Of a stretch of 64,000 nt of DNA, positions 1 through 64,000 are shown in pieces; within the stretch, counting starts at the first letter, position 1, and the number at the start of each line of letters is the position of its first letter. Made by a program: the position numbers and the translations under genes. Source of the DNA: an uncultured Phycisphaerales bacterium (GTDB lineage: Bacteria > Planctomycetota > Phycisphaerae > Tepidisphaerales > Tepidisphaeraceae); the NCBI GenBank assembly GCA_963755915.1, contig CAVWLP010000002.1:2912001-2976000 (forward strand). The letters run 5' to 3'. The notes beneath the pieces are model-generated. The model did not search any database. It had not been told where the DNA came from and saw only the letters and a list, made by a program, of their open reading frames with translations.

Positions 1-318
1 AAGCGGCACCGATTTCTCCATCCTCGCCGCCAACTTCGGTACAGCCGCTACCAATTGGGACCAGGGCAACTTCCTCTACAGCAGCTCCGTCAACGGCTCC
101 GACTTCAGCGCCCTTGCCGCCAACTTCGGCCAGGGCGACAGCGGCGCGGACGTTCAGATTGCGCAAGCCGACATCGCTGCTCTCGATTCATTCGCGATTG
201 CCAACGGCTTACCCCTGTCGACGATCGACGCGGTCCCCGAACCCGTCGCCGGCGCGCTACTGCTTTCCGCGGCCGCCGCCACCCTGGTGACCAGACACAG
301 GAAGAAAACGAAATTTAA
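1..318 (+). CDS. 3' end of PEP-CTERM protein with dockerin-like repeats (partial)
   Basis: Frame 2 reads ...GTDFSILAANFG...WDQGNFLYSSSVNGSDFSALAANFGQ...DAVPEPVAGALLLSAAAATLVTRHRKK: VPEP, hydrophobic stretch, basic tail. The frame runs to 523, but a TAA at 316-318 in the adjacent frame suggests a 1-bp error; end uncertain. Confidence 0.8.
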   Translation, partial: KRHRFLHPRRQLRYSRYQLGPGQLPLQQLRQRLRLQRPCRQLRPGRQRRGRSDCASRHRCSRFIRDCQRLTPVDDRRGPRTRRRRATAFRGRRHPGDQTQEENEI

Positions 319-330
319 CTACCCTTCACC

Positions 331-357
331 AATTCGAAAATTCGAATTTCGAATTTA
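331..357. repeat. Short TTCGAAT-type heptamer tandem repeat
   Basis: aattcgaaaattcgaatttcgaattt between convergent genes; same family as 46440-46532 and 51040-51095. Confidence 0.6.
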
Positions 358-367
358 CGTCCTGAGG

Positions 368-1081
368 TCAATACCCCGCCGTATTCCACGAGATAATCGC
401 CCCCTTCAAAAACCCATCCGCTCCCGCCATCTGCGCCTGCGCCGATTCCATCTGCTGCCGCGCCGCGACCACATCCGCATTCCGATAAAGCTGCGACTCA
501 AAAACCTTCTCCTTCAGCGATAGAACCTGGTGGGTCGCCACCAGCCGAACGCGCGCGTCTGTGACCGTCGGATCATCCGCCAGCGCCTTCGCTTCCATCA
601 CCGTGATCAACGATCCATCGTGCATCGCCTGCACCGCCGTCACGTTTCGCGTGCCTGTGCCGACGGCCGTCGAATTCACAATCGCCTGCTCTTCGGTCCG
701 TCTCTCCGCCAGCTTTTTGTACTCCGGATCCTCATGCACCCGGCTCAGCACCGCCTCCACGGCCGCTTCGTAGTTGGCCTGTGCCGACTCGTAATCATCC
801 TTGGCCGCCAGATAATCCCCGGAGATTTTGAAATCATCGCGTGCCCGCGAGATCAGCACCTGCAGGTCGCCCCAGCGGTTGTCATACTGGGCCTGCGCAA
901 AGGCCGCCTGTCCCATGGCCGGCGCAAGGTTGTAAACCGCAATCGGCTGGCTGGGTTGCGCGCCCATAAACGGTGCAAATCCCGCTCCCTGCCAGGGGAC
1001 ATATCCCCCCATATTCTGGGCGAAGGCCCCGGCTGCAAAAGTCGTCAGAGCAAGGGCCGCTACGAAGGTTCGACCGAGCAT
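368..1081 (-). CDS. Secreted helical/coiled-coil hypothetical protein
   Basis: 237-aa ORF with signal peptide (MLGRTFVAALALTTFAAGAFA-Q); Ala/Gln/Glu-rich body. Confidence 0.7.
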   Translation of the reverse strand: MLGRTFVAALALTTFAAGAFAQNMGGYVPWQGAGFAPFMGAQPSQPIAVYNLAPAMGQAAFAQAQYDNRWGDLQVLISRARDDFKISGDYLAAKDDYESAQANYEAAVEAVLSRVHEDPEYKKLAERRTEEQAIVNSTAVGTGTRNVTAVQAMHDGSLITVMEAKALADDPTVTDARVRLVATHQVLSLKEKVFESQLYRNADVVAARQQMESAQAQMAGADGFLKGAIISWNTAGY

Positions 1082-1305
1082 AAAGACCTCCCTGCGAGAA
1101 GCTTATCCATAAGCATAAGCGTCAAAGACCGACAGCTACCGCATTATAGCGACAAGAAACGGATTCTGAACCGCCGATAACCTGTTTTCCCTCCGGCTGA
1201 TTCTTGCTCCGCTTGACGCTATGATAGCGGTGACCGATATTGAGTCGGCTCAGCGGCCTCCGCGCTGCGCGAGAGAGTGGAGCAGTAGAGAGTAGAACAG
1301 TAGAT

Positions 1306-1346
1306 GCCCCCGCCCTGACCCTCCCCCGGAGTACCAGGGGAGGGGA
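1306..1346. repeat. REP-like palindrome, family A (CCCCTCCCC-GGTACTCC-GGGGAGGG), reverse orientation
   Basis: gcccccgccctgaccctcccccggagtaccaggggagggga is approximately the reverse complement of the copy at 37551. Confidence 0.8.
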
Positions 1347-1399
1347 GAAGAGGGAGTTACCAGGGGAGGGGATTAGAGTTGGCCGGAAACGTGCGAATA

Positions 1400-1696
1400 A
1401 TGCGAAACGCCCGACACGTCATTGCTGTAACCCTGATGGCGACGGCCATTTGCGCCGATCGCTCTCTGGCCGCCGCGCCATCCGAACCCCTGGCTTCGCA
1501 TCTCGCGGGCCGGATCATCACCAGGCTTTCAATAAAGCTCCGCAGCGTCGTGCCCGCCGTCTGCATCTACAAGCCCCGGCAATTTGGCCTCGCCTGTGCC
1601 CGGGCGGCCAAGCCGCGATTCAACCTTTTCCGCGCCGATTTTGTCTCGCCTCAGCTTTCCCCCTTCCAGTTCCGCCTCCCTCCGCCCAGCGCCTGA
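1400..1696 (+). CDS. Small exported protein upstream of secA; candidate SecM-like arrest/monitoring peptide
   Basis: Signal-peptide-like N-terminus MRNARHVIAVTLMATAICADRSLA-AA; C-terminus FQFRLPPPSA; stop 60 nt before the secA ATG. Confidence 0.7.
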   Translation: MRNARHVIAVTLMATAICADRSLAAAPSEPLASHLAGRIITRLSIKLRSVVPAVCIYKPRQFGLACARAAKPRFNLFRADFVSPQLSPFQFRLPPPSA

Positions 1697-1756
1697 TTTT
1701 CCATTCCCGTCCGTTTTTCTGAGCTTACGCCGTAATTCTTTGATTAGAGGCGCTGT

Positions 1757-4700
1757 ATGGCACTCAATACATCTAAAATCCTGACCTCCGTTTTCGGAAG
1801 CCGCAACGAACGGCTCCTCAAGCGCTACCACAAAGCCGTCGATCAGATCAATGCGCTGGAACCCAAAATCCGCGCCATGACCGACGTCCAGCTTCGCGAA
1901 CGCACCAAGGACCTGCGCACCGGCCTGACCCGCGGAAAAATCCGCTCCGAGGACATCCTCCTCGAGGCGATGGCCATCATCCGCGAATCGATGGACCGCA
2001 ACATCGGCATCCGCTCGATCTTCGACCCCGACAACAATTTCGATCCCGACCAGTTCGACGACGAAATGCTCGAAGCCTACGACAGCGTGCAGCGCGAGCT
2101 GATCAGCACCGGCGTCTCCTGGCGGCAGGCGCCGATCCCGCCCAAAATTTATGACGGTGTGCGCAAGCTCTTTCCCGAAAGCCGTCCGCCGTTCCGCGCC
2201 CGCTGTTTCGACGTGCAGATCATCGGCGGGCTCGTCCTTTACGAAGGTAAGATCGCTGAGATGGCGACCGGGGAAGGCAAAACGTTCGTCGCGCCGCTCG
2301 CCTGCTTCGTGCGCTGTTTGGAAGGGTATCACTGCCATGTCGTCACGGTGAACGACTATCTCGTCCGCCGCGACGCCAACTGGATTCGCCCCGCCTTCGA
2401 GAACCTCGGCCTCACCGTCGGCTTCATTCAGTCCGACATGGAGCCCGGCGGCGACACCCGGCGGGCCGCCTATAACTGCGACGTCACCTACGGCACCAAC
2501 AGCGAATTCGGCTTCGATTTCCTTCGCGACAACATGAAAGACCAGCGCCGCCCAGCAGGTGCAGGGGCCGCTTCGAGTTTGTGATCGTCGACGAGGTCGA
2601 TTCCATCCTGATCGACGAAGCCCGCACGCCGCTGATCATCAGCGGTGCCGCCCACGACGACGCGGCGAAATACCGGGCGGCCGACATCGTCGCACGTAAA
2701 GTCATGGAGATCCACAAGCCCTATGCCGCCGCCGAGGCAGCCGAGGATGCCGCCAAGCGCGCCATCAAGACCGCCGAGGGCGACGAAGACAAGGCCAAGA
2801 ACGCCGGCGAAAAAGAGGCCGCCCGCAAGCGCCAGGAGCTGTCGAAGAAGCAGCTTGAAGAGGCCGACCAGACGCAAGGAAGCGGAGACGCAGTATTACG
2901 AGGTGGAGCTGGACCGAAAAAGCGTTCACCTCACGCACGAAGGAATTGCCGCCGCACAGGAAGCCGCGGGCGTCGGGTCAGTTCTACGTCGGCAACAACA
3001 TGGAATGGCCGCATCTGATGGAGCAGTCCATGCGCGCCCACGTCGTTTACGAGCGCGACAAGGATTACGTCGTGGAGCGCGGGCAAAGGGGGACGATGGA
3101 AGTCGTCATCGTCGACGAATACACCGGCCGCAAAATGGTCGGCCGGCAATGGTCGGACGGCCTCCACCAGGCCGTCGAGGCCAAGGAGAAGGTGCCGATC
3201 AAGGAAGAAACCCAGACCCTGGCGACCATCACCCTCCAGAATTTCTTCAAGATGTACAAGATCCTGCGCCGGCATGACCGGAACCGCCCAGACCGAAGCC
3301 GAGGAATTCGGCAAGATCTACCGCCTCGACGTCGTGACCATTCCCACCAACCGCCCGGTCGTCCGCGACGACAACGAAGACCGCGTCTATCGCACCGAGC
3401 GCGAAAAATGGGATTCGATCATCGAAGAGATCAAGGATATTTCCGACAAGGGCCGCCCCGTTCTTGTCGGCACCACCAGCGTCGAAAAGAGCGAAATGCT
3501 TTCCAACATGCTGAAGCGGAAGTACGGCATCGACCATGAAGTGCTCAACGCCAAGTACCACGAGCGCGAGGCACAGATCGTCGCCGTCGCCGGGCAAAAC
3601 CATAAGAACCCGCGCGGTGAAACCGTCGGCAACGTGACCATCGCCACCAACATGGCCGGCCGCGGCACCGACATCAAGCTGACGACAGAAACAACCCAGG
3701 CAGGGGGGCTGCACGTCATCGGCACCGAGCGCCACACCGCCCGGCGAATCGACAACCAGCTCCGCGGACGCTCCGGCCGCCAGGGCGATCCCGGCTCCAG
3801 CCGGTTCTACGTGAGCCTTCAGGACGAGCTGATGAAGATGTTCGCCGGCGAATGGACCATCAAAGTCCTCGGCTGGCTCGGCATGGAAGAGGGGATGGCC
3901 ATCGAAGACAAGCGCATCAGCAAGGGAATTCTCCGCGCCAGAAAGAAAGTCGAAGAGCGCAACTTCCTCGCCCGCAAAAATCTTCTCGAATACGACGAAG
4001 TGATGGACCACCAGCGCACGACCTTCTACGGCATGCGCCAGCAAGTTCTGCGCGGGCAGGACGTCGAATCGATCATCTGGGAAATGATCGGCGAGGCGAT
4101 CGCCGATGCCGTCGATAAATACATCACGCAGGATTACGTCGCCGCCACCGTTGCCGAATGGGCTCGCATCAATTTCGAGGTCAATATCGATCCCGAAGAC
4201 CTCATCGGCAAGCGCAACATCGACGAGCTCGATCAGTACATCAAGGCCCAGGCCCGCGCCGAAGCCGAAACCAACATCACCGCCACCATCGGTGAATTCA
4301 TGGGCGAAAGCGAAAACGAAGAGGAGACCACGAAAAACTGGGACACCAAGGGCCTGCAGAGCTGGGCCATGAGCCGGTTCCACGTGAACCTCTCCCAAAA
4401 CCAAATCCGCCAGATGCACCCCGACGACGTGGAGAGCCAGTTGCGCACCGCCGCCGTCGAGCAGATCGATCACCGCGACTGCACCGGGCTAATGAAATAC
4501 CTCGCCCCCAATTTCGCCGAGCAGGAGCTGGTGAACTGGGCGAAGGAAAAGTTTAATGTCGAGATCAAGATCGAGGAGTTCGTTCTCGACCCCAAGGGCC
4601 ACAGCCTTCTGCCCGCCGAGCAGATTGTCGAGCTGATCGACAAGCGCGCCCGCTCGGCGTACGCCCGCCGGGAAATCGACTACCCCGTCGAGCACGCCCT

Positions 4701-5597
4701 CACCTACGCCTACGGCGGACCCGAAGGCTTCACCGACCATCCCTACTCCGCCGAGTACATCCAGAAATGGACCGCCAGGAAATACGGCGAGAGCGTCACC
4801 ATCGACCAGATTCGCGCCGGCACCCTCCAGCAGCTTCACGCCCGCCTCATCGCCCTCCAGGAAAAATTCGTGAAGGGGGGCGAAATGGAAAAAACCGTCG
4901 ATGCCCTCATTGCCGCCCACCCGGAGACCGAGCCCCTGCGCCTCGCCTTCAACGAACGCTTCGGCGCCAAGCTCACGCCACGCGATTTCGAGATTCAGAT
5001 CAAAACCGACGAAAAAGACACGCGGATGCTCTGGCAGTCGGCAACTCCCGAGCAGGTGCACCAGATTCTCATGGAACGCGCCCGGCTCGTGATGCGCGAA
5101 GAGCTGACCGATCTCGAGCAGTTCGTCCTCATCCAGATTTTCGACCAGAGTTGGAAAGACCATCTTTACGCGATGGACATCCTCAAAAACGGCATCGGCC
5201 TCCTCGCCTTTGCCGAGCAGGACCCGCGCGTGCAGTTCAAGAAAGAAGGTTACCGCTACTTCCAGGAGATGATGTCATCCGTGCGCGACAAGGTGACCGA
5301 CCTGATCTTCCGCGCCGCGTGGTCGGCGCCGCCCAGGCCCGCAACGCCTACAAGGAAACCGCCGCGGTTCACGAAGCCCAGGGCGGGTATGGCGTCGCCG
5401 AAAACGTCGCCGCCACTGCCTCCGCCGCGCAAGGCCAGCCCACAGGCGAAATGGACGAAGCCTCCGGCCAAACTCAGGGTGAGGCCGCCAAGGTCAAAAC
5501 CATCGTCCGCGAAGCCCCCAAGGTCGGACGCAACGACCCCTGCCCCTGCGGCAGCGGAAAGAAATATAAAAAATGTCACGGCATCGGCGTGGCGTGA
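1757..5597 (+). CDS. secA: Preprotein translocase ATPase SecA (about 6 apparent indels)
   Basis: [96 protein letters not shown] and [25 protein letters not shown] across frames; shifts near 2537, 2572, 2870, 2975, 3270, 5320. Confidence 0.97.
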
Positions 5598-5631
5598 GGC
5601 TCCAGGCACAGGCGAATCGCATTTCCTTTTT

Positions 5632-5672
5632 TCCCCCGCCCCCGGTACTCCGGGGGAGGGATGGGGAGGGGG
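5632..5672. repeat. REP-like palindrome, family A
   Basis: tcccccgcccccggtactccgggggagggatggggaggggg between convergent secA and GT41 genes. Confidence 0.8.
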
Positions 5673-5712
5673 TTTTTCGCGGAACTATGCGCCGCATGTC
5701 ATCGCTCCGCGC

Positions 5713-7351
5713 TCAGCGGCCGCAGTACTCACGCCACATGACGCGATACGCGGATTCAAGATTCCGCACAAATCGCTGCGCATCCATCAACGCTGACGAT
5801 TGCATTCGCGCCCGGAGATCCTGCCGAACTCTCGTGCGATCTCCCGCAAGCCGCACCGCGATCTGCTCGTATTCCGCGGCTGTTTTTGCGATCAAATCTG
5901 TCAGCCCCGCATTCATTAGAATACTTACCCCCGCCCGCGACATCCCCGACGACCCGGCCAGCGTCACCACCGGCACTCCCATGAACAATGCATCCAGCGT
6001 CGTCGTCCCCCCGTTGTACGGAAACGGATCCAGCGCGATATCAACCTGGTTGTACATCGGAAAATAATCCGCGTAATTGACCTTCTCGAAAAGCTCGATC
6101 CGATCCGGATCAACACCGTGCGCAGCGAACCCGCGCGTAAGGTATTCGTTCCCCCGCTTCCCCCCCGCGACGATCAATCGCAGCCGCGAACCGCCGACCT
6201 GAAGTAAAATCCGCGACCACACCGCGATCACCTCCGGATCGATCTTCGCGCACGTGTTGAACGACGCGAAAACCACCGGCCCGTCGCCCCCGCCCGCCGC
6301 CACCGCCGGCACGTCGATCTGCGGCTGATAACACCAATACGTCTCCGCCAACCGAACCACCCGCTCCGGCCCCAGCGTCTCCGCGCCCGCCGGATCCAGA
6401 TGCGGATCGCTCAACCGATAATCCATCGCCGGCAATCCCGTCGTCCCCGCATACGCCAGATAGCTCACCTGCACCGGCGCCGGCTTGCGCAAACACCAGC
6501 ATCCGATTCCGCGGCATGTGCGCCGTCAAATCCACAAGAATATCGATCCCATCCTCCCGAATCCGCTGCGCCAGCGCGGCATCCGACATGCCATTGGTAG
6601 CCACCCACCCATCGCAATCCGCTTTCACCCGATCGGTCATGAAATCAGCCTTGGAGACGTCGGCATAACAGATCGATTCAAATCCCACCCGATCCCGATG
6701 ATGCAAAATCGGCTGCATAAAGAGCGCGATCACATGCTGCCGAAAATCCGGCGAAACATACCCGACTCTCAATCGCCGCTCCGGATCGCGCAAATTCCCA
6801 TGCGCATGAATCTCCCCCTCCAGCGGCTTGGCCCACTTCTCTGCCCAGCGCCGGTGCTCTTCCTCAATATTTCCCGCCGACGCCTCCGCATCAAACCACA
6901 TCGTGTACAGCAAATGGCTATGCGTGATCGCATTCGGCCGAAGCGCCAGCGACCTCCGCAGCCACTGCGCCGCCTCGGAAACTCTCCCCTGAGATCGCAG
7001 GCACGCGGCGAGATAATCCAGCGGTCGCGGATCATTCGGGCTCAGCTCAAACGTCCGCCCAAACGCCTCGACTGCCTCGGAAGGGCGATTGAGTTGTTGA
7101 ATCGCCCCCCCAAGATTCCCCCAGTACGCCGCTGACGATCCATTGATCGCGATCGCCCGGCGAAAAAGATCCTCCGCCTCCGCAAATTTTCCCTGCTGAA
7201 GACAAAGCAGCCCGGTTTGATTCAAAAGGTCCGCATGCCGCGGCGCATGCTCGATCAGCTTCCGGAGAATCCCCTCCGCTTCCGCCAGCCGGCCGGAATC
7301 GACCAGCCCTGCAACCTGCGCGAGCATTTGCTGCGGATTAACGCGACTCAT
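5713..7351 (-). CDS. TPR-containing O-GlcNAc transferase / SPINDLY-like glycosyltransferase (GT41), one frameshift near 6485
   Basis: N-terminal TPRs, [26 protein letters not shown], (R)[46 protein letters not shown]. Confidence 0.9.
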
Positions 7352-8457
7352 GTTCCCCCGCAGCTTTCGAAAGCCCCTCCAGGAAACCTGCAACATTTCC
7401 CGCATCAAGCCGCACCCCGAAATCCGAAATATCCTCGCCCGCCGACGGCGGAAAACCCGTCAATCGATCGATCACCAGGTCCCCCAGCTCTTTCTTGAAA
7501 TGCCCGGGATCCCAATACCATCGCATGTGCGTCGCAGTTTCCTCGCCCGTGGGGTATTTCTCCGTCGTATATTTCGTATCCGAGCAAAAATCCCACAGCG
7601 TCACCGGATTGCCAGGAAACTTCTGATTCTGCCGCTCCACCATCGCACTCAGATCGCCGATCCAATCCAGATACATCTGCCACTTCCCCGACACAATCAG
7701 CCGCTGAAAAAAAATCACATGCGTCGGCAACACAACCATATCCACCTTGATCCCCAGCCCCGTCGCGTCGTCGAGCAACTTCTCCAGCCTCCGCATTCTC
7801 TCCTGATCGACATACAGCCCCGCCGTCGCCCCTTCCGCTCCGGAAAAGTCGTAATAATTCACCATCACCCAGTCGGCCGCGCCGTGATTGGCGAAATTCT
7901 CATCCATCTGTCCCAGCCGCCAGTCCATCGCCCGCCGGTCGTTCATCCGATTCTTCACCGTCGTAACCGATCGCTGCAATGCACTGACGCTCAGGAGCGA
8001 CCCAAGATAATAGTCCACGGGATTGATGGATGGATTGAGCAGCGTCATCGAATCCTCATCCGGCGCTGCGCCGGGCATCAAAATCGCTCAGATCGACACA
8101 CAGCACGATCCTGCGCGGCGGATGCCCCGCAATCGCCAGCCGGGCCGCGCGATCGAACTCATCAAACACCGCCCCCGGCAATCCCGCATTGAAAACCCGC
8201 GCCCCGCGCCATCCCGGATGCTCCGGATCGAGCCCCACTTCCACCCGTGAATTCCCCAGCAGAATCACGTCCCATCTCTGCGCCGCAAGCCGCTGCGCCT
8301 TCCCCAACCGGCCCCCGATCCCGTCCCGAAATGGCGACCCATTCGATCGGTAAATCCCAAACGGATCGATCATCGCATTCGCCCCGGCCACAAAAACCAG
8401 CGCAATCAGAATGCCGCCCATCATCCCGCGAAGATATTTCAAATAGGCCGCGCTCAT
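7338..8457 (-). CDS. Membrane-anchored SGNH/DltD-like partner of MBOAT, frameshift near 8070
   Basis: N-terminal TM (NAMIDPFG), ILLGNSR, FNAGLPG, C-terminal YWDPGHF; abuts the MBOAT stop. Confidence 0.65.
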
Positions 8458-9916
8458 TCAGAACTGGTAGTAAATAAATTCGCTCGCTCTCGACAAGTAT
8501 AAAATGCTCACGATGGCGACGACCGCAACCGCCCCGCACCAGAACCAATCCGGCCGCCACAGCAGCCGCCGGCCCTGGTCCTCCGGCGCCGGCGGCACAA
8601 CTCCCAATGCCGGCCGCGCCAGCGACATCACATGCTGCGAATTCGGCGCGACAAACACAAACGCCAAAAGCGCAAGCACCGAGATCCATCGCCCTCGATC
8701 CGTCCATGCCTTCCCCAAATCAAATCCATCATATCCCGACATCGCGGTCAGCATCCGCCGCGCCGTCGAAAAATCCGGCGCGAAACAGCACCCACGCAAC
8801 CGCCACCGACACAAACGTCACGCCTCTGGCCCAAATGCCTCTCTTGCGATTCCCGCTCACCGCCCGAAACCCATGATTGACCACCAGGTAAACCCCATGC
8901 AGCCCGCCCCAGGCGACGAATGTCCAGTTCGCCCCGTGCCACAGCCCGCCGAGCAGCATCGTGATCATGAGGTTCACATATCTCCTCGCTTTCCCGAGCC
9001 GGTTTCCTCCCAGCGGGATATACAGATAATCGCGCAGAAATCGCGACAGCGTGATGTGCCACCGATGCCAGAAATCGATCACGCTGCTCGCCTGATACGG
9101 CGAATTAAAATTCACCGGCAGCCGAAACCCGAAGATCCGCGCCAACCCCAGCGCCATGTCCGTATACCCCGAAAAATCGAAATAAATCTGCAGCGTATAC
9201 GCCAGCGTCCCCAGCCATGCCGTCGCCACGTCCGGCGTCGCTCCCGCCGCCGCGGCGCCGAATATCCGGTTGGCGGTGGGGGAGATGGAGTCAGCGATCA
9301 AAACCTTCTTGCACAACCCGAAGAAAAAAAGCGTCAAGCCCACCACCAGATTCTTGGCGCTGATACCCATCACGGTTCGCCGCGCAAACTGCGGCAAAAC
9401 CTCGCGCGGATGCACGATCGGCCCCGCGATCAACTGCGGGAAAAAGAGCACCATCAAACAGTAATACAGAAAATTCCTTGAATACCCTCGGCCCTTATAC
9501 GTATCCACGAGATACGCGATCTTCTGAAACGTAAAAAACGAAATCCCCAGCGGCAGAATAATCGGCCCCAGCGACCACGATTTCCCCATCGCCGCGTCCA
9601 ACGTGCCGACGAGGAACCCTGCATATTTGAAATAAGCCAGAACGATGAGATTAAAAACCAGGCCGGCGATCAGTCCCGCCTTTCGAACCGCAGGCGCCCC
9701 CGCGGCGAGCCAGACGGTGCCGATCAAATAGTTGATCGTCAGCGAAACCACCAGCAGCGCAAGAAATTTCGGGCTCCACCAGGCGTAAAAAAACATCGAG
9801 CAGGCGACCAGCCACACCAAAGCGGCGGTGCGCCAGGCGAAGTGACTGAGAACCGCAAAGCCGAAGATCGTGACGGGCAGGAAGGCAAAGATGAAGCAGT
9901 AGGAATTGAAAAGCAT
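8458..9916 (-). CDS. MBOAT family O-acyltransferase (AlgI/DltB-like), frameshift near 8790
   Basis: MLFNSY start, LPLGISFFTFQ, FFPQLIAGPI, QIYFDFSGYTDMA, FWHRWHITLSRFLRDYLYIPLGG, GLWHGANW, C-terminal EFIYYQF. Confidence 0.93.
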
Positions 9917-9978
9917 CCTCGGCTGCAAGGGCAGCCGTGCAACATCTTAATCCGATTGAAGCGGCGCGTGTAGCGGGC

Positions 9979-10515
9979 TTAGCGCACGCAATAGCGCATC
10001 GCCATGCGGTCGAGTTGGCGGGCCGCGTCCTGAAGGTTCATCACGTCGCTCTGCATCTGCTCGGACGCGAAACTCCCATACGACTCCGGCGACTGCCGTC
10101 CGTAAACCCGCATCAAAACCGCCATCGCGTTGCTCGCCTGGCCCCCCTCGTTCATCCGGGCGTCAAGGCTGATCGTATTCTCCGCCGCGATGTAGCGGGC
10201 GACGGCATACCGGAAATCAGGCGGGCACTTGGAAACGTCGATCTGCGCCTGCTTAGCGATGCAATCATCCACCGCGGCCATCGGCGCCATCCGCCCGGAA
10301 TTCTGAGCCATCAGCGCGCTGCGCTGAAGATAGGAGAGGCGATTCATGACGTTCTGGCACGGCGCCGTCGCGCTGCTTTGCCAGGACCGGTTCGCGAGCG
10401 AATAAGATGCCGCGCTGGCGGACTCGGGCGCGGGCTGCCCGCCCTTAAGCACCGCGATCGCGACAGAGAAAGTGCAGGCCACAACAGCCGCCCAGCCAAC
10501 AATCCGGATATTCAT
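9979..10515 (-). CDS. Exported hypothetical protein
   Basis: 178-aa ORF, hydrophobic N-terminus, several Cys; AGGAG upstream on the minus strand. Confidence 0.6.
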   Translation of the reverse strand: MNIRIVGWAAVVACTFSVAIAVLKGGQPAPESASAASYSLANRSWQSSATAPCQNVMNRLSYLQRSALMAQNSGRMAPMAAVDDCIAKQAQIDVSKCPPDFRYAVARYIAAENTISLDARMNEGGQASNAMAVLMRVYGRQSPESYGSFASEQMQSDVMNLQDAARQLDRMAMRYCVR

Positions 10516-10872
10516 ATAAGTGCGCTCCTCCGCGAGTTATTCGACATGCGAAGGGAGGAACTGAAGGCGTGGCGTGGTCCGATTAATTTTTGAAGCGGGG
10601 AGAGAATATTTTTCGGCAGGGACATCAACACAAAACTGGACAGTCCACAACAAAATGGGGGGATTGGGCGGTTTGGGTAGGTGCATTTCGCGATATCAGC
10701 GATATCGTTGACATCAATGATATCTCTAATATCAGACTGGCGTTGTTGAGGTTTCGTGCGGCGAGGGCGCCCCGCACCGCAAGACTCTATCGCTTCCTGG
10801 GCTTCATCACGTGAACAAACGAAGTCATGATCTTGAGGCGATGGAGATCGCTATAGAATTCGTCCTTCAACC

Positions 10873-11451
10873 ATGAAAGCGCGGTCTTATCTTCTCTTTC
10901 TCATCGCCGCCAGTTCGAGCGTGATTTTGGTAGTCGCCTTACGCCCTTCGTTGAATCAGTGGATCGGGTACCATGCCCAAAGACCTTTTGTTGCCGAAAT
11001 AACGTATTGTTCCGGCGATCTACAGATCGAATGGTTCGGCCGCAGTGAATACCAATCGCGCTTAATATGGTTTGATGACGGTCATGGCCAGCAAGTGCAG
11101 GCCCGCTGGCAGTTCAATCCATTCCGGCCCATAGGGGAGGGGTTTTTGTGTCACAGTTGGCGTTTTGGCATTACACCGCGGGCACGCGACGGCGCTGTCG
11201 CCGCTCCCGCTTGGGCGTTCGTGGGATGCCTTTTTTTCGTTCTGATATCTATATCTGAGGCGATTCGCTTTGCGCAACGAAGAACCAAGCTCACGAACCA
11301 TAACGGTTTTGAGGTGATCACGGAGGGGCAAGAAGAATCGGCTTGTTTGAACGCGGAAATCGCGGCAGCCGCGTCCTGTCAGCAATCGAACTCCATGCGT
11401 CGCGCCTTTTATTTGGCGAAGAAACGCAAAGTACTACAGCGAAAGACGTGA
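10873..11451 (+). CDS. Hypothetical membrane protein, atypical composition
   Basis: 192-aa ORF with two hydrophobic segments; no recognisable motif. Confidence 0.45.
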   Translation: MKARSYLLFLIAASSSVILVVALRPSLNQWIGYHAQRPFVAEITYCSGDLQIEWFGRSEYQSRLIWFDDGHGQQVQARWQFNPFRPIGEGFLCHSWRFGITPRARDGAVAAPAWAFVGCLFFVLISISEAIRFAQRRTKLTNHNGFEVITEGQEESACLNAEIAAAASCQQSNSMRRAFYLAKKRKVLQRKT

Positions 11452-11617
11452 ATCCGTAAGCAAACTTGCGCCAAATCTCTCCATTCAAAGCCCCGAATGC
11501 GGAAAACGATTGCAACCTTCACCCCCGCAAAAACTTACACCCCCGCACGAAGCTAGCATCTACAAACAAAAGTCTCGAAAGTGTTCAAAACTGTTCAATT
11601 CTGTTCAATCCCCGAAT

Positions 11618-12364
11618 TCACGCCATCCCCGCATCCCTCCCCACCATCATCTCATACGCCCCATCCACCATCTCCAGAATCCTCTTGAGCAACCTTGGCT
11701 CATCCTTCATCAACGTCGAGTCCACCGCCGAGTCGAACATCACCCGCGGCAACCCCGCGCGACCCAAATGATATTGCAACAGCAGCCGATTCAGAATCCC
11801 GTTGAAGCTCGGCACCAGCGGCTCGGCGTTGAGCTGCGCATGCACATGCGCGATCTCCGTAATCGCCGGCTGAAGCCGGAAGCGCGGTGAGTTGATCCGC
11901 CTCACCACGTTTTCCAGCCGAAGCAGGTTGCTCTCATCGAGAGCCGCCAGCGACAGGCCGCAACTGATCGACGTATACCACCGCAGCACGGTTTGCGAAG
12001 TTAGGGTCGCCCCCGCGCGCAGGGAGGATTCGATCCGGCGAAGGATTGCCACATGGTTTCGAATCCTCTGCGCCGTGCGCGATCGAAACCCCCTCGCCGA
12101 CCATCCGTGCGAGATCGCCGCCGTGATTTCGTCCTGATCGAGGCTGATCCCTTCAAGCTGAAAGCTGCTGAGCGTATTAACGGCGAAATATTCCGCCGGC
12201 AGGTTCGCCGGCTTGGGCGAATTCGCCCGCGCGGCCATCCGGCGTTTGCGCTGGATCACCCGCAGCCAGCGCGGCCAGTCAATTCGAATTCCCACCTTCC
12301 CGATCCGCAAAGACCGGGAGTGACCATTCCCATGATTGGGATGCAAATGCTCGGAACCGCTCAC
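11618..12364 (-). CDS. Fic-fold protein with degenerate catalytic motif
   Basis: SSFQLEGISL resembles the Fic SxxIEG helix; HAQLNAEPLVPSFNGILNRLLLQYHLGRAGLP aligns to HPFxDGNGRxxRLL..L...G.P but lacks the motif His and Arg. Confidence 0.65.
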   Translation of the reverse strand: MSGSEHLHPNHGNGHSRSLRIGKVGIRIDWPRWLRVIQRKRRMAARANSPKPANLPAEYFAVNTLSSFQLEGISLDQDEITAAISHGWSARGFRSRTAQRIRNHVAILRRIESSLRAGATLTSQTVLRWYTSISCGLSLAALDESNLLRLENVVRRINSPRFRLQPAITEIAHVHAQLNAEPLVPSFNGILNRLLLQYHLGRAGLPRVMFDSAVDSTLMKDEPRLLKRILEMVDGAYEMMVGRDAGMA

Positions 12365-12421
12365 GAATGACCCCGGTTCTTTCCCGCCCCTGAAACTGCC
12401 CCCAAATCCAAGAATGCCCGT

Positions 12422-12760
12422 TCACAACGCCTGTTCGTTGGTCTCACCCGTTCGGATGCGAACCACCTGTGCGACCGGATAGACGAATATCTTTCCATCA
12501 CCAACTTCCCCGGACCTGGCCGCCTCGACGATGGCATTGACGGCCTTTTCGCTTTCATCTTCTTTGACGCAAACCTTGATGAGCACCTTGGGGACAAATC
12601 CGACGTCCATCCTCGCGCCGCGATAGCGCTCGGTGTGTCCCATCTGCCGGCCGAAGCCTTTGCATTCGATGGCGGTGACGCCCAGAATTCCGATTTTCGC
12701 CAGGCCCTGCTTAACCGCGTCGATCTTGTGCGGCTTAATAACGGCTTCGATCATTTGCAT
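12422..12760 (-). CDS. glnB: Nitrogen regulatory protein P-II
   Basis: 112 aa; GFGRQMGHTERYRG, SGEVGDGKIFV, VVRIRTGE. glnB versus glnK not resolvable (no amtB adjacent). Confidence 0.93.
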   Translation of the reverse strand: MQMIEAVIKPHKIDAVKQGLAKIGILGVTAIECKGFGRQMGHTERYRGARMDVGFVPKVLIKVCVKEDESEKAVNAIVEAARSGEVGDGKIFVYPVAQVVRIRTGETNEQAL

Positions 12761-12894
12761 AGGGGTTCCTTGCAGCAAACTTCCAGCAGGCAGTCACGCG
12801 AAAAAGCGCGCACTGCCGACTCGGCCGGAAGTTTACCCGGAACGCCGATGCGCAACCACTAAATGGGGCGTCACGATTCGAAAACAGGGTGCGA

Positions 12895-12925
12895 AAGCGC
12901 TCCCCTTCGGGTCGCGGCTAAACGG
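12895..12925. repeat. REP-like element, family C
   Basis: aagcgctccccttcgggtcgcggctaaacgg; 30/31 identical to the reverse complement of 60755-60785. Confidence 0.8.
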
Positions 12926-13082
12926 CAGCCCTTGTGTGGCTGAATCGGGATTTCCCAGTTGACGTTCTTGGATACAATATTGATGCCAATTCGGATTTTA
13001 CGTAATAGGTGGGGATGCCCCGCCTAAAAACGATGCACCGCGCGCCACGCCCCCTGAAAATGCTTCCCATTTTGGCAGGATG

Positions 13083-13841
13083 CTACAGCTTCCCAAGCTG
13101 CATCACCGCCGCCCGGAAATCCTTGGGTGGGGGGGATTCGATGGTCATTTCGTTGCCGTTGGGATGCTGGAATCGTAGCCGATGCGCGTGCAGCGTCAGC
13201 CGCCCGATCAGCGGTCGCTCCGGATCCCGGCCGGAAGGGCGGTAGTCCGACTTAAACTGGCTCAAAAATAATCCCGGCGCATCGCCGGGTTTTGACGGGT
13301 TGTAGAGGGTATCGATCGCCAGTGGCAGGCCGATCGATTTTAAATGTACGCGGATCTGATGCGTCCGGCCGGTCCTGGGAAAGCATCTCAACAGCGTGAA
13401 TCGCCGCATCCGCTGCTCGACCTTCCAGTTCGTCCGCGCCGGCCGGCCATGCTTGGAGACCGCCATTCGATCCCGGCTGGAGGAATGCAGCGCCAGCGCG
13501 GCGTCGATCTGCCCTTCGTCCGCCGGTGGTTTGCCCCAGACCAGGGCCAGATACTCTTTCTCGACCCGGTTGTTCTGGAACTGCTCAGAGATTCGCCGCT
13601 GGGCGTCGATGTCCTTCGCGAAAAGCAGGACGCCGCTGGTCTCCTTGTCGAGCCGATGGACGACCCGCAGCCGGGGATCGGCCGTTCCGGTGCAGGGAAT
13701 GCCGATCTGCCGCGAGAGCATCTGAAGCACGCTGTCGATTTCACCGCGGCCGGGGATGGTGGCAAGATAGGGCGGCTTCGCAACCGCGATAATCCGCTCA
13801 TCTTCCGCCAGAACAACAAGTTCGCTCGATTTGATACTCAA
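13083..13841 (-). CDS. RluA-family RNA pseudouridine synthase
   Basis: VHRLDKETSGVLL, KEYLALV, TGRTHQIRVHL, LHAHRLRFQHP. Confidence 0.93.
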   Translation of the reverse strand: MSIKSSELVVLAEDERIIAVAKPPYLATIPGRGEIDSVLQMLSRQIGIPCTGTADPRLRVVHRLDKETSGVLLFAKDIDAQRRISEQFQNNRVEKEYLALVWGKPPADEGQIDAALALHSSSRDRMAVSKHGRPARTNWKVEQRMRRFTLLRCFPRTGRTHQIRVHLKSIGLPLAIDTLYNPSKPGDAPGLFLSQFKSDYRPSGRDPERPLIGRLTLHAHRLRFQHPNGNEMTIESPPPKDFRAAVMQLGKL

Positions 13842-13915
13842 AACTCCGGTTGACGCTCTATTCCAGGGGTTCTACTATGACGGCAGCATCGGGTGAACAT
13901 CAAGGAGTATAGCGA

Positions 13916-14674
13916 TTGCGATTACTGATAGCCGTCCCGGTCTTCAATGAGCTGAAGTACGTCGGCCGGGTGCTGGACAAAATACACACCTTCTGGCCCG
14001 ATGTCCTCGTCGTCGACGACGGCAGCACCGACGGCACCGGAGAACTCCTGGCCGCCCGAACCGATATCCGCCTCATCCGCAGGTCCGATAACCGCGGATA
14101 TGGCCAAAGCCTCATCGACGCCTTCGATTTCGCCGACGGGGCCGGCTATGACTGGGTCATCACCATGGACTGCGACGAGCAGCATGAGCCGGAGACCATC
14201 CCCGATTTCATCCGCGAGATCGAGACCGACCGCTGGGACCTGATCAGCGGCTCGCGCTACCTCCGCCCGCGGGGGGATGACGATCTCCCGCCAACCGAAC
14301 GCCGCGCGGTGAACACGACCATCACGACCATTGTCAACGATCTGTTCCATCTCGGCCTCACCGACGCGTTCTGTGGGTTTAAAGCCCACCGAGTTTCGGC
14401 CATGCGGCGGCTTCGCCTCGATGAGCCGGGCTATGCGTTTCCCCTTCAGCTTTGGCCGCAGGTGGCGGCCGCAAAGCTGCGGGTGACAGAAATCCCCGTC
14501 CGCCTCATCTACAACGACCCTAGCCGGCACTTTGGCGGCAACCTCGACGACGTCGGCCATCGCCTGCGGCATTATCTTGATGTCCTCACGCGCGAAGTGG
14601 ATCGTCTGGCGATCAATCCTCTGCCCCCGCCGGTCCAGCGCGAGGCCGAGCAGTCCTGCTGTTGTTGCGAATAA
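13916..14674 (+). CDS. GT2 glycosyltransferase (DPM1-like) with C-terminal CCCC
   Basis: PVFNE, VVDDGSTDGT, NRGYG, ITMDCDEQH, GSRY, TDAFCGFKA; ends SCCCCE; AGGAG upstream of TTG start. Confidence 0.9.
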   Translation: MRLLIAVPVFNELKYVGRVLDKIHTFWPDVLVVDDGSTDGTGELLAARTDIRLIRRSDNRGYGQSLIDAFDFADGAGYDWVITMDCDEQHEPETIPDFIREIETDRWDLISGSRYLRPRGDDDLPPTERRAVNTTITTIVNDLFHLGLTDAFCGFKAHRVSAMRRLRLDEPGYAFPLQLWPQVAAAKLRVTEIPVRLIYNDPSRHFGGNLDDVGHRLRHYLDVLTREVDRLAINPLPPPVQREAEQSCCCCE

Positions 14675-14686
14675 TCATCGATCCAC

Positions 14687-16171
14687 ATGATCCAGGAATT
14701 CTCCGCGTATCCCGACTGGAAAGCGCCGGCCGAGGACTCGGCCATGGTCATCTGGCCCGAGCCGTCGAGAATTCTTTCCGAGACCCTTGAAAATCATCAG
14801 CGATTGTCCGCCTGGGATTCGCCGCTGGGAGAGCTTCGCCGCCGCCAGCGGGAAATGCTTCGGCTCAGCGAAGACCGCCCGGTGATTGCCAGCGGGCATC
14901 AGACCGAATTATTTCACCCCGGTGTCTGGGCCAAGCTGGCGATGCTGGACGCCGCGGCCCGGCCGCTCGATGCGGATTGCCTCTTCGCGGCCGTCGATAC
15001 GGATGCCCCGAAGCACCTGCAATTTCGCTGGCCGGGGCAATCGATGCCGATCACCGATGATCCGCGATTGGCCGGCGCCCAGTGGTGCGGCCTGCTGGAA
15101 GGGCCATCGACGGGGCACATCGAGCGAATCCGCAATGCCTTTCGCGCCACCGCCGAGCGCTGGTCGTTCGCCTCAATGGCGGGCGATTTTCTGGACGATC
15201 TCGCCGAACAATCCTCGCGAAAATCGACGTTATCCGCGGACCTGACGGCGGCGATGTACCGCCTCGACTGGAACCTGGGGCTGAGGCATCAATCGATCGT
15301 CGTTTTGGGGCTTTGGAGCAATGAGCCCTATCTGGCCTTCGTCTGTCACCTCCTCGGAAATGCCGATTCTTTTGCCGAGGCCTACAACCGGGCACTGGAT
15401 GAATATCGCCTGGCGCATGGAATCGACAACCCCGGCCGGCCGATGCCCGACCTCTGCTGGAAAGAGGGCAAATGCGAAGTGCCGTTCTGGCTGGACGATC
15501 TTTCCGGACAGAAGCGCTCCCGGGCGTGCGTGCAGGAAGATGGGCATGATTGGCGGTTGAATGCCGCCGGCGATTCGATTGCCTTCAGCTCCGATTTTGA
15601 TTCCGCCGCTGCGGGGCGGCTTCACGAATTTCTCCAAAGGCACAACCTTCGCCTTTCCCCCCGCGCGCTGACGCTGACGATGTTCCTCCGCCTGATGGTT
15701 GTCGATCAGTTCGTCCACGGAATCGGCGGCGGAAGATACGAACAGGTGAACGATCGCGTGATCCACGCATTTTTCGGTATCGATCCGCCCGCGTTCTCTG
15801 TAACAACCGCCACCCTCTATTTCCCCGCAGCAGTAGGGCGGCAGCGCGTCTGTTTACCCTGCCTGGCCCACGAGGGGCATCGCCTTCGCCATGCCGTCAT
15901 GGGGGACGACAAGATGCAGCTCGTTCGGCAGATTGCCCAGGCTCCGCGGCGCTCCCTGCAGCGGCAGCAGATCTTCAGCCAGATGCATTCCCGCCGGGCC
16001 ACGGCCGTTCAGATCGACCCCAGCGTCCACAAATGGCAGCAGCGATTGGCCGAAGCCGTGCGAAGGAATGCCGACGAGCAGGGGATGTTCGATCGCGAGC
16101 TTTTCTACGGAATCCAGCCCAAAAACCGCCTTGAAGGCCTGATTCAGCGCTACCAGCAGCAATTCATTTGA
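14687..16171 (+). CDS. Hypothetical protein, remote BshC-like
   Basis: VIASGHQTELFHPGVWAK, LSPRAL, FVHGIGGGRY and a C-terminal coiled coil ending DRE resemble the BshC layout (TGQQ..., SP...LRP, GGPGE, QER); by eye only. Confidence 0.55.
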   Translation: MIQEFSAYPDWKAPAEDSAMVIWPEPSRILSETLENHQRLSAWDSPLGELRRRQREMLRLSEDRPVIASGHQTELFHPGVWAKLAMLDAAARPLDADCLFAAVDTDAPKHLQFRWPGQSMPITDDPRLAGAQWCGLLEGPSTGHIERIRNAFRATAERWSFASMAGDFLDDLAEQSSRKSTLSADLTAAMYRLDWNLGLRHQSIVVLGLWSNEPYLAFVCHLLGNADSFAEAYNRALDEYRLAHGIDNPGRPMPDLCWKEGKCEVPFWLDDLSGQKRSRACVQEDGHDWRLNAAGDSIAFSSDFDSAAAGRLHEFLQRHNLRLSPRALTLTMFLRLMVVDQFVHGIGGGRYEQVNDRVIHAFFGIDPPAFSVTTATLYFPAAVGRQRVCLPCLAHEGHRLRHAVMGDDKMQLVRQIAQAPRRSLQRQQIFSQMHSRRATAVQIDPSVHKWQQRLAEAVRRNADEQGMFDRELFYGIQPKNRLEGLIQRYQQQFI

Positions 16172-16224
16172 TTTTCCGAACCGCCCCTTGCCTGAAAAAT
16201 CCGTTCCGCTAGTCTACCGGAAGG

Positions 16225-16310
16225 TCTCACGCAGAGGCGCAAAGGCGCAGAGATTTAAAAGGTCAATGCATTGCCCTTGTCTTCTCTGCGCCTTCCGCCT
16301 CTGCGTGAGA
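16225..16310. repeat. Long intergenic inverted repeat (CACGCAGAGGCGC type)
   Basis: tctcacgcagaggcgcaaaggcgcagaga (16225-16253) pairs with tctctgcgccttccgcctctgcgtgaga (16283-16310). Confidence 0.75.
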
Positions 16311-16343
16311 CATTTATTTCTTCAGCAAAAAGGAGCAGATTGA

Positions 16344-17503
16344 ATGTCGCTGGTCGCGCCGCATGGGGGAAGCTTGTAAATCGAATCGTCGAGGGGTCCG
16401 CCGCCGCAGCGCTGTCGAAAGAGGCGGCCGCGCTGCCATCGCTGGTGCTTTCGCCGCGCGAGCAGTTCGACCTGGAAATGATCTCCATTGGCGCGTTTTC
16501 GCCGCTGACGGGCTTTCAGGGCAAGGCGGATTTCGAATCCGTGTGCAAGAACCTGCGGCTCGCCAACGGCACCGTCTGGCCGATTCCAGTCGTCCTCTGC
16601 CCCGCAAACGACCAGGCGGAAAAAATCCAGGTCGGACAGCGAATCGCCCTCAAGGATTCCCAGGGCCGACTCCTGGCCGTGATGAAGGTCGACGAAAAAT
16701 ACCGGCACGATAAAGAGCTGGAGATTCCCAACGTCTATAAAACCCAGGAAGACGCCCATCCCGGCGTGGCCCTGGTCCGCAAGCAGGGGGATTTCTGCCT
16801 CGGTGGGGCGGTCGACATTATCCAGGCGAATTACGAGCCGGAGTTCCCCGAATACCGCCTCCCCCCCGCAAAGACGCGCGAAGCCTTCGCATCGCGCGGC
16901 TGGAGCACGGTCGCTGCTTTCCAGACCCGCAATCCCATCCACCGCTCCCACGAATATCTCACCAAGTGCGCCCTGGAAATGACCGATGGCCTGCTCATTC
17001 ATCCCCTCGTCGGCGAAACCAAGTCGGACGACATCCCCGCTAACGTCAGAATGGAGTGCTACAAAACTCTCATTGATGGGTATTACAACAAAGAGCGGAC
17101 GATGCTGACGGTCATGCCCCTGGCCATGCGTTATGCCGGGCCCCGGGAAGCCATTTTGCACGCGATTATCCGCAAGAATTACGGCTGCACCCATTTCATC
17201 GTCGGCCGCGATCACGCCGGCGTGGGGAATTATTACGGCACCTACGACGCCCAGAAGATCTTCGACCAGTTCGACATTCCCCGCGATATCGGCGTAACGA
17301 TCCTGAAGTTCGAGCACACCGCCTGGTGCAAAGCCTGTGCGGCCGTGGTCTCGGTGAAAACCTGCCCGCACGGTCCGGACCAGAAGGTGGCTCCCAGCGG
17401 AACCAAGGTAAGGGAACTGCTCCGTGCCGGGCAGCGGCCGCCCAATGAGTTCAGCCGGCCGGAAGTCGCCGACATTCTCATCAAGTGGGCGCAGTCCGTC
17501 TGA
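16344..17503 (+). CDS. sat: Sulfate adenylyltransferase; N-terminal indel in G-run near 16366
   Basis: AGGAG then ATG 16344 gives MSLVAPHGG(K)LVNR; GAFSPLTGF, AFQTRNPIHRSHEY, MRYAGPREA, NYGCTHFIVGRDHAG. Confidence 0.95.
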
Positions 17504-17607
17504 GCGGAATGATTCGGCGGAAATTTTTGGAGGAGGGGCGGGACGCGCCATTGCATCGCGTGGTTGAACTCGCTAGGCTCTGGCTTTCGTAGCTCACATT
17601 TAAAAAT

Positions 17608-18009
17608 ATGAATCGACTCCCCGACCCAGAAGTCCCGGGCGGCAACGGCCCGTCCGTACCTCAGCCGTCCGTGCCTCAGCCATCCGCGCCGCAAGCGCAT
17701 GCCGGATGCGCCCGTCCCGTTGTCAGCGTCGAGCGCGACCGCCGCCGCGAAAACCGCAAGCCCGTGCAGGGCAAAGCGACCCTCACCGTTCTCGACGGCG
17801 CCAACGCCGGCGCAGCCTTTGAAATCATGACCCGCGACCTCTCCTTCAGCGGCATCTCCTTTCTCCTCCGCGAATCGCTCGCCGTCGGGCAAACCTGCAA
17901 GATCGAAATCACCGGCAACGGCCCGACACAGAGAAAAATCTGCGAGGTCGTCCGCTCCCGCCCCCTCAGCAACGGCAAGTTTGAAATGGCCGTAAAAATC
18001 AGGGATTAA
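17608..18009 (+). CDS. PilZ domain protein
   Basis: RRENR (RxxxR) and DLSFSG (DxSxxG); PSVPQ-type 15-bp repeats in the N-terminus. Confidence 0.8.
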
Positions 18010-18101
18010 TTGATCGTCCGCCGCCGGGGGAGCTTTAATCCCCTATTCCCTTCCGATACAATAGCGCCGCGCTCACACAGTCCCTTTGGGAGATAAATTT
18101 C

Positions 18102-18551
18102 GTGGCCCAGGCCGACATTGACATTGCCGATGAAAAAATGCTCCCCCGCGCGGTCGAGCTTTACAACGCCATTTTCCGCCCCAAGCGCGAGGTCGATTTC
18201 TTCAAACGCCGCTTCATGGGCCGGTACAACACCCTGACCCTGATCGCCCGCATGGACAACAAGCCGGTCGGCTTCTGGATCGGCTTTGAGCTTAAGCCGG
18301 GGATGTTTTACCAGTGGCTCGGGGCAGTATTGCCGGATGTTCGCCGGCAGGGGGTCGGCCGGCAGCTTCAGGAAGCCCAGCAGGCCTGGTCGAAGGATCA
18401 CGGATACGAGTACATCCGCTGCGAATGCATGAACCATCAGCGCGAGTTCATCCATTTCGCGATTGCGATGGGGTATGACATCGTCGGAATTCGCTGGGAT
18501 TCAACCCACGCCGACAATCTAATTGTCTTTGAGAAGAACCTGCTGGAGTGA
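18102..18551 (+). CDS. GNAT family acetyltransferase
   Basis: AVLPDVRRQGVGRQL acetyl-CoA-binding motif; 149 aa. Confidence 0.85.
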   Translation: MAQADIDIADEKMLPRAVELYNAIFRPKREVDFFKRRFMGRYNTLTLIARMDNKPVGFWIGFELKPGMFYQWLGAVLPDVRRQGVGRQLQEAQQAWSKDHGYEYIRCECMNHQREFIHFAIAMGYDIVGIRWDSTHADNLIVFEKNLLE

Positions 18552-18914
18552 GCCGTTGACCGGGGTGGCTTTGACGGTATGGCTTGGCACTTCCAACGCC
18601 GGCCAATATTTCCGGTCGGCCTGGGCCTGCAAATCGCTGCTCCATCCGACGACCCAAACCGTACCAATGACCAGACTGGTTACTATTGGAAACAGCAAAC
18701 GATGAAATGCGTCGTACAACATTACCAAACTTCTACCTATCACTAATACGTTCTTAGCGCTTCGTTATTGTGATATTAATAAAAAATATCGGCAAAAACC
18801 TTATCCGCTGCGAAAAAATCGCGATTTTTTTTGTCCCGGACGTGATATTCGAGCACCTCCCCACGCTCCGGAGCTAAGTATCCTGATAGATCGTCGGTTA
18901 AATCAGGGCTCCAC

Positions 18915-19772
18915 ATGACCTCGGACGCGTTCAATCAATGGCTCATGACGCTGGTGCGACCTCCGCTGGTCATGGGGATCATTAACCTCACCCCCGACAG
19001 CTTCAGCGACGGTGGCCGCGTCGCCGGTCCCGAAGCAGCCGCCGCCTATGCCCAGAAGCTTGTACAGGCAGGAGCCGATTGGCTCGATGTTGGCGGCGAA
19101 TCCACCCGCCCCGGCGCCCTCCCCGTCACGCCCGCAGAGCAGATTCGCCGCACCATCACAGCCATTGCTGAAATCCGCCGTCAGACCGCCACCCTGATCT
19201 CCATTGATACCACCCGCTCCGAAGTCGCCCGCGCGGCCCTCGACGCCGGGGCCAACGTAGTCAACGACATTTCCGCCGGCCGCGACGACCCGGCAATGTT
19301 CCCCCTCGTCGCCGAGCGCCGGGTCCCCATCATCCTCATGCACATGCAGGGAACACCCCAGACCATGCATCTTTCCCCGGTTTATGCGGACGTAACCGCC
19401 GAGGTCAGCGCCTTCCTCACCGATCGTCGCGATCAGGCCGCCGCGGCGGGGGTGAGCCCGGACAAAATCCTCTTCGACCCCGGCATCGGCTTCGGAAAAA
19501 ACGCCCCGTACGATCTTCAGCTTATCCGCGACACGTCGGCCCTGGCCGCCCTCGGCCGCCCGCTGGTTGTCGGACCAAGCCGAAAGCGCTTCATCGGCCA
19601 TATCACCGGTGAAGAACGTCCCGACCAGCGCGTCTTCGGCACCGCTGCCGTCGTCGCCTGGTGCGCCGCTAACGGCGCGGCCGTTGTCCGTGTCCATGAT
19701 GTGGGTCCGATTTCGCAGGTCGTGCGGGTCATTCAGGCCATCATCTCTCAAAAAAAGGAGAGAATTTCTTAA
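18915..19772 (+). CDS. folP: Dihydropteroate synthase
   Basis: MGIINLTPDSFSDGG, DVGGESTRPG, SIDT, DPGIGFGK, SRKRF, VRVHDV. Confidence 0.96.
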   Translation: MTSDAFNQWLMTLVRPPLVMGIINLTPDSFSDGGRVAGPEAAAAYAQKLVQAGADWLDVGGESTRPGALPVTPAEQIRRTITAIAEIRRQTATLISIDTTRSEVARAALDAGANVVNDISAGRDDPAMFPLVAERRVPIILMHMQGTPQTMHLSPVYADVTAEVSAFLTDRRDQAAAAGVSPDKILFDPGIGFGKNAPYDLQLIRDTSALAALGRPLVVGPSRKRFIGHITGEERPDQRVFGTAAVVAWCAANGAAVVRVHDVGPISQVVRVIQAIISQKKERIS

Positions 19773-19907
19773 GGATGTTTGCCCCGCCGCCCGTTTCTTT
19801 AATATAGTCCTCAGAGGCCGTTGGAATCCGGCCCAGCCGGGGGGTGCAGGCGAGCTTCACCTGGCCCCTGAACTCCTGGCCCCTGAACTCGGCGCTGAAA
19901 GCATTTC

Positions 19908-20744
19908 ATGTTCGACTGGCTCCTCGTCAACCTCGCAAACTTCTACCACGCCGTCCTGGCAATGGGGTGGTGGCGGGTCATCATCGAGCTTTTGCTGATC
20001 GGCATCGTCGTCTTCTGGGTCATCCGTTTCCTTCAGGGAACGCGCGGCGCCCGAATGCTCAAGGGGATCGCCGTCGTCCTCATCACCCTGCACCTGCTGG
20101 TGACCTTCGTCGGCGAGGCCGCCCGGCTCGACCGCCTCGTCTTCCTCTACGAGAAATTCCTGCTTTTTGCTTCGTTCGCCCTCGCCGTCGTCTTCCAGCC
20201 CGAGCTTCGCCGCGGGCTGATGCGGCTGGGCGAAACGCGCCTCTTCCGCGGCTTCAGCGACGTCATCACCCAGGACATCGAGCAACTCGTCGAATCCGCC
20301 GTCTTTCTGTCGCGGCGAAAAATCGGCGGTCTCGTGGCCATCGAGCGCGAAGTCGGCCTCGGCGGAATCGCCGAAACCGGCACCCGCATCAATGCCGATC
20401 TCTCGGCCGATCTTCTGGACACGATCTTCTGGCCCAATTCCCCCCTGCACGATCTCGGCGTCGTCGTCAGCGGCGGCCGGATCGCCTATGCCGGCGTCCA
20501 GTTTCCCCTCGCTGAGAGCGGCGAGCTGGAGCGCGAGCTCGGCAGCCGCCATCGCGCCGCTGTCGGGCTCAGCCAGGAGAGCGATGCCGTCGTTATGGTC
20601 ATTTCGGAGGAGACCGGAGACATCAGCATTGCCGAAAGCGGCAAATTGATTCGAAAGCTTACTCCCGAAGCGTTGCATGGACTGTTGAACGATTTACTCG
20701 GGGCCGGCGGAGGCGAGCGATGGCGCCGCCATCTGTCGACTTAA
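19908..20744 (+). CDS. cdaA: Diadenylate cyclase CdaA/DacA
   Basis: Three TMs, VFQPELRRGL, SPLHDLG, LGSRHRAAVGLS, ISEETG. Confidence 0.92.
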   Translation: MFDWLLVNLANFYHAVLAMGWWRVIIELLLIGIVVFWVIRFLQGTRGARMLKGIAVVLITLHLLVTFVGEAARLDRLVFLYEKFLLFASFALAVVFQPELRRGLMRLGETRLFRGFSDVITQDIEQLVESAVFLSRRKIGGLVAIEREVGLGGIAETGTRINADLSADLLDTIFWPNSPLHDLGVVVSGGRIAYAGVQFPLAESGELERELGSRHRAAVGLSQESDAVVMVISEETGDISIAESGKLIRKLTPEALHGLLNDLLGAGGGERWRRHLST

Positions 20745-20749
20745 GCGCA

Positions 20750-21862
20750 ATGGACCTGAAGGTGGAAAACAAACCGGAAGAGGCGACCGAGGGCAACCAG
20801 CCCGCCAACCCGCGCCGCGCTGGTCCGATTTCGATCTGGATTCGGGGAATGATCTCCGAATTCCGCCGGTTCTATTATTCCATCACCAAAGATGCCGTCA
20901 TCAGTTATCTCAAGACCTTCGCCTGGGCGGCCCCGCTGACGGTGCTCATCTGGGTCTATGCCGAAAGCGAAGAACAGGTTCTCGATGAGGGCCAGCCGAT
21001 CAATATTGAAATCGTCACCCACGATCCGAACAAAATTGCCATCGTCGATCGCGACGAAAACGTGATCATCTGCGACCTGGAAGGCCCGCAGGCGAATATC
21101 GATCGCTTCAAGGCCACTCTCTCCACCGGCGCGCCAATTCCCATCGAAATCGACGCCGATCAGAAAAACGGCCAGGAGCGAATTCCAATTCTAGATAGCC
21201 TTCAGAAGAGCCCGCGATTCAAGGAAGCCGGCATCACCGTCGTGAAGTGCAACCCGGTCGTTCTGACGGCGACGGTCGACGATCTCGTCCGCGACCACCA
21301 GGTTCCGGTCCGGCCGCCCGGCAATATTCCCAACCTTCAAACCGTCAGCTTCGATCCGCCCACCGTCAAGGTCAGCGGCCCAAAGAGCGTCGTCGATCAT
21401 CTCGGCCAGGTGTTCGCCGACATGGCGTCGATGAAGGAACTCTATCAGCCCGGCATCCACACGATCGACGACATCGCCCTGGTTTCCGACCCATCCCAGC
21501 ACCTGACCTACGACGTCAACCAGGTGAAGGTAACGATCACCGTCGCCGAGACCGACGTGCGCGCCACGATTTCCGTTCCCGTCTGGTGGGTCCTTGCCCC
21601 CAACATCTATCAGCAATATTCGATTTCGCTGAACGGCCGCTCGTTTACGCCAAAGTTTGACGTGATTGGCCCGCCGGACCAGATTGAGAAGCTGAAGAAT
21701 GGCGAAGTAACCCCCCAGCCGCACGCGCTGCTGGAAATCAGCTCGGAGAACGTAAACGACACAAATCCGGTGCCGGTGGAAATCGAAAAGCTTCCCGACG
21801 GCGTCCGCCTTGCCGGCCCGCCGCCTGAGGTGAGTTTCACGGCGACGAGGATCGGGCAGTAA
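20750..21862 (+). CDS. CdaR/YbbR-like membrane-anchored protein
   Basis: Single TM (LTVLIWVYA), YbbR-like PPTVKVSGPKS and DVIGPPDQIEKL repeats; directly follows cdaA. Confidence 0.7.
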   Translation: MDLKVENKPEEATEGNQPANPRRAGPISIWIRGMISEFRRFYYSITKDAVISYLKTFAWAAPLTVLIWVYAESEEQVLDEGQPINIEIVTHDPNKIAIVDRDENVIICDLEGPQANIDRFKATLSTGAPIPIEIDADQKNGQERIPILDSLQKSPRFKEAGITVVKCNPVVLTATVDDLVRDHQVPVRPPGNIPNLQTVSFDPPTVKVSGPKSVVDHLGQVFADMASMKELYQPGIHTIDDIALVSDPSQHLTYDVNQVKVTITVAETDVRATISVPVWWVLAPNIYQQYSISLNGRSFTPKFDVIGPPDQIEKLKNGEVTPQPHALLEISSENVNDTNPVPVEIEKLPDGVRLAGPPPEVSFTATRIGQ

Positions 21863-21926
21863 GTCGGCGTCTGATTCCTGAAATTATCTTTGGTGTGGTG
21901 CGACTGGGGTCGGTAAAATTTCCCGG

Positions 21927-23305
21927 ATGTGGATATCTTTCGGCCGGCGAAGACCAAAAGGCACGCTGATTTCCGATCTTCTGGAGAAGCACTTCGGCAA
22001 GTCCAAGCCGGAAGATTTGAACATTTCCGAGCGGAAGTTTCCTCATCGCGTGCGGGCCGACCTGCAGCGGGGCGTCGAAGAAATTATTGTGGGCGAGCGC
22101 GATTTGAAGCGGTTTTGCGGATTCACGCAATTTTTCTCGCACGAAGGTCCGAACCTGGCGATTTTGATTGCCCGAAACGAGCCGCAGCCATCGGTCGCGG
22201 TGCCGCCCGAATACGAGGAGATCGATATCGGCGAGGACCAGCCGGTGCGCTGCCTGAAGGTTGGACTGTGGCTGCTGGGGGAAGGGAATCGGGCGTTTGC
22301 GATTCTGCTCGCTTCCTATCGCGATATGCACGGACGACAGTCGATCCGGGTGCAGGTCGCGGCGTTCAACAACGAAACGGCGCCGAATCGAGGGAGCGGA
22401 TTTTCCGAGCGCTGGAAAAGGCGATTAACAATTGCCGCTGCTACCGCGGGAAAATCCTCTCACTGGAAGACGAAAACGATTATTTCGGCAGATCCATCGG
22501 CATCAAGGTGCACAAGCTGCGCACGGTCGCCCGCGACCAGGTCATTCTGCCGAAGAAGACGCTGGGATTGCTCGAGCGAAACATCATTCAATTTGTTGGG
22601 CAGCGCGAAAAATTGTCACAATTTGGCCAGGCCACCAAGAAGGGAATCCTGTTTTACGGTCCGCCGGGCACGGGGAAATCTCATACCGTCCATTATCTGG
22701 CCGGGGAATTGAAGGGGCACACAATGCTGCTGATCACCGCCGAGCAAACCCGGCTGCTGGGCCAGTACATGGCCCTGGCCCGGCTGCTTCAGCCCAGCGT
22801 GGTGGTGATCGAAGACGTTGACCTGATCGCGCGCGATCGCGTCACCATGAACAACTCGTGCGATCAGGCCCTGCTCAACAAGCTGCTCAACGAAATGGAC
22901 GGGCTGAAGGAAAACGCCGATATCCTGTTTATTCTAACGACGAACCGGCCGGAGGAATTGGAGTCCGCGCTGGCGTCCCGACCGGGACGGGTGGATCAGG
23001 CGATTGAATTTCCGCTTCCCGATGAGGCGGGCCGCGAAAAGTTGGTGCGACTCTACAGCGCCGGCGCGGCCGTCTCCGACGAGTTGATGAAATTCCTGGT
23101 CGCTAAAACCGAGAACGTCAGCGCCGCATTCATCAAAGAACTAATGCGCCGCTCGGTGCAATTCCAACTGGAGCGAGGCGATGGGAAGGCCTTGGATCAC
23201 AACGACATTCAGAGCGCGCTTGAGGAAATGCTGTTCACCGGCGGAACTCTCAACGCCAAACTGCTCGGGGCAGCAAAAAGCGTTGGATTTCATTCGCAGC
23301 AATGA
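21927..23305 (+). CDS. AAA+ ATPase, frameshift near 22390
   Basis: GILFYGPPGTGKS, VVIEDVD, LLNEMDG, TTNRPE, RPGRVD. Confidence 0.88.
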
Positions 23306-23385
23306 CCGTCGCTCTACATTTGCATTTTCCCCTCTCCCGGAGGACGGCGTCCCGCGTAGCGGGCGAGGGGGCAAGCGGAGGAGCG

Positions 23386-25173
<1,788 letters not shown>

Positions 25174-25280
25174 TGGCTTGGTGCGATTCTATGGGGGGTG
25201 ACAGGAGGCGTAACAAATGCCCAATTGACAATCGGCCCGAAAAGTGAACCCTACACGCCAACAACAAGGAGAACCAGCCC

Positions 25281-25772
25281 ATGCCCGGTAAGCAGTATCC
25301 GCAACCCCCGAAGACGACGATCGACCCGAACAAGAAATATACCGCCTCGTTCGACACCACGAAGGGCAAGATCGTCTGCGACCTTTTCGCCAAGGACGCG
25401 CCAAACACTGTCAACAATTTCGTCTTCCTCGCCCGAGAGAACTTTTACGACGGCACCAAATTTCACCGCGTCATCCCCGACTTCATGGTCCAGGGCGGCG
25501 ACCCCACCGGCACCGGCAGCGGGGGACCCGGATATAAATTTGCCGACGAAGTGAAGAACAATCCCCGCAAGCACCAGATCGGTTCCCTCTCCATGGCCAA
25601 CGCCGGCCCCAACACCAACGGCAGCCAGTTCTTCATCACCCACGTGGTCACCAACTGGCTCGACGGAAAGCACACCGTCTTCGGCCAGGTGAAAGACGCC
25701 GCCAGCCAGGAGATCGTCAACGCCATTAAGCAGGGCGACGTCCTCAACAGCGTGACCATCGCCGAAGGATAA
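25281..25772 (+). CDS. Cyclophilin-type peptidyl-prolyl isomerase
   Basis: [52 protein letters not shown] upstream. Confidence 0.96.
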
Positions 25773-25795
25773 TCCATCCCCGAAGTGAGGGCCCT

Positions 25796-27181
25796 GTGCG
25801 TTTCCGCGCGAGCATGTTCGTTCTATTGCTTGCGCCGCTCTTCTACGCGCTCCCGGCGCCGGCCGCCGATATTTCCCCAGCGATGTATCAGGCCGAACTC
25901 GGCAACCAGTTCCAGCCCTCCCTACTCCCCAAACTCCAGGATGCCCACGCCCTGATCGAGCAATATTTCGGCGCCCCGACGCAATCGCAGCGCCAGCGCC
26001 TTATCGACGAATTCCAAGCCTCCGGCTTCTCCCCCTCCGTCATCGGCCGCATCGTCCGCCTCCGCTCCGGCTGGGCCGACCTTACCCCCGGCGTCTACTA
26101 CATAAACAAAAAAGTCGGCACCTTCAGCGTCCGCTATTTCCTCGGAATTCCTCCGCAGTATGACCGCACCCATTCCTGGCCCCTGGTGATAAAGCTTCCC
26201 GTTCCCAACGCGTTCCTCACCGACCCTCCACCGGATGCGCAGACGGTGAGCCAGATTTACACCGGCTGGATGCAGGATGAATTAAAGCATCATCCCGATG
26301 CCGTGGTCGTCATGCCTCTCCTGAATCTCGACGAGCTTTACGGCCCCGGGCCCGTCGGCATGAACCTCGTGATGCAGCCCATCCTCGACGCCGCCGACCA
26401 GGCCAACATCGACGCCGCCCGCGTCTATCTCATCGGCCACTCCATGGCCGCCACCGCCGTCTGGAACCTCGCCATCCATTACCCCACCTTCTTCGCCGCC
26501 ATCAACCCCATGGCCGGCCAGGCCCACGACAGTTGGCAGCGCGTCCGCCTCGGCAATCTCGCCAACGTCCTCTGCATCGTCTGGCACGACGCCTCCGACG
26601 ACGTCATCAACGTCGACGAATCCCGCTCCCTCGTGCGCTATCTCCGCAACATGAAATTCGACGTCGATTACGACGAAACCCAGGGCCTCGGCCACGCCCC
26701 CCCCGCACAAATCGTCGAGGACGAATACAACAAAACCCGCTCGCGAACCCGCGATCTATATCCGGCCGCCGTCTTCATCCAGTCCAACAGTCTCGAAACC
26801 ATTTTCAACCGGGCCGACTGGATTCAAATCTACCAGCCGTTGGATCCGGGAGAGCAGGCCAAAGTCCAGTTCTCCCACGGCAGCCAGGGCATGTACATCT
26901 ATCAGAACACGTTCCGCGTAATCGGCGAAATCACCGACCGGCACACCATCACCCTTACCACCCGCAACGTCCGCCTCGTGCGCGTCTATCTCAACGACCA
27001 GATGGTAGACCTGACCACCCCCATAAAAATCATCGCCAACAACCTCACGCGCTATAACGCGATTCCAACGCAGAGCATCGCGGAAATGCTCAAAGACCAG
27101 ACATTTCTCGGCCGCGGCTGGCGCTACTACACCGCGGTCATCGACCTCGACCTCACCGAATCCCCCACGACGCGAAACTAA
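25796..27181 (+). CDS. Exported alpha/beta-hydrolase-fold protein
   Basis: Signal peptide; RVYLIGHSMA nucleophile elbow; WHDASDDVI and GLGH candidate Asp and His. Confidence 0.75.
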   Translation: MRFRASMFVLLLAPLFYALPAPAADISPAMYQAELGNQFQPSLLPKLQDAHALIEQYFGAPTQSQRQRLIDEFQASGFSPSVIGRIVRLRSGWADLTPGVYYINKKVGTFSVRYFLGIPPQYDRTHSWPLVIKLPVPNAFLTDPPPDAQTVSQIYTGWMQDELKHHPDAVVVMPLLNLDELYGPGPVGMNLVMQPILDAADQANIDAARVYLIGHSMAATAVWNLAIHYPTFFAAINPMAGQAHDSWQRVRLGNLANVLCIVWHDASDDVINVDESRSLVRYLRNMKFDVDYDETQGLGHAPPAQIVEDEYNKTRSRTRDLYPAAVFIQSNSLETIFNRADWIQIYQPLDPGEQAKVQFSHGSQGMYIYQNTFRVIGEITDRHTITLTTRNVRLVRVYLNDQMVDLTTPIKIIANNLTRYNAIPTQSIAEMLKDQTFLGRGWRYYTAVIDLDLTESPTTRN

Positions 27182-27198
27182 CAAAAGCCGCAGGATCG

Positions 27199-27819
27199 CT
27201 ATCCTGCGGGCATCGCTTTTAACTCCCCAATCATCTCCTGCAAGCGCATCTCCAGCGTCTGAATAATTTCCTCCCCCTTCTTCCCCGCAAAATCAATCGC
27301 CTTCCCATATTTCACCCGAATCGGATGGCCATGGAAAACTTTCGAATCCTTCGGCCAGGCCGCAAACGACCCCTCGATCGCCACCGGCACCACCGGAACC
27401 CGCGCCCTGCGAATCACCAGCGCCACTCCCTTTTCCAGCCGGCCCATTTCCCCTGTCTCCGTTCGTGATCCTTCCGGATAAATATTCAGCACGTGCCCCT
27501 CTTCCAGCCGGCGGATGACTTCCTTCACCGCCCCGATATCCCCCTCCCCCTGCCGAACCGGAAACGCGTGAAGCGTGCGAATAAACCACCCGAAATAGGG
27601 ATTCTCAAACAATTCGCTCTTGGCCAGGAAACTGACCGGCCGGCGAAGATGCACCGCCACCAGCACCGGGTCGAGATAGCTCTGATGATTCGCAACCAGC
27701 AGCACGCCCCCCGTCGCCGGCACGTTTTCTCGCCCATACGTTTTCAGATCAAACAGCAATGTAGTCCCAACCCGCGCGATGATCTGAAGCGATTTCCACG
27801 TCAGCGAGCGCTCGGTCAT
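27199..27819 (-). CDS. plsC: 1-acyl-sn-glycerol-3-phosphate acyltransferase
   Basis: NHQSYLD, FLAKSELF, YPEGSR. Confidence 0.9.
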   Translation of the reverse strand: MTERSLTWKSLQIIARVGTTLLFDLKTYGRENVPATGGVLLVANHQSYLDPVLVAVHLRRPVSFLAKSELFENPYFGWFIRTLHAFPVRQGEGDIGAVKEVIRRLEEGHVLNIYPEGSRTETGEMGRLEKGVALVIRRARVPVVPVAIEGSFAAWPKDSKVFHGHPIRVKYGKAIDFAGKKGEEIIQTLEMRLQEMIGELKAMPAG

Positions 27820-28496
27820 GTTTCGACCGACCTCTTCTGTATCGCCCGCGCTTTGGCGACGATCTGCTGCACTACCTCCGGAATCGAAAGATTCGTCGTG
27901 TCGATGATTTCCGCGCCTTGGGGCACCATCAGCGGGCTCGCCGCCCGCCGGCTGTCCCGCAAATCCCGGTCGGCGATCTGCTTCTGCAAAACCTCGACAT
28001 TCACGACTTCCCCCCGCGCCCGAAGCTGCTCCGCCCGCCGCCGCGTCCGCTCGACCGGATTGGCGTCCAGATAAATCTTCAAATCCGCATGCGGAAAAAC
28101 CACGCTCCCCTGGTCCCTCCCCTCGGTGACGATATTCGGCCGCGACGCCCCGATCTCCTGCTGCTGCTTCACCAGCAATTCCCGCACGCCCGGCACCACC
28201 GCCACATAAGACGCCGCCTGCGTCGCCTCGCCCGACCTCAGCAGCCGCCCCACGGATTCCCCGTTGAGCATGACGGCGGGGGGCTGCTGCGAAAAATCAA
28301 ACACGATCCGCGTCATCCGCGCAATGTAAACCAGCTCGCGCTCATCGTGCATGTCGGCTTTTCGCCGCAGCGCCGCCAATCCCACCGCCCGATACATCGC
28401 CCCCGTGTCCAGAAAATCGAACCCCAGCTCCCGCGCCACCTCGTGCGCCACCGTCGATTTGCCCGTACCGGCCGGTCCGTCGATCGTGATGATCAT
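27816..28496 (-). CDS. cmk: Cytidylate kinase
   Basis: MIITIDGPAGTGKSTVA, DTGAMYRA, EGRDQGSVVFP, RDLRDSRR. Confidence 0.95.
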   Translation of the reverse strand: MIITIDGPAGTGKSTVAHEVARELGFDFLDTGAMYRAVGLAALRRKADMHDERELVYIARMTRIVFDFSQQPPAVMLNGESVGRLLRSGEATQAASYVAVVPGVRELLVKQQQEIGASRPNIVTEGRDQGSVVFPHADLKIYLDANPVERTRRRAEQLRARGEVVNVEVLQKQIADRDLRDSRRAASPLMVPQGAEIIDTTNLSIPEVVQQIVAKARAIQKRSVET

Positions 28497-28557
28497 GCCC
28501 CTCGAAACATATCCGCAATCCACGCGCGCGGGCAAGGACGCCAACCGCGCCGTCCCC

Positions 28558-29109
28558 TCAATCATAATTCCAAAACCCCACCCGCTTTTTATGTGCTGTA
28601 CTCTGCGCACGCGTGATATCCGCATAAAACGTGCAATGCTCCGTCCAATCCCCCCGCACCAACCCCTCCGCCGCCAATTCCGCCGCCAGGAGCTGGTTCG
28701 AATCGGTAAAAACATCCGCCAGCAGCCGCCCATTTTCATCCCGCGTCTGCGTCGCCTCCAGATGAATCGAAAGCGTCTGCCCCGCCAAAAGCGCATCCAT
28801 CCGGCTCATCGCCCGCTCATCCCAATCCGCATTGGCCGACCTGATCCCAAGAATCCGGACAACCGTCATCTCATCCCCCCTGTCCAAGACCGCGATAGAC
28901 ACCCCATCCACCGCCCGAACGAACTGAACCCGTCGCCCGTCAAACCGCATCCAGTCATCGCCACCCCGGTTCTGGGCGCGCAGATGATCCGCAACGCTGC
29001 TCAGCAAAAGGGCGGAAATCAGCACTATCCCCGCAATCCGCCACTTTCGCCGCCGCCTCAACGCTGTGGCGGCAGTCCCTTCATCCCATTTCGTAACCGA
29101 CCGCGGCAT
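28558..29109 (-). CDS. Thermonuclease (SNase)-like membrane-anchored protein, degenerate
   Basis: TM followed by VDG, VRILGI, RDENGRLLADV, LAAEGL, KKRVGFW. Confidence 0.7.
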   Translation of the reverse strand: MPRSVTKWDEGTAATALRRRRKWRIAGIVLISALLLSSVADHLRAQNRGGDDWMRFDGRRVQFVRAVDGVSIAVLDRGDEMTVVRILGIRSANADWDERAMSRMDALLAGQTLSIHLEATQTRDENGRLLADVFTDSNQLLAAELAAEGLVRGDWTEHCTFYADITRAQSTAHKKRVGFWNYD

Positions 29110-29159
29110 GCCGCAACGGTATTCGCGCGGCACCGGCAGCAAGATTGCCTCCGCCTTTT

Positions 29160-29199
29160 CCCCCTCCCCTGGTACTCCGGGGGAGAGTTGGGGTGGGGG
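29160..29199. repeat. REP-like palindrome, family A
   Basis: ccccctcccctggtactccgggggagagttggggtggggg. Confidence 0.8.
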
Positions 29200-29256
29200 T
29201 CGTTGCGGACACAATTACGATTGACGCCTGCTCTTTATTGGCGAGTATGAACCCCC

Positions 29257-30180
29257 ATGCTCTCGATCGTCGTAAATTTCTTCAACAACCCGCGCGAAGC
29301 CCAAAACACCCTCTGGTCCCTCACCCGCGCATATCAAATCGGCGCAGCTAATTTAAAATTCGAAGTCATCGTCCTCGACAACGGCTCAACTCAACCCCTT
29401 TCCGAACCAGACGTCCAAAAATTCGGCCCCGAGTTCAAATATCATTTCATCCAGACCAATTCCCTCTCCCCCGCAAAAGCCATCAACGCCGCCTGCCGCG
29501 ACGCCGCCGGCGACGAGCTGCTCATAATCATCGACGGCGCCCACATCCTCTCCCCCGGAATCTTCACCCTCACAGATTCCGCCTTCGCCCTCTTCGATTC
29601 CGCATTCATCGTCACCATCCCCTTCCACCTCGGCCCCAAACGCCAGAACATCTCCATTCAGGAAGGCTACACCCAGCAGGTCGAGGATCGCCTCCTCGAA
29701 ACCAGCAACTGGAAGAAAAACGGCTACGCCCTCTATCGCATCGCCGGCGATTTCTCCGATGGCAACCTCGGCTGGTTCGGCCGCCCGTCCGAATCCGGCT
29801 GCTTCGCAATCCGCAAAGCCGATTTCCTGGCACTCGGCGGCTTCGACGAACGCTTCGATTCCCCCGGCGGTGGCCTCGTCAATCTCGATTTCTTCCTCCG
29901 AGCCGCTTCCCGCCCGCAATCCCAATACGTCATGCTCCTCGGCGAAGGCACCTTCCACCAACTCCACGGCGGCGTAGCCAGCAACGCCCCCCTCGCCCAG
30001 CACCCCGGCGCAAAATTCCACGACGAATACGTCCGCCTCCGCGGAACCCCTTTCAAGCGCACCACCCGCCGCCCATTCTTCCTCGGCACCATCCCACCCG
30101 AAGCCGCCCAAACCGCCGCCTTCTCCGCCCAGCACGGCCTCGAAGCCTGGCGAAAACTCCCCGAAGCCGAAAAGCCATAG
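29257..30180 (+). CDS. GT2 glycosyltransferase
   Basis: LSIVV, EVIVLDNGS, IIIDGAH, LGGFDERF. Confidence 0.85.
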   Translation: MLSIVVNFFNNPREAQNTLWSLTRAYQIGAANLKFEVIVLDNGSTQPLSEPDVQKFGPEFKYHFIQTNSLSPAKAINAACRDAAGDELLIIIDGAHILSPGIFTLTDSAFALFDSAFIVTIPFHLGPKRQNISIQEGYTQQVEDRLLETSNWKKNGYALYRIAGDFSDGNLGWFGRPSESGCFAIRKADFLALGGFDERFDSPGGGLVNLDFFLRAASRPQSQYVMLLGEGTFHQLHGGVASNAPLAQHPGAKFHDEYVRLRGTPFKRTTRRPFFLGTIPPEAAQTAAFSAQHGLEAWRKLPEAEKP

Positions 30181-30230
30181 CGGCCGGAAAATACATCCTC
30201 ACCGCGGAACACACGGAGCTATCGCTCTTA

Positions 30231-30271
30231 CCCCCTCTCCCTGTACTCAAGGAGAGGGTTGGGGTGAGGGC
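30231..30271. repeat. REP-like palindrome, family A, nested in an inverted-repeat pair
   Basis: ccccctctccctgtactcaaggagagggttggggtgagggc; enclosed by arms 30199-30218 and 30341-30360. Confidence 0.75.
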
Positions 30272-30408
30272 CTAAAGGTAATTTTCGAGCAACACGCGGC
30301 GACCTCACTTCAAACTTTCACCCCGCAGTTTCTCATCGCTCTCCGCGTTCTCCGCGGTGAAATCCGCCCTTACTTTGCAGAGTCGTTTTCCGTGACTACG
30401 ATTCCCTC

Positions 30409-33366
30409 ATGACGCAACGAAATCAGACACTGAAAGCGGGCGAGAAGGTGGACGGTTTTACGGTTCGGCGGGTCGTGCCGCTCGAGAAGATGAAATCGAC
30501 CGCCATCGAACTCTCGCACGAAAAAACCGGCGCCAGAATCCTCCATATCCACAACGCCGACGCCGAAAATCTCTTCTCCGTCACCTTTCCCACCCCGCCA
30601 CCCGACGACACCGGCGTCCCCCACATCCTCGAGCACAGCGTCCTCGCCGGCTCCCGCAAATATCTCGTCAAAGACCCTTTCTTCGAAATGGTCAAGTGCT
30701 CCATGGCCACCTTCATCAACGCCATGACCGGCAGCGACTACACCGTCTACCCCGTCGCCAGCAACGTCCGCCAGGATTTCTTCAACCTCGCCGAGGTTTA
30801 CTGGGACGCCGTCTTTCATCCCCTCCTCACCGAAAAAACCTTCGAGCGCGAAGGCCACCACCTCGAATTCGCCAAGCGCGGCGACACCACCAGCGACCTG
30901 ATCGTCAAGGGAATCGTCTATAACGAAATGAAAGGCGCTCGCTCCAGCCCCGATTCGAAGGTCTACGACCTGATCGAAAAAAACCTCTGGCCCGACACGC
31001 CCTACGGCAAAGACTCCGGCGGCGATCCCGACATCATCCCCCAGCTCACCTGGCGCGGCCTCACCGATTTCCACCGCCGCTTCTACCACCCCAGCAACGC
31101 GTTCATCTTCCTCTACGGCGACATCCCCACCGCCGATCAACTCGAATTCCTAAGCGGACGCCTAGCGGAATTTCAGAAAACCGACGTCCGCGCCGACTTT
31201 CCCCCCCAGCCGCGCTGGAGCAGCCCGCGAATTCTAGAATCCGTCTACCCCGTCGCCCCCACGGATGCCGTCGACGGGAAAACCTTCATCGTCCTCAACT
31301 GGCTCATCGGATCTGGAGTCGACGTCGAAGAGCTGTTCGCCTTCAGCGCCCTCGATCGGATTTTGCTCGGCAACCAATCCGCCCCCCTCCGCAAAGCCCT
31401 CATCGATTCAAAGCTCGGCGAAGACGTCACCCACAGCGGCTTCTGGGCCAACGGCGTCGACACCTCTTTCCACGTCGGCCTCAAAGGCAGCGAACCAGGC
31501 CGCGGCGAAAAAGTTCTGCACGTCGTCGAAACCACCCTCCGCGACATCGCCCAGCGCGGCGTCTCCCGCGAGCAGTTCGACGCCGCCATCCAGCAGCTCA
31601 AATACCGCTACCTCGAAATCGGCGCCATGTATCCCCTCCAAATCATGGGCTACGTCCTGGGCATGTGGCAGCATGGCGGCGACCCCCTCACCCTCCTCGA
31701 AGCCGAGCGCCACATCCACGCCCTCCAGCAAAAATTCGCCGCAAATCCCGCATTTTTTGGCGATCTGATCCGCCGCAAGCTGCTCGATAATTCCCACCGC
31801 CTCATGCTCGTCGTCCGCCCGGATGGAAACGTCCAGCAGAAAAAAGACGCCGAATTCACCGCGAAAATGAGCGAGCTGAAAGGCTCGCTTTCAACGAAGG
31901 AACTCGAAGCCATTCGCGACAACCAGGAAGAGCTCGAAAAATTGCTCAACCAGCCCAACGCCCCCGAGGCAATCGCCTCTCTCCCCCAGCTTCGCGTCAT
32001 CGACCTCCCGCGAAAACCGCGCCACATTTCCACCTCCGTCGAAGACCTCCCCGCCGGCGGCGTCTTCCTCGACAACGATGTCTTCGCCAACGGCGTAAAC
32101 TACCTCCACATCAGCTTCGACCTCTGCGGCCTCCCTCGCGACCTCTTTGAATATCTTCCCCTCTATGGCGATTGCATCCAGAAAATGGGCGCCGCCGGCC
32201 AGGACTACTCCGCCATCGCCCAGCGCATCGCCGGATTCACCGGCGGCGTCGGCTTCAGCGCCGGCGTCGGTGGCAGGGCCGATACCCCCGACGGAATCGT
32301 CGCCCAGGCCGTCTTCTCCACCAAATTCCTCGACGACAACACCGACCAGGCCCTCAGCGTCCTGTGCGATCTGATGTTCCAGATGGAGCCCGGCGACGTC
32401 CCCCGATTAAAAGACGTCCTGCTGCAAGCCCGCGCCCACCAGCGCATGCGCCCCGCCAGCGACGGCCTCACCATCACCATGCGCCACGCCGCCCGCGGCC
32501 TCAGCATGGAAGGCCATCTCCAGGAAATTCTCGCCGGCCTCCCGCAGATTCACCTGTACGAAAAAATCACCGAAGCCCCGGTCGACCCGCTGCTCGAAAA
32601 GCTGGCCGCCGTGCGCCAATTCGTCCTCAACCGCCGAAGGATGAACGTCAGCTTCACCGGCTCGAAAAACGTAAAGCAAACCGTCCGCAAGCGCCTCGAC
32701 GAATGGTCGGCGGCAATGTCCGATTCCACTGCCGAAAATAAATCCCTCGACCACACCCCCTTCGCCCATCGCGAGGGCCTCGCCGCCCCGATGAACGTCG
32801 CGTACTGCGGCATGTCCATGCCCGCAGTCCATATCTCCAGCGCCGACGGCCCCAAACTCGCCGTCGCGGCCCGTCTCCTGAGCCTCGGCTACGTCCTCGA
32901 AGAAGTCCGCTTCAAAGGCACCGCCTACGGCGGCGGCTGCACCTACAACGGCGCCGCGGGATTGTGGGGCTTCCATTCCTATCGCGACCCGTGGGTCAAC
33001 CGCACCCTCGACGTATATTCCGCCGCCCTCAAGCACGTGAAATCTGCTGACTGGTCCCAGGGCGACGTCGATCGCTCGATCATCGGCACCGCCAAGGAAG
33101 GCGAACGCCCCATCCGCCCCACGCAAGCCACCGGCACCGCCCTCTCCCGCTACCTCACCGGCGACACCCCCGACCGCCGCGAAGCCCGCCACTCCGCAAT
33201 GCTCGGCGTAGCCGTCGCCGACGTAAAACGCGTCCTCGCCGAACAACTCGAAAAAAACCAAAAACACGCGGCCATTTGCGTCGTCTCCAGCCGCGAAAAA
33301 TTGGAAGAGGCCAATGGTCAAAGACCGGAAAATCTGCTCAAAATTGCCGATATTCTTGCCAAATAG
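30409..33366 (+). CDS. M16C metallopeptidase (PreP/Cym1-like insulinase)
   Basis: TGVPHILEHSVLAGS (HxxEH), FINAMT, GIVYNEMKG, YHPSNA, AYGGG, SYRDP. Confidence 0.93.
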   Translation: MTQRNQTLKAGEKVDGFTVRRVVPLEKMKSTAIELSHEKTGARILHIHNADAENLFSVTFPTPPPDDTGVPHILEHSVLAGSRKYLVKDPFFEMVKCSMATFINAMTGSDYTVYPVASNVRQDFFNLAEVYWDAVFHPLLTEKTFEREGHHLEFAKRGDTTSDLIVKGIVYNEMKGARSSPDSKVYDLIEKNLWPDTPYGKDSGGDPDIIPQLTWRGLTDFHRRFYHPSNAFIFLYGDIPTADQLEFLSGRLAEFQKTDVRADFPPQPRWSSPRILESVYPVAPTDAVDGKTFIVLNWLIGSGVDVEELFAFSALDRILLGNQSAPLRKALIDSKLGEDVTHSGFWANGVDTSFHVGLKGSEPGRGEKVLHVVETTLRDIAQRGVSREQFDAAIQQLKYRYLEIGAMYPLQIMGYVLGMWQHGGDPLTLLEAERHIHALQQKFAANPAFFGDLIRRKLLDNSHRLMLVVRPDGNVQQKKDAEFTAKMSELKGSLSTKELEAIRDNQEELEKLLNQPNAPEAIASLPQLRVIDLPRKPRHISTSVEDLPAGGVFLDNDVFANGVNYLHISFDLCGLPRDLFEYLPLYGDCIQKMGAAGQDYSAIAQRIAGFTGGVGFSAGVGGRADTPDGIVAQAVFSTKFLDDNTDQALSVLCDLMFQMEPGDVPRLKDVLLQARAHQRMRPASDGLTITMRHAARGLSMEGHLQEILAGLPQIHLYEKITEAPVDPLLEKLAAVRQFVLNRRRMNVSFTGSKNVKQTVRKRLDEWSAAMSDSTAENKSLDHTPFAHREGLAAPMNVAYCGMSMPAVHISSADGPKLAVAARLLSLGYVLEEVRFKGTAYGGGCTYNGAAGLWGFHSYRDPWVNRTLDVYSAALKHVKSADWSQGDVDRSIIGTAKEGERPIRPTQATGTALSRYLTGDTPDRREARHSAMLGVAVADVKRVLAEQLEKNQKHAAICVVSSREKLEEANGQRPENLLKIADILAK

Positions 33367-33406
33367 CGATTATTCTTGCCGGCGTGACGGTATCAGTCGA
33401 TAATAT

Positions 33407-33625
33407 ATGGCTATGTCCGCCAGCGTAACCGTCCAATTTCAAGCAACGCCGGAGCTTCGACAGAGGCTTGAAGCGGAAGCATCGCGGCTGAATATGTCGC
33501 TTTCTGCGTACATTCTTTATTTGCATGAAAGGGCAAAGGCAGGACCGGACGCGGAGCGCTTTGAGCGCCACGTTCGGGAAGTTTTCGGCAAGCACGGAGA
33601 GTTGATGCGAAGGCTGGCGAAGTGA
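33407..33625 (+). CDS. Antitoxin, RHH-type N-terminus with Phd-like C-terminal helix
   Basis: 72 aa ending HGELMRRLAK; GTGA overlap with the doc-like gene. Confidence 0.7.
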   Translation: MAMSASVTVQFQATPELRQRLEAEASRLNMSLSAYILYLHERAKAGPDAERFERHVREVFGKHGELMRRLAK

Positions 33626-34296
33626 ATGCGGAAATTAAATTCCTTTCCGTTGAGGATGTTCTTCGCCTTCATGCAACAGCCATTGGAGCCATGGGTGGCG
33701 ATCCTGGGATTCGTGATTTGGGTTTGCTCGAGTCCGCGACGGCCACTCCGGCGCAATCATTTGGCGGGCAACCGCTTCACGAGGATGTCCCGGCAATCGC
33801 AGCGGCATATACCTATCACATCTGCCTGAACCATCCCTTTGTTGATGGGAATAAACGAGCGGCTACCGCCGCGATGATAGCATTTTTGTCGGACAACGGG
33901 TGGAGCTTCGATGCGACGGCGGATCAAGCAGAGCCTATTGTTTTGCAGCTTGCGGCAGGTGCAATAGACAAAGCAGCATTCACGAGCCAAGTGAGGCCCC
34001 TCATGCGCGAAAAACCGAAGCTCGAACTTCGGGACTTTTTTAGACAAATAGACGCCGTCAAATTTACAAATCGAATCATAAGCATCTTGCCAGGCGAAAC
34101 TGGCGCGAATCCAAATGAGTTTGCCGAACGCTGTCGAGAGGCGGTAACTTCGATGCCGTTCCTCGATGATTTGGCAAGGCAGCAGCGAGAGGCTCAAGAA
34201 CGAAGGGACCAGTCAGGATGGGACCGCGTAACAATGTTAGCGGTAGGGGCCTTGGCTTTATATGCTTTAGCCGAAGACATGGGCTACGAGTGGTGA
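33622..34296 (+). CDS. Doc (death-on-curing) family toxin with C-terminal extension
   Basis: GIRDLGLLESA, NHPFVDGNKR; 224 aa. Confidence 0.88.
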   Translation: MNAEIKFLSVEDVLRLHATAIGAMGGDPGIRDLGLLESATATPAQSFGGQPLHEDVPAIAAAYTYHICLNHPFVDGNKRAATAAMIAFLSDNGWSFDATADQAEPIVLQLAAGAIDKAAFTSQVRPLMREKPKLELRDFFRQIDAVKFTNRIISILPGETGANPNEFAERCREAVTSMPFLDDLARQQREAQERRDQSGWDRVTMLAVGALALYALAEDMGYEW

Positions 34297-34359
34297 AATA
34301 GCCACGCAAAGACCCCAAACCGGGCAAATCCGGCGCACCATTCCTCACGTAATATTTCC

Positions 34360-36125
34360 GTGATGAGAAGCGCCGTCCTGATTTTCCTGTTCTTTCTGAA
34401 AATCGTGGGGACCGCCCAAGCCCAACCCATCCCCTGGCAACCCTGGACCCCCCACGTCTTCACCCAAGCCAAGTCCCAGCACAAATTCGTCCTCCTCGAT
34501 CTCGGCACCCAATGGTGCCACTGGTGCCACGTGATGGATGTGCAAACGTACGCAGATGCCAAAGTCCAACACCTCATCGCCGAAAAATATATCGCCGTAA
34601 AAGTCGACGCCGATTCCCGCCCAGATCTTTCCGACCGCTACGAAGACTACGGCTGGCCCGCCACCGTCGTCTTCAACGCCGATGGCAGTGAGATCGTCAA
34701 ACGCCAGGGCTACCTCGAACCCGCCGAAATGGCCTCAATGCTCCAGGCGATCATCAACGACCCCACCCCCGGCCCGTCGATCGTCTCCGAGAAAAAATTG
34801 CAATTCGGCGCCCAAAGCGCCTCAGCGCCGACATCGAATCCGAACTGATCCACCGCCATATCTCCACCTACGACACCGACCAAGGCGCCTGGGGCCACGG
34901 CCAGAAATTCCTCGACGCCGCCAACACCGAATGGGCGATGCGCCAAGCCGCCCGCGGCGATGCCGCCGAAGCCCGGATGGCCACCCAAACCCTCGCCGCC
35001 CAACTGAATCTCCTCGACCCGGCCTGGGGCGGCGTCTACCAATATTCCACCGACGACGACTGGCACCACCCCCATTTCGAAAAAATCATGCAGATGCAGA
35101 CCGACGACCTGCGCATTTATGCCCTCGCCTACGGCCAGTGGAAAGACCCCACCTATCTAACCGCCGCCGAGTCGATCCACCGCTATCTCACCCGATTTCT
35201 CCTCGGCGACAACGGCGCCTTTTACACCAGCCAGGACGCCGACCTCATCGACGGCATCCACAGCTCCGATTATTTCGCCCTCACCGACGCCCAAAGAACC
35301 GCCCAGGGAATCCCGCGCATCGACCGCCACCAATACGCCCGCGAAAACGGCTGGGCCATCCGTAGTCTCACAATTCTCTACGAAATGACCGGCGACCAAA
35401 CGGCCCTCCATCAAGCCCAGCGCGCCGCCGATTGGATTTGCGATCATCGCACAATATCCGACAGCGGATTCTCCCACGACGCCGCCGACCCCGCCGGCCC
35501 CTACCTCGGCGACACCCTCGCCATGGGCCAGGCATTCCTCGAACTCTACGCCGCCAGCGGCGATCGAACCTCCCTCGCCCGCGCCCAATCCGCCTCCGAT
35601 TTCATCGCCCGCCATTTCGCCCGCGACTCCGAGCCCGGCGTCATGACCAGCGACGTTCACATCCCCCAGCAGTTCCCCCCCGAGCAAGAGCTCCAGGAGA
35701 ACATCGAATTCGCTCGCTGGGCCAATCTGCTCAGCCAATATTCCGGCCGAAAATCTGACGACGCCCTCGCCCGCAGCGCCATGCGATATCTCGCAACTCC
35801 CGCCGTCGCCCTGCGCCCGCGCGTAGCAGTAGGGGGGCTGCTTCTGGCAAATGACGAGCTAAGCCGCCCCGCCCTCCACATCACCGTCGTCGGCCCCAAG
35901 CTTGACGCCGGCGCCATCACCCTCTTCCGCATCGCCCTCACCTATCTCTCCCTCTTTAAGCGCACCGAATGGTACGACCCCGCCGAGGGTTCCCTGCCCA
36001 ATTCCGACGTGCTTTACCCCCATTTCCCCACCGCCGCCGGTTTCGTCTGCACCGGAACCACCTGCTCCCGCCCCGCGTTTTCCCCCGCCGATTTCCAGCG
36101 CCATCTAAGCAGGGTGAAAAATTAA
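34360..36125 (+). CDS. YyaL/DUF255 thioredoxin-domain protein, frameshift near 34830
   Basis: Signal peptide, WCHWCHVM, KVDADSRPDL, GWPATV, GGVYQYSTDDDWHHPHFEK, AFYTSQDAD. Confidence 0.85.
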
Positions 36126-36190
36126 CCCCCGCCGGTTAACCTCAAGCACCCGGCGGCCCAGAGAAACGTCTCCTAGCCCGCCGGCCACGC

Positions 36191-37501
36191 ATGGCCACCA
36201 TCGGAATCTGCATGCTCGGCTGCGGCGTCGTCGGCACCGGTGTTGCGCGCATTCTCCACGATCAGGCCCCCCTCATCGAAGCCCGCACCGGACTCAAACT
36301 TGAAATCCGCCACGTCGTCGTCCGCGACGCCGCCAAAACCCGCCTCCACGCCCAGCTTCCTTTCCACACCGACGCCGAAAAGGCCATCAACGACCCCAAC
36401 ATAAAAATCGTCATCGAGCTGATGGGCGGCACCGAAACCGCCGCCAAGCACGTCGAGCGCGCCCTCACCCTCGGCAAGCCCGTCGTCACCGCCAACAAAA
36501 GCCTCCTCTCCAGCCGCGGTCCCGAGCTTTTCGCCATCGCTCGAAAAAACAAAACCTGCATCGCCTTCGAAGCAAGCTGCGCCGGCGGTATCCCCATCAT
36601 CGACGCCCTCATGCACGGCCTCGTCGCCAACCGCTTCGACGCCATGGTCGGCATCGTCAACGGCACCTGCAATTTCATCCTCACCCAAATGACCCGCAAC
36701 GGCTGGAAATACGACCAGGCCCTCGCCGAAGCCCAAAGGCTAGGCTTCGCCGAAGCCGACCCCACCCTCGACGTCTCCGGCCGCGACGCCGCCCAAAAAC
36801 TCGCCATCCTCGCCTCCCTCGCCTTCAACGTCCGCGTCAAAGAATCCGACATCTATATCGAAGGCATCGACCGCCTCCAAGAAGCCGAAATCAAATTCGC
36901 CAACGAATTGGGATACGTCTTAAAGCTCCTCGCCATCGCCCGCCGCCACGGCTCAAAGATCTCCCTCCGTGTCCATCCCACCCTGGTCAAACAGGATGAC
37001 GTCCTCGCCGACGTCAGCGGCAGCTTCAACGCCATCAGCGTCTACGGCCATGCCCTCGGCCACGCCCTCTTCTACGGCCGCGGCGCCGGCCAGATGCCCA
37101 CCGCCAGCGCCGTCGTCGCCGACCTGGTCAACGTCGCCCTAGGCGTGACGCCCCTCGCCTTCTCCCAACTAAAAATTTTCCCCGACCAGATCCCCAGCGC
37201 CGACGTCCTTCCCGTCGAAGACACCACAGGCCGATATTATTTGCGCCTCGCCGCCCGCGACGAGCCCGGCGTCCTCGCTCAGGTCACCAGAATCCTCGGC
37301 GAAAAAAAAATCAGCCTCTCCGCCATCCTACAGCGCGAAGCCAACAACGGCGGCAACGTCCCCGTTGTCATCACCACCCACATCGCCCGCGAAGGCTCCG
37401 TCCAGGCCGCCCTCAAAGAAATCGACAAACTCGCCACCATCCAGCCCCCAACCGTCTGCCTTCGAATTCTCGATCAGCCGCAGGAGTTCGGCGATGCGTG
37501 A
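36191..37501 (+). CDS. hom: Homoserine dehydrogenase with ACT domain
   Basis: GCGVVG, VVTANK, FEASCAGGIP, GIVNGTCNFIL, GFAEADPTLDVSGRDAAQK, YGRGAG. Confidence 0.96.
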   Translation: MATIGICMLGCGVVGTGVARILHDQAPLIEARTGLKLEIRHVVVRDAAKTRLHAQLPFHTDAEKAINDPNIKIVIELMGGTETAAKHVERALTLGKPVVTANKSLLSSRGPELFAIARKNKTCIAFEASCAGGIPIIDALMHGLVANRFDAMVGIVNGTCNFILTQMTRNGWKYDQALAEAQRLGFAEADPTLDVSGRDAAQKLAILASLAFNVRVKESDIYIEGIDRLQEAEIKFANELGYVLKLLAIARRHGSKISLRVHPTLVKQDDVLADVSGSFNAISVYGHALGHALFYGRGAGQMPTASAVVADLVNVALGVTPLAFSQLKIFPDQIPSADVLPVEDTTGRYYLRLAARDEPGVLAQVTRILGEKKISLSAILQREANNGGNVPVVITTHIAREGSVQAALKEIDKLATIQPPTVCLRILDQPQEFGDA

Positions 37502-37550
37502 ACGCACAAATTCCGAATCCCCTCCTTGTATCCTCTTATATCTCCTTGTA

Positions 37551-37591
37551 TCCCCTCCCCTGGTACTCCGGGGGAGGGTTAGGGTGGGGGC
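37551..37591. repeat. REP-like palindrome, family A
   Basis: tcccctcccctggtactccgggggagggttagggtgggggc. Confidence 0.8.
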
Positions 37592-37693
37592 CCGTGCACC
37601 AACAACCAAGGATTTCATCAGACCTGCTCGAAAATCCGAATTCGAATCGATGAAAATCCAAGCCGAGTTCTAATTGCGATCTCAGGAGCCCTT

Positions 37694-38896
37694 TTGAAAT
37701 ACGCAATCATCATCCCCGACGGCGCCGCCGACGACCCATTGCAAGAACTCGCCGGCAAAACCCCCCTCGAAGCCGCCAACATCCCCAACATAGATTCCAT
37801 CGCCCGCTCCGGCAAACTCGGCCTCGTCCGCACCGTCCCCGAAGGCTTCGAAAGCGGCAGCGACGTCGCCACCATGTGCCTCCTCGGCTACGACCCCAAC
37901 GTCTACCACACCGGCCGCGCCCCCCTCGAAGCCGCCGCCCAGCGCATTCCCCTCTCGCCCACCGACTGGGTCTTCCGCTGCAATCTCGTCACCGTCACCG
38001 CCGGCGTCATGAAAGACCACTCCTCCGGCGGAATCTCCGACCCCGAAGCCAAACGCCTCATCACCGATCTCGCCACTTATCTCAACCTCCCCGGCTTCGA
38101 ATTCCACACCGGCGTCAGCTACCGCAATCTCCTCGTCTACCGCGGCAAAGAAGAATTCGACGTAACCACACGCCCCCCGCACGAGGTGCCGGAGGAGCCG
38201 ATCGCACAAAATCTTCCCACGGGGACAGGCAGTAAAATTCTCATAGACATCATGGACCGCTCCGCGAAGTTCTTCGCCGATCACGAAATCAATCGCGCCC
38301 GTCGCGCCGCCGGCAAAAATCCCGCCACCCAGGTCTGGCTCTGGGGCCAGGGACACGCCCCCAATATGCCCAGATTCCAGCAGAAATTCGGCGTAAAAAC
38401 CGGCTGCATGATCACCGGCGTCGATCTCCTCCGCGGCCTTGCCACCCTCCTCGGCTGGGACGTCCACGAAGTCCACGGCATGACCAGCTTTCACGACACC
38501 AACTACATCGGCCAGGGCCTCGAAACCGCCAAAATGCTCGACAAATATGACCTGGTCTTCAGCCACATCGAAGCCCCGGATGAAGCCAGCCACCAGGCCG
38601 ACTGGAAGACGAAAATCTCCGCCATCGAGCACATCGATAAATTCGTCGTCGGCCCGGTCCTCGAGAAATTGAAGTCCCAGCCCGATTGGCGAATCCTCGT
38701 CATGCCCGACCATCCCACCAACATCGCCACCCGCAAGCACGGCTACGCCCCAACCCTCTTCGCCGTCGCCGGCTCCAACATCAAATCCGGCTCCAACGCC
38801 AATTACTCTGAAACAAACGCCCGCGCCGGAGGTTTCTATATTGAGCGCGGTTATGAATTGATGGACTATTTCCTCCACGGCGCCAGTTCCGTTTAG
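37694..38896 (+). CDS. apgM: ApgM-type phosphoglycerate mutase family (proposed homoserine kinase subgroup)
   Basis: PDGAAD, GKTPLEAA, GSDVA, TGRAPLEAA, FRCNLVT, HIEAPDEASH, MPDHPT. Confidence 0.88.
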   Translation: MKYAIIIPDGAADDPLQELAGKTPLEAANIPNIDSIARSGKLGLVRTVPEGFESGSDVATMCLLGYDPNVYHTGRAPLEAAAQRIPLSPTDWVFRCNLVTVTAGVMKDHSSGGISDPEAKRLITDLATYLNLPGFEFHTGVSYRNLLVYRGKEEFDVTTRPPHEVPEEPIAQNLPTGTGSKILIDIMDRSAKFFADHEINRARRAAGKNPATQVWLWGQGHAPNMPRFQQKFGVKTGCMITGVDLLRGLATLLGWDVHEVHGMTSFHDTNYIGQGLETAKMLDKYDLVFSHIEAPDEASHQADWKTKISAIEHIDKFVVGPVLEKLKSQPDWRILVMPDHPTNIATRKHGYAPTLFAVAGSNIKSGSNANYSETNARAGGFYIERGYELMDYFLHGASSV

Positions 38897-39057
38897 AAGC
38901 TGTTTCATAACCTCCCGCGAACCGATGCGCCGCGGCTGGCGAATGCTGGCAAGGCGCGACGACGAACAATATTGACCGGAAATATGGGGAGGAGGAGCAA
39001 CGCCGCCAGCCTTCCCCAGACGCAAGCAGCGGCCGCGCGAGGTTATGAAACAGCTTC
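38896..39057. mobile_element. MITE, 162 bp, 19-bp terminal inverted repeats, TTA target duplication
   Basis: GAAGCTGTTTCATAACCTC (38896-38914) and GAGGTTATGAAACAGCTTC (39039-39057), flanked by TTA at 38893-38895 and 39058-39060. Confidence 0.8.
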
Positions 39058-39110
39058 TTAGCCGGCGAGCTTGCTCGCCGTGTCTTCGGCGAATTTGCCA
39101 AGAGGCTCCC

Positions 39111-40272
39111 ATGCCCCTCCTCGACGATCCAGCCCGCCTTCGTCGCATCATGCTCTGGGTCATGCTCGGCGCCCTCGCCGCCTCCGGGCTTCTCGCCGCC
39201 GTCATCGCCGCCGGCCTGATGCTCGCAACCTGCAAGCTCCTCGATTCCGAAAAAACTCGCCGCACAGGGCTCTTTATCCTTGCCGCAATCGCCGCCCAGT
39301 TCGTCCTGACTCTCCTTGCCTTTTGGGACCCGCTGCGAAATTGGAATGTGCGGGACAGCGAAGAAAAACAGGGTCTGACCGCGCTCCTCTTCACGGTCAC
39401 CGCAATCCCCTCGATCTTATTCTTTTACGTCAGTGCCCTTCGTGGCGGTCGCGTGGCGGGAACCTTCGGAATCATCGGAAACCTCGCCAGCTACGCTCTG
39501 TATCTAACCGCGATCTGGACATCGGCCTTCAACCTAACCGCCGAGGACGATCGGCTCTGGGAAACCGCCTGGGGCGTCTGGTTCTTCACGCTTGTCGTCT
39601 CCGCCTCCCTCGCCGGCGCGGGAATCGACCGCCGATACTGGCGCTGGTTTGGGCTACCCGTTGCAACCGCCGCCCTCGCCATCGCACTTCGAAACGTCTG
39701 GGCCGACACCGATCGCTTCGTCAATCTCCTCACCATACTCATCACCCTCGCGATCCTCATCGGCCACACCAACATCGTCTTTCTCTGTGCCCTCAAGGGC
39801 CGCCAGGAATGGCTCCGATGGGCCACCCTCATCTGCACTCTCTTCGCAGGCGCCGCATTCGACTACACCGTCATCGACCATCCCGATGACGACGGCATGT
39901 GGCGCATCGCCTCGGCAGGTGCGATCTGCGCCGCTTGCGCCACCGTCGCCCTCGGAATTCTCGCCGCCTTCAACCGCAAACCCGCCCCCCAAACCGGCGA
40001 CGCCATCGAAGCCCCCGAAATCTCCCTCGTTTGCCCCAACTGCCACAAAAAACAAACCGTCCCCATGACCCACGGAATCGGCGAAACCCCCTGCACCGGC
40101 TGCGGAATGATCTTCTCCATCCGCATCCGCGCCTCCCCGCTGCCCAACTTGCGGCTATTTGCTCCTTATGTTCAAGGGCGACGCCTGCCCCGAATGTGGG
40201 GCGAAGGTTTCACGCCCAACCGGCGAGCCCCAGGCGCTATCCAGTCACATGTCGGCCCCCATAGTTGAATAG
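39111..40272 (+). CDS. Multi-pass membrane protein with C-terminal double zinc ribbon, frameshift near 40135
   Basis: About 9 hydrophobic segments; CPNC..CTGC, then CPTCGYLL...CPECG in the shifted frame. Confidence 0.7.
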
Positions 40273-40298
40273 GACTATTGATTAGGGACAATAACGAG

Positions 40299-40640
40299 AT
40301 GCTCGAGGTCCCCGAAAGCACCACCCTTGTGCAGCTTGCTCACAAACGCCTCCGCGTATGCGCGGAGCAGATTTCAGACTTCTGCCGGCGTTGGCAAATT
40401 GCAGAGCTGTCCCTTTTCGGTTCCATTCTCCGGGCCGATTTCACGGACCATAGCGATATCGATGTGATGGTGACCTTCCATCCGGGCGCCGCATGGAGTC
40501 TGATGGAATGGGTCCAAATGCGGGACGAGCTCCAGACCATGTTTAACCGGCGCGTCGACCTGGTCGAGAAGCGGGCGATACGCAATCCATTTCGCCGACA
40601 TTCCATTCTGAATTCCTCACACGTGATTTATGCCGCCTGA
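40299..40640 (+). CDS. Minimal nucleotidyltransferase (MNT/MntA-like antitoxin)
   Basis: LFGSILRADFTDHSDIDV (GSx10DxD), RRVDLV. Confidence 0.9.
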   Translation: MLEVPESTTLVQLAHKRLRVCAEQISDFCRRWQIAELSLFGSILRADFTDHSDIDVMVTFHPGAAWSLMEWVQMRDELQTMFNRRVDLVEKRAIRNPFRRHSILNSSHVIYAA

Positions 40641-40983
40641 AGATCGAGACCCCGCCTTGCTATGGGATATGCTCGAAGCCGCCCGCCAAATGTGCCAGTT
40701 TGCTGGCGACGTCACTCTCGAGCAATATCGAAACAACCTCATGCTTCGAAGGGCCGTGGAGAGGTCCATTGAGATCATCGGAGAGGCGGCACGAGGCGTA
40801 TCAAAGACCTTTAAGGCCTCTCATCCGCAGATACCCTGGCAGCCGATTATGTCTCAGCGCCATGTACTGGCGCACGAATATGGCGAAATCGACGACGAGC
40901 GGATTTGGCGCGTACTTACAATTCACGTTCCCGAGCTGATCCGCATGCTGGAGCCCTTGGTTCCGCCTGCGCCAGGACATTGA
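40630..40983 (+). CDS. HEPN (DUF86/HepT-like) RNase toxin
   Basis: AVERSIEIIGEAA, IPW, RHVLAHEY (Rx4HxY); overlaps MNT. Confidence 0.9.
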   Translation: MPPEDRDPALLWDMLEAARQMCQFAGDVTLEQYRNNLMLRRAVERSIEIIGEAARGVSKTFKASHPQIPWQPIMSQRHVLAHEYGEIDDERIWRVLTIHVPELIRMLEPLVPPAPGH

Positions 40984-41024
40984 GTCTGGAATCACCTCTC
41001 CTATAATCCCCAACCCCAGCATTT

Positions 41025-42251
41025 ATGCCCCTGATCGTCCAAAAATTCGGCGGAACCAGTGTCGCGGACGCCCAGCGAATCCACCGCGCCGCCCAGCGCG
41101 CCATCGCCGCCAAGCAGCAGGGAAACCAGGTCTGCGTCGTCGTCTCCGCCATGGGCGACACCACCGACGATCTCATCCACCTCGCCACTCAGGTCTGCGA
41201 AAATCCCCCCAAACGCGAGATGGATCAGCTCCTCGCCACCGGCGAGCAGGTCACCATCGCCCTGATGGCCATGGCCATCTCACGCCCAGGGCCACGAGGC
41301 CATCAGCTTCACCGGCGGCCAGATCGGCCTCGTCACCGACAACGCCTTCAGCAAAGCCCGCATCCAATCCATCAACCAGAAACGCATTTTCGACCAGCTC
41401 GCCGCCGGAAAAATCGTCATCATCGCCGGCTTCCAGGGCGTCACCGCCGAGGGCGATTACACCACCCTCGGCCGCGGCGGGAGCAACGCCACCCTCGTCG
41501 CCATCGGCGCCGTCCTCAAGGCCGACGTCTGCGAAAACTACACCGACGTCGACGGAATCTTCACCGCCGACCCCCGCATCGTCCAAAACGCACGCAAGAT
41601 CGACCGCATCAGCTATGATGAAATGCTCGAGCTCTCCGGCCTCGGCGCCAGCGTCCTGCAGACCCGGGCGGTCGAGTTCGCCAAGAAATACAATGTTCCG
41701 CATTCACGTGCGAAACAGCCAGAACGACAAGCGAAGGAACGTGGATCGTCGCGGAGACCCAGAACATGGAACACATCGTCGTCTCCGGCGCCGCACTTAA
41801 AAAAGACCTCGTCCGCGTCACCATAAAAAACGTCCCCGACAAACCCGGCATCGCCGCCAAAATCTTCGGCGACATCGCCGCCGCCAACATCGTCGTCGAC
41901 GACATCATCCAGAACGTCATGGACGACAACACCGCCAACATCAGCTTCACCGTCGAGCACGGCGACCTGCACGAAATCAAGCCCGTCGTCGACCGCCTCG
42001 TCAAAGAGCTCGGCGGCAAAACCGCCCCGATCTACCACGACGGCCTCGCCAAAGTCAGCGCCGTCGGCGTCGGCATGAAAACCCACACCGGCGTCGCCCA
42101 GCGAATGTTCAAGGCCCTGGCCGACGGCAAGATCAACATCCAGAACATCACCACCAGCGAAATCAAGATCAGTTGCATCATCAGCAAAGAAGACGCCAAC
42201 CGCGCCCTGCAAATCGTCCACGACGCCTTCGACCTGGGAACCGCCCGCTAA
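41025..42251 (+). CDS. lysC: Aspartate kinase (about 3 indels near 41280, 41700, 41730)
   Basis: [41 protein letters not shown], two ACT domains. Confidence 0.95.
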
Positions 42252-42300
42252 TCGACCCACGCGCAACCCACGATTTTCCCCGGCCCCCAACTTCTCCCCG

Positions 42301-42350
42301 TGTAGCCGCCGTGCTCGACTTCGGTGAGCTGTGTCGAACCGCACGGCGCT
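42301..42350. repeat. GTAG-type REP palindrome
   Basis: tgtagccgccgtgc...gcacggcg with an internal tcgac...gtcga stem; related to 39058-39080, 55861-55884 and 59696-59720. Confidence 0.65.
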
Positions 42351-42480
42351 TTCCCGCCCAACACCCCAGGGCCGCCCCGAACGTCATCAGGCCAGCCAAA
42401 TGCTATAGCAGCGGAACCGCCTGCAACATACGAGTCACCGCCTCTTCTCGTCACCAACACCGTAACCGAAAAGACTCTTC
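42351..42480. repeat. 130-bp dispersed intergenic repeat, copy 1
   Basis: Roughly 80% identical by eye to 62977-63107. Confidence 0.85.
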
Positions 42481-42494
42481 TTCTTCGTTTTCCT

Positions 42495-42908
42495 TTAAGG
42501 ATGGTGTCGCGTGATATCGCTGAACTTGTCCAGATCAAGATCGAACGACGCCACCGCGTTACCTGTTTCAAACGCTGATGCCGCGAGGTAAGCATCCCCA
42601 AAGTCAACATTGGCCGCCTGTACCCGAGCCAGTGCGTCCACAATCCGCGACGGCTCCGAGAGATGAAACGCCGGCGTGTTCAGCAGGCCAGCCAGCGTCC
42701 GTGCCGCCCGACGCCGGTCGACATGATACGACGTTCGCAACGCATAAAATGCCTCCGCGACGGTCACCGCCGACACTTCCAAAATCACCGCTCCCCGGCT
42801 CGCCTGTTGAATGAGTTTTGCCGCACGCGGCGAAAAAACGGCGTGATCGTTGCGAAGGAACCGAATCAAAACATTCGCATCGACTTGATAAGTGGGAACC
42901 CCCGCCAT
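42495..42908 (-). CDS. PIN-domain (VapC-like) toxin
   Basis: VDANVLIRFL, AEAFY, DFGDAYL, SFDLDL. Confidence 0.88.
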   Translation of the reverse strand: MAGVPTYQVDANVLIRFLRNDHAVFSPRAAKLIQQASRGAVILEVSAVTVAEAFYALRTSYHVDRRRAARTLAGLLNTPAFHLSEPSRIVDALARVQAANVDFGDAYLAASAFETGNAVASFDLDLDKFSDITRHHP

Positions 42909-43168
42909 CTTATCGTTTCCCCGATGCGCGCTTTCCCATCAGCTTGCGCTCGTGATTTCTCGTCGGGATCATAAGCGCCCGGGCCCCCCAACGCGCCAAA
43001 GAGCGACATCACATCCTTCAGCGGCTGCATCGTAACCACACCCGTGCCCGTCATCGAGATACGGATTTTCCCCTTCGCTCCTAAGTTCATTGCCTTGCGG
43101 ATTTTGGGTGGAAGGGTTAGTTGTCCTTTCCCAGTGACTGCGACGTCCTTGTAAAAGCCTTGCGCCAT
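42866..43168 (-). CDS. AbrB/MazE-type antitoxin (true stop probably near 42910)
   Basis: VTGKGQLTLPPKIRKAMNL; directly upstream of the PIN gene. Confidence 0.85.
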   Translation of the reverse strand: MAQGFYKDVAVTGKGQLTLPPKIRKAMNLGAKGKIRISMTGTGVVTMQPLKDVMSLFGALGGPGAYDPDEKSRAQADGKARIGETIRWRGFPLIKSMRMF

Positions 43169-43401
43169 CAGCTTATTGTACAGCGTCAAATACCGCGGCC
43201 AAGCCCCGATCGAGCCACGCACAAAGAGATTCACCCCCTCTCTTGTCCCATAAGGTTAAAGTTATTCACCCACCCCTCCCGATGATTTGAGGGGATGCGC
43301 TGCGGTGCGCGGGCGAGCGAATGGGCAACGCGCACTTTTTTTCCGGGCCGACGGAACGGCTCGACTGACGCAGCCATCCAGGCAACCAAGGAAGGTCGGC
43401 C

Positions 43402-45000
43402 ATGCGAGCGATTGCCATCATCAACCAAAAGGGCGGCTGCGGTAAAACCACCACGAGCATCAACTTAGCGGCCTGTCTGGCCAGGCTTGGTCAAAAAACC
43501 TTGCTCGTCGACATGGACCCCCAGGGACACTGCGCCATCGGTCTGGCCGTCCCCGAAGAGCAGATCGAACGCACCATCTACGACTGCCTCATCGAAGAGC
43601 GCGACGGCAAACCCGTCCGCCTCCAGGAGATCGTCTGGCAGATCGCCACCGATTTCGACCTCGCTCCCGCCAACATCAAGCTTGCCGCTTTCGAGCAAAC
43701 CTTCTCCGGCCGCCTCGGACGCGAAGACCGCCTCCGCAAAGCCATTGAATCCATCAAGCAGAATTACAAGTGGTGCATCATCGACTGCCCCCCAAGCGTC
43801 GGCCTGATCACCTTCAACGCCCTCCGCGCCTGCGACGAAGTCATCGTCCCCGTCGAAACCGGCTATTTCAGCCTTCACGGCCTCGCGAAAATGATGGAAA
43901 CCCTCGAGCTCCTCCGCGACAAGTGCGACAAGGAAATCCTCATCCGAGTGCTGCCAACTCTCTACGACACCCGCACCAAGCTCGCCCGCGAGGTTCTTTC
44001 CGAGCTCCGCAACAAGTTCCGCGAATACCTCATGGAAAGCACCGTCAACTTCAACACCAAGCTCAAGGAAGCCGCCAGCTTCGGCCAGCCCATCACCGAA
44101 TACGATCCCGGCAGCCGCGGCTACAAGGATTTCGTCAACCTTGCCCGCGAGCTCATGGGCCATATCCCGATGGATGTCGAGCCCACCCCCATGGACAAAC
44201 TCTCCCGCCCCGCGGAGCTCGTCCAGCGCGCCAAGCAATTGGCCCAGCTCACGACTCTCCAGTTCGGCCGCAACGCGATCCCCGCCGCCCCCCCAGCCCT
44301 CTCGCAGACCTCCGCGCCGGCACCCGCACCCGCGCCGCAGCCCGAACCGGCGCCCGTGGAAGCAATCTCCGTCGCTCCCGCCATATCCAGCAGCGGCTCT
44401 GTCGCTCTCTCCATTCCCCGCACTCAACTCCAATTAACCGGCCGTTTGGCCGAGCAACCCGTCGCTCAGGCGGTTTCCGTCCCCATGGCCCTCTCCTCTA
44501 TTGACGAGGAAATCGCCGACTCCAGCCAGGCGACCTATCCCCGCGCCGTTGCCCAAACCCCAACTTTAACCCCTCCCAAGCCCCCCTCAGGAAACGGCAA
44601 CGGAAACGCCCCCAGCAACGGCAACGGAAGCCCAAAATTCAGCCCCGGCCCCAGCGCCGCTGGCAACGGCAACAGCCCCCCCCAGCCCCTCAAATCCACC
44701 GCCCAAAAAATCGACGAATTCTACGGCGTGAAAAAAATCGGTGACGAAGTCATCTTCGCCGCCCGTTTCGACCGCGCCAAAAAAGTCCTCATCGCCGGCG
44801 ATTTCAACAACTGGTCCCCAATGTCCACGCCCATGATCAATCGTGGCCGGCCAGGTGAGTTTTATACCTCCCTGCCTCTCCCGCCCGGACGATATCGCTA
44901 TCGCTTTGTCGTCGATGGGAAATGGATGACCGATCCAAACAACAAGTACGTTGAGGTCAATCAGTTCGGAGAACTGAACAACGTGATCGAAGTCGAATGA
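43402..45000 (+). CDS. ParA/Soj family ATPase fused via a Pro/Ala/Asn-rich linker to a CBM48/AMPK-beta glycogen-binding domain
   Basis: NQKGGCGKTT, LVDMDPQGH, IIDCPPS; C-terminal VLIAGDFNNW...LPPGRYRYRFVVDGKWMTDPNN...FGELNNVI; single unbroken frame. Confidence 0.92.
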   Translation: MRAIAIINQKGGCGKTTTSINLAACLARLGQKTLLVDMDPQGHCAIGLAVPEEQIERTIYDCLIEERDGKPVRLQEIVWQIATDFDLAPANIKLAAFEQTFSGRLGREDRLRKAIESIKQNYKWCIIDCPPSVGLITFNALRACDEVIVPVETGYFSLHGLAKMMETLELLRDKCDKEILIRVLPTLYDTRTKLAREVLSELRNKFREYLMESTVNFNTKLKEAASFGQPITEYDPGSRGYKDFVNLARELMGHIPMDVEPTPMDKLSRPAELVQRAKQLAQLTTLQFGRNAIPAAPPALSQTSAPAPAPAPQPEPAPVEAISVAPAISSSGSVALSIPRTQLQLTGRLAEQPVAQAVSVPMALSSIDEEIADSSQATYPRAVAQTPTLTPPKPPSGNGNGNAPSNGNGSPKFSPGPSAAGNGNSPPQPLKSTAQKIDEFYGVKKIGDEVIFAARFDRAKKVLIAGDFNNWSPMSTPMINRGRPGEFYTSLPLPPGRYRYRFVVDGKWMTDPNNKYVEVNQFGELNNVIEVE

Positions 45001-45025
45001 ACCGTGAAGTGAATTGGGGCATCCC

Positions 45026-46438
45026 ATGGACCCAAAGCGACCTCTCAGCGAAATCAGCCATCTTTTCCTGAGCGAAATCCGCGCCCGTCCCGGCTCACCC
45101 GGACGCCCCGCCCGGATTCCACCTCCCAAATCCACCGACGTCAGCGTCGACATGACCCCCGAAGAATTCTGCGCCTCGATCGAAGCCGCTTCTGACGATT
45201 CCGTCGAAACCCCGGCCGAGCCCTCCGTCGCGATGAACTATCCCGTCCGGCCCCCGGCCATTTCCATCGTTCTCTCCTCCCACCTGATGGAACACCCGTC
45301 CCAAAGCGTCCGTCAATACGCACGCTCCCTTGCCGCCGAATCGAAAAATGTCGGCCTCATCGAACTCGAAGGCGGCGAGCTTTACCTCACCACCTTTGAA
45401 ATCAACGGCGTCCAGGCCCCCTCGCCCGCCGTCGTCGAATCGATGGACCCGCGCCGAATCTCCGAAATTCTCACCGAAATGGCCGTCGACGTCGAACGAT
45501 GGATCATCTCCCTCCCCAACGCCCGAACCACCGAAGCCCGCGAGCTTCTCCGCGAAGCCCCCCACTGGGTGATGCTCACCACCGCCGACCACGAAGGCGT
45601 CGTCGCCACCTATCGCGCCCTCAAGGGCCTCACCGAACTCGGCCGGCATCGAATCTCCCTCGTTGTCCTCGACGCCCGCGACGATTCCCACGCCCAGGCC
45701 GTCTATCGCAAGCTCGACGCCGTCAGCCGACAGTTCCTCCACTGCGCCCTCGAAGCGGTTTCCCCCCTTCGCCAGGCGCAAAACGTCGCCGAGCAGGCCA
45801 TCCTCCAATGCGGCCGCACCGGCGACACCGCCGCTTCATCCGATCACTGGAACGTCATCCGCCAGTTCGCCGCCGGCGCTGTCGCGCCTCATGAGAAAAC
45901 AATTCGCGAAGAAAAATCCGCACACTCAACTTACCAAGAGCAACCCAAACCCATGAAACTCAACACCCCCGAAGCCCCTCGGATCTCCGTCGTGGACGAT
46001 TCTCTCCCCGAAGTCATCGACCTTCCCGCCGACGCCTCCGACCGCGCCATTCTCGACGCCGTCGTCCGGCAGGGGGGCGCCGACGGCCGCTGGGTCCTCT
46101 GCCCCATCCACCCGCCAATGTGCCCCGAAGCTCTCCTCGCCGTCGGACGCGACCAGCGCCTCATGCTCCTCGCCGTCGCCGGCCGCGGACTCGGCCAGCT
46201 CCTCTCCATCGGCCAGGCCCTCCGCTGGATGTCCGAGAACACCGAACTAATCCGCATGGCCCTCCCCCAACTCGCCATCGACGCCTCCGCCGCCCCCTGC
46301 GTGCGCGTCCTCGTCGATCACAACGACCTCAGCGCCGACGTCCTCCAACCGCTTCTCCAAAGCGGCACCGTCACCATCCAGGCCTACCGCCGCATCAAAT
46401 GGGCCGGCAAAACCGGACTATTGCTCGAAGCCGCATAG
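45026..46438 (+). CDS. Hypothetical protein with Walker-A-less MinD/FlhG-like domain and degenerate nuclease-like C-terminal domain
   Basis: ISHLFLS N-terminus; VMLTTADHEGVVATYRALK...ISLVV...AQAVYRKLDAVSRQFL resembles the FlhG C-terminal half; 25 nt after the parA stop. Confidence 0.65.
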   Translation: MDPKRPLSEISHLFLSEIRARPGSPGRPARIPPPKSTDVSVDMTPEEFCASIEAASDDSVETPAEPSVAMNYPVRPPAISIVLSSHLMEHPSQSVRQYARSLAAESKNVGLIELEGGELYLTTFEINGVQAPSPAVVESMDPRRISEILTEMAVDVERWIISLPNARTTEARELLREAPHWVMLTTADHEGVVATYRALKGLTELGRHRISLVVLDARDDSHAQAVYRKLDAVSRQFLHCALEAVSPLRQAQNVAEQAILQCGRTGDTAASSDHWNVIRQFAAGAVAPHEKTIREEKSAHSTYQEQPKPMKLNTPEAPRISVVDDSLPEVIDLPADASDRAILDAVVRQGGADGRWVLCPIHPPMCPEALLAVGRDQRLMLLAVAGRGLGQLLSIGQALRWMSENTELIRMALPQLAIDASAAPCVRVLVDHNDLSADVLQPLLQSGTVTIQAYRRIKWAGKTGLLLEAA

Positions 46439-46439
46439 A

Positions 46440-46532
46440 ACGAAAAATTCGAAACGCAAAACTCGAACGATAGGCCGTTTCGAATTTTAAATTTCGAATT
46501 TGATTCGTCATTCGAATTTCGAATTTCGAGTT
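46440..46532. repeat. TTCGAAT heptamer array
   Basis: Repeated tttcgaa units; 33-bp block 46490-46522 identical to 51052-51084. Confidence 0.8.
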
Positions 46533-48906
46533 TTATTTCGTCGCAGCCGGTGCATCGCGCATTGCCGGCATCGATTCCGCGGTACTAATCGTAAACGTCA
46601 TGTCTTCGCTTACATCCGTCCACTGCATCAACAACCCCTCCGGCAAATACCCCATCATTTTCCCATTCCCGATCTGCGACGCCGACGGAATCGACCGCAG
46701 CAAAACCCGCACGTTCCGCGCCCGCCCATCCCCGCTGAGCATGATCTGCTGCCCCGAGCGCCGGCACTGAATCTTCGCCGTGCTTTCTCCATCCGATGCG
46801 ACAAGTCGCAACGAAATCTCCGCCCCATCCGCAATCTGAAAAAGCTGCAACGTCAGTTCATCCTCCAGCAGCCAGGAAGGATTCCGCTTCTCGCTGGCAA
46901 CCGGGACAATCGAATTCTCCCTCACGATCAGCGGAATATGGAGAAAATCCACCTTCTCCGAAACCCATCGCCCGCCAACGATCACCCGCCCGCTCAAAAA
47001 ATTCGTCCACTTTCCCTTCGGCAGGTAATACTCCACCGTGTTATCCATCCGGAAAACCGGCGCCACCAGCAGCGACGACCCCAGCATATATTGCCGATCC
47101 AGATACGGCACCGCCGGATCCTCCGGAAATTCCAGCACCATCGCCCGCATCACCGGCCAACCAAATTCCCCCGCATCCTTCGCCGCCGCGAACAAATACG
47201 GAAAAAGCTGGTTCTTCAATTCCGCAAAGTGCCGCACCACCTGTACCGATTCCTCGTCAAACAGCCATGGCACCCGGTACGACGTCGACCCGTGCAACCG
47301 GCTGTGCGTGCTCAATAATCCAAACGCCGCCCACCGCTTGTAAACCGCCGGATTCGCCGTCCCCGAAAATCCCCCAATGTCATGGCTCCAGAACGCCGGC
47401 CCCGACATACAAAAGCTCAATCCCCCGCGCAAGCTCTCCGCCATCGATTCAAACGTCGCCTCATTATCCCCGCCCCAGTGCACCGGAAATTTCTGGCTCC
47501 CGATCGCCCCGGCCCGTGCGAACACCACGGCATTATTTTTCCCATGATGCTTCTCAAGCAGCTCGAACACCGCCTTGTTGTACAGATAGCTAAAATGATT
47601 GTGCATCAAATGCGGATCGCCCCCGTTGTGATACACCACGTCTTCCGGAATGAATTCCCCAAAATCCGTCTTGAAAGAATCAACCCCCATTTCCAGCAGA
47701 TTCCGAAGCTTCGACTGATACCACTCCACCGCCTTCGGATTGGTGAAATCCACCAGCCCCATCCCCGGCTGCCAGGCATCGCGCTGGAACACGCTCCCAT
47801 CCGCCCGCTTCAGCAGATACCCCTCCCGCGCCGCCTCCGCGAAAAGCTCCGAAAGCTGCGAAATATACGGATTGATCCACACGCAAATATGCAGCCCGCG
47901 CTCCTTCAGTCGCTTCAGCATCCCCCGCGGATCCGGAAACGCCTCCTCATCCCACTGAAAATTGCACCAGTGCCGCTCCTTCATCCAGAAGCAGTCGAAA
48001 TGAAATACGCTCAGCGGAATCTGCCGCTGCGCCATCCCCTCCACGAATTCCGTGACGGTCGCTTCGTCATATTTCGTCGTAAACGACGTGCTCAGCCAAA
48101 GCCCCCACGACCACGCCGGCGGTAGGGGGGCGCCCCGTCAGCCGCGTATACTTCTCCAGAACTTCCTTCGGCCCCGGTCCCCGAAAGACATAATAATCCA
48201 GCTCTTCCCCGCCCACGCTGAACTGAACCTGCGACACCCGTTCCGTCGCGATATCAAAATCCACCCGCCCCGTAGAATTCACCAGGATGCCATATCCCCG
48301 GTTCGAAAGCACAAACGGAATATTCTTATACGCCAGCTCGCTCCCCGTCCCCCCGTCCTCATTCCAGATCGAAACGCTCTGTCCATTCTTCACCAGCGGC
48401 CCAAACCGCTCGCCGAGCCCATACAAACATTCCCCCACCCCCAGCCGCAGCCGCTGCATCATCCAATGCTCGCCGCGCTGGCTCGTCATCTGCCCCAGGC
48501 TCTCGCGCTCCCCGCCGCTGATTACCGTTCCCCCATCCTCAAACTGCATCGACCAGCGGTTCTTATTCACCCGCAGCGAAAGCCGCCCGCTCGTAAACAC
48601 CAGCTCATCATCCCGGTCTTCAATCTTCACCCCACTCGCCGCCAGCGAATAATCCAGGTCCGCCTTCACCGTCCGCCGCGCATCGGGCATGTGATGCACA
48701 ATCCTCACCCGGATCACATCCGCCATCGGCGAGCTGATCTGCAACTGAAGAACCAGCCCCTCAAACCGATCAACCGCATCGATATCATCCCGATCCACCG
48801 CCGCGATCCATAGCGAATCCCTCGAAACGCGGTACTCCGTCACCCGCCGCACGCAAAACGGCGTAATCCCTTCAGCCCACTTCCATACACCATGGCTGAA
48901 CTTCAT
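46533..48906 (-). CDS. yicI: GH31 alpha-xylosidase (YicI-like), frameshift near 48120
   Basis: MKFSHGVW, YGLGERF, LAYKNIPF, VFHFDCFWM, FKTDFGE, HWGGD, FWSHDIGGF, HSRLHGS. Confidence 0.92.
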
Positions 48907-48926
48907 TGCCTGGTCCTTACAGCGAT

Positions 48927-48961
48927 AAAAAATACGGGCGAGTCATTGATCGACTCGCCCG
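48927..48961 (-). terminator. Rho-independent terminator after the PEP-CTERM gene
   Basis: Stem cgggcgagtc/gactcgcccg followed on the minus strand by TATTTTTT. Confidence 0.7.
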
Positions 48962-48993
48962 CTATTAACAACCTGTTTGCACAACTCAAAACT

Positions 48994-49788
48994 CTAAATC
49001 GTCACGGACTTCCCGCGACGGCGCCGCAGGCCCAGCAAGGCCATGCCCGCTCCCACCAGCCCCATCGAGGCCGGTTCGGGAACCTGATTAACCTGGATGT
49101 CGTCCACGTAAAACGTACCCGGCGTAGCATAATTCGTGTTGCTCCAGAGCTGAAAATCAAAATACGAAATCGATCCAGCCGAAATCGTGTAAGGAATCGT
49201 CGCTACCCCCGTTAGCAGCCCGTCCACGGTTGTGAAACTGTTGCTGCTCGGCAAAAACGGGTTGTAACCATGCCCGTCATAATTCAGGCCAACCCCGATC
49301 TCGAAATAACTTCCACCCGTGTTGGTCGGAATCGTATATGCCAGTGACAGTGTTCCGCTGTAAGCGGTAAGGGTTCCGTCCACTTGGCTATAATTCGGCG
49401 GCGGATAGGACACAGCCGTCGACCCCGGATCGAGCACACTGAGAAACGCCTGATTGGTGCTTTCACCAATGTCGACGATGTTCCCATAACCCACTTCCGG
49501 TCCGCTTATCGCCAGTGATCCCGCCGTGCCGGTTCCCCCCGGATTGGTGCTGTTACCCGCGCCGTTGGTCGTGCTTCCATCAAAATCCCAGGCAGTAGTC
49601 GGAGTGTTGGAAACTCCCCCGACGTCGTTGCCCCACCCCGTAAAATCGCTTGTCGTGGTAAACAGAGTCTGTGCCCCGGCGAATGATGAAACACCCAGGC
49701 ACAACCCCGCACACACACCCAACACTCTCATTGAGTGCCGTGTAATGCGTGGGAAAATCGATATCGAAGAGCGCAATTCTCCAAACAT
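48994..49788 (-). CDS. PEP-CTERM surface protein
   Basis: AGGAGG 6 nt before ATG 49788; signal peptide; VPEPASMGLVGAGMALLGLRRRR. Confidence 0.9.
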   Translation of the reverse strand: MFGELRSSISIFPRITRHSMRVLGVCAGLCLGVSSFAGAQTLFTTTSDFTGWGNDVGGVSNTPTTAWDFDGSTTNGAGNSTNPGGTGTAGSLAISGPEVGYGNIVDIGESTNQAFLSVLDPGSTAVSYPPPNYSQVDGTLTAYSGTLSLAYTIPTNTGGSYFEIGVGLNYDGHGYNPFLPSSNSFTTVDGLLTGVATIPYTISAGSISYFDFQLWSNTNYATPGTFYVDDIQVNQVPEPASMGLVGAGMALLGLRRRRGKSVTI

Positions 49789-49874
49789 TTCTGACCTCCT
49801 CCGAATTCGCCTGACGGCGGGGTTCGGAACCCCAAGATTTGTTCTCCGGCGATCCGACCACACTCAAGATCGCC

Positions 49875-50021
49875 TGCAGCAACCGTTTGCTGCAATGACG
49901 CAAATTTAATCTCCTTTGTCGGATTGTCAAACAAAAAATGAATCAGACAAAGATAGATCAATTTAACTTATTTGTCCACAGCATCTTAAGGATGAAGCCC
50001 TTGCAGAAATCGGTTGCTGTT
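49875..50021 (-). promoter_or_regulatory. Sigma70-like promoter flanked by two LacI-type operator-like palindromes
   Basis: Minus strand TTGACA (49930-49925), 16 nt, TAAATT; palindromes TGCAGCAACCGTTTGCTGCA (49875-49894) and TGCAGAAATCGGTTGCTGTT (50002-50021). Confidence 0.55.
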
Positions 50022-50041
50022 TGTTGTCCCGACTCGCGCCC

Positions 50042-50941
50042 TTAACTCTTTGGCTTTGACCTGAACGCATTCAAACTATGCACAAAATCGTCCGGAATCC
50101 CAAAATCAAACCGCTCGCAATCGCTCACTTCCAACGCCACATATCCCTCCCGCTGCCGCTGAATTTCCTGCGCTCGCGTAAGCTGAAACTCCCCGTTATC
50201 CCGCACATCACCGCGGATCATCTCCTCCAGTACCATATAGATCGACGGCGCCAGCGCGTGCATCCCAAACCACCCCAAAAAAACATCATCTTCAAGATCA
50301 TCCACCCGAAGCTTCTCCCGAGCCGTAACCACATCCGGCTTCTCAATAATCATGCTCACATCAATCAGCCCACGATTCTCCCGCCGCCGCCTCCCCGCGA
50401 TCGTCCCAAACCCCTTCAATTCCCCCGGCCCAATCCGATTCACCGCCGAAACGCTCTTTCCCCCGCACAGCGGCGCCGCCTCCACCAGCCGCCGGTAAGG
50501 GGACCTCGGCTCCCCTAGAAACAAATGATCCCCCAGGCACAGCAGCACCATCTCATCCCCCGCAAACGATTTCGTCTGATACACCGCATGTCCATACCCC
50601 TCCTGCTTATGCTGAACCGCAAACGAAATCCGCTCGTTCATCCCCCGCATCTCCCGCGCCTCAGCCGCCAGCGCCGGATATTTCTCCAGCCTTTTCAAAT
50701 ACTCCCCATCCGGTCCCGCGAAATAATCCCGTATCGCCTTATCGTCCCCCGGCTGCACGATAATGCAAACCTCCTCCATCCCCGCCGCCACCAGTTCGAT
50801 CAGATGATAATGAATCAGCGCCCGCGCAATCCCATCCCGCCCCACGATCGGGAACAGCTCCTTCTTCACCGCATGCGACGCCGGAAAATGCCGTGTCCCC
50901 AGCCCAGCCGCGGGAATTACCGCTTTTCGTATCGATTTCAT
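50042..50941 (-). CDS. GalU-like sugar-1-phosphate nucleotidyltransferase
   Basis: IRKAVIPAAGLGTR..PAS.AVKKELFPI, QEGYGHAV, LGDH, IIEKP, EFQLT. Confidence 0.88.
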   Translation of the reverse strand: MKSIRKAVIPAAGLGTRHFPASHAVKKELFPIVGRDGIARALIHYHLIELVAAGMEEVCIIVQPGDDKAIRDYFAGPDGEYLKRLEKYPALAAEAREMRGMNERISFAVQHKQEGYGHAVYQTKSFAGDEMVLLCLGDHLFLGEPRSPYRRLVEAAPLCGGKSVSAVNRIGPGELKGFGTIAGRRRRENRGLIDVSMIIEKPDVVTAREKLRVDDLEDDVFLGWFGMHALAPSIYMVLEEMIRGDVRDNGEFQLTRAQEIQRQREGYVALEVSDCERFDFGIPDDFVHSLNAFRSKPKS

Positions 50942-51039
50942 CGCCAGATTCTGTGTACCGGCGGGGCCCTGATCTTGCAACCTTTGCTGGATAGCTCCGC
51001 TCCGTCAGATGCACAACGGTCGCTACTACCGCCTGAAGT

Positions 51040-51095
51040 TTCGGACATTCGAATTTCGAATTTGATTCGTCATTCGAATTTCGAGTTTCGAATTT
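51040..51095. repeat. TTCGAAT heptamer array
   Basis: ttcgaatttcgaatttgattcgtcattcgaatttcgagtttcgaattt. Confidence 0.8.
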
Positions 51096-51175
51096 GGGCT
51101 GCGGGCACTACCCACGCAAGGCTCGCCTGGTTTTTATTGCTTTGAGCCGCCCCCACACCGTAAACTACCCCACAC

Positions 51176-52292
51176 ATGGACTTCCCAATGCTGATGCGCT
51201 TCGCCGCAGACCGCGACGCATCGGACATTCACCTCCAGGGCGGCCTTTCCCCCAAGCTCCGCATCCAGGGAGCCCTCCACACCGTCGATCAGCCCGCCAT
51301 GACCGACGACGAGATCCGCAACTTCATCGCCTCCATCGCACCCGCGCATGCGCGACAAAGTCGACGAACGCCTCACCATCGGCCTCGATTTCTCCTACGC
51401 CGCTCCCGGCCTCTGCCGCTTCCGCTGCTCCGGCTATCGCGTCCTCGGCAGCCCCGGCATGACCATGCGCCTCATCAAATCCAAAATCCCCCCCATTCCC
51501 GACCTCCATCTCCCCCCGGTCGTCAACGAAATCGCCCTCTCCAGCCGCGGACTCACCCTCGTCACCGGTACCACCGGCTCCGGTAAATCCACCACCCTCG
51601 CCTCCATGATCGAGCTCATCAACAGCACCCGCGCCAACAAAATCATCAGCATCGAAGACCCCGTCGAATATCTCCACGTCCCCAAGCTCTCTCTTATCGC
51701 CCAGCTCGAAGTCGGCATGGACACCCCAAGCTTCGAGCAAGCCCTTCGCCAATCCCTCCGCCAGGACCCCGACGTCGTCCTCGTCGGCGAGCTCCGCGAC
51801 ATGGACACTCTCCGCATCGCCCTCCGCGCCGCCGACACCGGTCACCAGGTCTTCTCCACCGTCCACTCCGCCAGCGCCCCGCAAACCATCGAACGCATCA
51901 TCGCCATGTTCCCCCCCTCCGAGCACAAGCTCCTCCTCACCCAACTCTCCGGCAACCTCGAAGCCATCATCTCCCAGCGCCTCGTCCTCGGCCGCGACGG
52001 CAAACGCCGGCCCGCCGCCGAAATCCTCCGTGGCGGCCCCGTCACCCAAAAATACATCCTCGAAGGCCGAGCCCTCGAACTCGGCGACTACATCAAAAGC
52101 GCCGGCAACGGCCAACAAACCTTCGACCAGAATCTTTTGTCCCTCTTCAAACAAGAACTCATCACCCACAGCGAAGCCATCCGCCACGCCACCAACCGCG
52201 AGGCCCTGGAAATGGCCGTCCGCGGCATCGGCGCCAAAGGCGTCGCCGAATCCCCCGGCCCCGTCATCCCCACCCGCCCCAAATCCTCCTAA
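51176..52292 (+). CDS. PilT/PilU family retraction ATPase, frameshift near 51348
   Basis: ASDIHL, VTGTTGSGKSTTLA, IEDPVEY, LRQDPDVVLVGELRD, ADTGHQVFSTVH. Confidence 0.92.
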
Positions 52293-52410
52293 CGCCCATA
52301 TTCACCCGGCCTGCCGGCTTCAGTCGGCAGGTGTTCCCATCCTTCAAAACCTCCCATCTCCCAATTCCCACCTCGCAACTCCCCAACCATGTGTTAAAAT
52401 TTATAACGAT

Positions 52411-53549
52411 ATGACACAACCACTACCGCCTGGTCAGGGTCCGGTTGATCCGCGCGGTGTCTTTTCCGTCCCCCCAGCCCCCGGAATGCCCCCCGGTTTC
52501 TCCCCCGGATTTCCCCCCCCCGGAATGCCCATGCCCCCGATGATGTTTCCTCCGCCACCCCCTCCCCGCGCCGCGGCAACGCCGCCAAGTGGATCCTCAT
52601 CATCCTCCTATTCCTCGCCCTGGGAATTTCCATCCTCGTAAACCTCTTCCAATTCGCGGCCACCCTCTCCGACGTAAAACAAACTGTCCTCTCCTCCGGC
52701 GGATCCGACAAAGTCGCCGTCGTCCCCATCGACGGCCTCATTGACGACGCCTCCGCCGACGCCTTCGACATCGTCCTCAGAGAAGTCGACAAAGACGCCT
52801 CCGTCAAAGCGCTCGTCGTCGCCGTCAACACCTCCGGCGGATCCGCCATCGCTTCCGACGAAATGTACCACCGCCTCGACCTCTTCAAATCCACCCACAA
52901 AATCCCCGTCATCATCGCCATGCGCGGCATGGCCACCAGCGGTGGTTATTACGTCTCCGCCGCCGGTGATTTCATCTTTGCCGAACCCGGCTGTCTCACC
53001 GGAAACATCGGCGTCCTCTTCCCGCGCTTCAACGTCAGCCAGACCCTGAGCAAATACGGCGCCTACGAAACCACTCTCACCGCCACAACCAAAGGCCACT
53101 CCTATAAAAACGCGGGCTCCATGTTCCAGCCCGAGAACCCTCTCGACGAAGCCTATCTCCAGGGCCTCGTCGACGGCACCTTCGCCCAGTTCAAGCAGGT
53201 CGTCCTCACCGGCCGCAAGGGTAAACTCAGCGACATCCAAAACGACATCTTCAGCGGCAAAGCCTTCATTGCCGCCGACGCTCTCTCCCGCGGCCTCATC
53301 GACCAGATCGGATATCCCGACGCCGCCTATGACTACGCCGCCAAAACCGCCGGACTCACCTCCTGGTCCGTCGTCAAATATCAGAAAAACGTCAGCCTCT
53401 TCGACACCTTATCCTCACGCTCAAATTTGCCGACCGGACAGGCAAGCAGCTCCGAAGCCGGACTATCCCTCAATGGCGTAGCCATCGACGCAAAAACCGC
53501 CGCCGCACTCTTTACTTCCCGGCCCCTGCTCCTTTGGCGAGGAAACTGA
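52411..53549 (+). CDS. sppA: S49 family peptidase SppA with Pro-rich N-terminus, frameshift near 52560
   Basis: VKALVVAVNTSGG, ATSGGYYV, TGNIGV, YKNAGS, GLIDQIG. Confidence 0.85.
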
Positions 53550-53551
53550 AA

Positions 53552-55833
53552 ATGCGCCCCGCAATCCTCTGCATCCTCGCCCTCATCTGCGCGCCTGCGC
53601 ACGCGCCGCCACCCCCGGCGAAGTCCAAAACGCCATTGACAAGGCCGAGCAGTACATTCTCTCCCACCAGAAAGACGGCAACTGGGAAGTCTCCAAAAAA
53701 CAAAAACGCACCTCGCCCGCCCAAAACGTCCCCGGCGCCATCACCGCCACCGCCGCCTACGCCCTCCTCGTCGCCGGCGAACCCCCCGACAACCCGAAAT
53801 TGTCCGCTGCCATCACCTACCTCCAATCCAACAATTTCACCAGCGTCTTCACCCTCGGCATGCGCTGCCAGGTCTGGCGAATGCTCCTCCCCAACGACCA
53901 GATCAAATCCGCCCTCCGCCAAGACGGCCAAACCCTGGAAAAAAGCATCTCCACCGACGGCATGTACGACGCCGACCTCGCCGCACCCATGAATCCCCCC
54001 GATCACGCCGTCAGCCAATACGGTCCCCTCGGCGTCTGGACCTGCTCCGAAGAAGGAATGGAAATCCCCACCTCCTACTGGCAAACCGTCAGCGACGGCT
54101 GGCGCACCGCTCAGCAGCACGCTGGTAACTGGAACTACAGCCGCAATAACCAATCCTCCCAAACCATCCCCATGACCGCCGCCGGCGTTGCAACCCTCTT
54201 CCTCGCCCAGGACGCTCTCGCCGCAGGCATCAGCCCCTCCTGCAAAGGCAATAGCTCCGACCCCGATATCGACCGCGGCCTCACCTGGCTCGGCGAACAC
54301 TATTCCGAAGTCTTCAAATCCTCCTATCGCTATTACACCCTCTACTCCATCGAAGAACTCGGCGCCGCCTGCGGTCGAAAATTCTTCGGAACCACCGATT
54401 GGTACGCCCAGGGCGCAGACTATCTCGTCCGCATCCAAAAACCCGACGGCTCCTGGAATTCCAACGTCGCCGACACCTCCTTCGCCATCCTCTTCCTAAC
54501 CCGCGGCCGCGCCCCCGTCGGCATGAACAAGTTGGAATATTTCACCGCGTCCGACCCAGACTCCGGCGACGACCACCCCGTCCAGGCCGACTGGAACCAG
54601 CGCCCGCGCGACCTCGCCAACTTCAACCGCTGGATGGGAAAACAGGTCGAGCTCGACCGCCTCCTCAACTGGCAGGTCGTCAACCTCAGCGGCGACCCCG
54701 CCGACCTCCACGACGCCTCCATCCTCTATATCACCGGCGACAAAGCCCTCACCCTCGCCGACTCCGACAAACAAAAAATCAAAACCTTCATCCAGCAGGG
54801 CGGCATGGTCCTCTTCAACGCCGACTGCGGCAGCACCGCTTTCTCCGACTCCGTCAAACACCTCGCCGCCGAGCTCTTCCCCCAGATCGGCGAATTCCGC
54901 GAGCTCCCCATCGATCACTGCATCCTCAAAAACGAGCAATTCCTCGGCTCCGACTGGACCAACCCGCCCACCATTCTCGGCCTGAGTAACGGCGTGCGCG
55001 AGCTCATGATCCTCCTCCCCAAAGCCGATGCCTCCCGCGCCTGGCAAGCCCAACTCACCTCCTCAAAAGAAGAACTCTTCGAGCTCGGCGCCGACCTTCT
55101 CCTCTACGCCTCCGACAAACAAAACATCCGCGAAAAAGGCGACTCCTTCATCGTCCAGCCCAGCTCCCGCATCCAGGCAACCCGCACCATGAAAATCGCC
55201 CGCATCCAATACGACGGCATGTGGGACCCCGAACCCGGCGGCTGGCAACGCATGGCCGCCATCATGCACAACCGCGACCAGCTCGACATCGATGTCAAGC
55301 CCCTCAAGCTCGATCCCACCACCGACATGACCGACTATAAAATCGCCGTCCTCACCGGCTCAGGACACGTCAAGCTCAGCATCGACCAGTGGATTCAGCT
55401 CCACTCCTTCGTAGAAAACGGCGGCACTCTCATCGTCGACGCCGCCGGTGGCTCCCAAACCTTCAACGACGACATCCTCCCCCAGCTCCAAACCACTTTC
55501 TTCAACCAGGCGACTCAACTCGATCAGCCCCTCCGCCCCGGCCACATCCTTTACACCGAAATCGGCAGCAAGATCGACCAGGTCGCCTACCGCACCTTCG
55601 CCCGCCACGCGTTGAATGCCGATGATCTAACCGTCCCCAGAATCCGCGGCATAAAAATCGACCGCCGAATCGCTGTCTTCTTTAGCCCCGAAGACATCAT
55701 CGCCGGCCTGGTCGGTGAACCCGTCGACGGCATCATCGGCTACGACCCCGACTCCGCCACCACCCTAATGGAACACATGATCCTCTACGCCGAATCCGGC
55801 GGAAAACCCACCAACACCAATACCGGCGGCTAA
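53552..55833 (+). CDS. Exported protein with prenyltransferase/cyclase-like helical repeats and two DUF4159-like domains, frameshift near 53610
   Basis: Q.DGxW repeats, MTAAG, YYTLYSIEE, DTSFAILFL.RGRAP; two domains with FIQQGG..LFNADCG and FVENGGTLIVDAAGG. Confidence 0.7.
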
Positions 55834-55860
55834 GTAACCCGGTATATCCCCCGTATCCCG

Positions 55861-55884
55861 TGTAGCCGGCGAGCTTGCTCGCCG
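55861..55884. repeat. GTAG-type REP palindrome
   Basis: tgtagccggcgagcttgctcgccg; core identical to 39059-39080. Confidence 0.75.
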
Positions 55885-55914
55885 CTCCGCCCTTTTAAAA
55901 ATCACAAACCAATT

Positions 55915-56364
55915 TCAATTCCCACTCCCTCCCCCCGGCGAACCTCCCCCTCCCGCACTCGTCTCAAACACCAGCAGATACGGCACCGCCGAATTCCCGC
56001 TCGTATCCTTGAAGTTCCCGAAATTACCGCTGTTCAGCCAGATCGCATACGTCTTCCGCGGCTCCAATTTCACCGGCAACACGCACGTCCTCTCATCCGC
56101 CAGATAATGCGGCCTCCCCGTCATCTGCGGAAACGTATTCGTCCCCCACGTCGACCACGACCAGCTCTTATCCGTCATATCCTTGCTATACGTCACCGAA
56201 ATCTGCGCCAGCGACGGATCCACATCATCCCTCCCAGCCTCCGGCGTCGTACGCACCACCACCGGCGGGGCGGTCGCCAAACTCACCACCACCTGGTCCC
56301 CCTGTGCCGCCCCCATCAACCCCAACAACCCAAGCCCAACTAGAAACGCACGAATTTTGGTCAT
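55915..56364 (-). CDS. Small exported Ig-like (SbsA/Big_5-type) domain protein
   Basis: Signal peptide; PPVVVRTTP..G..DVDP...ISVTYSKDM, LEPRKTY, KDTSGN, FET. Confidence 0.75.
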   Translation of the reverse strand: MTKIRAFLVGLGLLGLMGAAQGDQVVVSLATAPPVVVRTTPEAGRDDVDPSLAQISVTYSKDMTDKSWSWSTWGTNTFPQMTGRPHYLADERTCVLPVKLEPRKTYAIWLNSGNFGNFKDTSGNSAVPYLLVFETSAGGGGSPGGGSGN

Positions 56365-56422
56365 AATTTCTCCGCAATAAGCTCCACCATTGTACCCGCC
56401 GTCCCCAAAAATTCGCCTTCGA

Positions 56423-56458
56423 TCCCCTCCCCTGGTACCCCGGGGCTAGGGTGGGGGC
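56423..56458. repeat. REP-like palindrome, family A (truncated)
   Basis: tcccctcccctggtaccccggggctagggtgggggc. Confidence 0.7.
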
Positions 56459-56523
56459 TCGTCCGCAGTGGGGGGTGTTACGCCCTTGACGCCCGCCCCT
56501 CCCCACCACAACAATATCTCATC

Positions 56524-56874
56524 GTGCTCCGTTACCCCGCTCTACTCCTCCTGACCTTCTTCTTTCTGATCGGCACCGGCCCCTTCGACCGCGCCCACGC
56601 CGCCGAGGTTCAGCGCGAACTAGACGCCATCCCCGCTCCGCGTCTCCCCGCCAACTCCCCCCTGAAAAAACTCCCCCAGCGTTTTCCCGTCCACGACCCC
56701 GCCACCTGCTCCGTCTGCATCGCCATCCACTCCGCGACCACTATCGATTCCTCAACCGCTCCCACAATCTCCCCCCTCACGATGACCGGCCGGATCACCA
56801 TAGATCCCCCGTCATCACTCACGCTAGCAACTCTCATCACCGAACAATCCCGCCCCCGCCCACCCGCTGACTGA
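56524..56874 (+). CDS. DUF2946-like leader protein (signal, HDxxxCxxC, terminal RxPP)
   Basis: Hydrophobic N-terminus; HDPATCSVCIAIH; ends QSRPRPPAD. Confidence 0.65.
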   Translation: MLRYPALLLLTFFFLIGTGPFDRAHAAEVQRELDAIPAPRLPANSPLKKLPQRFPVHDPATCSVCIAIHSATTIDSSTAPTISPLTMTGRITIDPPSSLTLATLITEQSRPRPPAD

Positions 56875-57000
56875 TCCTCCCGCAACCAGTTTAGTTCCGC
56901 TTACTCCCGAAACGCCCACGGCGCCGCCGTGGGGAATTCCAACTTCGGCGCACGGCGCAAAAAAATCCGCCGCGCACTTTCCATCACCACAGGAACCCAG

Positions 57001-57729
57001 ATGGGCCTCCTCATCCATAAACTCAAAAAAACCTACCACGCCCCCGACGGCTCCGCCGTCCCCGTCATCGACCTCCCGGAACTCTATCTCGCCGACGGCG
57101 AGCAGGTCGCCCTCATCGGAACCAGCGGCTCCGGCAAAACAACCCTCCTCCACATGATCGCCGGAATCCTCACCCCCGATTCCGGCAACGTCGTCTTCGA
57201 CTACGACCCCGCTCGCCCCGACTCCCCCGATTCCGTTGACCTCACCATGCTCTTCGAAGCAGAACGCGATGTCTTCCGTGGCCGAAACATCGGCTACATC
57301 TTCCAGACCCACCACCTCCTCTCCGGCTTCACCGCCCTGGAAAACGTCCTCCTCGGTATGACCTTCACCGGCCGCGCACACGACAAGAATTGGGCCCAGC
57401 ACCTCCTCCAGGAAGTCGGCCTCGCCCAGCGCCTCCATTACCGCCCGCAAAAATTATCCGTCGGCCAGCAGCAGCGCGTCGCCGTCGCCCGCGCTCTCGC
57501 CAATCGCCCCAAGCTCGTCCTTGCCGATGAGCCCACCGGCGCGCTCGACTCGGCTAACGCCCAGCAGGTCCTGGATCTCATCCGCAGGCTTTGCACGGAA
57601 GTCGGCTCTTCGCTGCTGCTCGTCAGTCACGACCTCAACATCGCCCGCCAGCTTCCGCGCGTTGTAACCCTCAGCGAAATCAATCTGGCAATGCCCCGGC
57701 CACTGGCCGAGGAAGCTTCAGCGAGGTAA
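57001..57729 (+). CDS. ABC transporter ATP-binding protein (LolD-like)
   Basis: GTSGSGKTT, GYIFQ, LSVGQQQRVAVARAL, LADEPTGALD, VSHD. Confidence 0.93.
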   Translation: MGLLIHKLKKTYHAPDGSAVPVIDLPELYLADGEQVALIGTSGSGKTTLLHMIAGILTPDSGNVVFDYDPARPDSPDSVDLTMLFEAERDVFRGRNIGYIFQTHHLLSGFTALENVLLGMTFTGRAHDKNWAQHLLQEVGLAQRLHYRPQKLSVGQQQRVAVARALANRPKLVLADEPTGALDSANAQQVLDLIRRLCTEVGSSLLLVSHDLNIARQLPRVVTLSEINLAMPRPLAEEASAR

Positions 57730-57736
57730 CCCAACC

Positions 57737-59185
57737 ATGAATTATTTCCAGCTCGTCTTCAAACAAATGCGCCAGCGGGCCCTCTCCACCTGGCTCACCA
57801 CCCTCTCCGTCATGCTGGGCGTCGCCCTCGCCGTCGCCATCATGGTCCTCGGCCGCGAAAGCGAAAATCTCTTCGGCCAAAGTGACTACGGCTACGACGC
57901 CATCATTGGCAAGAAAGGCTCGCCCCTCGAGCTCGTCCTCAACACCGTCTATCACCTCGACGTCAGCCCGGGCAACATCTCCTACGACCAGTACACCCGC
58001 CTGCTCAATCCCCATCTCCCCAAAGGCGTCCCCTATCCGCCGGACAATTATTTCAAATACGTCAAAATCGCCGTCCCCACCTGCGTCGGCGACACCCTCA
58101 ACGGCATCTACCGCATCATCGGCACGCCCCCCGTCTTTTTCGGGTACGACAACGACGGCAACCGCCTGCCCGATGATGACTGGCTCGACTACCGCCCCGG
58201 CAAAAAACTCCAGATCGCGCAGGGGAAGGTCTATGCCTTCAACAAGTTTGAAACCGTCGTCGGTAGCGAAATCCCCCGCCTCACCGGTTACAAGATCGGC
58301 GACACGATCCAGGCCTCCCACGGCATGACCGCCCCTGGAATTCCCCCCGAAAAACACGTACAGACCTGGACCATCGTCGGCATCCTCGCCCCCACCCACA
58401 CGGCCATCGATCGCTGCGTCTATATCCCCCTCGAAAGCTTTTACACCATTCCCGCCCACAGCGCCGGAATGGCCGTCCATGCGGCTCTTCGCGCCGGTCA
58501 AGCCATCCCCAATACCTTCGCCAATGACACCGATTCCGAAACCCACATCCCCGACAAAAACGGCATCGAGCACTACACCAACTACGACCTGAACACCAGG
58601 GACGGCACATTCCATCTCACCATCAGCCCCGACATCTGGGAAATCTCCGCGATCCTCGTCCAATCCCGCGGAGGCGCCACCGAGCAGCAGCTCGAATACG
58701 CCCTCAACAACGGCACCGACGTCATGGCCGTCAACCCCGCCTCCGTCATGCGCGGGTTCTTCGACACCTTCCTCGAGCCCTCCCGCGTCGTCCTCCTCAT
58801 CGTCTGCTCCCTGGTCACCATCGTAGCCGCGGTCGGAATCCTCGTGAGCATCTACAACTCCGTCTCCGCCCGCCTCAAGGAAATCGCCATCCTCCGCGCC
58901 CTCGGCGCCACCCGCAGTACCATCCTCACCCTCATCTGCCTTGAAGCCGGCCTCGTCGCCCTCATCGGATCGATCCTCGGTGTCGCCCTCGGCCACGCCG
59001 TCAACGCCGCCGGAGCCTGGTACATGATGCAAAACTACGGCGAAGTCCTCGGCTTTAACCCCATCGAATACCTCTACGAAGCCTATTACGTGGTAGCAGT
59101 CGTGATCCTGGCCACCATCGCCGGCCTCGTCCCCGCTCTCAAGGCCTACCGCACCTCCGTCGCAACGAATTTGGTAGCCACATGA
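57737..59185 (+). CDS. ABC transporter permease (MacB/FtsX-like)
   Basis: N-terminal TM, GKKGSPLELVLNTVYH, large periplasmic domain, RLKEIAILRALGA, three C-terminal TMs. Confidence 0.9.
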   Translation: MNYFQLVFKQMRQRALSTWLTTLSVMLGVALAVAIMVLGRESENLFGQSDYGYDAIIGKKGSPLELVLNTVYHLDVSPGNISYDQYTRLLNPHLPKGVPYPPDNYFKYVKIAVPTCVGDTLNGIYRIIGTPPVFFGYDNDGNRLPDDDWLDYRPGKKLQIAQGKVYAFNKFETVVGSEIPRLTGYKIGDTIQASHGMTAPGIPPEKHVQTWTIVGILAPTHTAIDRCVYIPLESFYTIPAHSAGMAVHAALRAGQAIPNTFANDTDSETHIPDKNGIEHYTNYDLNTRDGTFHLTISPDIWEISAILVQSRGGATEQQLEYALNNGTDVMAVNPASVMRGFFDTFLEPSRVVLLIVCSLVTIVAAVGILVSIYNSVSARLKEIAILRALGATRSTILTLICLEAGLVALIGSILGVALGHAVNAAGAWYMMQNYGEVLGFNPIEYLYEAYYVVAVVILATIAGLVPALKAYRTSVATNLVAT

Positions 59186-59679
59186 TTCCCTCCTGGCGAA
59201 CCCTCGCCCTGATCGCCACCGCAGTCTTCCTCTTCGGCTACCCCATCTTCGAGTACGCCGACATCTGGTTGACCGGTGGCATCACCCACCAGGGAAATCT
59301 CCTCGTCGTCGACCTCAAGGCCCTCTCCAGCTTCGAGATGGACCAGGACAACGGCACCGACAACGACATTCCCCAGCGCTACCGACAGCTCGACGGCAAA
59401 AAAGTCCTCCTCATCGGCCAGATGTACAACCCCTACGCCGCCGACGACGGCCAGGTCCGCGTCTTCACCCTCGTCTATTCCATCTCCAACTGCTGCTTCA
59501 ACGGCCCCCCCAAAGTCCAGCATTTCATCCAGGCAACGGTCCCCCCCGGAAAAAACGTCAGCGACTCCACCGGCGATTTCGTAAACGTCATCGGCACGTT
59601 GCACGTAGGCGTCCAATCCTCCGAAGGCCACGTACAAAGCGTCTACCGCATCGACGTAGACACCGTCTCCAAAAACTAA
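59182..59679 (+). CDS. DUF3299-like protein
   Basis: LDGKKVLLIGQM, FTLV..ISNCCFNGPP, VNVIGTL, VYRID; ATGA overlap with the permease. Confidence 0.7.
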   Translation: MIPSWRTLALIATAVFLFGYPIFEYADIWLTGGITHQGNLLVVDLKALSSFEMDQDNGTDNDIPQRYRQLDGKKVLLIGQMYNPYAADDGQVRVFTLVYSISNCCFNGPPKVQHFIQATVPPGKNVSDSTGDFVNVIGTLHVGVQSSEGHVQSVYRIDVDTVSKN

Positions 59680-59737
59680 CCCCCATCCCCTCCCCGTTTA
59701 GCGGCCGCGTTTACGCGGCGTCCCCCCCGGAATCCCT

Positions 59738-61368
59738 TCACTTCCCCAACTTCTTCAACCCCGGATCCAACTCATACGCCATGGAAAGCTCCACTCTCCC
59801 CAAACTCTTGTCCCCAAACCTAAGTTCCCACATCCCTAGCTCAAAATGCCCATTCGCATCCTCCGGATTGCTCTTAACGACTGCCTCAAACCACTTCCTC
59901 CCCGCATCCCTAAACGCCGGATTTTTCTCCTTCACCCCCAGCATCTCCAGCGCGATCCCATAGTTCACCATGATCTGCGGATCATGAATCTCCGCCTCGA
60001 TATCCACCCGCAGATGTTTCTCCGCCTCCCAGTAATCCCCCCGGTGCAGCAAAATCACGCCCAAATTGTCATTCGCCGTCCAGTCCCCCGGATTACACGC
60101 CAGCGCCACCTCATATTCCGCGACCGCATTATCCGTCTGGCCCATCTTTTCATACGCCACCCCCAGCCCCGAGTGCGCCACCGATGATTTCGGATTCGTC
60201 CGTTCCCACTGCCCATCAAACGCAAGGTCATTGAAATAATACTGTGCCCGCCCAAACGAGATCGCCCCCATCCCCAAAACCCACAAGACTGCCGCCACCG
60301 CACAAGCCCCAATCGCCCGCGGCTTCTTAACCCGCGAAACCACCCCCGCAACCACCGCCGCGAACCCCACCCCCGCCAGCGCCACATACCTCTCCGAATA
60401 CCCCGCCTCCTGTTCCGCCACCAGGTGCCCGTCGGAAGCTGCATCAAAACAAACCACGCCCCCCAGAAAACTCCCGCCCGCCAAATCCCCACCCTCCACA
60501 CCGCCACAACCATCCCCACCCCAAAAATCCCCGCCACCACCACCCTCCACAAAGAAAACCAAACCTCCACCGGCGGCTCATACCGCAACTCCCCAAACGG
60601 TAACACCACCGTCTGCACCCCATACAAAATCGACAACCACACATCCCCCGGATGCTCCCAAAAATCCAGATGAATCGACCTCCCCGAAAAAATAAAATGC
60701 CGCAACCCAAAATATCCCGCGAGGACCAAAACAATCACACCCCACCGAACTCCCCCGTTTAGCCGCGACCCGAAGGGAAGCGCTTCTCTTTTTCGCAAAA
60801 CCAAATCCCCCAAAAAAAACATCCCCCCCAAAACCACCGCCTGCTCCTTGGACAATAACCCCAGCACAAAAACAAACATCGCCCCCGCAAACCATCCCCA
60901 CCCGCTTTTCAAATACATCCACATCCCCAGTGGAATAAAAAACATCGGCATCAACGATTCCCTCCCCGACGCCGCCGGATACACACACTCGCTCGTCGCC
61001 GGATGCAGCGCCACCCAAAGCGCCCCCAACCCCGCCGCAAAAAATCCAATCCCAAACTCCCCACTCCTAAGCAGCAGATAAACCGCGACAAACACTAGCC
61101 CCGCCAACCCCGCATTAAAAACATGAAACCCCCGCGGCTCCGCACCCCAAACCCCGCGCTGAATCGCCAGCGTCGCCCTCGTCACCGGCCGGTAATAAAG
61201 AAAATTCAAATAATGCGGCTGCCCAAACAACCCCGCCAATTCCCGCCCGCTCACCTTCGCCGGCAGATCCTCAATCACAATATGATCATCAAACACAAAC
61301 TGATTGTTCCACGACGCCCACGCATAAAACACCGCTACCCCCACCCCAATCACCCCCACAAACACCAT
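59738..61368 (-). CDS. TMTC-like GT-C membrane glycosyltransferase with TPRs, frameshift near 60425 (start uncertain)
   Basis: FVFDD, YYRPV, GFHVFN, LHP..SECV...SGR, LLSKEQA, SERY, C-terminal TPRs. Confidence 0.82.
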
Positions 61369-61385
61369 CTCCCGCCACCGTCTTG

Positions 61386-61426
61386 CCCCCTCTCCCGGTA
61401 CTCCGGGAGAGGGCTGGGGTGAGGGC
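61386..61426. repeat. REP-like palindrome, family A
   Basis: ccccctctcccggtactccgggagagggctggggtgagggc. Confidence 0.8.
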
Positions 61427-61513
61427 CGTGAAAGAATTCGAGGCCACATGCGATCGCCCAACACTCCCAAGTGCCGCCGGTGTCCTCACCGGCGGAATCC
61501 CCAGTCCCAGCCC

Positions 61514-62954
61514 CTACCCTCCCGCCCCAGGGTTCGCATTCTCCTGTGGCGGCTGAATATTCACCGTCTGCTGCTTCCCATCCAACCGCGTCACCTCCAG
61601 CACCACCGGCTCATCCGCATGATCCTTCCGAAAATCCACATAATCCTTCTTAAACTCATCCAGCCCGCTCACCGGCTTCCCATTCATCTGCGTAATCAAA
61701 TCGTTCATCCCCAAATGTGCCGCCTGCGCCGCCGCCTCTGGCCGAAGCAGCGCCACCACCACCCCCTCCGTATCCGCCGGAATATGCCGGTAATACGTAT
61801 CCCCAAACGTCACCTCTCTCACCACAAACCCCAGCTCCCGCGCATAAAACCGCCGCACTTCCTGCGGCTCCTTCGGACGCGCCTCCAGCGTCACCACCAC
61901 CTGCCGCGGCGTATCTCCCTTCCCCCGCGTGACGGTGAACGTGACTTTGTCTCCCACGTTCATCCGCTGAATCTTCCGCGTCACAATCTCCGGCAGCTCC
62001 ACCGGCAAATCCCCGCGCTCGATCGGCTTCCCGTCGATCTGCGTGATGATGTCCAGCTTCGTCAACCCGGCCTTCGCCGCCGGTGAATCCGGGATCACAT
62101 CCGCGATCGAAACCGACGGCACATTCTTGAGCCCAAAATACTCCGCCTCCTCCTTCTCCAGCCCAATCATCTGGCACCCAATCCACGGAATCACCAGCGG
62201 ATGATCCGGAGTAGGGGGGTCCTCGATGCTCGGCAGGAAATCGCTCGCCGGGATATAGAGCCGTGGCGGATTGCTTACCATCGGCATGTCCTCCGGATTC
62301 TCCGGATTATCCAGCAGCGCATCCGACAGCGCCCGCGGATGCACCAGCCCAATCGCCTGCCCCGCTCCATCCAGCACCACCGCTCCCGTCCCCGCCAGCT
62401 CCCCGGAAACCAATATCTGCGGCACCGGCCCCCGCAAAACCGTCGCCATCCGCGCCGTCGTCACCCAAGACTTATACCCCGCCGATTTCGGCAGCATCCC
62501 CACCGAATAAAGCCGATCTCCCACCACCGGCGTCTCCCCCACAAACTTAATCGCCTGCCACTTCACCGGACTCTCCGGCTTTACAAACGCCAGGTCCGAC
62601 CTCTCATCCCTCCCCTGAAACGTCCCATCAATCTCCGTCTCATCCTGCGTCTCACTGGGCACAATGATCTTAAACCGCTTGATCTGATCATTAGGCACCA
62701 GCGCCGGCGGCATAATCTCAATCGAAAACGCCACCAACCCATCCTCCCGCACAACAACTCCCGCCGCCGACAATTCCTGCGACCCCAGCTCGTTCTCCCA
62801 GGTATATTTCACCGCGACGAGAGACGGCTTCGCAAACTCATACATCTTCTTAACCGCCGCTGCCTCATCATCCCCGCGCCAACCCCACCGGCAGGGCGAT
62901 CAGCACCACCAATACCGCAAGCCCAGCTCTCAAAACTCCCTGAAACCTTTTCAT
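61514..62954 (-). CDS. HtrA-like protein with two PDZ domains and degenerate protease domain, frameshift near 62870
   Basis: AGGAG then ATG 62954 and signal peptide; GRDERSDLAFVK; GNSGG replaced by AGTGA; PWIG, VIPDSPAAKAGL PDZ. Confidence 0.75.
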
Positions 62955-62976
62955 GCGTCTCCTGTTCAGAATTCTC

Positions 62977-63107
62977 TTCCCGCCCAACACCTTGAGGCCG
63001 CCCCGAACGTCACCAGGGCGGCCCTGTGTCATCGCAGCGGAACCGCGTTTCCATATACGAGCAACCGCATCTTCTCGTCACCAAAACCGTAACCGAAAAT
63101 ACTCTTC
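62977..63107. repeat. 130-bp dispersed intergenic repeat, copy 2
   Basis: Homologous to 42351-42480; contains the perfect stem ggccgccc...gggcggcc. Confidence 0.85.
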
Positions 63108-63159
63108 ATAATGCTCGCGAACACAACAGTTACGAAACGCGACAAAAATCATTGCCACC

Positions 63160-64000
63160 CTATTCATTCCCCTCATCCGCCGGCGCATACTCCTTCACCT
63201 TCAATATCGCCGTAAACACCGCCCGATCCCGCTGCACCTCCAGCGCAACCTCATCTTCCGACTTCGCCTCGTCATACAACTTCTCAAACCCATCCATATC
63301 CGTCACCGGCTTCCCATCCACCGACAAAATCACATCCCCCGCCTGCAAATGCGCCCTCTCCACCGGCTCCCCATCCGACATGCTCGTAATCCAAACCCCC
63401 GCCACTTCATCAAGCTGATTCGCCACCGCATACGGCCTTGTCAGTTCCCGCACCGAAACCCCCCATTTCGAAAAACCCTTCTCTGCCCCCAGATATCCCT
63501 CCAGCCGCGTCGTCTTCGCCGTCAGCGTCATCGTCTCCTTCCCGCGCCTGATCAACAGCTCCACATCCCCCCCGATCGGCAGCGCCGAAATCCGCTGCCT
63601 CACCGGCGCCAGCTCCTCCGGAAATCGCACATTCGTCGGCACCCCGTTCACCGCCAATAAAATATCCTGCGCCTTCCCTCCCGCATCCTTATACGGCCCG
63701 ATCCGGTCCACGCTGTTAATCAGCACCCCCTTGTTGATGTCGATATCGTAAAAAGTCTCCAGCTCATGCATCGGCATCAGCTCAAACCCCAAATCACTTC
63801 GCTCGACAGTCCCCACTTTTCCCGGCGCTGCCGACTGCAATATCGCCCAGATCACCGGCTTCGCCGTGTCGATCGGTATCGCAAAATTCAAATTCTGCCC
63901 GCCCCCGCGCGTGTTGATCCCCACCACGTCCCCGTTCATATCCACCAGCGGCCCGCCGCTGTTCCCTGGATTAATGGGCACATCCATCTGGATCCAGTTC
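63160..64000 (-). CDS. HtrA/DegP-family serine protease (3' part; 5' end beyond window)
   Basis: [35 protein letters not shown], two PDZ domains. Confidence 0.9.

Follow-up and report, generated by a model that had tools for sequence, protein, structure and literature searches.

A conserved reading frame upstream of secA in a Phycisphaerae genome encodes a putative arrest peptide of the uA_LPPP class

Arrest peptides described upstream of sec genes

SecM of Enterobacterales is described as an exported monitor encoded before secA, whose arrest, close to its C-terminal end, uncovers a secA Shine-Dalgarno (SD) sequence otherwise sequestered in a stem-loop. RAPP-type peptides (ApdA, ApdP, and the RQH family) are exported products of uORFs preceding a sec gene and carry a C-terminal R-x-P-P motif by the stop codon, the Ala position of which is described for ApdA and ApdP as accepting small residues only. 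The uA_LPPP class was defined as secA-upstream uORFs of Phycisphaerae that encode a signal sequence and, among the 15 C-terminal residues, an LPPP motif (Fujiwara et al. 2024, Nat Commun 15:2711, PMC10987492). Its published members were collected by motif, are spread over many clusters and belong to Phycisphaerales, UBA1161, and WQYP01, orders within Planctomycetota. One homolog stalls Bacillus subtilis ribosomes (fAP 1, TAI 22.4) and, weakly, those of Escherichia coli in vivo (TAI 1.59); its stalling requires Leu110 and Pro111 (a Pro111/Pro113 combination was tested too), and by toeprinting the third LPPP codon, i.e. the second Pro, is in the P site (PMC10987492). That paper demonstrates neither secretion-dependent release nor secA induction for the class, and its main text contains no discussion of an mRNA structure for it.

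The window analysed here, a stretch of 64,000 nucleotides taken at its full length, contains a uORF of this kind at 1400..1696 (+ strand, as for all features below), which starts with the ATG at 1400, ends with the TGA at 1694-1696 and encodes 98 residues terminating in FQFRLPPPSA. It is separated by a 60-nt spacer from the ATG at 1757 of secA (1757..5597; SecA_DEAD, E 1.3e-64). The first-pass annotation of this DNA had described a 98-residue frame with a signal-like N-terminus and an FRLPPPSA end located 60 nt before secA, and all of these elements are indeed present. An alternative in-frame TTG at 1379 would extend the product to 105 residues, but the ATG is favoured by the relatives. Further upstream, a promoter-like site (TTGACG-17-GATATT, 1213..1241) is a possible start for a uORF-secA transcript; it is a consensus match only (9/12), in a scan that yielded 2 sites versus 0.3 expected in shuffles. 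The uORF has no Pfam family match (E of 0.1 or less), and a search for known RNA families across 1050-1900 returned a single chance-level match, far under its gathering score.

With secA directly downstream on the same strand, an N-terminal signal, a C-terminal LPPP, and a Phycisphaerae host, the uORF presents every element by which uA_LPPP is defined, and its product is very probably an arrest peptide of that class. It also resembles the described peptides in its length of about 100 residues and in the location of LPPP a few residues before the stop codon; a published UBA1161 member has 98 residues and a 92-nt spacer, compared with 98 residues and 60 nt here. We thus find a conserved and probably genuine member of a class already described, and the initial observation was correct but largely ordinary. 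The suggestion made at that time that related peptides may already be catalogued was right, as the class had been published in 2024. What sets the window's peptide apart is its subtype, S-P-F-Q-F-R-L-P-P-P combined with a signal ending of the ALCADR type. This FRLPPP subtype is missing from the 50 uA_LPPP sequences listed in PMC10987492, in the table of which 'RLPPP' and 'CADR' each have 0 matches.

Similarity to SecM is limited to the position of a monitor upstream of secA and, in silico, to an analogous helix over the SD in the window, which is not kept among relatives. There is no sequence similarity: the SecM arrest motif (FxxxxWIxxxxGIRAGP) and any SecM homology are absent from the uORF, the C-terminus of which reads SPFQFRLPPPSA, and the motif is LPPP instead. 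The idea of a SecM-like monitor lacking similarity to SecM is nevertheless supported, since the peptide matches the uA_LPPP definition and a homolog stalls ribosomes (PMC10987492). The RAPP-type peptides offer another parallel, as R-L-P-P-P retains its Arg in 31 of 32 loci, but its second residue is Leu rather than a small residue. RLPP has 0 occurrences among the motifs listed in the two papers on RAPP-like/RQH and uA_LPPP peptides, and the uORF contains none of R-A-P-P, R-G-P-P, R-A-G-P, and R-A-P-G.

Anatomy and conservation of the peptide

Simple sequence features delimit a signal-like N-terminus at residues 1-25 (1400..1474), comprising a basic n-region (MRNARH, net charge +2), a core of 13 uncharged hydrophobic residues (7-19), and DRSLAAA, which is followed by a Pro. 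The pattern M-(R/K)-x-x-R-H-V-I-A-V-T-L-M-A-T-A-I-C-A-D-R is kept in an alignment of 19 relatives (A1). The same alignment reveals a conserved basic amphipathic segment at residues 33-52 (1496..1555, SHLAGRIITRLSIKLRSVVP), in which A36 and L43 are invariant and R42 nearly so; during arrest, this segment would lie outside the exit tunnel. The C-terminal motif S-P-F-Q-F-R-L-P-P-P occupies residues 87-96 (1658..1687) and LPPP itself residues 93-96 of 98, i.e. within the last 15. Across 32 loci, the Leu and all three Pro are found in 32/32, the Arg in 31, the upstream Pro in 29, both Phe in 28, and the Ser in 25. The motif is written with four Leu, four Arg, and all four Pro codons, and such free synonymous variation under an invariant LPPP indicates that selection acts on the peptide. 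Two residues follow PPP in 28 of the 32 loci and three in the other 4, with variable sequence. By analogy with the homolog's toeprint, the arrested ribosome is predicted to hold the P95 codon (1682-1684) in its P site and the P96 codon (1685-1687) in its A site.

A profile built from 19 peptides ending in xLPPP was searched against 141 species-level genomes of the window's order. It matched in 108 of them, always upstream of secA, and only once in the window's own genome. Relatives have an ORF ending in xLPPP before secA at 26 of 30 loci, and the same architecture is found in other families of the class (9/10, 5/5, 7/7, and 6/6 in f7, f15, f12, and f21, respectively). The position directly before secA is thus kept in at least five families, while the remainder of the peptide has diverged beyond recognition: in other orders the residue before LPPP is N, D, S, A, or H, the Arg not being kept, and an hhalign comparison of the FRLPPP type (A1) with the family's CLPPP type (the G016 peptide) detects no homology (probability 5%). 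Another genome of the window's family, G042, carries a uORF ending in LPDPFRYCLPPPAC, nearly identical to the end of the published UBA1161 member. The spacer between uORF and secA ranges from 54 to 218 nt across loci. A conserved LPPP before secA, one of the checks proposed from the first pass, is therefore strongly borne out.

Could the uORF nonetheless be open by chance, in DNA rich in GC, or reflect errors in the long-read assembly, which is error-prone elsewhere in the window? Spurious overlapping ORFs are frequent in the region, and the adjoining secA is split over several frames in the window because of six single-base assembly indels: relative to public short-read contigs, it has a surplus base at 2541, 2575, 2864, 2980, and 3265, and a C is missing behind 5314, while short-read relatives show open SecA frames of about 1260-1400 residues. 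However, the segment 1315-1804 shows zero differences from independent short-read contigs obtained from four public soil runs (one study), so that the uORF, both stem arms discussed below, and the secA start are not assembly errors. As the frame is moreover kept with synonymous variation in the 32 loci and is present in 108/141 genomes, we consider this explanation ruled out for all practical purposes.

A second alternative is that the uORF product is a small exported protein serving a separate function, PPP causing an EF-P-dependent pause with no role for secA. Residues 33-52 are as conserved as the C-terminus, which a pure spacer would not need to be, and PMC10987492 demonstrates no regulation by the uA_LPPP class. 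This reading is nevertheless improbable: the peptide remains next to secA in at least five families despite its divergence, its invariant residues are precisely LPPP, fixed 2-3 codons from the stop, and the tested homolog arrests strongly in living cells of B. subtilis, a species with EF-P (PMC10987492). EF-P is also encoded in the window's genome. A bare PPP pause would then normally be relieved, in agreement with the need for a conserved context around the motif.

Possible links between arrest and secA

An SD-like AGAGG precedes secA at 1746..1750, within an AGAGGCG that is invariant in 12/12 genomes of the genus. Bases 1687-1694 (CAGCGCCT), which comprise the last base of the P96 codon, the Ser and Ala codons, and the T of the TGA, match the reverse complement of 1748-1755 (AGGCGCTG) exactly. 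This second segment, the 3' arm, shares bases with AGAGG, ends one base short of the secA ATG and is paired in the minimum free energy (MFE) structure. The stem is hence present as originally described, i.e. an exact 8-nt complement overlapping the SD and reaching within 1 nt of the ATG. The 5' arm follows the predicted P-site codon within about 15 nt and is therefore, given the generally known size of the ribosome footprint, inside the footprint of a ribosome stalled there. A perfect duplex of at least 8 bp between the zone of the stalled ribosome and that of the SD arises in 24 of 5000 shuffles (about 0.5%), and one with the same geometry at 47 of 9086 genomic positions; if the 5' arm may lie anywhere in 1600-1735, the duplex is found in 33 of 2000 shuffles. 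Folding was another of the proposed checks (for 1670-1770); applied to 1660-1790, it recovered the stem in the MFE structure, but the overall energy is ordinary (z -0.88, with 39/200 shuffles folding at least as well).

The effect of a stalled ribosome was evaluated by partition-function folding, once with the footprint free and once with it blocked, in the window and in 35 loci of relatives. In the window, the SD and start codon become in silico 6.55 kcal/mol cheaper to open once a ribosome is stalled, and 0/25 shuffles reach this value. Stall-specific opening (shuffle fraction of at most 0.08) was found in only 4 of the 35 relatives, and close kin gave fractions of 0.60, 0.88, and 0.28; unmasking of the SD was thus rejected as a family-wide device. 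Within the genus, RNAalifold on 12 genomes retains 5 pairs (-3.23 kcal/mol) with no covariation credit, and 79.2% of cells are paired compared with 77.5% in shuffles, a level reached by 129/500 of them. In two genomes (G009 and G006) both arms are altered (ATCGCC with AGGCGAT) and still pair, and a third (G003) keeps the pairing via two G-U pairs; three others (G008, G010, and G007) have a mismatch in the stem and three (G004, G012, and G011) are without a complementary 5' arm. The covarying pairing that the first-pass annotation proposed to look for did not materialize, the covariation score (0.134 versus 0.117 in shuffles) being reached by 85/500 shuffles and only a 5-bp core being common in the genus. 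The proposal that a stalled ribosome covers the anti-SD arm is accordingly supported only in part: geometry and predicted opening agree with it in the window, but the 5-bp genus core, the lack of a covariation excess, the three genus members without a 5' arm, and the 4/35 relatives do not. It is possible, though on balance doubtful, that the 8-bp helix is a working switch.

We also asked whether CCUCC, an anti-SD-like sequence, could generally pair with the SD from within the LPPP codons. In the FRLPPP clade, CCT accounts for 23/64 codons at the first and second Pro, compared with shares of 6.5% (uORF bodies) and 3.5% (secA). This enrichment was not replicated outside the clade, as CCT was counted at 7/54 in 27 LPPP uORFs from four other families (Fisher p 0.16) and at 2/20 in 10 divergent uORFs of the same family, and the candidate was rejected. 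Three loci with doubtful ORFs (L096, L106, and L107) and the second ORF in L070 were left out of these counts.

The same arrest peptide could be coupled to secA otherwise, the helix being fortuitous or accessory. The foremost option would be a block to Rho-dependent termination in a C-rich, G-poor spacer; alternatively, the mRNA may be stabilized or kept unfolded. In TnaC, a ribosome stalled at the end of the leader shields the adjacent RNA from Rho. The window's locus resembles this system in a stall near the end of a short leader ORF, a C-rich, G-poor spacer, and the presence of Rho, which is encoded in the genome, but TnaC responds to tryptophan, lacks a signal sequence and arrests the ribosome at its own stop codon. 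By base counts, the spacer from the uORF to the secA SD (1697..1745) is pyrimidine-rich with C exceeding G (C 13, G 6, A 5, and T 21 in 1697-1741). C exceeds G in 32 of 35 spacers of relatives (pooled C 948, G 645, A 415, and T 816), the helix is not conserved while the peptide is, spacers span 54-218 nt, and a stall only 3 codons before the stop implies that the stalled ribosome would cover the stop-adjacent RNA. All of this is compatible with coupling that does not depend on the helix. However, the skew of 0.37 in the window is ordinary, about 20% of 45-nt segments of the region reaching 0.3 on either strand, the relatives entering the spacer count are not independent, and most of them retain an SD-like sequence for secA itself, which also fits translational control. 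Intrinsic termination between the uORF and secA was rejected as a general device, since terminator-like sites occur in only 5/35 spacers and none was found on the + strand of the window's spacer; this scarcity equally counts against helix-independent coupling. We hold such coupling to be rather unlikely, albeit worth keeping in mind.

A probable secretion monitor for Phycisphaerae

Our preferred reading, to which we assign a probability of about 0.7, is that of a secretion-monitoring peptide of the uA_LPPP class, with the helix as its most likely link to secA in this genome. Conservation, selection on the peptide, architecture, and the existence of the helix are directly observed, and the remaining steps would be as follows. 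The uORF and secA would be co-transcribed, and the N-terminal signal sequence would bring the nascent chain to the Sec machinery. As extrapolated from the published homolog, the ribosome would stall at L93-P94-P95-P96, with the P95 codon (1682-1684) probably occupying the P site, and the conserved upstream context P-F-x-F-R would aid this stall. Active export would pull on the nascent chain and release the arrest, while under poor export the ribosome would stay on the uORF and secA expression would increase. Sitting on 1687-1694, it would free AGAGG from its helix with 1748-1755. We infer release by export, secA induction, and the switching role of the helix.

More speculatively, monitor and switch may have been fused at the genus level: the peptide's two final sense codons plus the stop codon would themselves form the anti-SD arm, so that a ribosome arrested at R-L-P-P-P would itself unmask secA, and the FRLPPP clade would represent a distinct motif variant with an EF-P-resistant stall via P-F-x-F-R. 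We regard this combined scenario as unlikely on present evidence.

These findings do not overturn the current understanding of the class. They show that a genuine class of regulatory nascent peptides can be recovered from sequence alone, and they extend the 2024 catalogue with an FRLPPP subtype found in 108/141 genomes of one Phycisphaerae order, for which (if this order is UBA1161, as we infer) the published list holds a different subtype only. The helix in the window provides one concrete candidate route from LPPP arrest to secA. The comparison of relatives indicates that it is not a general solution, and coupling of the Rho type is worth considering. If the fusion of monitor and switch proved true, it would for the first time tie a uA_LPPP arrest mechanistically to the translation of secA.

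A conserved coding uORF upstream of secA

The uORF runs on the + strand from an ATG at 1400 to a TGA at 1694-1696 and encodes 98 residues ending in FQFRLPPPSA; the gene downstream, which starts at 1757, is secA (SecA_DEAD, E = 1.3e-64). Its N-terminus consists of MRNARH (net charge +2), 13 uncharged hydrophobic residues and then DRSLAAAP, which by simple features is the predicted layout of a Sec signal sequence. The first-pass annotation had described this locus correctly in all details, namely the ORF, its C-terminus, its signal-like start, the complementarity of the two stem arms and their coordinates.

The host assembly (three contigs, 81% complete) spreads secA (1757-5597) over five reading frames, and we therefore compared the window with public short-read contigs. 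These contigs, which derive from four soil-metagenome runs within one study, span 1315-1804 with zero differences from the window, so the sequence can be trusted over the uORF, the two stem arms and the start of secA. Within secA they carry one base fewer at each of 2541, 2575, 2864, 2980 and 3265, and an additional C behind 5314; the frame breaks are therefore long-read assembly indels, and secA is not a pseudogene.

An ORF ending in xPPP plus two or three residues lies directly upstream of secA in 26 of 30 loci from relatives; it is absent from L024, L028 and L029, which belong to other families of the class, and from L030, a locus of the same genus in which the uORF frame is broken. In an alignment of 19 peptides, L93, P94, P95 and P96 are invariant and P88, F91 and R92 nearly so, and the derived profile matches 108 of the 141 species-level genomes of the window's order (a single-family order), with a single match in the window's own genome. 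The expected conservation of LPPP upstream of secA is thus borne out. The motif S-P-F-Q-F-R-L-P-P-P is retained across 32 non-identical loci, yet its codons vary: Leu and Arg are each written with four different codons, and Pro with all four of its own. Selection therefore acts on the peptide, not on the RNA. The tail beyond PPP is variable in sequence (two residues in 28 of these loci, three in four), and the spacer between uORF and secA ranges from 54 to 218 nt. One genome flagged as unpublished (G014) contributes one alignment row and one locus to these counts, and the conclusions are independent of it. We conclude that the uORF is a genuine gene.

A basic amphipathic segment at residues 33-52 (1496-1555; consensus HxAGRLIxRLSxNLRRVxPA) is conserved as strongly as the arrest motif in the alignment from the window's order. 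This segment would be outside the ribosome at the time of arrest.

An anti-SD helix in this genome and its lack of conservation in relatives

Read as its reverse complement, the stretch 1687-1694 (CAGCGCCT) matches 1748-1755 (AGGCGCTG) exactly, and the 3' arm overlaps the AGAGG Shine-Dalgarno sequence (1746-1750) and stops one base short of the secA ATG. A perfect duplex of at least 8 bp linking the zone of the stalled ribosome to that of the SD arises in 24 of 5000 shuffles (33 of 2000 with a wide 5' zone) and, in the same geometry, at 47 of 9086 genomic positions. Folding places the helix in the minimum free energy structure, but the fold energy of the region is ordinary (z -0.88). If a stalled ribosome is assumed to cover -12 to +15 around its P-site codon, blocking this footprint at the predicted P-site codon in silico makes the SD and start codon 6.55 kcal/mol cheaper to open, a drop reached by none of 25 shuffles (mean 1.92). 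Given the rarity of the duplex and this SD opening, the geometry proposed in the first-pass annotation, in which a ribosome stalled on LPPP would cover the anti-SD arm, holds for this genome.

The comparative data are not behind it. Within the genus, 12 genomes have the 3' arm inside an invariant AGAGGCG, and the 5' arm corresponds to the uORF's two-codon tail, which varies. A helix of 7-8 bp is retained in the window's genome and in G001 and G002; pairing is kept by changes on both sides in G009 and G006 and through two G-U pairs in G003; G008, G010 and G007 have a mismatch in the helix, and G004, G012 and G011 lack a complementary 5' arm. Overall, 79.2% of stem cells pair, a level attained by 129 of 500 shuffles (77.5% in shuffles), and the anticipated covariation did not emerge, as the score of 0.134 (0.117 in shuffles) was reached by 85 of 500 shuffles. 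RNAalifold gives only a 5-bp core (-3.23 kcal/mol) with zero covariation credit, and only 4 of 35 loci show an SD opening specific to the stall (shuffle fraction at most 0.08). This genome does have the anti-SD helix, which is not conserved; it may reflect a recent strengthening confined to this lineage, or chance. An RNA family search at the locus found no family.

Other coupling routes and genomic neighbourhood

Of 35 spacers between uORF and secA, 5 contain a terminator-like hairpin; the window's own has none. The one in L012 (genome G023) is canonical, with a T run (TTTTT), at +23 to +41 after the uORF stop; those in L018, L056, L059 and L061 are weaker. Attenuation may be used by some lineages. 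In TnaC-type regulation, the stalled ribosome blocks Rho loading, and a similar block in the spacer is a live rival explanation for how arrest is coupled to secA, as Rho is encoded in this genome and the spacers are pyrimidine-rich, C outnumbering G in 32 of the 35 loci (pooled counts: 948 C, 645 G, 415 A and 816 T), although related genomes are not independent in these counts and the C/G skew of the window's own spacer (1697-1741) is not exceptional. The spacers could be Rho loading regions.

EF-P is also encoded. A bare PPP would thus be rescued, consistent with a requirement for the conserved P-F-x-F-R context. Within the FRLPPP clade (L002-L062), 23 of the 64 codons for the first two Pro of LPPP (1679-1684 in the window) are the rare codon CCT, whose share is 6.5% in uORF bodies and only 3.5% in secA; this results in CCUCC at 20 of 32 loci. 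This enrichment is replicated neither in other families (7 of 54) nor in divergent uORFs of the window's family, and we do not regard CCT/CCUCC as an anti-SD device of general use.

With no more than two mismatches, a REP-like element that includes TACCAGGGGAGGGG has eight matches in the window (0.52 expected). Two + strand copies (1332-1345 and 1358-1371) separate the promoter-like site upstream of the uORF (1213-1241) from the uORF itself; - strand matches lie at 5634, 29161, 34426, 37552, 56424 and 61387, one copy lying immediately behind secA. In G001, of the same genus, the uORF is preceded by a related copy. Upstream, a divergent 237-residue ORF (368-1081, - strand) has a signal-like N-terminus, no Pfam match and a promoter-like site at 1170-1143. 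Elsewhere in this genome, beyond the window (G000:C2:1434183-1434512), there is a further SecA-like gene, shorter than secA, with an open frame of about 644 aa and 49% identity across the motor core; the listed relatives have it as well.

Relation to known arrest peptides

The uORF has no Pfam match and its arrest motif is unlike that of SecM, and SecM identity was rejected. A RAPP type was likewise rejected: R-L-P-P is not among the RAPP-like motifs as listed, where position 2 tolerates small residues only, whereas the window's uORF has Leu there.

The main text of Fujiwara et al. 2024 (PMC10987492) defines a class, uA_LPPP, as secA-upstream uORFs with an N-terminal signal and LPPP in the last 15 residues (LPPP in 45 of 52 sequences; 50 retained). 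One homolog completely arrested the ribosomes of B. subtilis in vitro (fAP 1) and stalled them strongly in vivo (TAI 22.4), and stalled E. coli ribosomes in vitro only. That main text reports no secretion-driven release, secA induction or mRNA structure for the class, and we found no other relevant paper on it in the literature.

As judged from its sequence, the window's peptide has each feature in this definition of uA_LPPP, and the taxonomy of its host is compatible with the class. Neither "RLPPP" nor "CADR" matches any row of the paper's table, all 50 uA_LPPP entries included, so the FRLPPP subtype is absent from that table. The uORF of G042, from the window's family, ends in LPDPFRYCLPPPAC, a near-match to the single UBA1161 member published there, which makes UBA1161 the probable order of the window. 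A Phycisphaeraceae MAG whose uORF is of the LLNLPPPTL type is related to the window at class level only. Comparing the FRLPPP and CLPPP types by hhalign gave no homology (probability 5%), in agreement with the paper's account of uA_LPPP members scattering over clusters.

The same architecture recurs across the bacterial class, at 9 of 10 loci in family f7, 5 of 5 in f15, 7 of 7 in f12 and 6 of 6 in f21, and among the 13 genomes of the window's own family that the profile missed, 10 have it too; it is rare in f5 (2 of 10, QMPPPC type) and was seen at 0 of 2 loci in f13. These counts leave out three doubtful loci (L096, L106, L107), and two loci are stubs at contig ends. The earlier suggestion of a real regulatory uORF, whose relatives might already be catalogued, was thus right. 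As the uA_LPPP class has been known since 2024, what is new here is the FRLPPP subtype within it.

Follow-up and report, generated by a model that had tools for sequence, protein, structure and literature searches.

A ParA ATPase fused to an AMPK-beta-type CBM48 module may, together with a MinD/FlhG-derived partner, tie storage-sugar particles to the chromosome in Phycisphaerae

We found that a Soj-type ParA ATPase and an AMPK-beta-type CBM48 carbohydrate-binding module are encoded in a single reading frame, directly upstream of a gene for a partner protein, in a stretch of 64,000 nucleotides from an uncultured Phycisphaerales bacterium (hereafter the window). Our preferred reading, to which we give a probability of roughly 40%, is that the two genes form a ParA/MinD cargo-positioning module in which the cargo adaptor lies inside the ATPase and alpha-glucan is the cargo. 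The Soj-type domain would dimerize with ATP and bind nucleoid DNA non-specifically, and the C-terminal CBM48 would hold alpha-glucan of the cytoplasm, in the form of glycogen-like particles or of dextrins. Glucan particles would thus be linked to the nucleoid in a manner that depends on ATP, and distributed between daughter cells. The partner, presumably co-transcribed, would govern the ATPase cycle, probably via a conserved N-terminal peptide that touches ParA. The outcome could be active positioning or simple tethering. A bolder version, in which a pseudo-MinD-cycled ATPase actively partitions CBM48-bound glycogen-like particles over the nucleoid at division across most Phycisphaerae, is arguable but doubtful; it would be the first case of ATP-driven segregation of a polysaccharide storage particle. 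Full-text literature searches turned up no description of the fusion system.

The fusion gene (43402..45000, + strand; ORF listing) is an unbroken frame of 532 codons followed by a TGA stop. It begins with a Soj-type ParA ATPase domain (residues 1-258, 43402..44175), followed by a conserved helix-like segment (residues 266-285, 44197..44256; LSRPAELVQRAKQLAQLT) and a low-complexity linker rich in Pro, Ala, Gly and Asn (residues ~286-435, 44257..44706). It ends with a conserved segment, KSTAQKIDEFYGVK, and the AMPK-beta-type CBM48 (together residues 436-532, 44707..44997). In Pfam searches, residues 1-179 matched AAA_31 (E = 9.4e-52; 175.9 bits against a cut-off of 27), residues 4-231 matched CbiA (69.5 bits; cut-off 25.4), residues 459-532 matched AMPK1_CBM (PF16561; E = 1.9e-17; 63.7 bits; cut-off 26.8) and residues 442-512 matched CBM_48 (PF02922; 25.2 bits; cut-off 22.4). 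Between the end of the ParA match, close to residue 258, and the start of the CBM at about residues 442-459, the linker spans ~185-200 amino acids. An earlier note on this DNA had described a single 532-aa frame joining the two domains through a linker of ~190 amino acids. This description holds throughout: both domains score above their Pfam cut-offs, and every motif that it quoted is present (KGGCGKT at residues 10-16, IIDCPP at 126-131, DTRT at 189-192, AGDFNNW at 465-471 and YRFVVDGKWMTDP at 500-512).

The architecture recurs in relatives. ParA and PF16561 occurred together in all 120 of the 120 fusion homologues among the matches listed. In an alignment of 29 fusion-family sequences (A2), the helix-like segment is kept in most rows, including four distant ones of Phycisphaeraceae type, and the columns of the linker are gapped and unconserved. 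Linker length differs among relatives, and in other families (e.g., G310, G325 and G302) the ParA and CBM matches are spaced by only ~22-30 residues.

The ATPase half retains the catalytic residues expected of a Soj protein and part of the DNA patch. Residues 2-252 align with Myxococcus xanthus ParA (8RAY; E = 1.7e-54), and the domain also matches Thermus Soj (1WCV; E = 3.6e-44). The deviant Walker A motif K10-G-G-C-G-K15-T-T (K10-T17) is invariant in the 29 sequences of A2 and coincides with the motif in both structures. D37 and D39 (switch/Walker A') and D128 (Walker B) are likewise invariant in A2 and aligned to the Soj structures. The DNA-binding patch of Thermus Soj is described in an excerpt of PMC6393308 as R182, R194, R208 and R211. 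Three of these four positions are basic in the fusion (R191, R203 and K220), and the R208 position is occupied by F217, a departure that speaks against the preferred reading. From our alignment and the same excerpt, R191 corresponds to R182 of Thermus Soj and R189 of Bacillus subtilis Soj, and K220 to R211 and R218, respectively; the two B. subtilis arginines were validated by mutagenesis, according to that excerpt. R203 is Lys or Arg across the family.

The CBM half was assigned to the AMPK-beta/CBM48 type in the earlier note, and the PF16561 match and the putative glycogen-contact residues agree with this. It aligns with the AMPK beta CBM structures 4Y0G, 1Z0M and 1Z0N (E = 2e-13 to 3e-12), and its top matches are the glycogen-binding CBMs of AMPK beta and those of starch phosphatases. 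In alignments printed for 4Y0G and 2F15, W471, R501, W508 and N526 of the fusion correspond to W100, K126, W133 and N150 of AMPK beta1, the last of which we take to be a carbohydrate-contact residue. W471, R501 and W508 are invariant in A2 and in alignment A3; N526 is invariant in A3 and nearly so (at least 90%) in A2. The K126 position is thus Arg in every member of A2. Mutation of W100, K126 or W133 abolished or reduced glycogen binding by AMPK beta1, as stated in an excerpt of PMC6274970. Judged by residue conservation, both halves of the fusion look functional. Elsewhere in Planctomycetota, AMPK1_CBM modules are carried on GGDEF-domain (diguanylate-cyclase-type) proteins, an arrangement that suggests cytoplasmic glucan as a common targeting or sensing ligand in the phylum.

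The second gene (45026..46438, + strand; ORF listing) encodes a protein of 470 amino acids plus a stop codon, and the public collection record P0121 likewise begins at the ATG at 45026. As had been noted, it starts 25 nt after the fusion: the TGA stop occupies 44998-45000, and the gap (45001..45025) contains no terminator-like site on the + strand in a simple scan. The pairing is widespread: 69 of 80 related loci have a partner-family ORF immediately 3' of the fusion and in the same orientation. Among the 11 loci without one, seven have less than 300 nt of sequence left downstream. The partner matched none of the Pfam, NCBIfam or PADLOC families.

The partner has three conserved parts. The N-terminal peptide (residues 1-33, 45026..45124; KRPLSEISHLFLSxxR ... 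RPxRxPP) has 11 invariant residues in an alignment of 33 partner sequences (A1), namely L7, S8, E9, H12, L13, F14, L15, R19, P28, R30 and P33, and its amphipathic pattern is retained in distant homologues. By analogy with ParB (PMC12462528), it is a candidate ParA-contact peptide. The core (residues ~79-260, 45260..45805) is similar to MinD/FlhG. When A1 was compared by hhalign with an FlhG/MinD-like protein from a sister genome, residues 94-256 of the partner matched residues 55-250 (probability 95.6%; E = 1.2e-8; 164 columns). Atlas structural rows for the predicted core also point at FlhG/MinD (TM 0.42-0.51, by row), and there was a weak match to FlhG in the PDB (4RZ3; E = 0.74). The partner profile also finds FlhG/MinD-like ORFs of ~300 amino acids in 12 genomes, one of which has GKGGVGKS. 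None of the 33 aligned partners has a GKGGxGK[ST] motif; the segment at that position is VLSSHL, with invariant H86 and L87. Thus, the partner lacks a P-loop and would be a pseudo-ATPase, outside the MinD/FlhG class in function. Compared with the ParA domain of the fusion itself, it shows no detectable similarity (hhalign probability 0.45%). The C-terminal domain (residues 333-470, 46022..46435) is conserved in A1 and divergent among distant homologues, and it possibly has a PD-(D/E)xK nuclease-like fold. The Atlas model of residues 360-496 of homologue P0154 resembles clusters partly annotated as NucS_C, DUF5655 and SduA_C (TM by query 0.58-0.74), a resemblance that is a lead only because the models on both sides are predicted; no conserved catalytic triad was seen in this domain.

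One feature of the partner bears on the proposed mechanism. A diffusion ratchet needs an activator located on the cargo, and such an activator is not evident here because the partner has no glucan-binding part recognizable with Pfam or NCBIfam. It is possible, if unlikely, that the fusion senses or is anchored by glucan and that its true cargo is something else, most simply the partner assembly. The CBM would then read or exploit carbon-storage status, as it does in AMPK, and would tune where or when the partner complex is positioned, for example as a division- or envelope-related landmark in cells without FtsZ. The size, three-part conservation and downstream position of the partner resemble those of a cargo protein such as PomX/PomY or ParB, and the GGDEF fusions of other Planctomycetota look like sensing rather than transport. 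To our knowledge, Phycisphaerae divide without FtsZ. The earlier note had likewise described the lineage as lacking FtsZ; this holds for the window's own genome, in which a search with TIGR00065 found no FtsZ (genome completeness ~81%; control positive in 13 of 14 known genomes). However, of the 41 Phycisphaerae genomes that we surveyed, 31 have the fusion and the other 10 gave no match to it, and thus it is not a core division factor of the class. Nor is any division or envelope gene linked to the partner: the conserved neighbors of the pair among the 80 loci are a Polysacc_synt_2 gene upstream (32 loci) and a gene of the beta-lactamase fold (Lactamase_B_2; 15 loci).

If alpha-glucan is the cargo, as in the reading that we prefer, the genomes might be expected to reveal it, and the evidence from glycogen metabolism is mixed. 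The window's genome encodes a GT3 glycogen synthase, glycogen phosphorylase (GlgP) and GH13-CBM48 enzymes; GlgC was not found in it. Among the 41 genomes, GT3 synthase is present in 20, GlgE in one and GT5 GlgA in none; GT4 Corynebacterium-type GlgA was above the cut-off in none, and classical GlgB in only five. GT3 synthase occurs in 13 of the 31 genomes with the fusion and in 7 of the 10 without it. Thus, the fusion is not positively associated with glycogen synthases, which is also compatible with a sensing role. No glycogen gene is a conserved neighbor of the pair in the 80 loci. Eighteen of the 31 genomes with the fusion (completeness 83-99%) gave no match to any of four synthase families (GT5, GT3, GT4-Coryne and GlgE). 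A GH57 enzyme is present in all 18 of these genomes and a GT35 alpha-glucan phosphorylase in 15, and therefore alpha-glucans are probably handled there and a synthase of an unrecognized type may exist.

The proposal of a glucan-granule cargo in the earlier note thus stands in part. The domains, the contact residues and the GT3 synthase of the window's genome favor it, but because the fusion is common in genomes in which no known synthase was found, in part what the note itself had said would refute the idea, the claim is unsupported as first stated, and we infer glycogen as the cargo with corresponding caution. These same genomes raise the prospect, which we also regard as rather improbable, that the CBM48-like module binds another ligand, such as a cytoplasmic glycan of another kind, a protein (glycosylated or not) or a nucleotide-sugar polymer, and that a different cargo is positioned. 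The putative ligand residues do not vary among the four synthase-less genomes examined, the replacement of K126 by Arg is universal in the family, and the Polysacc_synt_2 gene that immediately precedes the pair in 32 of 80 loci is of the sugar-nucleotide dehydratase kind, although these 32 loci are closely related and hence not independent. In contrast, the similarity of the module to the CBMs of AMPK beta and starch phosphatases, the retention of both platform tryptophans and the Asn, and the distribution of GH57 and GT35 in the synthase-less genomes all favor an alpha-glucan.

The fusion does not stand in for the ParA that the class already has. Another Soj-like ParA is present in all 41 genomes, and 10 of them have that one alone, plus ParB. 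In 30 of the 31 fusion-bearing genomes the ParA and CBM domains share a frame and a contig; in the remaining one (G311), the halves lie at two contig ends. The fusion and the second ParA form separate clades, each with 100 ultrafast bootstrap and 96-97 SH-aLRT support, and in a quick tree the same genome pairs group within each clade, which suggests an old duplication. By these comparisons of sequence, the fusion is an accessory ParA, distinct from the universal Soj-like paralogue. The earlier note had seen no adjacent parB, and indeed the sole strong ParB of the window's genome lies ~1.9 Mb from the fusion (C2:1030621-1031634 versus C2:2955402 on the same contig). It is very unlikely that the fusion is a chromosome-segregation ParA working with ParB-parS, its glycogen-binding tail merely added: although its ATPase resembles chromosomal ParA structures as closely as the second, N-terminally truncated paralogue does (186-188 bits over 251 residues versus 165 bits, against 8RAY), most genomes of the class carry parB as an orphan gene, and the canonical N-terminal ParA-binding motif (KPRLGRGLSSLI-type) of the window genome's ParB could serve either ParA, the universal presence and separate clade of the second ParA argue against this, as do the fact that the ParA directly adjoining parB in one family (f101) is the non-fusion one and the fusion's own downstream partner, whose peptide is unlike the ParB motif.

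ParA/MinD ATPases position chromosomes, plasmids, carboxysomes, chemoreceptor arrays and division landmarks. In the systems that we know of, a separate adaptor protein joins the ATPase to its cargo. In most of the Phycisphaerae sampled, an adaptor-like module of a glycogen-binding kind is instead part of the ParA polypeptide, and the partner appears to derive from an inactivated MinD/FlhG ATPase. Should the module bind storage glucan, active positioning would extend to polysaccharide granules, and the pair would offer a simple and testable design for ATP-gated tethering. Otherwise, the invariant sugar-binding residues in genomes without any known synthase would point to a cytoplasmic glycan or a synthase that has yet to be recognized in Planctomycetota. 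Either outcome would provide a tractable way into the little-known cell biology of the FtsZ-less Phycisphaerae.

The closest known relatives of the ATPase are the Soj/ParA proteins of ParABS systems (8RAY, Thermus Soj 1WCV/2BEK and Helicobacter pylori Soj 6IUB), with which residues 2-255 align at E = 1.7e-54 to 3e-40. The fusion shares with them the signature-lysine Walker A motif, the small Soj-like size, the lack of an N-terminal extension and basic residues at three of the four DNA-patch positions. It differs in its C-terminal linker and CBM48, in having a non-ParB partner as neighbor and no adjoining parB, and in coexisting with a second paralogue, and it scores 107 bits against the NCBIfam ParA_partition equivalog, below the cut-off of 180. 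McdA-McdB is similar in pairing an accessory ParA-type ATPase with a dedicated partner of no wider family, and in its presumed logic, with the nucleoid as the matrix and a non-DNA cargo. However, McdA (6NOO) matches only residues 1-170 of the fusion (42.8 bits, compared to 152-186 bits for Soj/ParA), which places the fusion outside the McdA family. McdB is a small disordered protein, whereas the partner here is a 470-aa pseudo-MinD/FlhG, and the presumed cargo-binding module is within the ATPase.

The other components have different kin. The nearest structural-sequence relatives of residues 458-531 are the CBM48s of AMPK/SNF1 beta (1Z0M, 1Z0N, 4Y0G and 2F15; E ~2e-13), with equivalents of W100, W133 and N150 retained and K126 conservatively replaced by Arg. 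There the CBM sits on the scaffold subunit of a kinase; here it sits on a bacterial ParA, and its ligand binding is putative. The partner core is homologous in fold to FlhG (4RZ3) and MinD (the hhalign match above), but it lacks the P-loop and has an additional conserved N-terminal peptide and C-terminal domain. Lastly, PhaM, which is not an ATPase, tethers PHB storage granules to the nucleoid. The idea of a storage granule inherited through attachment to the nucleoid is common to both; the fusion is unrelated to PhaM in sequence, and the attachment that we propose would be ATP-gated.

The fusion, a 532-aa protein in which a ParA ATPase is joined through a linker to an AMPK-beta/CBM48 module, could be an accessory ParA with an ATP-gated role: it would link alpha-glucan in the cytoplasm to the nucleoid, and the product of the next gene (the partner) would cycle it. 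This is the best-supported reading of our results, and we give it a probability of about 0.4. The ORF listing of the window contains the fusion as one open reading frame at positions 43402..45000 (+). Pfam assigns residues 1-179 to AAA_31, a P-loop domain of the ParA type (E 9.4e-52, above the curated cut-off), and further gives a CbiA match at residues 4-231, an AMPK1_CBM domain (PF16561) at residues 459-532 (E 1.9e-17, above the curated cut-off) and an overlapping CBM_48 match at residues 442-512, also above its curated cut-off. NCBIfam matches to ParA, MinD and RepA were all sub-threshold. The unbroken ParA-CBM48 architecture claimed in the earlier note is thus borne out by the ORF and by both domain models, and each motif quoted there is found in its place. 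The linker, which had been put at ~190 aa, is ~185-200 aa in the window genome and is unconserved across relatives; the spacing between the ParA and CBM matches is ~22-30 aa in families f101 and f107.

The fusion and partner genes are both intact in this assembly (6.63 Mb in three contigs, with the window at C2:2912001-2976000), in which several other genes are split. These include an aspartokinase (window 41025-42251, +), a GH31 glycosidase (window 46533-48906, -), the glycogen phosphorylase GlgP (C3:55072-58156) and a second, non-fusion Soj-like ParA (C2:1503616-1504525), each split between reading frames, and a GT3 glycogen synthase (C2:1180889-1182641), split by a frameshift. The splits are more suggestive of indel errors in long-read data than of many pseudogenes, and such errors may be why completeness is estimated at a low 81%. 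In public genomes, the closest loci are labelled Tepidisphaeraceae, Tepidisphaerales or Phycisphaerae, names that all fall in Planctomycetota. A search for FtsZ in this 81% complete genome found none, with the control positive in 13 of 14 known genomes; the earlier note regards the lineage as lacking FtsZ.

Both halves of the fusion retain residues associated with function. Residues 2-255 align to the ParA of Myxococcus xanthus (8RAY, E 1.7e-54), and also to Soj of Thermus (1WCV) and of Helicobacter pylori (6IUB). The Walker A residues K10...K15, D37/D39 and the Walker B residue D128 are invariant in 29 fusion-family members. The DNA-binding patch of Soj is described in PMC6393308 as R182/R194/R208/R211 in TtSoj, equivalent to R189/K201/R215/R218 in BsSoj, of which R189 and R218 were validated there by mutagenesis. 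The fusion has R191, R203, F217 and K220 at the equivalent places in a structure-sequence alignment; all but F217 are basic, and the two validated positions are among the basic ones. The CBM half aligns to AMPK beta CBM structures (E ~2e-13). W471, R501 and W508 are invariant in two alignments of fusion-family proteins (A2 and A3), and N526 never varies in A3 and rarely in A2; the four correspond to W100, K126, W133 and N150 of AMPK beta1. According to PMC6274970, W100G and K126Q abolish glycogen binding by AMPK beta1 and changes at W133 weaken it.

The partner gene (window 45026..46438, +) begins, as had been noticed, 25 nt after the fusion, with the fusion's TGA stop at 44998-45000 and the next ATG at 45026. 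A simple scan of the + strand found no terminator-like site between them. With a profile made from 33 partners, a co-oriented partner-family ORF was recognised immediately after the fusion in 69 of 80 related loci, and the conserved adjacency and short gap suggest that the two genes are co-transcribed. Among the 11 loci without a profile match, seven have <300 nt of downstream sequence and one further locus (L076) has a downstream ORF that is recognisably similar by eye. No glycogen gene is among the conserved neighbours in the 80 loci, and we reject a conserved linkage of the pair to glycogen genes. ORF clustering found a Polysacc_synt_2 gene directly upstream of the fusion in 32 loci, unlike in the window, and a beta-lactamase-fold gene in 15; the remaining clusters are unnamed ORFs. 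In the window, the aspartokinase gene that precedes the fusion has a toxin-antitoxin-like pair on either side: 40278-40983 (+) and 42495-43234 (-). One is an MntA-like nucleotidyltransferase with a HepT-like RNase, and the other a PIN-domain protein with a weakly matching MazE/AbrB-like neighbour. In one complete genome (G001), the GT3 synthase, second ParA, fusion and partner lie within ~17 kb (C1:1640703-1658151); G041, G068 and the window genome did not show this linkage.

The 470-aa partner matched no family in Pfam, NCBIfam or PADLOC. A search of a 50%-clustered library returned 1017 representatives of the partner's own family at E <= 0.001. Three parts of the partner are conserved: an N-terminal peptide, a core and a C-terminal domain. 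The peptide has the consensus K-R-x-L-S-E-I-S-H-L-F-L-S, with L7, S8, E9, H12, L13, F14, L15 and R19 invariant, and its amphipathic pattern is kept in distant members; by analogy with ParB (PMC12462528), it might contact the ParA domain. The core is homologous to MinD/FlhG ATPases, as indicated by profile comparison with an FlhG/MinD-like protein of a sister genome (hhalign probability 95.6%, E 1.2e-8, 164 columns), by a weak PDB match to FlhG (4RZ3, E 0.74) and by Atlas structural comparisons, which used the partner homologue P0154 in place of the window's partner. The P-loop is missing from the core, which is therefore a pseudo-ATPase. Comparison by hhalign (probability 0.45%) did not relate the partner to the ParA domain of the fusion itself, and we rejected that relationship. 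The modelled C-terminal domain of P0154 resembles clusters that in part contain the nuclease domains NucS_C and SduA_C, at a TM by query of 0.58-0.74. A nuclease-like C-terminal domain is a lead suggested by this model; no conserved catalytic triad was seen in this domain among the aligned partners and distant members. A role for the pair as a defence system was also rejected, given weak P-loop matches to the fusion and none to the partner in PADLOC, and conservation across the class.

These features bear on how the pair might work. A diffusion ratchet requires an activator located on the cargo. No glucan-binding part was seen in the partner with Pfam or NCBIfam, and simple ATP-gated tethering ("hitch-hiking") of the glucan is therefore as likely as active spacing. 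The geometry could be different again if the partner's C-terminal domain binds DNA. The fusion might instead be a glucan-sensing ParA that positions a complex containing the partner, so that glucan would be a signal and not the cargo. We think such a sensor unlikely.

The fusion is widespread in Phycisphaerae. The best 120 matches in a collection of 5.8 billion proteins (58-100% identity) all have ParA domains and PF16561, and our architecture survey found a fusion-type ParA in 31 of 41 sampled genomes of the class, the window genome included. In 30 of the 31, a single open frame on a single contig contains both the ParA and the CBM match; in the other (G311), the two are at two contig ends. 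The fusion was not found in ten genomes, which comprise 5/5 of family f100, 2/2 of f108 and 3/4 of f103. A 3.9-kb contig binned as Bacillota (L019) contains a fusion (59% identity) and a partner, and is most likely mis-binned planctomycete sequence. The partner was detected beside the fusion in 13 of the 31 fusion-bearing genomes, using a profile built from Tepidisphaerales; the family diverges fast, and we take the remaining genomes to be unmatched by this query rather than to be missing a partner.

The proposed cargo can be set against glycogen metabolism. Enzymes of this kind in the window genome are a GT3 glycogen synthase of the eukaryote type, a glycogen phosphorylase, a GH57 enzyme and two CBM48-bearing GH13 enzymes; GT5 GlgA and GlgC were not found in it. 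Across the 41 genomes, the Phycisphaerae appear to use the GT3 synthase (PF05693, 20/41) and not GT5 GlgA (0/41). GT4 Corynebacterium-type GlgA was over cut-off in 0/41, GlgB in 5/41, and GlgE was found in 1/41, GT35 phosphorylase in 33/41 and GH57 in 38/41. The GT3 gene adjoins a GlgB-type GH13 gene in G311, G041, G068 and G319. Fusion and glycogen synthase occur together in the window genome, and across the sample their co-occurrence is not positive: 13 of the 31 genomes with the fusion have GT3, versus 7 of the 10 without it, and 18 of the 31 matched none of GT5, GT3, GT4-Coryne and GlgE. No statistical test was made on these counts because the genomes are related. The 18 have GH57 (18/18) and mostly GT35 (15/18), and the GT35 neighbourhoods in two genomes contained no synthase. 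In part, then, the fusion is common where none of these synthases was found; the earlier note had named a fusion common in genomes lacking glycogen synthesis as counting against its proposal. This lowers the claim of a glycogen cargo, and leaves room for an unrecognised synthase.

The same counts raise the question of whether the CBM binds a ligand other than glucan. The sugar-contact residues are kept even in G093, G206, G222 and G254, genomes in which no synthase was found. We consider a non-glucan ligand unlikely. AMPK1_CBM is widely reused in Planctomycetota. Among seven CBM-bearing ORFs examined outside the class, one (G094) is a ParA-CBM fusion, and the others are two GGDEF diguanylate cyclases, two terpene-cyclase-like repeat proteins, a subtilase and a CBM-only ORF (reuse is seen at loci L205, L206, L208, L212 and L213). 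Phycisphaerae genomes also hold many stand-alone AMPK1_CBM ORFs of ~95-160 aa.

A Soj-like ParA other than the fusion type is present in 41/41 genomes of the class, and ParB was found in 40/41. A maximum-likelihood tree was built from 61 ParA domains out of 81 matches (21 fusion-type, 30 second-ParA, 3 parB-adjacent and 7 others, with one long-branch row omitted). In it, the fusion-type domains and the second ParAs each form one side of a branch, with support of 100 (ultrafast bootstrap) and 96-97 (SH-aLRT). In a quick tree, both groups join the same genome pairs (e.g., G310+G318, G303+G326 and G041+G068), a pattern that points to an ancient duplication with vertical inheritance since. In f101 (G302, G325 and G331), the non-fusion ParA is directly beside parB, a pairing kept only in this family among the sampled Phycisphaerae; elsewhere, parB adjoins neither ParA. 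The window genome's parB has no parA next to it, and the fusion, as had been claimed, has no adjacent parB. The ParB of the window genome starts with a canonical ParA-binding motif, from which the partner's peptide differs. The target of ParB would be the second ParA. With a second Soj-like ParA everywhere, separate clades, the f101 pairing and a distinct partner peptide, we take the fusion to be an accessory ParA; that it is itself the chromosomal ParA, even with parB mostly adjoining neither, is very unlikely. A "long" ParA variant (630-725 aa) in G117, G317 and G330 (e.g., L186 3220-5397, -; L188 1960-3858, +) branches as the sister group of the fusion clade in the quick tree, and has a Walker A of KGGTGKT or KGGTAKT and a long acidic/Pro-rich tail. 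It has no CBM, two downstream ORFs tested in G317 and G117 do not match the partner profile, and we regard it as a different system.

The earlier note knew of no characterised system of this kind, and a full-text literature search, with most subscription journals outside its coverage, likewise returned no description of a ParA-CBM48 fusion or of ParA-driven glycogen positioning. We class the fusion and its partner as a ParA/MinD positioning module, in which the ATPase itself bears the adaptor-like CBM and the partner is a pseudo-MinD protein.
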